From Pecten maximus (taxonomy: Eukaryota): a stretch of 64,000 nucleotides of DNA. Position 1 is the first letter of the stretch. Each line of letters opens with the position of its first letter. The notes under the pieces are model-generated. The model was not told where the DNA came from, did not search any database, and saw only the letters and a list, made by a program, of their open reading frames with translations. The stretch covers positions 16,864,001 through 16,928,000 of the forward strand of contig NC_047025.1 of assembly GCF_902652985.1 (NCBI RefSeq), written 5' to 3'. A program made the translations under genes and the position numbers. This document shows positions 1 through 64,000 of the stretch, piece by piece.

Positions 1-886
1 TTAGTATTGTGTCAATGGGGAAATGCCGAGCAAATGTAAATATATGATCATAACCCCTGAAGTATTGAGGACAGTCTGATCAGGGAATGTTCAACCCCTA
101 CCCCAAGTGTTTTGTGTTTCTTAGGAAGCTGAGATATTATGGGCCATCCTGTGCTGTTACAGTTGTGTCTTTGGGAAAGACAAATTACCCTGTAATTGCT
201 CTAGACAACATACAAAAGGACTCTCAATTTTTTCTCTGTGAGGTAGCCACTAGCTACTACAACAGGGTAATATGCACAGCAAACAAATGTGATATATTCT
301 TTTACCTTGTGCTATATTGTGGATAACTTTTAAAGTGTGTTAATGTTTGTTTAATCTTGCAGAATTGGTACTGATGCAGAAATTACATGACTGGTACAAC
401 ATAAAATATAGTTTATTTACAGACTTTTTACTCATATTTCTGTGTAAAAGGAAAGGGAAAATTGCAATGACCAGACAGAGACTCAAAACCCACGACCAAT
501 TAACTTAAGATTAACACTCTAACCATTGGAGTTACATACATTAGAGTTACGATACCCATGGTAAATGGGGTAGGGAATACACCCGTTCAGAAATGAGGGA
601 AAGCCATCTCTGCTGAGATTACTACTTATTACTGTATCTATGTCATGCTTGCATGTTGGTAAAACTCTTTTATGAAAATCTTTAAGGAAATCCTGGCCAG
701 CAATTAATACAGAGAGAAAACATATATTTAGGGTCAAAATATGAAAATTCACTACCACAAAAAAATTACCCAATAACCCAATAATCTTATATGGTGATCA
801 TGCAGCTCCGAGATCATATGATAGCAATTATACCTCACTTCAAATGATCACAGACATTTCTAAGGAAGACAAGTAATGACTGACAG

Positions 887-914
887 CAGAGACATACATG
901 TATATATGTCTCTG
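887..914. mobile_element. 28-bp head-to-head TIR remnant (putative excision footprint)
   Basis: CAGAGACATACATGTATATATGTCTCTG flanked by the 7-bp direct repeat CTGACAG (880-886, 915-921). Confidence 0.65.
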
Positions 915-2199
915 CTGACAGATACTGTACAACTGTCACCTGATGAAATTGAAGTATTTAAAAATATAACATCAGGGTCAACATTTCCAATAAAAAGTTT
1001 TACAAACAATATTTAAATGATATAGGTTAGGTAAAGCATTAAGCACCAAATTATACAAATTCACACAACTAATTAAGGCGGTATCCTTGGATATATAAAG
1101 TCTGGAATGAGCAAGTTTGGTGTGACTGCTCCCTCATTTGACAGAGTATTTATCATCAAGTATTATAATCAATTATAAACAGTTAAATCTCTTGCTTACA
1201 ATCTACTGTATGCTTAATGAGTTTGAACACAAATATAAAACCACACTTGTCTCCCAATAACATTATATATCTTTTTATAATAACATGCAAAGTAATAATA
1301 ATTTTACTACATGTATTTCATTGATACATGATTACCTCTGTCAGTACATTGTCAGATACCCAAGGTGGGTCACATTACACTAGCTATATAGGCTACACTT
1401 GTGATAAGTGTAGGGTATGGTTGTCCACACTGACTGTGTGTATCTGACAATGCATCAGTAAAAATACTCTTATCTTCATCAAGGAATAAGCCCATGCTTG
1501 CTATCATGCCCCCTTCCCCCTATCAACCAACCAACTAACTCAAAAGTAAGCTAGAAGTTGGTTCGCCTAGTGAATGATAATTACAGTAAATGTGTATTAC
1601 AATGTGTAAAATATTTCAGTTTCCAGTAAATGCATAAAAATGCCCAACTTCACTAATCATTAACTGACAAGCATTTTAATAGATTAAAACAATCTGGATA
1701 TTCTGGAATTTCTGATGATTCTTTTGTTTTATTTGTTAGTTTAGTCTATATAACTTCTACACAATATTTCCTTGATAACCATCTGACATTTATATGTGGC
1801 CCAGTATTGACTAGTTATCTGACAGGAACACATCATCAATTATTACAATATAACACACAATATATAAAATACATATCACATGAAATATGCTGAAATGATT
1901 AACAACAGTGATATATATTCTCATTGGCTATAAGCACGGTCATGTGGAAGTAAATATTTTGAGATATTGACTGATATTTTTATTTTTAGAAACATCAAGT
2001 CAACATTGCATTTATGACGTTATAATTATTGTGATGTCACGATGGTTGATGGATGTCAAAATGTAAATTCAAGATAAATATTTAATGTAATTCCACCTCT
2101 TGCAAACAAGGTTCATATCTGCCGGTAATATAGAAATTAAGGACTTTTGATATGGTTAATATGGTGGTACACTGACATGGTAGAATCTAAAATATTAAC

Positions 2200-2500
2200 C
2201 AAGGGCAACACCATATTGACCTCACCAAATGTCCATAAAGTCTATGACTATTTCTTATATCAAACCCAATACTCTGCCTGTCTTATATGTACGAATATAC
2301 AGACCGTGTCACACAGGGGCATGGCCAGATTCTCAAACCGAATACTCTGCCAGTATTATATGTACAAATATACAGACCATGTCACACAGGGGCATGGCCA
2401 GATTCTCAAACCCAATACTACAGACCGTGTCACACAGCTAGGGAATGTCCAGATTCTCAAACCCAATGCTCTGCCAGTATTATATGTACACATCTACAAA
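2200..2500. repeat. Tandem repeat of about 73 bp, 3-4 diverged copies
   Basis: Repeated TACAGACCGTGTCACACAGGGGCATGGCCAGATTCTCAAACC. Confidence 0.8.
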
Positions 2501-2841
2501 TTTTGAGACAAAGATCCTCAACTCTCACTGTACAAGCTTCAAATTCAGGGTCTATATGCCACACCCCTTCTATATGGAGACTATGTTTTGTTTGACCAGA
2601 TAAGATGATGTAAAGACATGTATATATCAAATGACTTAGAGTGAGGAAAGACTCCAAAAAGTTAAAATTCAAAAACTGAAAGCAATGAAAAAAGCATAAT
2701 ATGATACAAATATTACAAGAGATGCTAGAGAGATCTTGATCACCATTCTCCATTTATATCTTATCATCCTACAGACATTTTATTGTTTCTGATGTCTGTC
2801 TTCCATATTTTTCATCTTAACTTCCTGTCAGTATCAAATTA

Positions 2842-3600
2842 AATAAGAGGCCCAAGGGCCTTAAAGGTCATCTGACTCCAAATTAGAGACCCTTATATTA
2901 TTGTAGTATGTATTCTCTGTAGCAAGTATATAGTGGCGATGTTGGCCATGGTGGCCATCTTAGAGTTCAGACCGACCCAATAAATAACAACACTTGGTCG
3001 GGATCATATCAGAATCATTTCAGGCAAGTTTCAGCTCAATGGCACCAGTGGAACTTGAGAAGTTTAAAATGTGTTTTTCAAGATGGCCACTATGGTGGCC
3101 ATCTTGGATTTCGGACCGACCCAAAAAATAACAACACTTGGTCGGGATCGTATCAGGATCATTTCTGGCAAGTTTCAGCTCAATGGCACCAGTGGAACTT
3201 GAGAAGAAGTTTAAAATGTGTTTTTCAAGATGGCGGCTATGGCGTCATCTTGGATTTCGGACCGACCCGAAAAATAACAACACTTGGTCGGGATCATTTC
3301 AGGATCATTTCTGGCAAGTTTCAGCTTAATAGCACTGTTGGAACTTGAGAAGAAGTTTTGAAAGTGTTTTTCAAGATGGCAGCTATGCCGCCATCTTGGA
3401 TTTCGGACCGACCCGAAAAATAACAACACTTGGTCAGGACCATCTCAGAATCGTTTCTGGCAAGTTTCAGCTCAATCCCACTGTTGAAACTTGAGAAGAT
3501 TGCAATGTGAAAAGTTTACGGACGGCGCACGGCGGACGGCGCATGGCGCACGACGACGGACGAAGCACGATGGCTATAGGTCATCCTGACCCTTCGGGTC
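2842..3600 (+). mobile_element. Helentron-associated / pearl-like non-autonomous element with internal tandem repeats
   Basis: About 4 tandem cores of about 146 bp (GCCATCTTGGATTTCGGACCGACCC at about 2953, 3097, 3243, 3389). A GGACGG/GACG microsatellite lies at about 3520-3562 and a terminal palindrome GACCCTTCGGGTC at the 3' end. Confidence 0.75.
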
Positions 3601-4721
3601 AATCAAAGTCAAAGATGGCAGCCATCTTTTTTCCTATCAGTCTCCATTTCAAATATGCATCATGCACCAAGCTATCATACAATTCAAATTTCAGTAGGAT
3701 CCATCCCGTATGTCCCGTAAAGAGATAACACTGTTTAGCTCTAAGAATCTAAGATGACACCTACAGTGATGTAACAGTTTTGTCAATTTTCAAAACATGC
3801 AATCAAAGTGGCAAGGGGAGCCACACAGAAATTTAAGAAATATCTTTCCATTAGTTTTGAAAAATTGCGAAATAACAAAAAGAACAGGTGAACATGACCA
3901 TACTAGAACTGATGAAAAAAAACATGAATGACTTTTGAATTTTACAAGAATAATTTGAGCAAGGAACTAGAAAAACTAATTCCATGATAGATAGACACAG
4001 TGTTTGTAAATACATATAGACGAATACATGGCAAAAAAAGGAGAAGCAAAAATAAGTTTGATAAGCAATGTGGTAAATGAAATAAATGGCAACAAAATTA
4101 TAATGAAGGCCTTTTATATTGTAATGACAAACATTGGTAACAAACATTGGTGACAATAAAATATCTGTTTTGTCTTTATACCAGTCAGAAACACCAATAG
4201 GACAATACTCAGTACCTGTCTCCAAGGAACAAATTACGATTTGTGTAGCATGGATTTCCAAAAGGTCTACATTATATATATATAATTATCTTAATTTTAG
4301 CACCTAATACACATTGTAAACAGAAGCATAACATTCATTGAATGTGCGAATTCTTCAAAGAACATTAATTCCATAACATAAGTATGAAATATGCAATGCA
4401 TCAATTTTGGCACAAAAATTAAAGTATGCATACATGCTATAATTACCTACCGGTAACTATAAGCCCATACCTGGTAATAAGCACATCCATTTACATTGCA
4501 GTTCAGTGAATATTCTAATAATAAGTTTTATTTCTTATTTTACTGCCATAAAACCACTCAATGTTTAGTCAAAGTTTATGTGTAGCTTATGGGCTTACCA
4601 CCAGAGAAATACAGTAATACAATGTACATCATCGTACCTCATGATTTATTAACACTGGAATTTCAATGATCTACAATTAAATATGTTTCTGTACATTACA
4701 TTCCTGAACATCACAGTGAAA

Positions 4722-5039
4722 GAATACACATGTCCAGTATATTATACCCAAATAATACACAGGTGTCCAGTATATTATACCCAAATAATACACATGTCCA
4801 GTATATTATACCCAAATAATACACAGGTGTCCAGTATATTATACCCAAATAATACACAGGTATCCAGTATAATATACCCAAATAATACACAGGTGTCCAG
4901 TATATTATACTGGAAGAATACACAGGTGTCCAGTATGATATACCCAAATAATACACAGGTGTCCAATAGATTATACCCAAATAATACACAGGTGTCCAGT
5001 ATATTATACCCAAATAATACACAGGTGTCCAGTATATTA
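4722..5039. repeat. 33-bp minisatellite, about 10 copies (resumes after the MITE at 5729-5750)
   Basis: Unit ATACACAGGTGTCCAGTATATTATACCCAAATA. Confidence 0.92.
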
Positions 5040-5728
5040 CCGTACTTTGGGATATTTTGGATGTGGTTATATTTTGGTTTATTTGGTGCCTGGGGTGAAT
5101 GAGCCAAAATTAAACACACCAAAATCTCACGAAAAAATTCGTCAGAACAATATCCGGATTATAGCAACCGTCTTTCCGTTCAATTACTACATACTCATTA
5201 CTAGCTTCTGCGATCTGTGTTAATGTGTGATGGAAATTGTTTTTTGATAAAAACGCGTCAATTAAGGTATGTTTCATCTAAATGTGTCATAAATTTCATT
5301 CACGATGTTTTCATACTGATTGTTGTATTAGCTGTACTCAAGGAAAAGTCCGGTCTCGATCGATCGATTTACTTGTGTAACTTACAAAGCAAGGACTGTT
5401 TTTCTGTGCAACCAGGTGAGACGAAATACAAAAGGCTTATACTGATGGGATGTTCTCAGAAAATACCAATTAAAACAAAGGCTATATCTCAGGTAGGTGA
5501 TCGAATCCTGTCACTTAGCCACAGAGCTTTTAATCCTTTTGTACGTGTCCATGCGACATGGCTTCTAAATATGTAGACTTTCGTAGCGTAATGAAAAAAC
5601 AAATCAATTACATAACTACAGGTAAGTGCCAAAAATTAGCACACATGATGGTTAATGCCAAAATTTGACGCACCAATATTTAACCACCCTATTTTGAGCA
5701 AAAAACGCCAAAATATCCCAAAGTACGG
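5040..5728. mobile_element. MITE with TA TSD (Tc1/mariner-pogo type)
   Basis: TIRs CCGTACTTTGGGATATTTTGG / CCAAAATATCCCAAAGTACGG with TA on both sides. It sits in a 33-bp minisatellite whose uninterrupted unit is visible at about 4900. Confidence 0.88.
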
Positions 5729-6355
5729 TATACTGGAAGAATACACAGGTTTATACTTGTCCAAATCAATATAATATACCTAGTTTGTAAATTATGTCAT
5801 ATTTTAAAAGAAATTACAAGCACCAAGTGTAGTGGACGATCATAAACTCTATAATAAAATTTACACAAAATCTGTTAATCCAAGAACCTATGTATAACAC
5901 TTCTAAGTTGTGTTCTTTCAACAATCTCAAATGAAGATTTGATTCCTTTTGACATTTTTTTTAAAAGCACAGTCTACATGTATAGAAACTGATATGAAAT
6001 TGATTTCTTTTTAAGTAATGCAAAAATGGAGAAACCTAACGGTAATTGGTATTAAGGTTTAAAGGGGAGCACATTTACACAGATATAAGATAATTTACAC
6101 ACTATAGCAGGCTGGAAATTAAATGCAATAACAATTTATCACTCTTAGTAGTTTAAGCATTATGTAAACATTCACAAGCGAAAGCTATATGTGTATTGTT
6201 GAATCAAACAGTTCAGTAAAAAAAAAAATCCTGAGCATTATGAAAACTAAAATCCTGATAGTCTATAAAAACATCACCCATAACTTCAATCTCTCTTGAG
6301 TATATATTCAATGTAGAACTAATGTAACTAATGTAAAACTATTATGCAGAAATAC

Positions 6356-9300
6356 TCAGAAGACACGGAGCATTACATACTCCTTTAAGATGGGAGGTAG
6401 AGGTAGACGTGTGATGGAACCACTTATACTACGTCCTAAACAAAGCTCCTTCAGATGTTTTCGTAATTTGAAACGGCACAACGCCTTCAAGTCTGGAACA
6501 CCCTTAGGGACCTGTGGTCTGAGGTCAATGATATCTTGCCAGAGAACTTTTAAATCTGACCTTCTAACGTCTCTGGATGACAAGGGGAGACAATCATACA
6601 ACAATGTTAACAGTAAGTCGTTGTCTCGACTGTTAAGCAACCGACACCACAATTCCTTATTTTCAGAATGAGGCTGTTCAGTAATGCATCCATGTTGTAC
6701 CAGAACTTGACATATATTGAAGTAATGCTGCTCTGCTGCAAGCTCCAGAGGATCCTGGAAAGTTACTTTACATAGAAGGTTTCCTGTAGAGTATAAAAAC
6801 TTGACATGCCTAGCATTCATGAAAGCACCATGCTTTAGGAGGAATTCAACAAGCTGTACATTTCCATGTATAATGGCCATGTGTAAAACAGTTTCACCTG
6901 ACCGACTGGCTGCATTAATGTCACTTCCAAAGTTAATCAACTGCTGATGAATTTCTATTTTGTTTGTAAAAAATCCAGGAGTTGTACGTTCTTTCACCTC
7001 AAGAGCACTGGGATCAGCTCCCCACTTCAGCAGAATCTGTAACAAAACAAGTAACTTGTATACCTGTTAAATATATTACCAATGTTCCAGGTCATACTCT
7101 CATGGTCTGCTTCTCTCAGCATTAGATCTACTCTTTAATTAATAGGACATTAAATTACTCTGACTGTTGATAATTTTACATAAGGAATTAGTTTGATACA
7201 CTGATTATAATTTACTCTGACTGTTGATCATTTTATATTAGGAATTAGTATGATACACTGATTATGCATTATGTTCATATCACTGACATTAACTGAAGGT
7301 CAAAGGATCTTTAATTTTTTTTTTTTTTTGGCATTAAAACCAGTTTGAATCTCAATACCAATACTGCACATTTTACATGATTATGCCCAGAGTTGTGTAT
7401 TAAAGTAGGTATTAAGATAAGATTCACATCTTGTTGTGATTATATTCATAAACAGTAAACATGGTATACCAGCTGGGAGACAGTTCGCAAACAAGACAAA
7501 GGGCCATTAACTGGCTCACCTGTTTCCCCAATTGGGCCCCTCCATCGAAAACTATCCAGTGGTATACGACAACTCCAAATACCGTATGGAGAATCACAGA
7601 AATATTTCAGACAAAATTTAACATTTTAAAATTAATAGGTACCTTTACAATTTCCAAGTTTTCTTTAGAACAGGCATCATGTAAAAGAGAGTATCCAGAC
7701 TCTGGGATGAAACTGTTGATGTCACACCCAGACTCAAGAAGGAAAGTCACCATAGCAACGTAGTTATTGGAGACAGCATAACTAATGGCCGACTTCCTGT
7801 TGGTCAAAAGGAACATAAAAAATACAGTTAAGATGTTTGCGCAAAGATTTTTTTTTAAGTTTATGTACATCAAAATGTCACATTGTTAACAAAACTTTTA
7901 TCAACACTCCTACAAACAGAACAGAGATTTGTATCGTGGTCATCTGTTGACATTTAATTATTATATTCTTAACAGCCCATGAACACAGAAAATGCATTTA
8001 GGGCCAATTATTAGTAAATGAAAATGTTGTAAAAGACGAATATCAACACATTCTGACATACCCTATCTTAAACAAGCATACTGATATAAAAAATATCAAC
8101 ACATTCTGACATACCCTTATATGCTTATATATCTTAAACAAGCATACCGGGTATTGTTGTTGCAATACATGTCCCTACTGGCCTCCACTGAAAATAGTAA
8201 GTGAACTTGACCTTGACCCAAAATCACTAAAACTCTATTTGTCAGAGATATTATGGTTCTTTATCATTGTATGAAATTTGATGTATATCAGGGCATTTTT
8301 TGTGGCCGATTTGGGGCCGAATTTCGGCCCCATTCCCCACGGCAAAATTGGATATTTTTCCCAATCCGACAAGTTAAAATTCCCAATCGAATGATCTATA
8401 AAAAAATTATGTCTTTAAAAATCCAGATGGTGCCGTCCCGTCTTCGTTTTATTGGTTATTCTGGCCTGAGAAAGGGAGATAATGCTCTAGAGTCTAAATA
8501 AGCCTAGCATAGATCAATATTTGTGTCTACTAGCTTGTTATTTTTACCATTATGTCCATTTTTCCCAATTTACCTGTTGCCGGGCATTTTTTCCAAATCC
8601 CAAAGCCATAGGCCTCATTCCCAAAGTAGTGAAAAAAAGCCCTGTATATGTACATGTATATCACAGAAACTGACACCAATCTTATACTTACCCATAATCA
8701 TCGACTCGATCTTTTTGGCAGTTATGACTTAGAAGGAGCTTAACAATGTCGACAGAGTTTTGAATGACAGCCTGACTGATTGGAGACAGCCTCAGATAAA
8801 ATGGAGGAATTTTGGCTTGTTGGTCGACATCAGAACCATTGTTGATTAGCAGTTTGCAGATGTCAAGATTTTTCTGTAATATAAAAAATAACTGATAATG
8901 TTGTACCAAAGTAAGCTAGCTAGTTTAAGGGCTTGAGAATTTTGGCTAAGGGAAAATTAATGTTGCTTATAAAAACATGTACAAAGTATTTGAAATATTT
9001 TGAACTTTGTGAAATCAATCTGAAAAATCATGAGGTAAATATAATCAAGTTTTCAAAATCCACCAAAATCATGTTTTATATCGAAAATATAACATGGAAC
9101 CAAATCTCTTCAGTTTGTGTCATACACCTGCTTTGTTGAGCCAACAAGACAAAACAAATAACTGAAGGTGCATGTATGCCATGGCCATTCTATCTTATAT
9201 GGGTATTGAGAAGAAGATTTTTGAAATTTCAGTCAATTTGACCCTTTTTAGCCCCACCCATCAGCCCCTGGGGTTCAGTCAGGGCCAACATGTGCATACC

Positions 9301-12300
9301 ATCAAACTGTTATCCCATGCTGATAATGTTAACCAGGTTAGAATGAGTTCCAATACAAATCCAACAAATAATAGTCAAAAATGTGATTTCCCTATATAAA
9401 TTATAGTAAAGTTTACCCCCTCCCCAGGAGCAAACGTGAGACCCCAGGGTCATGAAATTCACAATTTTGGTAAAGCATCATAAGACCCTTCCATCTATGA
9501 AGAATGTTTGATTCCACCATATCTGAGAGTAGAAAAGAAGATTTTTGAAGTTTTAGTCAATTTGACCCTTTTTGGCCCCACCCCTCAGGCCCCTGGGGGG
9601 TGGGGACCATATAATTCACAAGTTTGGTTGACCTTCAGCCATAGAAGCTTTCTGCTAAATTTCATTGAATTTGGCTAAGCGGTTTTGGAGAAAAGGTCGA
9701 AAAGGTAAATTGTTTACGGACGGACGACGGACGACGACGGACAAAAGGCGTTTAGAATAGCTCACTTGAGACTTCGTCTCAGAGTCAGGTGACCTAAAAA
9801 TATTGTCACAATAATGTCGCGCATACAGTATATATCTAATTGACTGTTGTGAAGATGTGATCAGTATATAGTTCAGCAATGAGAATGCATTAGTCATGCA
9901 TAACAGCATGAAACCTGACGTCATAACGCTGGAGTGATAAAGCCAATCTGATACACAAAAGTTGAACCAAAGGATGTGCAGTACTAACAGTAAATAAAAG
10001 CTCTAAATTTCCCAATTATACATCAGACCTCTCATAATGCTATATAATACATAATCCTCTATAACTATTAAGCGATATGTATAGTCAAAGCACAGACAGT
10101 AGATGTGATATCATACATTCCATCTCATCTCTTAGACAAAGAGATAATCACATATATGATAATATATACTCGTATCAAACATGGATGTGGCACAGTGGTG
10201 TATATACTGTCACTGTATAAGCTGTAGGTATTTCTTGCCAGGCGGTTAGGTGCTGTAGATCTCAAGTTGAGGCCCGGTCAGGGTGCTTCATCAATTGTGT
10301 AACTATGTTATATATCTCATTGTTAACACAATGCATCATACATGTATGAACTCATTCTTATTGTGTTGTTGATCCAAAATTTAAAGATTTCAGTTTCCTG
10401 TCAAAATTGCACTGTTTTGAATATGCTAATAATATATATAATAAGTTATATATAGAGGTTACACAACGAGTGGTTGTTGGATATGGAATTTATTTCACAC
10501 AAGTAAGTTATCTTTTTTAAGTTACAAACGACACGAGTCGTGTGACCTGTTTCTACCACAATGATATCGGCTTGAATCAAAGGGAAACATAGCCAAGTCG
10601 TATTTCGCATATGCAAATAAGGTGTTCCGGTGATGGCTGGGACTCGGTGATGTGACGTCATATGATTATTGATGACATCAATAACAATTGCAACTCGGGT
10701 CAAAGTTCGAATTCTTGACCAATCAAAAGACCAGAAGGTCATATTCCACAAGTGGAATATAACATACTGTATAGCGGTAAATTTTAGCGGTCATAAAATT
10801 TGGCGATTTGGTCATGAAAACTGAAAGTTAAATTTTGGCGAGTTAAAATTTAGCGATTTCCCTTAACTCTAGGGTTTTAATTTGACGTTGAGCATATATA
10901 TTACCTACTGATATATAGAGATAGAATCTAATTATGTTATGTCCATACATTCAATTCATGTTGATTAAGTGTGTTGTGTATTATCGATCCTCTGTCTCGA
11001 AACCGGAAACTATTACCAAAAAATTTCAGACGAAAACATACATGAGTATGTGTACAAGCAACAGACAAAGAGAATTTAATCAACCGTAAGATATTGCCAT
11101 GGTCATCTATTGTATGATGTGTATATGTATACAGGTAAGTTAAACAATGAGACTACAGGTAAAGTGTTAACATCAGTTCATTGAATGGTATGGGTAGATG
11201 GCTTTGTTTTCACAAAAAATAATTATGATGCGATATATGTCATACTTGTATTGCTATACATATATCGTGAGTAGTTGTTCAGTAACTATTCGTATTACAT
11301 GTACCTATCGGCATTTTGGCTGACAATTGCCAGGCAACAACCAACGTTACGCACAAGTCGTTGCTCTCTTGAGTTATCAAAGGTAAATGGCGGTCGGAAA
11401 GGAAACTATTTGGGAAATTGAAATTTTCGCGTCTTTTTATTTGGCGGTGTTAAAATTTGACGGGTTAAATTTTGGCGATCTTTATACGGACCCGCCAAAT
11501 TGCCAAATTAAAGCCCCGCTAAAATTTCCCGCTATACGGTATGTATATCCAACAGTTGGCACATTTATACAATGGCTTGAGAGTGGAATAACACTGCGTA
11601 TTGTGGTAGAAATGTATATAGACCACCTATGTCTGAGTGATAGGTGAATATTCCTCGTGGACATGTAATTAGAGTCTGTAGTTTCCTGTAACACTACTAT
11701 CCCCATCCTTGATACATATGTAGCCCCTGGTGATAACAAATGAAACAACACCAAGCTTTCTTCAGATTGATTGACTCTTAATTTACAATAAGACCTACAA
11801 CACATAAAACATAAAAAATAGTGCATTGACTGGAACATACAGTGTATTTACACGACAATGTCTGTACATTAATGTGTACTGTCCAATGGCATAACGATGA
11901 ATGAACTGGGAGTGGAGGACGAGAATGATCTGTGCAAGGAATAGGATGTCTGTTGACACTGGATCGCATGGAATCAAACCTCTCACATGCAATGACACTT
12001 TTAACACAAGTCCTTGCACGCATGTTACACACATGTGGTTTACACAAATGTGTACCAAGTGCCCAAGGGCTACATACTCCCTCTCCCTGATGAAATGACT
12101 CCTGTCATTACATAAACACCTGCTTAACGCATATTACATTGGTAACAGGTAAAAAGTTAATCGCACTAGTTTGGATAATCCATACCAACTCCAACTATCG
12201 ATCAAAGCAGAGATATCGATGAAAATGGAATTCAAAATTCCACTTTATGTCACCTGCACAGAAAGTTGAGTGACAGTCACAAGAGTTATCACAAGAAAAC

Positions 12301-15232
12301 TAATTTTCTATTTTTAGTAACATTGACCCTGACATTTGACCTTTGGATCTGAAAAGTATTCTTAAACAAGCACTTGTTGTAAGGAAGATCTGCATTAAGT
12401 TTGAGTTTGATCAGCCCAAGGGAACTTGAGTTATTGCACAGAAACAAATTTTCTATTTTCTGAACCTTGTTGAATCTCCCCACTCAGGTGATCAAGGTAG
12501 GGGGCTCAGAATGGCTTTGATTAGAGTCTATTGTCAAATTTTCTTGGTTCGTCTTGTCCCTAGTGAAATGTCTTAGGTGATTTAGGGGAAGCAACTCAGT
12601 CTCCGTGTCTGAGTGTGACGAGACGTTAGGTCAGGGCTAACTACCTGCTTGGTTGACCTGAGCTTTTGAACAGGCACCTTAAGGGGAACTTCAAATGGAA
12701 TGGAGTTAAAAGGGAGTACCATGTTATGGTACAAGGTACGACTCTTACCTCCTGAACCTTCATGTGACACCTCATACATAGAATTATCACTGTTGGGGAT
12801 ATTAATCACCAGACAGGGTTCCTGTTTCCACTCATCAGCTAGCTTGTTCTTTCCCTCCAAACAGGTACCTTTCTGATAAGGACCTGGTCTCAAACTTAGA
12901 ATCTCGAACCTTCAAGTCATACTATACTGTGTTCTGTTGAGCATTCCTGTTAGCCTCATTCTGAGCAGCTTTATAAGCTATATCCATCCTATTACAGAGT
13001 TTTCCAACATAGGAGCTCGGATTAACTGCACCCTGCTGACCAGTGTCAGTTCCTTACTAAGAGCCTATCAATAATCTGGGGTGCCCACCGATAACCTTGG
13101 GTGCCACCGAAACAAAAGAAAGTGTCTGTGTGAAGAATACATCATGGAATCCTTTTGGGTTGCATTGTAGGCCTCCAATCCTTTTTCTGGGAATCCTGGG
13201 TAGCAAGCATACCTAGGAGTACGTGTTTTATTGAACCTCTCCACTGAACCATTTCTCATTCGACATTGGATGGTACATTGTATCAGAGACATATATAGAG
13301 AGATAAGTAACATCGCTATTTTCCCGTACAAGTGGTAGCTCCCTTTATTTGTGACCACTCAAGCATATCCCTTATCGAGAGCGTCTTGTTCCCTATCAAA
13401 CACACGCGAGCACAGGTAAATTGGGCTTTGCGCATGTGTGTATCGATGTACTGGAACTTATTCGACATGTTCTGGTTAATCCGCCATTACGTCAGACCAA
13501 AACATCGTCAATTTTAAATACACACAAAAAGCACATCGTTTTATTTAGGCCACTACAAAAGTTACTTCATTATCCAAAAACTATCATAATTATGGGATAT
13601 AGTCTTACTGATCATGCACACTGTTGTCATTAATCCATATTTTCGAAAATCCATTGGGTCCTATTAGACGTCTTCCTAGTTTTGTAATTAAGCCGCCATT
13701 ACATCAGACCAAAACATCGTCAATTTTAAACACACACAAAAAGCACATCGATTTATTTAGGCCACTACAAAAGTTGCTACATTATCCAAAAACTATCATA
13801 CTTATGGGATATGGTCTTGTTTATCATGCACATTGTTGTCATTTATCCGTAGGGACTTTTCGAAAATTGGAGATTCACGCCGATCTTCCCTGTGGTGTGC
13901 TTGACTTTCATACTCAAAATACAAACACTTTGACAGCAAATTGTGATATATTTCATATTGATAACACTTCTGCACTTTGATATTAATAAAATTAAAGCAC
14001 ATCATTGGATCTTGGTGATGATTTCAAATAGAAATTATCGATAATTATGTGTCTGGTTTTCAAGTTTTCTCCAATATGGCGTCAGGAGAAGACTGAACAG
14101 AGTGACCGCAAAGGATTGTGGGAAGGTCAGGGGCCACCACGTAGACATAAGGGCAAATAGAGAGTAGCCAATCTCTCTCTATATGTCTCTGATTGTATGG
14201 AGTTTTTCTAGTTTAACTCCAGCAACTTTGCACAGCTGTTTGATAATCTTGCTTTCAAAGTTACAGCCCTGATCATTATGGAGCATTTCTGGGAAACTAT
14301 AGTACATAGTATACATATATTGGCTTTCTGGTTTTTACAGTGTTTCAGAGACGACTTAACAGGAATGTTATAGCTGCTATAATTCAGGATTCTTATTTTC
14401 TAGTCATTTATATGTGTTGAAGTTCTATGTAACCATACATGGATTACATGCAGTTCACTGCCATATTTCACTACCATATTTCACTCTTACCATATTTCCC
14501 TGCCATAATTCACTGCCATATTTCACTCTGCCATATTTCACTGCCATATTTCAATCATTTTAGAGATTTTATGTATGGCAAGCTCAAGTGTTTCCCTTTC
14601 TCTTTTTTGACAAATGACACTTTGGTAGAAGTTGAGTAATAAATCAACTTTTTCCTTTGTTAGAACTGGCCTTTCAACCTTATTGTGATTAAAGTTTGTT
14701 TTGTTTTAATCAGTAATTTCCTGTTTCAGTGTGGATTTACAGTCTAGCATAATTTCCAATCAATTAAATATAATTAAATGATTTATTGTTTTATTAGCCA
14801 GAGCCCAGATTGTAGTTAACTTAAGTGAGGACTCTCTCCTCTTTTCAAGAGAGTTCTCAATTACAAGAATAAGACATGATCACCAAGAACTACCTTTTTA
14901 GTAAACACCCACTCTGTCTATCATCTGATTACGTGTGTACTAATAATAGTTTACACATCCACGAACATACAAACCTTGATAACAGCCGAGCACAAAGCTG
15001 TTTCATGCTTATCGTTTGCTCCATTGACAACACTTTGTATATCTGCCTTATTTTGTTTTATGACACCCAGATAGTTCCGCACTCGCTCTAGCTCGTCAGA
15101 TTTAACAGCCTCAATTAAAGAAATAACATCTTTGTCAACGTTGACAACATTGTCCGATCGACACGAAAAGTCAATCACAGGATACAGTTTCGGTCGAATT
15201 TCACAGTCAACAACTTTGTAGAGAAGTGGCAT
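6356..15232 (-). CDS. Ankyrin repeat and SOCS box-containing (ASB-like) protein, 4 coding exons, about 424 aa
   Basis: Exons (minus strand): 15232-14975, 8873-8692, 7796-7643, 7036-6356. All introns are GT-AG and phases are consistent. The spliced product has ankyrin repeats (HETALCSAVIK|KNLDICKLLINNGSDVD; GYSLLHDACSKENLEIVK|ILLKWGAD; GETVLHMAIIHGNVQLVEFLLKHGA) and a C-terminal SOCS box (VPDLKALCRFKLRKHL...ITRLPLPPILKEYV*). Confidence 0.9.
8289..8644. mobile_element. hAT-like MITE with 5-bp TSD
   Basis: Termini CAGGGCATTTTTT / AAAAAAAGCCCTG, flanked by TATAT on both sides, with subterminal TTCCC repeats. Confidence 0.7.
9143..9799 (+). mobile_element. Helentron-associated / pearl-like element
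   Basis: Diverged internal repeats (GAAGAAGATTTTTGAA...TTTGACCCTTTTT), a GGACGAC microsatellite, and a 3' end TAGCTCACTTGAGACTTCGTCTCA...GGTGACCTAAAAA with a hairpin. Confidence 0.7.
10767..11539. mobile_element. MITE with TA TSD (Tc1/mariner-pogo type)
   Basis: TIRs CTGTATAGCGGTAAATTTTAGCGG / CCGCTAAAATTTCCCGCTATACGG, TA flanks, and subterminal AAATTTTGGCG repeats. Confidence 0.82.
12560..14340 (-). pseudogene. Degenerate gypsy integrase relic in ASB intron 1, interrupted by a DNA transposon at 13284-14191
   Basis: Minus-strand fragments FPEMLHNDQGCNFESKIIKQLCKVAG (about 14200-14300), NGSVERFN, AYNAT..., and GKNKLADEWKQEP...RTLYHNMVLP, with frameshifts. Confidence 0.8.
13284..14191. mobile_element. 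Non-autonomous DNA transposon with 7-bp TSD (P-superfamily-like)
   Basis: TIRs CAGAGACATATATAGAGAGAT / ATCTCTCTCTATATGTCTCTG. Perfect TSD ATTGTAT at 13277-13283 and 14192-14198. It has an internal direct duplication of about 150 bp (13480-13635 vs 13693-13850) and splits an integrase relic. Confidence 0.8.
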
Positions 15233-15642
15233 CTTAAGCCCAGGACTAATGTACACTTTTATGTAGGAAAGATTTGCTGATAACTAACAAAAGACCATTG
15301 TCTTCTCTGTTTCATCATCCGAACTCTCATTCAAAATGAAAGTAGAAAAGTCATCTTAGGGAGCATAACGTTTGTAATGTGTGCATTGTCCCTGTTATGG
15401 ATGAAATATAGTATAAAAGTATATTGTTAAAATACTAGATTTTTTAGGAAATAGTTTTAACTGTGAAATATGAAGAAACATTTCTGAACTTTACTAATCA
15501 AATTTTCAAATCAACTAAAATCAAATTCTCCCCATTCCAAGATGGCCGCGCCCTGATGAAACACGTTGGGCGTCACATGAAAACATTTTTTAAGCAGTTG
15601 TTGAGGTCATACAGAGCTGATTTCCCGTGTAATAATAGAAAC
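15233..15642. promoter_or_regulatory. Putative bidirectional promoter/5'UTR region shared by the ASB-like gene and PRMT7
   Basis: The divergent ATGs are only about 320-410 bp apart. A YY1-like CAAGATGGCCGC motif lies at about 15538-15549. Confidence 0.6.
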
Positions 15643-18600
15643 ATGAGCACATTTGTGTCGATTATCAATCCGGTGACCGGGAAAACTGACTGGAGTCTAC
15701 AGAATGACGACTATGACTTCCATCAAGAAATTGCAAGGTAGGCCTACATGCAGACATGATGTAATGATCTGATTGATAACAAACTGATAAACAACATTGA
15801 TGTAGTATCATAATAATATTGTAATCTGTACAGTATACTTTGAATTGTTTGGAATAAGAATTCACCCCAATCCACATCATGGCGCTAGATAGAATGTTTC
15901 ACTTGTGCTCAGGCATTTTTATTTTTTATCAATATACTTGCAAGCTGTATGTTTATGCATCAAGCATCTCTTATGCATGCAAATAAAAAAAAAAAAAACA
16001 GAATGAAGATGTGTGGATTTTTGGATTTTTAATGATTTTTTTTTTAATTTCGGAAATTTGGTAGTTTTTGTCAGCTTTGTCAACCATTTTTCAAAAAATG
16101 TGTCAGTATGAAAAAAAAAATTCAAAGTGATTTTGGCAATATTAACATAAACCACAATATAAAACTATATGTATTTTATCATATGAAAGCAAATTTGGGG
16201 TATAAAACATCTAACAAAATGTTGATCTCTGCGCAAAGATGCCACAATTTCAGTGATTTTTCAGCCTATTTTGGAAAAAAATAACTTTCCTGGAAATTGG
16301 GAAAATTTAACGCGGAAAATGATATTTTTGGGAAAAATTGTAAATTAGAATTACAAATAAATTATTATATACATTAAAACAATAAACAAACAATTAAATG
16401 GAGATCACTTTGGTTTTATTTTTTCTATTTTGTTGTGACAGTGTTCACAAGGGTATTTGTCTGTCTTTTTTGTTTTTGAACAAGAGGATCAGAGATCCGA
16501 GGTCCTCTGCGGACAAGTGTTCTGGTCCCTCAAAATTAATTCTCATCAAAAGGCGTCGATCTGATTTTGGTTTTCCTTTAAGTAGACCTATCTTGACTTG
16601 ACAGTCGGTGTCCGGCTCGGCGACTGAAGGTGGCGGAGATACCGACGTAGCAGGCTTTGTCCCGACAACCGGAAGTGGACTGGCATGTACTATGGGTTCT
16701 GATAATGCCGTCTGTGTTGGTGTTTTGGGTTTAAATAGTTCAGTCAGGGTTTTGGAGCCCTTGCTGTCGGATAATCGTATTTTCTTTGCTTAGTACTTGC
16801 CATTATGTGAGGCCATTTTATGGCGATTCGTGATCACCCAAGCGTTTGCACATTACTTGTATACTAATGGCAAAAACAGCGACCGGGTCAAAATATCCGG
16901 AATTGAAATCGGTAATTATTTGGGAATTTCGGCGGGACAATTGGGATTTTTTTTAATGAAATCTCATTGGGAATGGGATCGGTACCCGACCCTATTTATA
17001 TAGGCTGAAAAATCACTGAATTTATCTACAATTTTGCTTTCTTCGCCAAAAAAAAATACACAAACCTGTCTAAAACATGCAAACTAGAAAAATAAGAAGT
17101 AACATTTAAATATCTTTATGAAAAGCATGAAATTATAACCAGGGCCTAGCCTGTGTCTGTGACCGTATCTTCGACATTGTTAGAATTAAGACTGTCAAAT
17201 ACTGTATATTGAAATCACATGAAAATGTATTCTTAACAACACTTGGAAATAATCATTGAGATGTTTAGGAACATGCCAAGTCTATATCAGTTCCTGATTT
17301 TACTTTCACTAGTTTCAATTTCACAGTAACAAACTTGCACAATTAGTCACAATCACGTCTGAACGATCGCTTACGATACTCAACTATAAGTTAGTGGATT
17401 ATATATGGTATATAGATAAATTCTATAAGGAAAATGTTTCATTTGGTGCAGTACCATTACTATCTTTTAAATTAATAACTTAATTAAGTTGTACATCGAC
17501 AAAATTGAAGTGTTATGCATTTTCAAATGCTAAAACGAAACCTGAATGAAAGTGAAAGTAGATAATGTCAACATGGTCTGTGGCTTACCATATATACAAT
17601 GTAGTCGTAACAGACCTCATCTTATTTTTTACATATGGTCATTTCGCACAAAAAGCGGAATAATCATACATTTTTTGTGACATGTATGTATAGATAGAAC
17701 ATGTGTTAAACTAAATAGGAGTATTTTTGACATGTAATCGGCATTTAAAGAAAAATACACGGATTTACAGATTTCAATTTTGGACCTCATCTTACCGCCA
17801 TTGATTTTCTCTAAGACTTTTCTCATTAACATAGCCTCAATATCATATCTGCATCATCAGTCAATTGAATGTTTGAAAGGTATATGCCTTCATGTGCTAA
17901 TTTAATGCTATAAAAAGCCTCTTGAGAATGACGCTTTGGGTATAAGGTAAGGTGACAAAAAAAAGTTACCTCCCCTTTGCCTGAGCATAGCTATAGAAAG
18001 CCCGATTGGGAGTTTAAATTGTCCTGTTGTCAGTGTTGATGGTTTAATTTGCTTGTTATAAATATTTGATAAGGGTTGTTTCACACCTGTTTATGGATGA
18101 CAGCCACGTAATGACTATGTACGACTAACTTCCTGTTCGTTCTGTTTCTAGGTTTGCTCTAAGCCTTTAATAAATGTAATGATTTTTTGTTTTGTTTTTA
18201 CTTTCAATTGAAAAAATTAAATGTAACTAATTTAACTCTATATATTTTCTTAAATGTCTTCAGATTATTATTAAAGGGCATTTAAAAAAATAAGGAATAT
18301 TCAGATTAGCAGATGCCATACCACCAGTGAAGGGAAAGACTTATTTGTCAATGACTCATGAAGTGATAAATTCAAAGTGTAAGAAAAAAGATATAGGGAT
18401 AACCAGATCCAGATATTTTACATTGTTATATTATGCTATGTGAAATGATAAATCCCACTTATTCGCCATTTTGAATGATATAAAGCAAAAGAATAAACGG
18501 CTATTCATTGTACAGCTCTGTATGTCAAGGTAATGGCAACAATATAAGAGAAAATCATACGTAGTTCAAAGTTGTGAACAAAACTGTAATGATTTTAAAT

Positions 18601-21600
18601 GGAGGTTTGGTTTATATTATACTAAATATAAATAAACAATATGTTGTCAAAATTCCATAGAACAAGCTGTGTTTACATCAAAATATCCTGGAACATTTAC
18701 ATAATATAATGTAAGTTTCTATTTCCCAGCAACAAATATTCTTCAGCTTGTAATTGTATCATATTCTGTATCCATTTTAAACATAACAAAAACTTTCTCC
18801 TGTTCTTGTTTTCAGGTCAGCATATGCTGATATGCTACATGACACTGAAAGGGTATGTCCACAAAACAAATATCAATCTGAGTATACAGCTCTGTATTTT
18901 CATGGTTGAAAAAAAATCAAGTTTTGTTATCATCCTGAAGTATATAATTTTCCATTGTTTGTATGCAGAATGCTGCTTTCTGATTGGTTTAGAGTTTTTT
19001 TTCATTCCTCTATGAAAAAAAAATCCGAAAATGGCGTGAAAAATGTGACGTCACAATATGGCCATTGACATTGCGTATTGATTTGTGAAAAAATATCCCT
19101 TATAAGATCAGTTAAATTGTACATAAAATATTTTTTGATTTTGAAAATCAATTTCAAATATTTATCATAAGCGTTAATGTCAATTATTTCTTAGTTTCAT
19201 AGGAGTATGAAAAAAAAAATTGTTTGCAAACTTTTGTAAGAATTCACTACACGGATTCATACAGTTTGCAAACAATTTTTTTTTCATACCGCAATGAAAC
19301 TTGACATCAGTGCTTAAATATAGATATGTTATTTCTACTGTAAGATAAGTTCAAAGCTACATTAAGTACCTTTAGTTAAACAACACAGATATGTAAGAGA
19401 AGTCTTATGAATCTATAAAAAACTAAAATTTTGTACTCTGATGCTACACAAATATTGAAGCTGACTTTAGTTTGGTCAATTTTTCAGAATCAGAAGTATT
19501 ACTCTGCCTTGCGTCAGGCAGTTGGGATTCTCCGTGAACGTGGAGAGAGGATTCATGTCCTTGATATTGGCACAGGAACAGGACTTTTGTCCATGATGGC
19601 CGCCACCCTAGGAGCTGACCAGGTGACTGCATGTGAGGTGAGTAATGAGTCAGTGGGGCCAGAACTGAACTAAGGACAGACTGGAATAAGACTTTGGTTG
19701 AAAATGTCTTCTTATATATAGCTATAAACATTTTTTTACTTTACATCAATTGGGAGAAAAGTTGTATCATCTTATATTAATTACTCTTGTTGGCCTGGAT
19801 GGAAGCATGCGAGGGGTCTTACTACGGCAGGAAACAGGAGTACACAGAGTAAACCAATGTGATTAGACAATTGGTCTCATACCTTTTCATATCTGATCAG
19901 GGAATCAAACCCTGGTTGTCTAGGTGGAAGGCAAGTGTAATACCAACTAAGCTACTTGATCAAAAATATCAAGTAATAGTAAGATTGTGTATCTGCTAAA
20001 TGCACATTCCTTAAATCCTTGTCTTTCAAAAGATGGTACATTCAATTGGTTCACTCCATCCAATTTAAATAGAAAGATTGAGCCTTCCATAAAATAAATA
20101 AGGAGATCCTTAGATAAGTCTCAAATGTTAGCTTTCTTTCAGTTTTTGCTTTTATACAATTTTAAAAACTGATTACCTTTGAAATAAAAGGAAAATGTTG
20201 ATTAAAATGAAGATTTTCCTACTAATAAGTTTTAGATCACATTTCACTTCTAAAAAATATAATATGGTTTTGTTCAACAGGCTTTCTCTCCTATGGCAGA
20301 GTGTGCCAAGAAGGGGATCCTACAAAATGGTTTTGCTGACAAAATAAAGTTGATACCAAAACGTTCTACAGAAATCTTGGTGGGGAAAGGTCAGTAGTTC
20401 TTGATCATATTTGGCTAATGGCTTACTGGAATAAAGTTCTAGGAAAAAAATAAAGGATACTAAATCCGGTCTGCATATAGAGGATTATTAAGAATCAAAA
20501 TTAAACATTCAAATATCCAAACTAAGAAGTGCTGTTAAGCCATCAGTATTAAATCATATGGAAAATGATTTTACAATGTGCTTGTATTATAATGTTATGT
20601 TAACATTACAATAAATTAATTTTACAATTTGTTAACAGATGGAGATATGGAATCACGCGCAAATATCTTGATCACAGAGGTGTTTGATACAGAACTGATT
20701 GGAGAAGGGGGTATTGGAACATTTACACATGCTCACAAAGAACTTTTACAGGTAATACCAGAAATATGTTTGTCAAAGTATCTTCAACAGGTGATACTGA
20801 CCGGGATAGATATATGGGGAGATAACTCCTACAGGTGATACTGATCATGATAGATATGTGGGGAGATAACTCCTACAGGTGATACTGACCGTGATAGATA
20901 TGTGGGGAGATAACTCATACAGGTGATACTGGCCGGGATAGATATGTGGGGAGATAACTCATACAGGTGATACTGACCGTGATAGATATGTGGGGAGATA
21001 ACTCCTACAGGTGATACTGACCGTGATAGATATATGCGGAGATAACTCATACAGGTGATACTGACCGGGATAGATATATGGGGAGATAACTCCTACAGGT
21101 GATACTGATCAGGATAGATATGTGGGGAGATAACTCATACAGGTGATAATGACTGAGATAGATATGTGGGAAGAAGGTACAGACTTAAGGTATTGCTGTT
21201 TTTTACTTAGTACTCAAGACCTTACAATCAACCAGGGGCTGTTGTATAGTAGGGACTGTTATAGTCTATTTATGATAATACATCCAGAGATTGATAAGCT
21301 GTGGTTGGTTGGGTGGCAGAGTTACACACTAGCCTTTAGGTGGCCTGTATGGCTCAATCTCCCATTTAGACATAAAAAGGTAGAGTGGTCACTTGCCAGA
21401 CAGTGTGGGCTTTCTCCAGGTTCTCTGGTTTCCTCCTTAAAACAGACCCCTGGCATGCTTCCATCCCAGACAACAAGACTGATGGATACAACTTGATATA
21501 ATTGTCACTTGTTTCACGATAACAGTGCTCCAGATCACTTTAACTCAAAAATTCCAGACACGGAAATGAATTGCTCCACGCTTTTGCCGTTGTTGAATGA

Positions 21601-24600
21601 ATTTGGACATGTTGTTTACTTTTACAAATCGTTAATAATTTCGTCTATAATACCTTTGACATTAATCTGGCTTTTGTTGACAGATTATTTTGTTTTAAAA
21701 AATACTGTCAGCAGACACCATCTTTAGCTTGTTGCCATTCACACAGCGCACCTCATGGCATTAGTGATCTGAATCAATAGAGCGCTTAGCAGCACTCGTG
21801 ATCAGAATATAGCGACAAACAGCGCTTGGAACAAGTCTTGAAGCATACATCGAGTTACGCCGGGCATTGTCAGTCGATAAAAATGTCTCCCGCATCATTT
21901 ATAAGTAGCACATGGACACATTACTATGCTATGTTAATTGTCGTGGGAGCTTGTATGCCTTGTGTCAAAGTCTTATGTGTTATGCTACATTCATGGGAGT
22001 TTTGTGGACATCTCCCTTTTTTATCCAGTGAGGTTTTTTTTGTAATTTCAAGGCGTAAATTACACTTATCTGGAGCACTGACAATAATTGTTGTAAAATA
22101 AAGTTTTCATTTATATAAAAAATGGTTGCTTCCTTACAATATAGTGTATGTTTACATTACAGAATGACTGTATTGTGGTGCCATCTGTTGCTAACATGTA
22201 CGTACAGCCTGTCAGATCTGACCTGGTCCGGCGATGGCGGGACATACTGCCAATCAAAATGGGGGGATGTGATAGCATCAATACACCTGCTGAGTTGACT
22301 AATTGTGGAGGCGCTCCATCCTTGCATGACCTTCAATTAGACCAGATACCTCGAGACCAGTTTGAGGTCATCTCTGCTCCAATCAAAGTATTCAGGTTCG
22401 TTGAATCAAAGGATATATTGAACTTCTGCACATGTATCTATATCATGTTTACAAATTATTTTTATGCACATGAAATTTAGGAGTGATGCATATTTTTGTC
22501 AATAAAAATGTGTATAATACATAGATATGTAGATGTTTCATGAAACATGTCAGAAGCTCCTTATACATGAATTAATACATGAATTAATGATTACATTTGT
22601 GTTACCACAGGTTTGATTTCAGTGGCAAGACACCTCTACCGTTCGAGAATCAATCCCAAAATGTTGTTAAATCCCTGACGTCTGGACAAGTGGATGGTGT
22701 GTTTATGTGGTGGGATCTCGAAATGGACACTCAAGGAGAAATAAACCTTAGCTGTGCACCTAGCTGGGCCCACCCAAATATTGAAGAATTACAGGTAGGT
22801 TAGGTTATCTTTCCTGTTTTAGCAATAAATTTTAACCTCTGGGCAAGAAAATGCTATATATCTTCTAGGTGTACAAATATATGTTCATAATAAATGATTT
22901 TGAAGAAGATATCTCCGGAGTCCTTCAAAAGGTATAGATTTAAATTTAGTTATGTTTTCTCCGAAGCATGACATCAGCAGGTTCTATAGCAGATTATATC
23001 TAGTAGACTACAATTTGGTCAAGGTTTAGGAATGAAAACATGACATTAAAGGTAGACTGTTTTTGAAGAGAAAATCAAAAAATTAGAAAAAGATAACTCC
23101 TGAACCCATGAGCGAAGCTAGGTGGTAAATACCTAGTATATGAGAGCATGTACATGTATTCATTTTTCCTCTTTGATGATTCTTATTTTAACCTTTTGAA
23201 AACAGAAAATAAACAAAGAAGGTACATTTTCATTCTAGTGGAGAGATCACTGGATGCAGGCAATTTACTATCCCAGCATTCCATTAGAGGTCAACAAAGG
23301 GGAAGAGGTCAAGGTCATTAGTTACCATGACGAGTACAGTCTGTGTTTTGAAGTTGCCAAGGAATCAAGGTATGCAACCTTTAAAAGAGAAAAAAAGGGA
23401 AATACAAAAACAAAATACATCATTAACATAAATACAAATACAAACACATCATTAACATAAATACAAATACAAAACACGTCATTAACATAAATACAAATAC
23501 AAAACACGTCATTAACATAAATACAAATAAAAAAACACATCATTAACATAAGTACAAAATCAATACAAAACACATCATTTACATAAACACAAATACAAAC
23601 ACATCATTAACATAATACAAATACAAAACACATCATTAACATAAATACAAATACAAAACACATCATTAACATAAATACAAATACAGTAAACCCCCGTTAT
23701 AATGCCACCTTTTGTTCTGGGAGATTTTGGCGTTATATCGAGTTTGGCGAAATAACGAATTTGATCCAATAATGAGATAGGTCCGACATGTTTTAAGAAG
23801 GCAGTGTTGGATCAACGTGTACCTTTTATATTGTAGAAATGATGTTAAAAATTCGCAAAATATATACAAAATATGTTTTTATTATCATACAATTTGACAT
23901 TTTAAATATATGTAGAAATAGATTGATTGCATCAAACACATCAGTAAAATCAGTCAAAATTATTCACGGCTAGGAGTCTGACGTCGACAATAACAACGAT
24001 CATGTCACTGTAAATATTTTACATGTTCAAAAAGTCGTACATTGTTTTTGTTTTGCAGAACACTGTGAAATATTATTCATTTTGTTTTGGATAGATACAC
24101 ATTTGTCTATGTCACTTGATACAGTACTCGTTTGGTATTCTAAAAATTTGATTACAGTTTCTATAGCACGCTTGGCTTCCGTGAATGTTGGGGGCGGGGT
24201 CATTTGTGTTTCCTGTCGTTCGTCGTCTGAGTCACTGTCATTAGTTTCAGTTACCGATTTCACGATTTCATTTTCAGGAATGACCTGTGTTGGTTGTAAA
24301 TGTTTGTCCATGTCCACAAATTGTCTTACTGTAAGACGTAATTTTGGATCTAAGTCCAGGTCGTCTTGCACAGTGTTTGATAAATTCCCAAGTTCTACAT
24401 CCGGGACCTCAAGTGATTGACATTCACTTGCTTCATCGTTGCGCATGACTAAACCGCTGTGATACCAACAATTAATGATTGTCTGAGGGGTCACGTAATC
24501 CCAGGCAATTTTTACAAATCTGATGGCAGTGTTTAATAGTAAAACTGGTGCTTCCTTTCTGTCTTTGCGTAGCCGTTGGATGAGACTCGGCATATTTGAT

Positions 24601-27600
24601 TATTTGAGATTTTTTTCAATATCTAACGCAGTACGTTTTCTCTTGAGAGAAGCCATGGTAAAAATGAGTTATGAAATGCATGGACAATAGACTGACCACA
24701 GTGATTACATTTAAAGGTAAATGAGTGTGCAGGGTGTGAACAACGTCTCACTCGATAACACATGATTTTAACTGCTGATCGGCTGTAAACACAATTCTAT
24801 TTTTAGCCGAGTGAAATTACCTGGTGGACCTATCGGGGGTGCGGTAAGGGGAAATTGAACATTTGTTTTGAAAAATGTGTGGCGGATGGCGATAAGCGCG
24901 TTTGGCGCTAAAACGGGTGTATTAACGTGGAGAGAAATCTGTTTTTTCTAAATGTGTGGCGATAAGTGAGTTTGGTGCTATAACGGGTGGCGTTATAAAG
25001 GAGTTATACTGTACAAAACACGTCATTAACATAAATACAAATAAAAAACACATCATTAACATAAATACAAATAAAAAACACATCATCAACATAAATACAA
25101 ATAAAAAATACATCATTAACATAAATACAAATATAAAACACATCATTAACATAAATACAAAACACATCATTAACATAAATACAAAACACATCATTAACAT
25201 AAATACATATATAAAACACATCATTAACATAAATACAAAACATATCATTAACATAAATACAAATACAAACCCATCATTAACATAAATACAAATACAAAAC
25301 ACATCATTTACCTAAATACAAATACAAAACACATCATTAACATGAATACAAATAAAAAACACATCATTAACATAAATACAAATACAAAACACATCATTTA
25401 CATAAATACAAATACAAACACATCATTAACATAAATACAAATACAAACACATCATTTACATAAATACAAATACAAACACATCATTTACATAAATACAAAT
25501 ACAAACGCATCATTTACCTAAATACAAATACAAAACACATCATTAACATGAATACAAATCATGACTGTTTTTTTAAGTACGTAGTTTATGGTGTCGTTTA
25601 AGAAGGCAATTCATTGTAAACATTCTCTTCAAAAAAAAAAAAAAAATGTAAGGGTTGTTTGATAAAAACAATTTCACAGGATGTTACAGAGAGTACAAGA
25701 TCCATATTTATGTATTCCAAAAGAAAATATGTAGACATTTATTGATTTAGAGATTGATGATTATGAGAGAATATTACTACTGAGGGATTGATAAAGAAAA
25801 TGCAAGAAAGAAATATAAATAATAGCTGAGAGGTTGAAAGATGATAGGAAAGTAATATTGATTATTTCATATGTTGATGAAGATATGAGAGCAAATTTCA
25901 TTAATTTGAATGACATGTTATTTCTTTAAAGTGAAAAAGAAGACTGTCACAAAGAGGGAGGCCCTGTAGGCAGCTGTGGAACTCATATCTGTTTTAGTAG
26001 GGGTCGGATCGGTATGATGAATGACCCAGTCAGGAGACGAATTTATGAGGAGATTCTTCAAAAGGTACCTTCACATCCACATAAAAAAATTATATAGGAT
26101 TCAGAATTTTTTTTTTAAATGGCTGCAAGACCACTTGAAATATTTTGACAGTGTAAGTTTGTTATTGCTCTCAAAAACCACTGGATTAATAGAATATTTC
26201 ACCCCTTTAGGGATGAGACAGTGGGGGGGGGGGGGGGGGTTAGAAACTACTGAAGTTGACAGTAAGTAAAACATTGTGTCTGAATTGAAGAGGAATGTAT
26301 AGCAAATCCATGCTGTACTTTTATTGAAATGTTTTTAGTTATTGTTTTGTTTACAACATGTACTTATAATTAGTGATGATTATGCCTGTTTGATTTAATT
26401 GTTTCCATCATGTTTTGTAGAATGTTACAAGCAACACAACCTGCCTTTGTTTAGGTGATGGTAACATTATGGCATTGATGGCTGCAACACTTGGCTGTAA
26501 AAAGGTAAATCCAAGGCCTGAATATACTGTATATAAATGTTCAGATATTCTATCTTATTGTTGTTCACATTGATATTCTTCTCTGACCACTGTCCTTTGC
26601 TGTATTGTGTTGACCATTGTAAATGACCTCTAGATGTTTTGATTTATAGCCGACATCTTTCCTACCTTGTAGGTGTTTACAGTGGAGGCTAACCCCAGTA
26701 TAAGGAAGGTAATGGAGTCATTTATCAGGAAGAATGGCCTTGGAGAGGTGGTTACCGTGCTGACCAAGAACCCGGGGGCTCTCACACCTGTAGACTTAGG
26801 GGACTGTAAGGTACTGACCTCATCATTGTAGAATTTCTAGCTCAAAAAATAACCTTGACCCAATTTCATGGTGATAAGGTCAAATGTTCTAGCTTTTACA
26901 CAACTTCTGGATAATCAAGTGGCCATGAACCATGCTATTTGGTACAAAACAATTTTGTACAAGCTTGTTTGAACTTTGCTTTCAAGGTCACATAAACCAA
27001 ATGTGTAAGACAATTTGATGATTTCTGATTGATAATGACCAAGGCCTAGATAATGATTTATCATTTTGAGGTGAAGAGCTGTCATAATCGTTTAGATTAA
27101 ATTGATTTTGATTTTTATACACCTGTCAAATTTTTGTGTGTGTCTGTCCTTCATAAACGTTTACACTGAATACCAGGAGCTGGTCTAATGTATGCACCTA
27201 CATACTGTTTAGCTGCTCCAGGTTGACCTTGTATTGAGAGAGCCATATATACTTTCAAAATCTATGTTATTATTACTTCTGCTTTCACCAAAACAGGGGA
27301 TATTAATTTGGGTTTGTCCATCGGTCTCTTTGTCATGCTTTGTTTCCATGCAATAACTGCTACAGTTATCAACAGATTTTCTTCAAACTTGATAACAAAG
27401 TTAAATGCCTTTAGGGCTCAGCCAAGTGTGATTGCCACTTTTGCTGGACGTTATATTTCGCAGAGCTATGGCCCCTTCATTAATGAAACATTTTGTTTTC
27501 TGTTGTTTCCATGCAGTTACTCCCACAAATATTATTTGATTGTCATCAAACTAAGAAACAGTCTGAGATTTATTGTCCCTCGATTCAATGGAATTGATCA

Positions 27601-30600
27601 TTCTGTCAAGCTTTACTCTTAACCTCAAAAATGTTTACCTACAATTTGTCAAGAAAGCAGGGGATATAAATTCCACAAATTTGCTTGTTACAGGTTAACC
27701 CATTATGGTGGGAGAGTCATACATTCATATCCTGTGTTTTTATTAGGTCACCTGAGATGAAGTCTCAAGTGACCTTTCCTAATTGCCTTTTGTCATCCAT
27801 TCGTAAATAATTTCATATTGACTTCTTTTCAATATCCAAGACGCCTAGAGACCTGATATTGGTCCTATAACATGCTGGGGCAATGGGCTATCAAGATTGT
27901 TCAAATTAATGACCTTGACCTTCATTCAAGGTCACAGGGGTCAAATGTGCTAAAACTTTAAAATGACTTCTTCTTATTAGAAGCCTTCATTTACAGCCCC
28001 CAGGCTCAAATGTGCTAAACTCTTTTAAATGTCTTCTGGATAACGACACACTTCGAAACCTGATATTTGGCTTGTAACATGCTGGGGTGAGCACATTGAC
28101 CTCAAGGTCACAGGAATCTAATCTACCAAAATGTATCAAAATTCATTGGCCTTTTGTTACAATTGAAACTTGTGGTGGGAGAGTCACACTTTCAGATTCT
28201 ATGTTATTACTACAGGTTGACCTTGTGGTGGGAGAGTCACACTTTCAGATTCTATGTTATTACTACAGGTTGACCTTGTGGTGGGAGAGTCACACTTTCA
28301 GATTCTGTGTTATTACTACAGGTTGACCTTGTGTTGGGAGAGTCACACTTTCAGATTCTATGTTATTACTACAGGTTGACCTTGTGGTGGGAGAGTCACA
28401 CTTTCAGATTCTGTGTTATTACTACAGGTTGACCTTGTGGTGGGAGAGTCACACTTTCAGATTCTATGTTATTACTACAGGTTGACCTTGTGGTGGGAGA
28501 GTCATACTTTCAGATTCTATGTTATTACTACAGGTTGACCTTGTGATGGGAGAGTCACACTTTCAGATTCTATGTTATTACTACAGGTTGACCTTGTGGT
28601 GGGCGAGTCACACTTTCAGATTCTATGTTATTACTACAGGTTGACCTTGTGATGGGAGAGTCACACTATCAGATTCTATGTTATTACTACAGGTTGACCT
28701 TGTGATGGGAGAGTCACACTTTCAGATTCTATGTTATTACTACAGGTTGACCTTGTGATGGGAGAGTCACACTTTCAGATTATGTGTTATTACTACAGGT
28801 TGACCTTGTGATGGGAGAGTCACACTTTCAGATTATGTGTTATTACTATAGGTTGACCTTGTGATGGGAGAGTCACACTTTCAGATTATGTGTTATTACT
28901 ACAGGTTGACCTTGTGATGGGAGAGTCACACTTTCAGATTATGTGTTATTACTACAGGTTGACCTTGTGATGGGAGAGTCACACTTTCAGATTATGTGTT
29001 ATTACTACAGGTTGACCTTGTGATGGGAGAGTCACACTTTCAGATTCTGTGTTATTACTACAGGTTGACCTTGTGATGGGAGAGTCACACTTTCAGATTC
29101 TACGTTATTACTACAGGTTGACCTTGTGGTGGGAGAGTCACACTTTCAGATTCTGTGTTATTACTACAGGTTGACCTTGTGGTGGGAGAGTCACACTTTC
29201 AGATTATGTGTTATTACTACAGGTTGACCTTGTGGTGGGAGAGCCATACTTTCAGATTATATGTTATTACTACAGGTTGACCTTGTGGTGGGAGAGCCAC
29301 ACTTTCAGATTATATGTTATTATTACAGGTTGACCTTGTGTTGGGAGAACCATACTTTCAGATTATATGTTATTATTACAGGTTGACCTTGTGTTGGGAG
29401 AGCCATACTTCCAGAGTTCTGTATTACCGTGGCACAACATTTCCCATTGGTACAATATAGATCAGCTATCTAACATTTTGGTGGATGAGGCAAAAATATT
29501 CCCTGCTGCAATGACAATAAAAGCAATGGCCGTGGACTTTACAGACTTGTGGAAGATACGGGCCCCTGTTGGAATGTGTGAAGGATTCAATCTACAAGTA
29601 TTCGATGATTTGATAGAGGTAAGAGTATCTTGTGTTAAAACTATCAAACAAACACACAGATTTTCAGGATAAAGCTTTTATAAGCAATGATTCCAGGAAA
29701 ACACTAGCTAAAATCAGATGGTTGATCTTTCTGAAACTTTTTACATACCACCCACAGGAAAACAGATAAAGATAATCAAGTTCTCTTCAAGTTGGCAAAT
29801 AAATATATTGAAACACACTTTCATCATTAGATTGTTACAAATGTTTTAAAAGGGCAATAAGTTAAGTAATGCTGACGTTTTAATTTGCCAGGTATTGAAA
29901 ATAAATACTACATAGATGTTTGTAATGAGACGATGTGTAGGTGACCTGTTGTTAGGTATTTGTAGAGCTAGCTCTAGAAATCTGACTAAAGATTATATGA
30001 ATTTAATGAAATTTTCTCCTGTTGACAGCGGTCATCCGACATCGCTGATGAGACTGTAGAACCACAGCCCTTATGGGAGTACCCCTTGTACTGCTCGGAG
30101 TGATGTTGTTGATATTTACAACTTCCAGTATACTTCATCTTGGGACGAAACTGCTGTAGCTGTGACAAAAATACTCAATTTACAAAGGTTTGTAAGACAG
30201 AACTCTCAAATTAAGGTACCAAATACAATCAGTGACTTTGGTTAATGCAAGAAGTGAAATTATCTAACCACTATTTGGTTATTTGGTAAATGTGAGAAGT
30301 GAAATTATCTCCCTCATTTGGCTACTTGGTTTATATGAGAAGTGAAAATATCTTCTTTCGTTTGGCTGTTCCGTTAATGAGATTGAAATTATCGCCCTTG
30401 TTGTCTTGTTGGTTAATGTGAGAAGTGAAATTATCTCCCATATGTGACTATTTGGTTAATAGGGAAGTGAAATTATCTCCCTTGTCGACTGGTTGGTAAG
30501 AAATGAAATTATCTCGCTTGTTTGGCTGTTTAGTTAATGTGAGAAGTTAAATTATCTCCCTTGTTAGGCTGTTTAAGGGCGAATTTGTTCTCCTAAAACC

Positions 30601-32019
30601 AGTTTTAGTTTCGAACCGGTTCTGTAAACTTTCCATTTGTTGAGTAAACCAGTTTCAAACCACATTTAAACTGAAACCGGTTCATTCATTTGTTTCTGAT
30701 AAACCTAAACAAGTTTATTAAACCATTCAAACCACCACCGGTTGTGGTTTGGAAGGTTTCGTTTCTGAAAACAAGATGGCGAATGTTGTCAACACATGCA
30801 GAATGTGCTCTTGAAGTGCGCTACGTGCTCCAAACTTGCCAGCTATGGCTTGTAGTGCCATTTGACTGGACAAATAAAATATAAATTATAAATATTAATA
30901 ATTGTTTTCCCATTGGTATGACAGTTTTCCCTTGTGTTTGAAAGAAAGTCTGCTAGAACTGCATGCGTTTCCCTGTCATTGAATTGTGGAAGTATGTCTT
31001 CAACATAATTTGGGATTCGGGGGATTTTTGTGCGTTCAGGAGGTATTAACGTTTCAAATACTGCTCTGAAGCTTTTTCTCCCAAAGACACCATATTGAAA
31101 ACTAGAATTTCGCATTTGTTTCTCAAGAGCAAACCAGTTTTAGTTTACAAACCGTTTTGAAAACCAGGTTTAAACCATAAACCCAAACCTAAACCAGTTT
31201 ATTTGCAACAAATTTGCCCTAATTGATGGGAGAAGTAAATTATCTCCCTTGGTTGATTAAAAGTGAATTTATCTCCCTTGACTTGTAGGTTAAAAGTAAA
31301 TATATGTCCCCTGTTTTGCTAATGCGAGAAATGAAATTATCTCCCTTATTTGGCTACACATTAAACAGACGAGGAATACCTCCTCCAATCTAGTTCATCA
31401 TTGCTGACATTTCAATTTGTTTTTATTTTCTTTCAGTAAGCTTTTTGGTTATATAATACATTAATCAAAATGGTTTTCCTCTTTTGGCACTTGCTTTTAC
31501 CTTTGGTCATTTCCTTCAGTTAATAATAAGTACATGTACATGTATTTGAACTGTTAAAAAAATTTTAAAAAGCAAAAAACAAACAAAAACAAAAAAAAAC
31601 AAAAAAAGCCACTCTATGGTTGCTTTTTCAAGAGATGTTTATGAATTGTTCAGTATAAAAGTTGATAAATGAAGAAAGATATATGATGAGACTGAATTAT
31701 GGCCAGTATAACTTGCATACTGTAATGAGGGAGTTTATGCATCTGTTTCAGTGAGGGACGCTGTAATGGTGTGGTGCTGTGGGCAGACTTTGACTTTGGC
31801 CAGAACTGTGTTGTGAGCACTGGACCAAGGGAAGGGTCACATGTAGGAAAGGAAGTGAAGTGGGACATCTATACTCGACAAGGTGTCCATCTTCTAAAGC
31901 AGCCCATTACCTCTGGGAGTATGGGGAAGGATCCTGAAGTAAAGCAGGCAGTTCATGTGACATTCAATTTCAGACCAAAACAAGGAGACCTGGAATTTAC
32001 TTTCAAATCATATAGCTGA
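15643..32019 (+). CDS. PRMT7: Protein arginine N-methyltransferase 7, 14 coding exons, about 689 aa (apparent +1 frameshift in exon 13 as assembled)
   Basis: Exons: 15643-15737, 18816-18852, 19488-19637, 20281-20389, 20639-20751, 22163-22395, 22611-22794, 23239-23369, 25932-26064, 26421-26504, 26673-26810, 29382-29618, 30029-30187, 31752-32019. Diagnostic motifs: NPVTGKTDW...[63 protein letters not shown]. In-frame upstream ATGs lie at 15556 and 15577. Confidence 0.95.
16251..17018 (-). mobile_element. Internally deleted hAT-like transposon with 5-bp TSD
   Basis: TIRs CAGTGATTTTTCAGCCTAT / ATAGGCTGAAAAATCACTG with AATTT on both sides. The minus-strand frame at about 16789-16445 reads ...[11 protein letters not shown]...[35 protein letters not shown], like a hAT transposase N-terminus fused to the dimerisation-end tail. 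Confidence 0.8.
18940..19320. mobile_element. Element ending in a long hairpin (about 19168-19318)
   Basis: Inverted arms GTATGAAAAAAAAAATTGTTTGCAAACT / AGTTTGCAAACAATTTTTTTTTCATAC and an upstream TGATTGG motif. The architecture resembles 45375-45805. Confidence 0.45.
19800..19955 (-). mobile_element. Degenerate tRNA-derived SINE relic
   Basis: Reverse B-box-like GGGAATCAAACCC, and GGAAACAGGAGTACACAGAGTAAACC resembling the V-SINE-type central motif. Confidence 0.4.
20749..21170 (+). repeat. 44-bp minisatellite carrying copies of the PRMT7 exon 5 donor junction, 9 copies
   Basis: CAG|GTGATA recurs at 20788, 20832, 20876 ... 21140. The true donor is CAG|GTAATA at 20749. Confidence 0.9.
21295..21490 (+). 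mobile_element. Degenerate SINE relic
   Basis: GGGCTTTCTCCAGGTTCTCTGGTTTCCTCC matches the widespread V-SINE-type central motif. Confidence 0.4.
21523..22080. mobile_element. MITE, superfamily unclear
   Basis: TIRs CAGTGCTCCAGAT / ATCTGGAGCACTG. The TSD is not clean (ATAA/ACAA). Confidence 0.6.
23400..25557. repeat. AT-rich minisatellite of about 35 bp, split by the Tigger-like element
   Basis: Unit ACACATCATTAACATAAATACAAATACAAA at 23400-23683 and 25012-25557. Confidence 0.9.
23684..25011 (-). mobile_element. Internally deleted pogo/Tigger-like transposon
   Basis: TIRs CAGTAAACCCCCGTTATAA / TTATAAAGGAGTTATACTG with TA TSD. The minus-strand ATG at 24656 gives [15 protein letters not shown] (CENP-B-type N-terminus, frameshifted). 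It is joined to a Tigger-type C-terminal region [25 protein letters not shown]...[14 protein letters not shown]...KQKQ (ORF 24027-24593). The DDE core is missing. Confidence 0.87.
27740..28150 (-). mobile_element. Helentron-associated / pearl-like element, reverse orientation
   Basis: Starts TTAGGTCACCTGAGATGAAGTCTCAAGTGA, the reverse complement of the 3' end of the 9143-9799 element. It contains GACCTTGACC/CAAGGTCA core motifs. Confidence 0.65.
28163..29414 (+). repeat. 53-bp minisatellite built from the PRMT7 intron 11/exon 12 acceptor junction, 23 junction copies
   Basis: Unit GTTGACCTTGTGGTGGGAGAGTCACACTTTCAG-ATTCTATGTTATTACTACAG. Junctions run from 28215|28216 to 29381|29382, exactly 22 x 53 bp. 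Confidence 0.95.
30245..31355. repeat. Degenerate repeat of about 42 bp (GAGAAGTGAAATTATCTCCC core), split by the Harbinger element
   Basis: The core recurs at 30250-30570 and 31225-31350. Confidence 0.75.
30577..31219. mobile_element. PIF/Harbinger-like deletion derivative
   Basis: TIRs GGGCGAATTTGTT / AACAAATTTGCCC, 3-bp TAA TSD, and many subterminal AAACC/GGTTT motifs. Confidence 0.8.
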
Positions 32020-33694
32020 AGTTACAGATAGATACAACATCAGGTTTAAATGCTTCATTATATTGACTTTTAATTTCATGGGAGAACTTTTACCTTTTTA
32101 TTAAGCTCATATATAGCAAATTATGGGGTGATTAAGATGCAATTATTCTCAAATACTTCACAGGGTTATCCCTCAATTGATGTTACAAAGAGGGGGGTGG
32201 GGGGGGGGGTAAAGAAAGCTAACACCTGCTATATGACGCTGCTCACAATAACGTAGCATTAATTTGACTAACCATGGCGTAAATAATGACCATGGAGGAT
32301 TGTAGATGGCGTGATCAAAAACTTTCATAAAAACTTACATTTGCTTGCAAGTATGTGTGAAAAATATTAAGGAAATAATCAAACATTGGTCTGTTCTGCG
32401 AACAAGGATATCTCAACCCTCATGTAAGAGTTTGGCAGGCCAGCACTTGGCAAGCCTCGTCATGTTGACTGGTCTAACTCTTACACTCGGGTTGAGATAT
32501 CCCTGTATATGGAACAGACCCATGTTAGACTCTATTAATCAATCTCCTGTAAGGTACTTTTAACTTGATTATCATAATAAACTTTTATCAAAGAATATTT
32601 GATATAGATACAGCCTAGTTTGAACAAGAAAAGGTCCGTCCTTCACACGAAAATAATGAGATGTCACTGATGTATTTCAGGTCTGGTACACATGCACAGT
32701 AATGTGGATTTATTGAATATGATACATAAAGCAATATTTTCAATAGAACTCAGAAATATCATAAAAAGACCAAAAAACATTTGAAAAGGACCAAAGAACA
32801 TTTGATTAGATATATTTCTTAAAGCATGCATTTCTTTTTTCTTAAAGGCCCAGGAATACTTATGGAGATTAGACTGTTTTATAACACTCATGACAATATG
32901 AATGCCAATCATTTACGTCCAAATTGCATTAAGGATTCTTGGCTTCAGTTAAGCCTATCAGTCCTAGGTTTGGCTTTAATAGCTATGAGGACGTTTAGTG
33001 TAATCAGTACCTTGCGTTAGATTTTAGCTGGAAGAAGGATGCATTGCCCAATTATTGCTAGGCCCTTATTAAAAATTGAAACAAGAATACTAAGCCCCAT
33101 CATTTAAAGAAGAATATATCTTAGTATCTTGTCATCTGCTGATGTGTCTTGTAGCTCATTATGACATTTTTTGTTGTTCTTATTGTATATCCTGTTTTAT
33201 AATTTATGAATTCAAGTATTCTGAAAATAGCTTCATCAACAATTGATGGATCCTGAAAGGTTATTGAAAATTTGACATTTGTCTCATTCTGACTTTACTC
33301 CTATTAATGATCTGTGAAAGACTGACCCATAATTTTAAAATCGAGGAAACAACCAAAAATAATCATCATTTTCAGTGGTTTTAGCTCGTACAGATGAGTC
33401 TACCATTCTCTGAAAATAATGGTGATATAAGTTTTACTTCCTCCGCTACACATCACCAGTAAAACTCCAAGTTTGTCGGTATAATCATGACATCTGTGTA
33501 CTCTTAACTACGAAGTTAGGTTATCTCCCCTAGTTGCTAAATGGGACCAATCTCTTGGATTTCTACACCTCAATCCAACAATTTAGTACACCATCTTACA
33601 CTTAAATACACCAAGGAGAACTAAATGAAAGATTTCTAAATTGTGTGTAATTATTTATTTTGATTTTAAGAAAAATAAAATGTGTACTCTGATG

Positions 33695-33900
33695 TATTTG
33701 TCTTGTGAATTAGTTAATTTGAATTCAATGTATATTTGTCTGGTTAATAAGTTGATTTGAATTTAATACATATTTGTCTGGTTAATAAGTTGATTTGAAT
33801 TTAATACGTATTTGTCTGGTTAATAAGTTGATTTGAATTTAATACATATTTGTCTGGTTAATAAGTTAATTTGAATTTAATACATCATGCTCTAAAGTAT
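33695..33900. repeat. Minisatellite of about 38 bp
   Basis: Unit TATTTGTCTGGTTAATAAGTTGATTTGAATTTAATACA, about 5 copies. Confidence 0.85.
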
Positions 33901-34215
33901 TTGTCTTGTTTATTAGTTAATTTTAATTTAATACATTGGCTCAGCTGCCTTGTTATAAAATTCATTTGTGATTCGTATATAAAATATATGTGCACATTGT
34001 ATATGTCACATGATCTAGGTTATATGCCATGGTCCTCAGGGTTTGAGCTGGACATTTGGGCAAACCCATATAGCTTTGAGTTTTCATCATTTCATTCCAA
34101 GCAATTTTTACACTGCATGGTCAAATTACTTTCCAGTAAAACTTTTTATTATAACAAAACAAACACCTTGAAGATAAGTATTGGTAAAGCAAAGACAAAA
34201 TATACTTTATGGAAT

Positions 34216-35230
34216 GGTGGTACCATGAAGGTGGGTACCATGTCGGTGGGTACCATGTTGGTGTGTACCATGTTGGTGGGTACCATGATGTTGGGTACCA
34301 TGTTGGTGGGTACTATGTCGGTGGGTACCATGTTGGTGGGTACCATGTTGGTGGGTACCATGTCGGTGGGTACCATGTTGGTAGGTACCATGTTGGTGGG
34401 TACCATGTCGGTGGGTACCATGTTGGTGGGTACCATGATTGTGGGTACCATGTTGGTGGGTACCATGTTGGTTGGTACCATGTCGGTGGGTACCATGTTG
34501 GTTGGTACCATGTCGGTGGGTACTATGTTGGTGGGTACCATGTTGGTGGGTACTACGATGGTGGGTACCATGTTGGTGGGTACCATGTTGGTGGGTACCA
34601 TGTTGGTTGGCACCATGTCGGTGGGTACCATGTTGTTGGGTACCATGTTGTTGGGTACCATGTTGGTTGGTACCATGTCAGTGGGTACCATGTCGGTGGG
34701 TACCATGATGTTGGGTACTACGTTGGTTGGTACCATGTTGGTGGGTACTATGTTGGTGGGTACTATGTTGGTGGGTACTATGTTGGTGGGTACTACGTTG
34801 GTTGGTACCATGTTGGTGGGTACTATGTTGGTGGGTACTATGTCGGTGGGTACCATGTCGGTGGGTACTATGTCGGTGGGTACCATGTTGGTGGGTACCA
34901 TGTCTGTGGGTACCATGTTGGTGGGTACCATGTCGGTGGGTACCATGTTGGTGGGTACCATGTTGGTGGGTACCATGTCGGTGGGTACCATGTTGGTGGG
35001 TACCATGATGTTGGGTACCATGTTGGTGGGTACCATGTTGGTTGGTACCATGTTGGTGGGTACCATGATGTTGGTTACCATGTTGGTTGGTACCATGTTG
35101 GTGGGTACCATGTCGGTGGGTACCATGTTGGTGGGTACTATGTTGGTGGGTACCATGTTGGTGGGTACCATGTCGGTGGGTACCATGTCGGTGGGTACCA
35201 TGTTGGTGGGTACCATGTTGGTGGGTACCA
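34216..35230. repeat. 15-bp minisatellite, about 67 copies
   Basis: Unit GGGTACCATGTTGGT. It is stop-free in three frames. Confidence 0.95.
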
Positions 35231-35479
35231 TTTTCAGTCTAGAAACATTCTAAATTTGTTAGTACACTGGAAACCATTTCCATTGTAATACTGGTAACTA
35301 GATGTAGTGTTTCAAAATGTACAGTTAATCTTTTATTGATATTCCCATTTCGTTGACTGGTTTGCCTATAAATACACACATTTAGACTTACCATTGTGTG
35401 TATATGGTCTTGACCTGTAAAATGACACTCCGCAATGATGGTTACGATATGTCCAAAATCAGGAAATCAATTCGACAGG

Positions 35480-36086
35480 TGGCCTATACGGGTAGTACAG
35501 TATGTAATGTGTATCACCGGGATACATGTAGTTGTAGGTCCAGATACGGCCTATACGGGTACTACAGTATGTATTGTGTATCACGGAGATAGTTGTAGGT
35601 CCAGATACGGCCTGTACGGGTACTACAGTACGTATTGTGTATCACGGGGATAGTTGTAGGTCCAGATACGGCCTATACGGGTACTACAGTATGCATTGTG
35701 TATCACGGGGATAGTTGTAGGTCCAGATACGGCCTATACGGGTACTACGGTATGCATTGTGTATCACGGGATAGTTGTAGGTCCAGATACGGCCTATACG
35801 GGTACTACGGTATGTATTGTGTATCCCGGGGATAGTTGTAGGTCCAGATACGGCCTGTACGGGTACTACAGTATGTATTGTGTATCACGGGGATAGTTGT
35901 AGGTCCAGATACGGCCTGTACGGGTACTACAGTATGTATTGTGTATCACGGGGATAGTTGTAGGTCCAGATACGGCCTATACGGGTACTACAGTATGTAT
36001 TGTGTATCACGGGGATAGTTGTAGGTCCAGATACGGCCTGTACGGGTACTACAGTATGTATTGTGTATCACTGGGATAGTTGTAGG
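35480..36086. repeat. 61-bp minisatellite, about 10 copies
   Basis: Unit GGGATAGTTGTAGGTCCAGATACGGCCTATACGGGTACTACAGTATGTATTGTGTATCACG. Confidence 0.93.
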
Positions 36087-36809
36087 TTTGCTGGTACCTT
36101 ATCATCTTTTGGGAGAGTGGTGATTGTGACAAACATAGAAATACACAGGCAACAGGAAACAGGCGGGTAAAATAATAAATATCTCTAGTATAGGTAATAA
36201 TAAAGAAACAAATAACATAACTAAAATATAGGTCAGAATATTATAACAGCTGACGTAAATACCGGTGTGTGTGTTGTTATAACAAGGTGTAACAGAAGGC
36301 CAAATATGAGGTACTGAAACAGCACAAACTAAAATATACTGGTATAAAATATTGTGTTTTAGCATTAAAGGGGCCTTTATCTAATCACTGTAAAGAACGC
36401 TGTTTAGATTATCAATACTGATGGAGGCTTAGCTTAGAATATCTTGTTTTTTATTTCATTGCTCAGACTTAAAAGGTTCTACTATATTTCCGTATGCATG
36501 TAGCTCCAAAAGTGGTCTGGCGGTAACTCTGGGATTCTACTACAAACAATATAACCAACAATTCATTTGCTGCAAAGCACAGACGCCTGCTTCTGTTAAT
36601 TCAATTCTAAACCGGAAGCAAACGTTTGAAGAGACTGGCGTAACTATATGCTCTGAATCTGTCCTCATTTTACGTGCACTGGCTGCTGCGAGGAAACCAA
36701 AAGGGTTAACTTCAAAAGTTTCTATTTTTGTCCTGCTAAAGTTAAAGATTATATATCAATATCAACCTATTACATCTACTACACAATCAGGTCCATTCCT
36801 CGAGCTATG

Positions 36810-37064
36810 TGTAATGTCCATTCAATTATCTATTACGACCGTAATAAGATCGGAGTGAGACAGGCCTGTATTTTGATTAACTTCACTTGTGTCAAGGCTT
36901 ATCAGCCCAGGCCCCGATCATGTATATTACACAGGTGTATACCGACACTGTATTCTGTATCTGTATCAGAAGAGACCATAGCCATGCAGTAATAAACATG
37001 TAGTTAGCATATACAACAGAGTCAGTCATTACTTTAATTACGGCCACACAAACGAAATATAACA
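36810..37064 (+). repeat. 5' LTR
   Basis: TGTAATG...ATAACA, contains AATAAA, and appears identical to 41526-41780 by eye. Confidence 0.97.
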
Positions 37065-37166
37065 ATGGCGACCAGGATTAAACTATGAAGAAGAAATACA
37101 TGGACTAAAATTTTCCAGTGTTAGCTACCGTGCAGTACACTTGTAGTTTTATCACAAATTGGAAAA

Positions 37167-40100
37167 ATGGCAACTGGATTACCAACATTCCCGCAATTTT
37201 CTGTACACGAAAATGCTGTCGACATCAGATGGAAAAAATGGGTGAAGAGGTTGGATAACCTATTGGTTGGTATGAACATCAAAGACAAAGACAGGAAACG
37301 TGCATTGTTCTTACATTTTGCTGGAGATGAAGTCAATGACATTTTCGATACTCTACCCGACACAGGCAACGATTATAAAACTGCTGTTGAAAGATTAACA
37401 GAGTACTTTGCGCCGAAGAAAAACACAGAATTTGAAGTTTCAAATTTCGCCAAACAAGACAAATGTCCAGTGAGAATATTGACAGTTTCCACACCAGACT
37501 GAGACAACTAGGACAAAACTGTGAATTTGTTGATTGTGACAAGGAGATCAAATCACAAATAATTCAGGGATGCAGTTCAACCAGACTTCGGAGAAGAGCG
37601 CTACAGGAGGACATGGATCTTCATAAGTTAATAGCGATGGCCCGAAGTATGGAGATTTCACACCTACAAGCTCAGGAAATTGAAAAAACTGATCGTGCCT
37701 ACCCACAGAGAGAAGACACGAACGCTGTAAAAAGAAAATCAAATGGCGGTTGGAGTAAGCAGAACCGAACACACTCAAACAAGCCATCACAGGTATGTCG
37801 AAACTGTGGAGGAAAGTTTCCTCACGAGAAGCCCTGTCCAGCAAAAGGGAAAGTATGTCACTCTTGTCAAAAGTACAATCATTTCTCGAAAGTATGCAAA
37901 TCGAAAAAACTTGTTAAACAAGTAGAAGACAAATCAAGTCAACCACGCAATGAAAGTTCAACAGACGAGTATCTTTATGGTATACAAACAATCAACCAGG
38001 TTAAATCAAAACAACCTAAAACTGCGGTAACTGTTGATGGATTGACTCTTAATATACTTGTTGACACAGGATCAAGCATCAATGTCATGGAGGAAACAAG
38101 CTACAACAAAATCAGAAATAAGAAAAAGCTACAGAAAGCATCAACAAAACTGTTTGCGTATGGCTCAACAAAACCTCTACCTGTAATTGGAACTTTTGTT
38201 GCAAGCATAGAAAGTAAACAGAGACTTGTCACTGCGCTATTTTATGTAGTAAAGGGATGCAACGGAAACTTACTGAGCTATGAAACGTCAGTAAATCTTC
38301 AACTCATACCCGTTATCTCTGCTGTATCGGAACAGAGAGAAGAGAAGCTATGCGAAAAATACGCATCAATCTTCGAGGGTATCGGGAAATTGGAAAACAC
38401 CCAGGTAGATATACACATTGATGACAATGTTAAACCTGTGGCTCAACCACACAGACGTATTCCTTTTCATGTTAGGAAACATGTAGAAGCTGAGCTAGAC
38501 AGACTTGAAAAATTGGACATCATTGAGAAAGTGACAGGACCAACACCTTGGGTATCCCCGATCGTCGTGGTTCCTAAACCCAGAAGTCCAGGAGAAATTC
38601 GGATATGTGTAGACATGAGACTACCCAATAAGGCTATACAAAGAGAAAGACACACCACACCGACTATCGATGACTTGATAGTAGATTTAAATGGTGCAAA
38701 AATGTTCTCAAAACTAGACCTCAGAGCAGGATATCATCAACTAGAGTTGACAGAAAAGGCCAGAAATATCACAACATTCTCAACACACGTTGGACTTCGA
38801 AGATACAAACGATTGAGTTTTGGTGTATCGTCAGCAGCAGAAATTTTCCAAGATACGTTACGGACATGTCTGGAAGATCTCAAAGGTGTAAGAAATATCA
38901 GCGATGATATCATTGTTTTTGGCAGGACCCAAGAAGAACATCACAGAAATCTCGAAGCAGTATTTCAAAGGTTGAAGGAAAAGAACTTAACACTTAACAA
39001 AAACAAGTGCGAGTTCAACAAGAAAAGGCTAGAATTTTATGGGTACATATTTGGAGCGGAAGGAATATCTGCTGATCCAAAAAAGGTTGAATCAATCAAG
39101 AACGCTGCTACTCCAACAAACATATCAGAGGTACGAAGCTTCCTAGGTATGACAAACTACGTTGGACGATTCATACCCGCCTATTCTACTACAACAGAAC
39201 CGCTAAGGAGATTGACAAAAAGTACAACGCCATGGAAATGGACAGACAGTCAGCAAAAAGCGTTTGAAAAGCTCAAACAAGACCTGACTAGTGACACTGT
39301 GATGTCGTATTTCGACCAGACGAAGCTGACTAATCTTGTAGTGGATGCAAGTCCCGTTGGATTAGGTGCTATCTTATCTCAAGAAGGAAAGATTATCGCA
39401 TACGCAAGCAGAGCTTTGACAGATGTTGAACAGCGATACTCACAGACAGAGAGAGCGGCACTAGCTATTGTGTGGAGTTGTGAACATTTTCATCTGTATC
39501 TCTATGGACATACATTTACACTCATCAGTGACCATAAACCACTAGAGTGCATTTTTAATAATCCAAAATCAAAACCACCAGCAAGGATCGAGAGATGGCG
39601 ATTAAGACTTCAACAATATGATTTCAATGTTTTATACAAACCAGGCAAATCCAATGCAGCCGACTATATGTCAAGACACCCAACAAGTTTACAAAGCGGT
39701 AAACATTCTGAAATAGCGGAAAGCTATATACGCTATATCGCAACAAACGCAGTACCAAAGGCAATGACACTCTACGAAATATGTATGGCTACTAAGCAGG
39801 ACATGGAAATTCAAATGATCATACAATCTGTCAAATCGGGAGTATGGAAAAAACATTACAACAGCAAAACCCTGGAAACATTGTCAAGAGTACGCAGTAA
39901 CCTGACAGTTGTTGCTACAAAGGATGGTGAAGTGTTATTATGTGAAAACAAACTGGTTATTCCAAACACTCTACATCAACGAGCAATAGAACTGGCCCAT
40001 GAAGGACATCAGGGAATTGTGAAAACAAAACAATTACTGCGGGAAAAAGTTTGGTTCCCCGGTATAGACAAAAAAGTTCAAGATATGTGTAAGGGATGTA

Positions 40101-41041
40101 TTCCGTGCCTTGCATCAGTACCTAAGACAACTACTGAACCATTACGGACGACAGAACTTCCAGAAGCTCCGTGGACCAGAGTAAGCATGGATTTTTGTGG
40201 ACCATTCCCGTCAGGAACATACTTAATGGTACTTGTGGATGATTACTCAAGGTATCCAGTGGTTGAGATACTATCAAACGTGTCAGCACGTACTGTCATA
40301 CCAGTACTAGACAAAATCTTTGCAATGTTTGGAATTCCACAAAAGCTCAAAACGGACAATGGACCGCCGTTTAATGGAAACGAATTTCAGAAATTTGCGG
40401 AGGATTTAGGTTTCAAACATCAAAAGGTTACACCATTATGGCCTCAAGCAAATGGAGAAGTAGAGCGCTTCATGAGGACTCTAGGAAAGTCGATTCGCGC
40501 TGCTCACGCTGAAAATCGTGTGTGGAAACAAGAACTATTCCGTTTCTTACGTAATTATCGAGCAACACCTCACACTACAACAGGTGTATCGCCCTCAGAA
40601 TTACTGATTGGACGAAACATTCGCATCAAGATACCGAGCATTGAAGTCAAAACTAGCGATGACTCCATTGTGAGAGAAACTGACAACAAAAGAAAACGAA
40701 AGATGAAGGAGAAATCAGACAGCACAAGGCATGCTACTGAATCAAAGCTAAAAGTAGGTGACACCGTTCTTGTTAAACAGAACAAACATGACAAGCTGAC
40801 AACCCCATTTGATCCAAAACCATACCGGATAAAATCTAAGAAAGGATCCATGGTGACCGCTGAAAGAAACAATCATCAAATTACCAGAAATTCTTCATTT
40901 TTCAAACGAGTTATGACACCACCATCGGAACAATGCCCCGAGGAGGAGGAAGAAAGAAACATGGATGATAAACCAGGCATCAGGAGGTCAGCACGACGAA
41001 AGAAACCACCGAATCTATGGAAAGATTTTGTGTATTCATGA
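37167..41041 (+). CDS. Gag-Pol polyprotein of the LTR element (frameshifted at about 37440)
   Basis: ORFs 37167-37502 and 37463-41041 overlap. Motifs: twin zinc-knuckle region CRNC...CHSCQKYNHFSKVC, protease LVDTGS, RT ISDD and KLDLRAGYHQ, RNase H DASPVG...DHKPL, integrase HEGHQG...CKGC, DFCGP, TDNGPPF, NGEVER. Confidence 0.92.
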
Positions 41042-41525
41042 AGTATATTTCAAGGGCATAATAATCCCTTGTATTCATACAGTAGAATAGTGTTTAGTAA
41101 AGCAGTGAGTTGTGTATCAAAGGGCATAACAAAACCCTTAACTCACAATTAGATATTGTTATATATATATAGATAATAAAGAAGACAGTGATCAGAGGAC
41201 AATGTTCAGAACCAATCCGTGAAGGAAGTTTACATCATTTTAGAACATTTACCGTAAAGTGAAAATTCCACTTGGACGTCACCATCGTAAATCACAAGAG
41301 CCTGTGTGATTTTAAACAGACACTAATTGGACATGATTACCGCCAGACAGGACAGCCCCGTCCAGGACTCATTATAACAAAACCCCATATACTCAGACGG
41401 GAGATCAAATTGAAATTTGCTGACCAAATTAATTGGTACAGATTGGACTTGGCTAAACTATTTGCTTATCGTGAATTTAAAGGCTTTTGTTTATATGAAG
41501 TCTCATTCTGTAAAATGGGGAGAGA

Positions 41526-41780
41526 TGTAATGTCCATTCAATTATCTATTACGACCGTAATAAGATCGGAGTGAGACAGGCCTGTATTTTGATTAACTTC
41601 ACTTGTGTCAAGGCTTATCAGCCCAGGCCCCGATCATGTATATTACACAGGTGTATACCGACACTGTATTCTGTATCTGTATCAGAAGAGACCATAGCCA
41701 TGCAGTAATAAACATGTAGTTAGCATATACAACAGAGTCAGTCATTACTTTAATTACGGCCACACAAACGAAATATAACA
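41526..41780 (+). repeat. 3' LTR
   Basis: Direct repeat of 36810-37064, preceded by a polypurine tract. Confidence 0.97.
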
Positions 41781-42090
41781 CTATGGTTGCTCCAAAATTG
41801 TAGAAAATAAAATACCAAACAATAAATGGCTGTAAAATCTTGGCATAACCCTTGATACAAGGGGCAGCCGTTTATTATAAGCAGAAACTTTTGACATATA
41901 TTTCATGTGTTTTTAGAATTAAAACATAGATTGTTAGCAATGGTGAGCGAGAACTACGCCATACCTGTCCTATAAGGACCAGATTATGTTCCTCCAAATA
42001 CTGTCACGGATTAATAACGGGCCTGCCTCTCTAATCCGGACACTCGTGTGTTCAGAATGATTTCCCGCGTTACTATGCGAACCGCTTACC

Positions 42091-42125
42091 CAGAGACGTA
42101 TATATACCAAGAATACAAGTCTCTG
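42091..42125. mobile_element. 35-bp head-to-head TIR remnant (putative excision footprint)
   Basis: CAGAGAC...GTCTCTG flanked by GCTTACC / CCTTACC (6/7 match). Confidence 0.55.
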
Positions 42126-43405
42126 CCTTACCGTAGAGACTGTTTCGTTATTCCGACTTAAGTTATCTCGTTATCAATAACGACATGGTGGTTAACTGAG
42201 TACAAATTAGCAGAACGAGATAGAATTCACGGTAGGTCAGTTCAATACTTTCATTATGTGTCGGTGTTGGGACATTGGAGCTAGCTGGTCATGGACAGAT
42301 TACTGAAAATTTTGAAGTCCGCATTGATAGTCTTTTGTATTAAAGATGAAAAGCAGACTCTTGTGTTTAAAATTAACATAATTTGTTAGAAGCCTTATAA
42401 TTCAATTTCAATTTCAATTTCTAATTTCGGCCTACATGGGGCAAAAAGTATATAAACTTATTGAACCTTGTAAATAAGCTCCATATGTAAATGTAATTTA
42501 TATAACAGACGAAAATGCTGATCGGTAACAACACTTTTAATTATTGTGCAAATATGGAGACATACTGCTATCATTCGTGTGTTTTCGGGTTTTTACATTA
42601 TCTGTCTGTGTTACCTGCATATTTCGAATAGGTAAGTTTCAGAACGAGGCTCAGGTGTAACAACCTTCACCTCAACAGAAGAGTCACTGCTGAGGTATTT
42701 CAAGCGGGCATCGACTGCTCGAAGACGCATAGGTAAGAATTCGTTTATACTTTTGAATACATTTAGCGTTATAATTCGGCGCCATGCTGTGAACAATCAA
42801 CTGTTTTAATTACGTTTAACCAGATCGACGTTCAATACTGTTTACACCTGTAATTCACACCTGTCCCTACCTTGTTTTCAAATAGATGAAAATGGCCGCC
42901 ATATCTTGGTCTCGATGGTGTACGATCGAAATGAATTATATTGTAATATGTGGCATTACCGCATTCTGTATGTTTTCTGCTAAAAGGGGGACTCGCACGA
43001 CTAAGCTGCTCGTAATTACAGGTGCGATTTTCACAGGTGATTATCGTAATCTACGTACATTGAACCAGTATTGTTGTGCATTACTCATCCTCAACTTACT
43101 TCCGGTAGTCTGAAAAAAACACCCTACACTTTATTTTGATGCGTACCCAAGGGATTAATATCATGTTTTAATACATCACCTGTTTGTGACCAGCTGTGTG
43201 ATTAGATTTAAGTTGATATTGGCAGCATCCACTGTTTCACATTAAGCCAAATTTTGTTTCAACTTCAACAATTTTCATATGTTTTGTATACAATCCTGAT
43301 TGATTGTGCTTTACAAGTAATAAAAGTATAAAAACTTAGATATACACAATTACTTTAGTAAACCAGTCCTTATATCGTCATGCAATTGATTTTAAATACA
43401 TATTG

Positions 43406-44204
43406 CAGGGCCCAGGAAAAACTTTCAAAGCACTCGTCCATCGGACTAGTGGCCTGAATTAAAGTACTCGTCCGAACAAAGAATTCACTTGTCCAAAAAA
43501 TTTCAGAATTATCTGCTATACAACATTCTCATTTTTCACATGGCTGTTTACCAATTGTATTCAATACGTTCACGCTTGATCTTATAATGTTCATTACGTT
43601 AGTAAATTTTTAATCCATCAATAGAAAGAACGATGATTCAACTAATACAGGAATGTAGCGAATGTAAACATCGGGAAAATAGGTCACATTACGCGACAAA
43701 TTGTGAGAAAGTTTTCGATGAACCAATATAAAATATAGCAGTGACTTAATCAATTATTTGTTAGAGATCATAATGGTTACTGTTTTCATTTGAATCAGTC
43801 GTCTCAACACAACTGTCATCTTGTTTTTTAGGTTGACTGACAATAAAAATAACAATCCAATTTTCGTTAAGCCATTTTTATGCAGACATCCTCGGACAAC
43901 ACCCATTATACTTACATGTCACCCGGAACCCGATAAGGTCATCGTACATGACTTCCGACCTACAGACGAAGATAGGCCTACTTACCTGCTATCATGCAGA
44001 AATTTTGCTATTTTTCGTAATAATGACACAAAAAAGAATACATAACTAACAATGCATCAAATTTTAAGCAATTTTATTAACGAATACTGAAATAACATAG
44101 AAAATTTCTACTCGTCCGACTGACTAGTTGACAATTAAAACCACTCGTCCGTCGGGAAAATCTACTCGTCAGGACGAGCGGACGAGTGCTTTTGCCGGGC
44201 CCTG
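43406..44204. mobile_element. hAT-like MITE with 6-bp TSD
   Basis: Termini CAGGGCCC / GGGCCCTG, ATATTG on both sides, and repeated subterminal ACTCGTCC/GGACGAGT motifs. Confidence 0.78.
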
Positions 44205-44385
44205 ATATTGTAGTGATGACCCTGGCTGTTAATAGGACGTTAAATAAAAAAAATAATTGTAGTGAGCTATGGGGACAAGATCCGATATAATTATTCAACA
44301 CAACTTGTCGAGATTTAAAGGCATTTTATTTTGACACAATTGCAACGTGCCCTGGCCCCAGTGTTGCTAATTGCTGAATTGGGAA

Positions 44386-45360
44386 GTCACATTACACAGG
44401 TTTAGCTTGACACCACATATCTGTGTCACATTACACAGGTTTAGCTTGAGATCACATGTCTGGGTCACATTACACAGGTTTAGCTTGACACCACATGTCT
44501 GTGTCACATTACACAGGTTTAGCTTGATACCACATGTCTGGGTCACATTACACAGGTTTAGCTTGACACCACATATCTGTCACATTACGCAGGTTTAGCT
44601 TGACACCACATATCTGTGTCACATTACACAGGTTTAGCTTGACACCACATATCTGTGTCACATTACACAGGTTTAGCTTGACACCACATGTCTGGGTCAC
44701 ATTACACAGGTTTAGCTTGACACCACATGTCTGGGTCACATTACACAGGTTTTGCTTGACAAATGTTTACATTGCATGTGCGTGTCACATTACACAGGTT
44801 TAGCTTGACACCACATATCTGTGTCACATTACACAGGTTTAGCTTGACACCACATGTCTGTGTCACATTACACAAGTTTAGCTTGACACCACATGTCTGT
44901 GTCACATTACACAGGTTTAGCTTGACACCACATGTGCGTGTCACATTACACAGGTTTTGCTTGACAAATGTTTACATTGCATGTGCGTGTCACATTACAC
45001 AGGTTTAGCTTGACACCACATGTCTGTCACATTACACAGGTTTAGCTTGACACCACATGTCTGTGTCACATTACACAGGTTTAGCTTGACACCACATGTC
45101 TGTGTCACATTACACAGGTTTAGCTTGACACCACATGTGCGTGTCACATTACACAGGTTTTACTTGACAAATGTTGATATTGAATGTCCATGTCACTTAT
45201 ACAAGTTTTACTTGACATCTCATATCAGTGTCTCATTACATAGGTTTTGACTGACATCAGAGTTCATTGTCGCATTAGAGTTCATTGAAGCATTACACAG
45301 GTTTTGCTTGACATTGTAAGTCAATGTCACATTACAAAGGTTTTGCTTGACATTGGAAAT
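44386..45360. repeat. 39-bp minisatellite with a periodic variant unit and a decaying 3' edge
   Basis: Unit GTCACATTACACAGGTTTAGCTTGACACCACATGTCTGT. The variant ...TTGACAAATGTT... occurs at about 44755, 44960 and 45165. Confidence 0.93.
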
Positions 45361-45374
45361 TTATATAGTGTCAC

Positions 45375-45805
45375 ATTTTATTACATTTTTACCAGTGAAA
45401 TATCAAAAATTATTCATTCTGTAAACGTGATATTTTTCACTAGTGAAAAATATCACTTTTGCTGATTTGACCAATCAAATTCATGATTAGAAAATACCAA
45501 AATAATTGACCAATCAGAAAGCCCGACATATATGTCAGCACCTGGACAGGGGGAACTACTGTTTTTGTTTACAAATTATCGCTGTAGGCCTAGTTAGCAT
45601 ACAGGGTAGGTTTTTCGTTAATAAAAAATGTAATAAACAGAATATCTAACAGTGTCTTCAGTAATACCAAATATATTTCACTCGTGTGGCTAATATTTTG
45701 ATATTTTTCACGAGTGCACAGCACGAGTGAAAAATATCAAAATATTAGCCCCACTCGTGAAATATATTTGGTATTACTGAAAACACTGTTAGATATCCTC
45801 TATAC
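45375..45805. mobile_element. Element ending in a long hairpin (45642-45796), possibly Crypton-like
   Basis: Inverted arms of about 75 bp, ATATCTAACAGTG...CACTGTTAGATAT, with four CAC(TC/GA)GTG boxes. Two GACCAATCA motifs lie upstream. The superfamily call is inference. Confidence 0.5.
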
Positions 45806-45961
45806 ATCAGTTTTATTTCGAATCAGATTTCCATTCTAAATAGAATGAATATTTCCTTCAGGTTAAGCTACAAATGTATATAAGTGTTGTTAACGTCAGA
45901 TTATTTGAAATTTTGCTGGTTTTAAATGTTTATTTTGATTTGTGTTTCAGATGTTGATAGT

Positions 45962-48900
45962 ATGATAAGGTTCCTATTACTGGGGGCTGCTCTACTAGGA
46001 GTAGGGTATGCCCAGAGTCGACAGACTGTCATAGACAACCAGGTCGGGTACAAGCAAGAAAGAGCACCGTAAGTATTATAATTCTATATATAATAATTCA
46101 TAGTAAAGTGTGAATTTCTTGAGGAATAACTGGCTATCTATGGTGGTATTTTTGGACATTTTTGTTTCATGCCAATATGTAAGAAAATCTCAAAATAAAA
46201 TCTATGATATGTTCAAAGTGAATCTTTAAAAGATAGTGGTAACTTCTTCTAACACTCAATATATTGGATGTAGCTCTTTGGATAAGTGATTTATTACCTT
46301 ATCATTGTGAAGTTATATTTATTGCCCCTATATCAAAGTCATGGTAACGGGTAACATCATCTGTTGAGGACATTCTAGTTTCCCTGCAATACTCTGTGTT
46401 CTATATCACTATCTATTTAGTACTAAGTCCATCATGCCTGCTGACAGACAATTAAGTCTGACTACTTCTGTTGCAGATCAGTGAAATGCTATCTAAATTT
46501 TGTTATAATCAAAATGCCTACTTAAAAAGTGAGGCAGAGTTTCTATATGTTAAAATTGGCTACCTAGACTTATTACAGGTCAAATAAGATATTATATGTA
46601 GTTACACTAAAAGTATATCAATGTAATATGTGTATGCTGTAATCTGCTGGATTGTAAATAATTTTGTTAAATTTTCTGTTGTAGGACTTACTTGGTTATT
46701 GCCCCTAAAAGAGTTCGACCTAATCAGGTTGTACAGATTTTTGTGACGATTCTAAAACTGGAATATTCTAGAATAAATGTGCGTGTATCAATCACTCGTA
46801 AAAACGTGGAGTATGCTGGCGCTGCGCTGACGTTCGACCAGATTGGGAGTCGTACCATGCAGCTGCATGTAAGTTATCATTTAAATAAAAATGATTTATG
46901 ACCCTGTGTACACAATTCTTGAAACAATGATGTTTATACCAGTAATAGAATTTTATCATATTCAGTAAGGTTGTACGTGTACATATTACTAAGTGTTCAT
47001 TATTTGACAATTTGTTGAAGATACTTTTATATAAGGTCAATATACAAGGCCAGCATCAGGGACTAACAGATGAAATGAAAATTTCTGTGACATCTGGAAA
47101 TCAGAATGACTGAAAGTTTATAATTTTGACTGTAGATGCCACAGAACTCACAGACTGGAGATTACAAGCTGCGAGTGGAGGGAACAATCGATGGGGGAAG
47201 CAGTGGAAATGTTTTTGAGAATGAAACCTCAATAGAGTTTCACCCCAAACAGGCATCCCTGTTTATACAGCTCAGCAAGCCCATCTTCAGACAGGGCCAG
47301 AAAGGTACTGTATCATGTCTGGGTGGGGGAAATGTCCAACTTAAGATAACATAATTTATCATTGGCCAATTCATTCCTCCCTTTTTCCTGTGATTGATGT
47401 CGATTGGTAAAATCTAGATTTGAAAATATGCTTACACAATCTGTATCAAATTAATGTTAGTGAAACAAAAATATTTGAAACAATATACTGTATATTGTAT
47501 TGTAGTGTGATGGATACACCATATTTTTGACTTAATAAATTGACAGCTAAAATAATATATCAATACTGTATACAATGTATGAATTCTATAAATTGTTGTG
47601 TTTTCTGTAGTTTACTTCCGAGTGGTGCCTATCCTCCCTAACTTGATGCCGAAATATGGAAGTATGACAATATATGTAAATGTGAGTATTGTTTGTTAAG
47701 TAAACTGCTAAGATCGGATTAAAAATCCTAAGGATATCAATAAAGATTGAGAGCTAAATCCTAAGGATATCAATAAAGATTGAGAGCTAGGGTTTTTATA
47801 ACCTGATTTTGGGACAGAAAATTAAGCCCCAATCACAATGCAAAATGATATATCTTTTTGTCTCTTGTTTCCCAGTTTTTTTTATCCAAAATTGAAAATG
47901 TGAAAAAAAAATACGTTAAAATTTTGTATTTTGATAAGCATCAAAAAGAGACTAAATTGTTCTGTTCACTTCGATTAAGTTATGACAAATTTCTGTAATT
48001 TGATAACCAACCTTTTTTTGTGCTATTAAGTGTTGCTAGCTTGTTTAGTTTATAAGGAAATGTTTCCACTTTTTTCTTAAGCCACACTAAATTTTCAGAT
48101 TTCTAGGGCCCTGGCCTCGGCCCCTATCCCTAAAAGGGAAAATCACTGATTGAAATAACACATCCTCACCTAGCTATGTCATGTCACAATGTGAGGATTA
48201 GTCTTTGCTCGTCTAAATATGTCAATCAGGATTAAAATTAAAAAAATAAAAATAAAAAAATCACTCGCATGACACATGAATGCTAAAACTATGCCTTTCA
48301 GATTTTAAAGATATTTTATGTTGAATGTAATTTTTAAGACCTTAATGAAGCCGGATCATTGTTATAAAAGATAAATTTTAATGAGTGAGTGTTCATTATT
48401 TTTTATTTATAGGATCCCACAGGATTCCCTGTGCGTAGATGGCTAGCAGTACAGACCAATGCTGGAGGTCAGTCACTTCTTATGTTGAAATGTTGAAACA
48501 TATGTTGTGAGGAGGTTTTATAACATTCTCTCCTTTCATTATCATTGTTGGTTTTTTTGGGGAGTTTTTTTTTCTTTTTTCTTTTTAGTTTGTTTTTTTC
48601 TGTAACTAGAAAATACTACTATGTTAAACATGTTAAAATATGTGTATATTTAAGATATAAATAATGGTGTTCTATATAAATGTTGAAATTCTGCTTGAAA
48701 TTTTTTTTTTATGAAAGTTGAGTTCAGAACTGGAGGTAAAAATCTAGAATCAAAGAAATTAGCTAGTGTCCTGCATGGGTAAAGTCACACTATCCTCACA
48801 AACATTTTAGATTTAAAAACTTAGCTGAGACTTTCCTATCAATGGTAATTTTTGAAAAAGTTTAAAAGCATGTAAATTCTTTAATATGCAGAACAAACAC

Positions 48901-63724: not shown

Positions 63725-64000
63725 TGATATATTTGTGGATATCTGATGTCTATTACAGCTGACAACCACTGTGAATGTGGAGTATGATATATTTGTGGAT
63801 ATCTGATGTCTATTACAGCTGACCACTGTGAATGTGGAGTATGATATATTTGTGGATATCTGATGTCTATTACAGCTGACAACCACTGTGAATGTGGAGT
63901 ATGATATATTTGTGGATATCTGATGTCTTTTACAGCTGACAACCACTGTGAATGTGGAGTATGATATATTTGTGGATATCTGATGTCTATTACAGCTGAC
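63725..64000 (+). repeat. 60-bp minisatellite apparently built from the next MCR acceptor junction (runs off the window)
   Basis: TCTATTACAG|CTGACAACCACTGTGAATGTGGAGTAT junctions at 63758, 63818, 63875, 63935 and 63995. Confidence 0.88.

What the first reader, a model, noticed from the sequence alone, without database searches (positions are those of the whole stretch)
880..921. P-element-style excision scar: 28 bp of head-to-head TIR ends between a perfect 7-bp duplication
Seen: CTGACAG-[CAGAGACATACATG TATATATGTCTCTG]-CTGACAG. The reverse complement of the right 14 nt (CAGAGACATATATA) equals the first 14 nt of the 908-bp element at 13284, which also has a 7-bp TSD. Established: Drosophila P transposase makes 17-nt staggered cuts, so end-joined donor sites typically keep about 15-17 bp of each TIR between the TSDs. 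P-superfamily elements start with CA and make 7-8 bp TSDs. Inference: this is a fossil excision footprint suggesting the same long-overhang chemistry in a mollusc-like genome.
Basis: partly seen in the sequence, partly recalled or inferred. Interest (0 to 1): 0.7.

Follow-up and report, generated by a model that had tools for sequence, protein, structure and literature searches.

The report
P-transposon scars reveal variable cut depth
This 28-base palindrome is one of about two thousand tiny leftovers of P-type jumping genes in this genome, most likely scars left when the elements cut themselves out, and their lengths suggest that the enzyme likely cuts 16 to 19 bases inside each end at a short DNA motif rather than at a fixed distance like the fruit fly's 17.

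Summary
The 28-bp insert between CTGACAG repeats is one of 814 genome-wide matches of 20-50 bp, against 27 of 51-81 bp; sister families add 1,354. Of 50 sampled, 48 have a 7-bp duplication with at most one mismatch.

The partner is a young 13.7-kb P-superfamily element (28-bp TIR, 7-bp TSD). Its transposase has the RNase H and GTP-binding domains; no THAP domain was found. Its C-terminal domain is predicted to sit in a separate, facing gene.

Scar arms stop well inside the TIR, at 16, 17, 18 or 19 nt depending on the TIR version, always at A^GRGAYT. Two versions of one family that differ by 2 bp differ by 2 nt in cap. Best reading: end-joined excision scars (0.9), with the inner nick set by sequence rather than a fixed ruler (0.65; depth uncertain by 1 nt). 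No locus with both a filled and a scar allele was found.

This scan noted such scars and split P transposases before in other genomes. New here is the within-family 2-bp comparison.

The parts
880..886 (+). Left copy of the 7-bp target-site duplication (CTGACAG)
887..896 (+). Left scar arm: first 10 nt of the family-A TIR
   Evidence: prefix match to the autonomous TIR
897..898 (.). Junction bases; the whole insert is one substitution from a recurrent 13+16 join with 1-nt overlap
899..914 (-). Right scar arm: first 16 nt of the 'CA' (A1) TIR version, as in the autonomous element
915..921 (+). Right copy of the 7-bp target-site duplication
13284..14191 (+). 908-bp non-autonomous family-A element (MITE) with TIR versions lacking the CA; internal-deletion relative of the 13.7-kb P element; TSD ATTGTAT at 13277-13283 and 14192-14198
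42091..42125 (.). Second scar (35 bp) from a sister family with unlike ends; 7-bp duplication with one mismatch

Best explanation
The 28-bp insert is likely the end-joined scar left when a family-A P-superfamily transposon was excised by its transposase, which likely cuts one strand at the element's tip and the other strand 16-19 bases inside the inverted repeat, at a point likely set by the sequence A^GRGAYT. SHOWN: the scar class and its size peak; its 7-bp duplications; paralogous empty sites; an autonomous P-type partner with the same TIR and TSD length; arm lengths capped at 18 (A1), 16 (A2), 19 (B) and 17 (C) although the TIRs run on. INFERRED from the fly P element: each chromosome end keeps a 3' single-stranded tail of TIR; the tails are trimmed, anneal through 1-6-nt microhomologies (TA tracts, ACA) or templated inserts, and are ligated, probably by polymerase-theta-type end joining. 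INFERRED here: the inner nick is placed from inside the TIR, so TIR bases lost or gained between tip and motif change the tail length. One way this could work is pairing of the freed 5' end with the tip of the transferred strand, with a looped-out spacer taking up the difference. Odds: scar of P-type excision 0.9; nick set by sequence 0.65; nick 3' of the A rather than 5' of it with an added A, 0.65.
For: Size peak: 814 matches at 20-50 bp against 27 at 51-81 bp, of which only 3 rows (2 distinct) hold element-internal sequence. TSD: 39 of 50 perfect, 9 with one mismatch, 2 with two. Empty paralogous sites for 17 of 144 scars in the fetched DNA. Partner G000:C5:3888865-3902535: 13,671 bp, 28-bp perfect TIR, TSD ATTCACT, 965-aa stop-free frame with PF21787/PF21788/PF21789; only PDB sequence hit is the fly P transposase 6p5a_A, E 1e-13. 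Caps: A1 arms >=17 nt 288, >=19 nt 17 (5 of them templated restarts of the tip); A2 arms >=16 nt 151, >=17 nt 11. B arms >=18 nt 169; of the 100 listed, 90 reach 19, 4 reach 20, none reaches 22, and 8 loci are perfect 19+19 joins. C arms: 33 of the 96 sampled B/C arms reach 17-18, 18 only inside a CTAG junction, and 7 genome-wide reach 19. A2 elements group apart from the A1 clade in the tree and make up 31 of 100 listed intact ends, so A2 ends did move. Junction types match fly P junctions in PMC2895639 Tables 1 and 3. The fly structure has a looped-out transferred strand pairing with the 5' part of the non-transferred strand (PMC7776569 section 8).
Against: No locus was found with both a filled and a scar allele. 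The window scar was present in contigs of 3 of the 4 runs laid, with no empty or filled form. Cut depth is read from repaired DNA, not from cleavage. Every cap ends in A, and extra As are common after the cap in B and C scars, so all four values could be 1 nt shorter (17, 15, 18, 16), which would put A1 at the fly's 17. A2-looking arms could partly arise from A1 tails by 2-nt slippage. Tip-to-inner pairing is best at the cap for B (6 of 6) and C (3 Watson-Crick + 3 wobble), but in family A a register 2 nt earlier scores 5 Watson-Crick pairs against 4 + 1 wobble at the cap, and A1 arms are bimodal (11 at 16 nt, 12 at 18 nt). No autonomous A2 element was looked for, so a second transposase is not excluded. 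A small tail of longer arms exists (28 rows).
Confidence: 0.8

Rival explanations
1. Excision scars, but with one fixed stagger per transposase (about 17-18 nt as in flies). The 16-nt class comes from slippage or trimming during repair, or from an extinct A2-specific enzyme, and the motif coincidence reflects TIR ancestry.
For: TIR copies often differ by 2-nt steps. Extra As blur the last base. Families B and C have their own transposases, 54% identical to A.
Against: A2 ends are 31 of 100 listed intact ends and group together, yet only 11 A2 arms pass 16 nt against 151 that reach it. Single scars carry an 18-nt A1 arm with a 15-16-nt A2 arm (L140, L145).
Confidence: 0.25
2. The inserts are extreme internal deletions made by abortive gap repair or by hairpin collapse between the TIRs, without a long staggered cut.
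For: A few true internal-deletion products exist (2 distinct; one 43-bp case), and MITEs of 0.6-2 kb are common.
Against: These routes predict arms running through the 23-28-bp TIR and a continuous length spread. Arms instead fall more than tenfold within one or two bases of the cap, and 51-81-bp products are 30 times rarer.
Confidence: 0.07
3. The inserts are a family of mobile micro-MITEs that insert as 20-46-bp units and make their own 7-bp duplications.
For: Some inserts recur exactly: 4 of 50 share one 28-mer, and the B 27-mer and 38-mer recur. Empty paralogous sites fit any insertion.
Against: 42 of 50 sampled inserts are distinct. The recurrent forms are those that microhomology joining of the tails predicts. 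They lack the inner motif and all subterminal repeats.
Confidence: 0.05
4. A non-P superfamily with 7-bp duplications (for example hAT) made these marks.
For: None found.
Against: The elements that carry these termini encode P-type domains. That hAT footprints alter flanking DNA and keep no long TIR is recalled, not from a call.
Confidence: 0.02

Closest known systems
Drosophila melanogaster P element and its end-joined donor sites (PMC7776569: passages and section 8 read; PMC2895639: passages with Tables 1 and 3; PDB 6P5A/6PE2)
   Same: CA...TG ends; RNase H domain split by a GTP-binding insertion; donor junctions that keep TIR tails between intact TSDs, with short microhomologies and templated inserts; the tail ends in A in both.
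   Different: TSD 7 bp against 8; inferred tails 16-19 nt against 17; 10-14-kb elements; no THAP domain found; transposase ends about 65 aa after the catalytic Glu, with the C-terminal domain predicted in a separate convergent gene; thousands of natural scars rather than laboratory products.
Zebrafish Pdre elements and THAP9 (PMC10983969, passages read)
   Same: P-superfamily transposase outside insects, CA-starting TIRs, internally deleted copies.
   Different: Pdre2 has 13-bp TIRs and 8-bp TSDs; the passages I saw give no stagger length for it, and its excision left larger flanking deletions in cells.

Membership tests
P superfamily of DNA transposons | DDE RNase H transposase with a GTP-binding insertion domain | tested here: met
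   PF21787 E 9e-25, PF21788 E 8e-20, PF21789 E 4e-6; phmmer hit 6p5a_A, E 1e-13, with the motifs around the fly's second Asp, the Glu and the GTP residues aligned (residue matching by motif)
P superfamily of DNA transposons | TIRs starting CA and ending TG (rule recalled; fly and zebrafish ends seen) | tested here: met
   28-bp (A) and 25-bp (B) perfect TIRs starting CAGAGAC
P superfamily of DNA transposons | 7-8-bp target-site duplication (7 bp recalled; 8 bp) | tested here: met
   7 bp at both full elements, at MITEs and at 48 of 50 family-A scars with at most one mismatch
P superfamily of DNA transposons | Long staggered donor cleavage leaving TIR tails on the flanks (17 nt in flies) | tested here: inconclusive
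P superfamily of DNA transposons | GTP cofactor requirement | not testable with these tools
   Needs biochemistry
Fly P element / THAP9 type (one-piece THAP transposase) | N-terminal THAP domain | tested here: not met
   No THAP hit in the A, B or C frames or in 15 short upstream frames at E<=1 or 0.5; exons under 35 aa and the first 1.1 kb of the element were not scanned
Fly P element / THAP9 type (one-piece THAP transposase) | C-terminal domain fused to the catalytic chain | tested here: not met
   A, B and C frames end at an aligned position; the convergent gene's model has 6p5a_B as top hit of 48,161 chains (Z 8.2, rmsd 3.3, 118 of 118 aligned; next row Z 7.5)
hAT superfamily | hAT transposase domains in the autonomous partner | tested here: not met
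   Pfam scans of both long frames of the partner gave no hAT family

The most novel reading that the evidence does not exclude
P-type transposases do not measure a fixed 17-nt stagger. They nick the second strand at an internal near-copy of their own tip (A^GRGAYT), so one enzyme cuts 16 or 18 nt deep on natural TIR variants and sister enzymes 17 or 19. Here this is done by a THAP-less, two-gene transposase whose loop-binding C-terminal domain is a separate protein, and thousands of genomic scars record the cleavage geometry without any experiment.
Probability: 0.45. Interest if true: 0.72.

Novelty: new variant of a known kind. Interest (0 to 1): 0.55.

Why it matters
The review I read states that the order and mechanism of P-element strand cleavage are not known, and treats the 17-nt stagger as a hallmark (PMC7776569 section 8). 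Natural TIR variants whose scars differ in depth by exactly the TIR indel give ready-made substrates to test what places the inner nick, and near-identical autonomous copies supply an enzyme. Strict scar matches (814) outnumber intact family-A ends (633, about half as many elements) by more than two to one per element. Excision scars are thus a large record of past transposition and of germline end joining in this animal.

Tried and rejected
Local hopping: not supported. On contig C1, 44 scars against 43 intact ends gave no significant excess within 1, 10, 50 or 100 kb (p 0.06-1.0). Flanks of MITEs held 4 scars in 90 kb and flanks of scars 6 in 171 kb.

Alleles: contigs of X4, X5 and X12 span the scar and carry it; X9 did not cover it. 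Contigs drop rare variants, so this shows presence only. A second allele test at a MITE-plus-scar locus gave no data, so filled/scar polymorphism stays open.

A minor second nick 3 nt further in: 6 of 11 long A2 arms, 3 of 12 long A1 arms and 2 of 7 long C arms. A hint only.

Second gene: no PDB sequence hit, no Foldseek hit, Pfam PF12596 only below cut-off (E 0.05-0.19 in 5 of 8 proteins), no fused form among the longer candidates scored (weak evidence). No complex prediction was sent.

Literature: searches listed no paper on genome-wide natural P scars, on a variable stagger or on split P transposases. The library lacks most subscription papers and Repbase. Beall and Rio 1997, Ghanim 2019, Majumdar and Rio 2015 and one further PMC id tried for superfamily definitions were not held. 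No supplements were read.

Full report
OBSERVATION. The window reads CTGACAG (880-886), a 28-bp insert (887-914) and CTGACAG (915-921). The 908-bp element at 13284-14191 has matching ends and a 7-bp duplication. A 10-bp inverted pair starting CA inside a perfect 7-bp repeat occurs once in the window and in 0 of 100 shuffles. Against the autonomous TIR the insert is 10 + 2 + 16 nt; against the 13284 element the long arm matches only 14 and 12 nt. The donor therefore had the 'CA' TIR version (A1), which this MITE lacks.

A GENOME-WIDE CLASS. The pattern CAGAGACATA-N(0-30)-TATGTCTCTG has 814 matches in G000 and the reversed control none; a few matches are nested or duplicated on small contigs. 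With a gap of 31-61 there are 27, mostly double scars or templated expansions; 3 rows (2 distinct) hold element-internal sequence. I fetched all 49 distinct loci listed first, and one more scar lay in a flank. Of these 50, 39 have a perfect 7-bp duplication, 9 one mismatch and 2 two; lengths run from 20 to 46 bp with modes at 28 and 30; 42 are distinct sequences. A degenerate pattern for sister families gives 1,354 more, control 1. Of the 50 listed I dropped 2 as duplicates with identical flanks; of the other 48, 32 have a perfect 7-bp duplication, 8 one mismatch, 1 a perfect 8-bp duplication and 7 no good one. For 17 of 144 scars in the fetched DNA a paralogous copy of the flank shows the empty site with one target copy; none showed a filled paralog. 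Intact family-A ends number 633.

THE PARTNER. PF21787 gave 44 matches; I fetched 20 regions and extended 10 groups. G000:C5:3888865-3902535 is a 13,671-bp element with a 28-bp perfect TIR and TSD ATTCACT. A copy on C13 is 99.7% identical over 10 kb and one on C17 98-99% over 6.7 kb. The window MITE matches both of its ends at 83-90%. Its 965-aa frame carries the RNase H, GTP-binding and C-terminal RNase H profiles, and its only PDB sequence hit is the fly P transposase. Family B (C4:52489941-52500252, 25-bp TIR, 7-bp TSD) and family C (one end seen in L122, a related intact end in L144) are 54% identical to A in protein. No THAP domain was found.

TWO-GENE LAYOUT. The A, B and C frames stop at an aligned point about 65 aa after the catalytic Glu. 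A convergent frame, 34-36% identical across four families, has a model of pLDDT 64 whose best match among 48,161 chains is the fly transposase C-terminal domain 6p5a_B (Z 8.2, rmsd 3.3, 118 of 118 aligned). Z 8.2 alone is modest for a helical protein and the next row scores 7.5, but the weak PF12596 hits point to the same domain. A profile search found 1,460 relatives; the best 150 are 86-480 aa long. A split transposase is predicted; binding was not tested. A source names the identical protein as from a scallop, with relatives in mussels.

WHERE THE ARMS STOP. Family A has two main TIR versions, A1 (…TATACAGAGAGAT) and A2 (…TATAGAGAGAT), 69 and 31 of the first 100 intact ends (counted by eye). 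In a tree of 30 MITE copies a 16-row clade (100/99) holds only A1-type ends, while A2-bearing copies lie outside it, 8 of them in one group (95/91). A1 arms: 288 reach 17 nt; of 100 listed, 78 have the TIR's A at 18 (often shared with the other arm) and 3 a G at 19; genome-wide 17 reach 19, 5 of them templated restarts. A2 arms: 151 reach 16 and 11 reach 17. B arms: 169 reach 18; of 100 listed, 90 reach 19, 4 reach 20, none 22. C arms: 20 at 17 and 13 at 18 in the sample, the latter all inside a CTAG junction that 17+17 with a TA overlap explains; 7 reach 19 genome-wide. All four caps fall at A^G(A/G)GA(T/C)T.

MECHANISM. In flies the transposase leaves 17-nt 3' tails of TIR on the donor ends, which are joined by microhomology, bluntly or with templated inserts (PMC2895639, passages and Tables 1 and 3). 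The scars here show the same junction types. I infer tails of 18, 16, 19 and 17 nt, with the inner nick placed by sequence. In the fly structure the transferred strand loops out over the C-terminal domain and pairs with the 5' part of the non-transferred strand, with nucleotides -14 to -18 disordered (PMC7776569 section 8); such a loop could absorb length changes. The six bases after the cap can pair with the tip in B (6 of 6) and C (3 + 3 wobble). In A a register 2 nt earlier pairs as well or better, and A1 arms peak at both 16 and 18, so pairing alone is not established.

AGAINST. No filled-versus-scar allele pair was found. The window scar is shared by contigs of three runs from three studies, one or more of which may be related to the assembly's source. 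Extra As after the cap leave all depths uncertain by 1 nt, although most long A2 arms end in G with no added A. Repair slippage could make some A2-like arms. Local hopping was not supported.

KNOWN AND NEW. It works like the fly P element, and the partner meets the tested P-superfamily features but not the one-piece THAP architecture. Seven paper searches listed no report of natural genome-wide P scars, variable stagger or split P transposases; key primary papers were not held. Earlier notes of this scan describe such scars with 18-20-nt or 19-nt cuts, and two-gene P elements, in other genomes. They are unchecked AI notes, read after my own motif result (note) and fold result, and are not counted as support. 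None of the notes listed for this genome concerns these scars.

VERDICT. A real P-type excision scar, new variant of a known kind, interest 0.55.

Noticed in passing
L076:7670-8812 (-), L078:1077-2198 (+), L080:8268-9365 (-), L081:8024-9118 (-); upstream C2H2 frame L114:1870-2217 (-): Convergent second gene in P families A-D, predicted to be the transposase C-terminal domain with a C2H2 finger further upstream; the main transposase lacks that domain and THAP.
   Followed up: partly
L089:7262-8338 (-), L092:302-3442 (+), L086:7008-9626 (-), L094, L095: More distant P-type transposases (about 20% identical to A) lie beside Pif1 helicase and PHD-finger frames; L089/L090 copies are 99% identical over about 11 kb with about 600-bp inverted ends.
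   Followed up: no
window 42091-42125; L160:1933 and 2984; L164:1825; L166:1611: Scars with unlike left and right arms point to a further P family with asymmetric ends; its autonomous element was not sought.
   Followed up: no
L165:1501, L086:246, L095:8959, L125:6075: Some C-type scars have 8-bp rather than 7-bp duplications.
   Followed up: no
L020:1501-2550: MITE followed by a short stretch and a further TIR end flanked by the left TSD: a possible aberrant or hybrid-end transposition.
   Followed up: no
L023:1487, L133:1501, L114 near C5:3906861-3906875: Tandem duplication of the first 14 nt of the TIR at element ends and in scars.
   Followed up: no
window 58300-61420 (+): Exons of a thioester-protein (A-macroglobulin TED domain) gene in which the thioester position reads GAGEM; the usual GCGEQ motif is recalled, not from a call.
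   Followed up: no
window 6356-7066 (-): Exon with ankyrin repeats and a SOCS box, ending about 5.4 kb from the scar.
   Followed up: no
window 37436-41041 (+): Stop-free 1,201-aa LTR-retrotransposon pol frame (protease, RT, RNase H, integrase order).
   Followed up: no
scar target sites: The 7-bp targets show a palindromic preference, roughly (G/A)TTWWA(T/C), in 88 scars.
   Followed up: partly

What the first reader, a model, noticed from the sequence alone, without database searches (positions are those of the whole stretch)
63725..64000. Second acceptor ladder: the 60-bp repeat predicts the unseen next MCR exon
Seen: each unit has ...TCTATTACAG followed by CTG ACA ACC ACT GTG AAT GTG GAG TAT (LTTTVNVEY) and then an in-frame TGA (GAT ATC TGA). 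The previous exon ends GTGRALIQ in phase 0. Established: TEP/A2M proteins continue G-x-G-x-A-x-x-Q-x(4)-Y/V-N-V at this position, which LTTTVNVE fits. Inference: these are stop-containing decoy copies of the next exon's start, and the real exon is the last copy beyond 64000.
Basis: partly seen in the sequence, partly recalled or inferred. Interest (0 to 1): 0.7.

Follow-up and report, generated by a model that had tools for sequence, protein, structure and literature searches.

The report
Repeated splice acceptor in scallop MCR
The last 33 bases of an intron and the first 27 bases of the next exon of a scallop immune-type gene are repeated 13 times in a row, assembled RNA enters the exon at the last copy, and the array is likely a tolerated example of a repeat type ("mirage") already described in lancelets and humans.

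Summary
The 60-bp array runs past the window to position 64503: 13 copies, 97% alike, each made of 33 intron bases and 27 exon bases. Copies 1-12 stop in frame after 14-15 codons. Copy 13 opens coding exon 32 (64476-64615) of an intact 35-exon MCR gene, 95% identical to an Argopecten protein. In 3 of 6 runs (3 studies) a single contig runs from exon 31 through copy 13 into the exon. The other 3 runs also hold RNA made of the repeat unit. One of them has an unspliced intron-31 contig (about 8%). These contigs cannot show whether upstream copies are sometimes used. 'Decoy' as a function is unsupported: 2 of 13 arrays in this gene span a splice site, against 2.2 expected by chance, and introns here are 28% tandem repeat. 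It matches amphioxus 'mirages' (BflGb6) and human CBS 844ins68. Choice of the last copy is likely positional (exon definition; inferred). This scan has noted the same thing before, in this genome and in at least eight other windows. New member of a known kind; low interest.

The parts
45962..64000 (+). MCR (macroglobulin complement-related) gene, coding exons 1-31 in the window; the gene continues beyond the window to 68194 in continued numbering (35 coding exons, 1593 aa). Coding exon 32 lies outside the window at L009:1476-1615 (140 bases, LTTTVNVEYAWQIKNTVDSKQF...MVPCV, donor gtactg)
   Evidence: tblastn of P0001; exon model 1518 of 1594 residues identical; Pfam domains of P0001; exon 32 matches once in the genome and contigs continue from it into exon 33 in 4 of 4 runs
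63417..63479 (+). Coding exon 31 (LPKVYGQVRVTAKGTGRALIQ), phase-0 donor gtaggt
   Evidence: joint 62957>63417 in 4 of 4 runs
63480..63724 (+). Unique 5' part of intron 31 (245 bases); the intron is 996 bases, and would be 279 with one repeat copy
   Evidence: covered by one 305-base contig in run X13, depth 11.1
63725..64000 (+). Mirage minisatellite, part inside the window: 60-bp unit (33 intron + 27 exon bases); acceptors of copies 1-5 end at 63758, 63818, 63875, 63935, 63995; each is followed by an in-frame TGA. Copies 6-13 lie beyond the window (L009:1001-1503): copy 12 (AG ends L009:1415) is the weakest acceptor and copy 13 (AG ends L009:1475) is the authentic one

Best explanation
The array is a minisatellite of 13 copies of the intron 31/exon 32 junction of the MCR gene, assembled RNA enters exon 32 at the last copy, and the 12 upstream copies are likely tolerated by-products of tandem-repeat growth and not a control device. 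Shown: the unit, the copy number in this assembly, the in-frame stops, the intact gene, and splicing from exon 31 through copy 13 into exon 32. Inferred origin: a 60-base duplication across the junction (2-base TG overlap at its edges) expanded by slippage or unequal crossing-over. Inferred choice of acceptor: copy 13 is identical in sequence to half of the upstream copies, so position must decide. Most likely the exon-32 donor pairs with the nearest acceptor (140-base exon; 200 to 857 bases for the others), helped in this allele by decay of copy 12. Inferred fate of mistakes: any upstream acceptor or an unspliced intron gives a stop three junctions before the last exon, so such RNA would be degraded by nonsense-mediated decay or stay unspliced.
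For: (1) Anatomy. The unit matches only at this locus (14 of 14 matches on C11:16927725-16928503) and exon 32 has one match in the genome. (2) The gene is intact and 95% identical to P0001. (3) One contig spans exon 31, the shared 33 bases and copy-13-specific exon sequence in X1 (1139 nt), X3 (5213 nt) and X15 (2306 nt): 3 of 6 runs, 3 studies. (4) No enrichment: 2 of 13 arrays in the gene span a junction, 2.16 expected, P(>=2)=0.67; tandem repeats cover 22% of the 113 kb held and 28% of MCR introns. (5) An acceptor matrix from the gene's 33 other acceptors scores copy 13 at 8.3, the same as 8 upstream copies; copy 4 scores 10.2 and copy 12 scores 2.9. Copies 1-11 would give exons of 260-857 bases, and the longest internal exon of the gene is 255. 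(6) The same layout is described for amphioxus BflGb6 and reported not to disturb splicing (PMC3087553); the downstream copy is chosen in CBS 844ins68 (PMC1802585).
Against: (1) Three of 6 runs (X10, X13, X14; 2 studies) hold contigs made of the repeat unit, at depth 50, 199-226 and 124, against 33, 133 and 139 for the exon-31 junction. In X13 the unspliced-intron contig (depth 11.1) times 12 passes explains about 133 of about 212; the rest needs about 19 passes (a longer allele), some upstream-acceptor use, or loose depth figures. (2) These contigs cannot phase the junction, because 33 bases are shared by all paths. (3) In human data competing 3' sites prefer the upstream one overall, and exon definition only reduces this (PMC9225289 section 9), so the positional mechanism is inferred and not a safe rule. 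(4) The chance model is crude and rests on one gene; the matrix rests on 33 sites.
Confidence: 0.85

Rival explanations
1. The array lowers or tunes MCR output. It slows removal of intron 31 or diverts part of the splicing to stop-containing copies, so that copy number acts as a dose dial through retention and nonsense-mediated decay.
For: Repeat-unit contigs in 3 of 6 runs at 0.9-1.6 times the depth of the spliced junction; an exon 31-intron 31-array contig in X13, about 8%. All 13 acceptors are predicted to be largely base-paired (unpaired 0.09-0.28 against a median 0.43 for the gene's 34 acceptors). All 12 upstream copies stop in frame.
Against: Ordinary unspliced RNA multiplied by 12 or more repeat passes gives such depths (implied 7-12%). 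The other 3 runs show one clean spliced contig. The stop comes from the intron sequence that was duplicated, so it needs no selection. The unit folds no better than shuffled units (62 of 200 as stable), and the acceptor is already poorly exposed in a single-copy state (0.21). Such arrays are no more frequent than chance.
Confidence: 0.09
2. Upstream copies are real alternative acceptors that make a shortened, secreted MCR (about 1406 of 1593 residues) without the receptor-binding domain and membrane anchor.
For: Every upstream copy is in frame with exon 31 and ends the protein before the receptor-binding domain and the C-terminal hydrophobic stretch.
Against: The stop lies three junctions before the last exon, the usual trigger of nonsense-mediated decay (established knowledge, not tested here). 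No contig proves the join. All 9 full-length homologues printed continue past VNVE into exon-32-like sequence.
Confidence: 0.03
3. The array is an assembly artefact or private to the sequenced animal.
For: 3 of 6 runs show no repeat-unit contig, which could mean alleles without the array.
Against: Unit-to-unit junction contigs occur in 3 runs of 2 studies, so at least two tandem copies exist in other samples. Copies carry distinct variants. The exact number 13 is not confirmed independently.
Confidence: 0.03

Closest known systems
Amphioxus 'mirage' minisatellites, above all globin BflGb6 (also BflGb9, Adh3, troponin C, PGBD5); PMC3087553 and PMC3902484, passages read
   Same: Head-to-tail copies of the 3' end of an intron plus the 5' part of the next exon; many copies keep AG; regular splicing is reported to be undisturbed. 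Unit length 60 lies within the 10-160 bp reported.
   Different: Bivalve and not cephalochordate; 13 copies against 3-6 in BflGb6; every extra copy here is in frame with a stop. Length polymorphism, reported for mirages, was not measured here.
Human CBS 844ins68; PMC7490669 and PMC1802585, passages read
   Same: [quoted passage not shown]
   Different: Two copies against 13. In CBS, G runs between the sites promote the choice; this unit has no run of three or more G (sequence).
Human F7 intron 7 37-bp VNTR; PMC1557585, abstract read
   Same: A minisatellite spanning an exon-intron boundary, with identical pseudo-sites that are normally silent while the site next to the exon is used.
   Different: A donor array, not an acceptor array. 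The MCR exon-26 donor array in this window (60493-60778) is the closer match.
Molluscan MCR proteins (BgMCR1/2; scallop 'CD109-like'); PMC7016707, passages read
   Same: The host gene has an LDLa domain, a mutated thioester site, and a C-terminal cysteine stretch with a hydrophobic tail.
   Different: Nothing unusual in the protein. Databases name the close relatives 'CD109 antigen-like', a mislabel that this paper discusses for another scallop.

Membership tests
Mirage minisatellite (PMC3087553) | Tandem, minisatellite-like copies of a unit that spans an intron/exon boundary of the host gene | tested here: met
   13 copies of 33 intron + 27 exon bases; copy 13 is the real boundary
Mirage minisatellite (PMC3087553) | Many copies keep the AG/GT splice signal | tested here: met
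   13 of 13 keep AG; 12 of 13 score 7.5-10.2, against a median of 6.7 for the gene's other acceptors
Mirage minisatellite (PMC3087553) | Regular mRNA is still made from the authentic site | tested here: met
   Single contigs exon 31 > copy 13 > exon 32 in 3 of 6 runs; minor use of other copies is not excluded
Mirage minisatellite (PMC3087553) | Length instability between alleles or cells | tested here: inconclusive
   Repeat contigs in 3 of 6 runs; X13 depths imply about 19 passes against 12; no DNA reads of other animals were laid
MCR subfamily of thioester-containing proteins (PMC7016707) | LDLa domain in place of the bait or anaphylatoxin region | tested here: met
   PF00057 at 696-734 of P0001, E 1.1e-4, 22.7 bits, just under the 24.1 cut-off; the matching cysteine-rich exon 17 is at 54878-54994
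MCR subfamily of thioester-containing proteins (PMC7016707) | Canonical CGEQ thioester site mutated | tested here: met
   PYGAGEMN at residue ~1013; no CGEQ in the model
MCR subfamily of thioester-containing proteins (PMC7016707) | C-terminal cysteine stretch and transmembrane helix | tested here: met
   4 cysteines in the last 60 residues; 19-residue hydropathy peak 1.75 near residue 1565 (a simple hydropathy scan, not a dedicated predictor)
MCR subfamily of thioester-containing proteins (PMC7016707) | Falls in the MCR clade in a TEP tree | not tested
   No tree was built
Regulated poison-exon / AS-NMD switch | Measurable, regulated use of the stop-containing site | not testable with these tools
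   Only assembled contigs were offered; a 33-base shared stretch prevents phasing
Regulated poison-exon / AS-NMD switch | Conservation of the element in related species | not testable with these tools
   No other animal genome was searchable (no relatives held)

The most novel reading that the evidence does not exclude
The 12 stop-containing copies, or retention of the array-bearing intron, take a real share (about 10% or more) of MCR transcripts in some animals, so array length acts as a heritable dial on an immune and barrier protein, or yields a secreted MCR without its anchor. The repeat-unit RNA in 3 of 6 runs, above what the one measured unspliced contig explains, leaves this open.
Probability: 0.08. 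Interest if true: 0.5.

Novelty: new member of a known kind. Interest (0 to 1): 0.13.

Why it matters
As it stands it matters little: it is one more mirage, in a genome region that is over one-fifth tandem repeat. Its value is as a natural test case: 13 near-identical acceptors compete and the farthest downstream one is used, against the upstream preference seen for competing human 3' sites (PMC9225289). It also warns annotators, since a gene predictor that takes the first acceptor would call this intact MCR gene truncated. It would matter more if copy number were shown to change MCR output.

Tried and rejected
(1) RNA structure hiding only the upstream copies: rejected. All 13 acceptors are about equally paired and copy 13 is not consistently more open (0.09, 0.13, 0.25 at spans 80, 150, 300). 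A 271-base piece folds with z -1.24, 26 of 200 shuffles as stable. The unit is not more self-complementary than shuffles. (2) Copy 13 as a stronger site: rejected, it equals 8 other copies and copy 4 scores higher. (3) Micro-exons or mini-introns inside the unit: its five GT sites score -1.0 to 1.4 against a median near 8 for real donors, and no joint inside the unit was listed. (4) Enrichment of repeats at splice sites in this gene: not seen. (5) A dispersed element or paralogue as source of the repeat contigs: no match elsewhere (lower-bound searches). (6) Intron-31-specific retention: the unique parts of intron 29 (end), intron 30 and intron 32 (first 165 bases) had no matching cover in the runs laid, apart from a dispersed repeat in intron 30, but missing contig cover is not evidence, so this is not counted. 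The absence of an intron-entry contig in X10 and X14 is likewise uninformative. (7) A private branch point for copy 1: an ACTAAAC upstream of copy 1 is only a resemblance; my YTRAY scan found the same CTGAT at -13 in copies 1, 12 and 13 (the three scanned), and no hit at all in 12 of 34 introns, so it cannot decide. (8) Paper searches without result: minisatellite + intron-exon boundary + splice site + duplicated; VNTR + splice donor + UPF3A. One search (4 of 5 terms) listed 13 papers, none containing 'bivalve'. PMC2630376 passages added only that 844ins68 is a 68-bp duplication. No supplements were read; the BflGb6 alignments are in supplements of PMC3087553 that I did not open.

Full report
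Setting. The window is G000:C11:16864001-16928000 in a 918-Mb animal genome. I fetched 30 kb from position 63001 onwards and 20 kb before the window. Coordinates above 64000 continue the window's numbering. The closest protein is from the scallop Argopecten irradians, so the animal is likely a scallop.

Observation. The array is real and longer than the window shows: 63725-64503, period 60, 13.0 copies, 97% matches. Each unit is 33 bases of intron end plus 27 bases of exon start (LTTTVNVEY). Thirteen acceptor AGs end at 63758, 63818, 63875, 63935, 63995 and then every 60 bases to 64475. Spacings are 60, or 57 for copy 2, so all are in frame. Copies 1-12 read on into the next unit's intron part and stop at TGA after 14-15 codons. 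Copy 13 continues into unique sequence. Seven copies are identical (1, 3, 5, 6, 8, 11, 13); the others differ by one change, a 3-base deletion (copy 2) or three changes (copy 12). The array edges share a 2-base TG.

The gene. An exon at 62222-62470 found 20 relatives among 31 candidates, the best P0001 at 94%. Mapping P0001 gave 35 coding exons from 45962 to 68194 and a 1593-residue open protein, 1518 of 1594 residues identical (UTR exons were not modelled). Exon 31 ends GTGRALIQ in phase 0. Exon 32 (64476-64615) begins at copy 13 and matches P0001 residues 1390-1440 at 88%. The motif search printed 9 of the 20 relatives, and all 9 have Q-LTTTVNVE here; the other 11 did not match my motif and were not examined further. 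The protein has MG2, MG3, A2M_BRD, LDLa, A2M, TED and receptor-binding domains (scanned on P0001), PYGAGEMN in place of the thioester motif, four C-terminal cysteines and a hydrophobic tail. These are the features that PMC7016707 gives for MCR (passages). The unit matches only at this locus and exon 32 matches once in the genome.

RNA. Twenty-four runs were listed, all as assembled contigs, 18 holding the probe. I laid 6 of them (5 studies) on two stretches, each holding one repeat unit and its unique flank. Only X3 is on record as RNA; the others are guessed or unlabelled, but all show spliced joints. The exon-31 end is joined to the unit start in 6 of 6 runs. In X1, X3 and X15 (3 studies) one contig of 1139, 5213 or 2306 bases passes from exon 31 through the unit start into copy-13-specific sequence. 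That shows use of the last acceptor. In X10, X13 and X14 (2 studies) the contigs break at a 33-base stretch shared by all paths (exon 31 and the intron both end TACAG), and there are contigs made of the unit joined to itself, at depth 50, 199-226 and 124, against 33, 133 and 139 for the exon-31 junction. X13 also has a 305-base contig from exon 31 through the unique intron into the array at depth 11.1, about 8% of junction plus intron. Unspliced RNA passes the unit 12 times, so 7-12% unspliced RNA would give these depths. In X13 the measured 11.1 explains only about 63% of the repeat depth; a longer allele (about 19 passes), some use of upstream copies, or loose depth figures could fill the gap. 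The depths are indeed loose: the shared stretch has 63, 270 and 227, less than junction plus repeat. So the productive path is shown, and minor use of upstream copies is neither shown nor excluded.

Why the last copy. A matrix from the gene's other 33 acceptors scores copy 13 at 8.3, like 8 upstream copies; copy 4 scores 10.2, copies 7 and 9 score 7.5, copy 12 scores 2.9. Predicted pairing does not single out copy 13. What remains is position. Copy 13 gives a 140-base exon, copy 12 gives 200 but is the decayed one, and copies 1-11 give 260-857, above the gene's longest internal exon of 255. Pairing across the exon fits this. PMC9225289 (abstract and sections 5 and 9) concludes that exon definition favours the sites closest across the exon, but its 3' data show an overall upstream preference that exon definition only reduces. 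The mechanism is therefore inferred. That the nearest competitor is the weakest copy could be selection or chance; it is one observation in one allele.

Is it more than a by-product. Tandem repeats cover 22% of the 113 kb held and 28% of MCR introns. Of 13 arrays in the gene, 2 span a junction (this one and the exon-26 donor array); a simple placement model expects 2.16, P(>=2)=0.67. The model ignores removal of harmful cases and uses one gene. The stop codon is part of the duplicated intron sequence and needs no selection.

Comparison. [quoted passage not shown] PMC3902484 (passage) adds troponin C and PGBD5. CBS 844ins68 is the two-copy human case with the distal site chosen. F7 intron 7 is the donor version (abstract). 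I found no paper on bivalve mirages, but the library is partial. The scan has recorded donor arrays and junction arrays elsewhere in this genome and eight acceptor arrays in other genomes; these are unchecked notes and not support.

Verdict. Observation confirmed, prediction confirmed, function not shown. It works like, and meets the tested defining features of, a mirage minisatellite. New member of a known kind, interest 0.13.

Noticed in passing
window 28169-29420 (+): The 'first' acceptor ladder: a 53-bp unit with 23 acceptors (AG ends 28215-29381). Only the last opens a long frame, [19 protein letters not shown]..., which matches PRMT7 chain 4c4a_A at E 5e-21; the other 22 stop after 21-43 codons. 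The unit is not a multiple of three. RNA not checked.
   Followed up: partly
window 60493-60778 (+): Donor mirage at MCR exon 26: 85-bp unit, 3.4 copies, with donor-like sites at 60530 (real, by the gene model), 60615 (same score, 9.4) and 60700 (GC, 3.8). RNA not checked.
   Followed up: partly
window 20787-21174 (+): 44-bp array, 8.8 copies, each with ACAG|GTGATA, starting 36 bases after a likely PRMT7 donor (ACAG|gtaata at 20751); resembles a decayed donor array or a chance look-alike.
   Followed up: partly
window 61421-61470 (+): 13-bp repeat (3.8 copies) starting 5 bases after the MCR exon-27 donor, each unit with GGTAAC or AGTAAC.
   Followed up: no
window 50589-51004, 53337-53618, 55723-56660, 59086-59161 and L009:1784-3345 (beyond the window): Five intronic arrays of the MCR gene begin or end 25-40 bases from an exon without touching it, as if bounded by the splice signals.
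   Followed up: no
window 37436-41041 (+): Open frame of 1201 residues with gag-pol-like motifs (zinc knuckle, protease, reverse transcriptase, integrase, read by eye), between PRMT7 and MCR; likely an LTR retrotransposon. Not searched.
   Followed up: no
window 6356-15283 (-): Exon-like frames with ankyrin-type repeats and a C-terminal SOCS-box-like motif (read by eye), likely an ASB-type gene. Not searched.
   Followed up: no
window 63020-63340: A dispersed repeat in MCR intron 30 with over 40 diverged matches (66-85%) across the genome; it draws unrelated RNA contigs.
   Followed up: no
window 63687 and 63692: Two T>A differences between the X13 intron contig and the assembly, probably another allele.
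   Followed up: no
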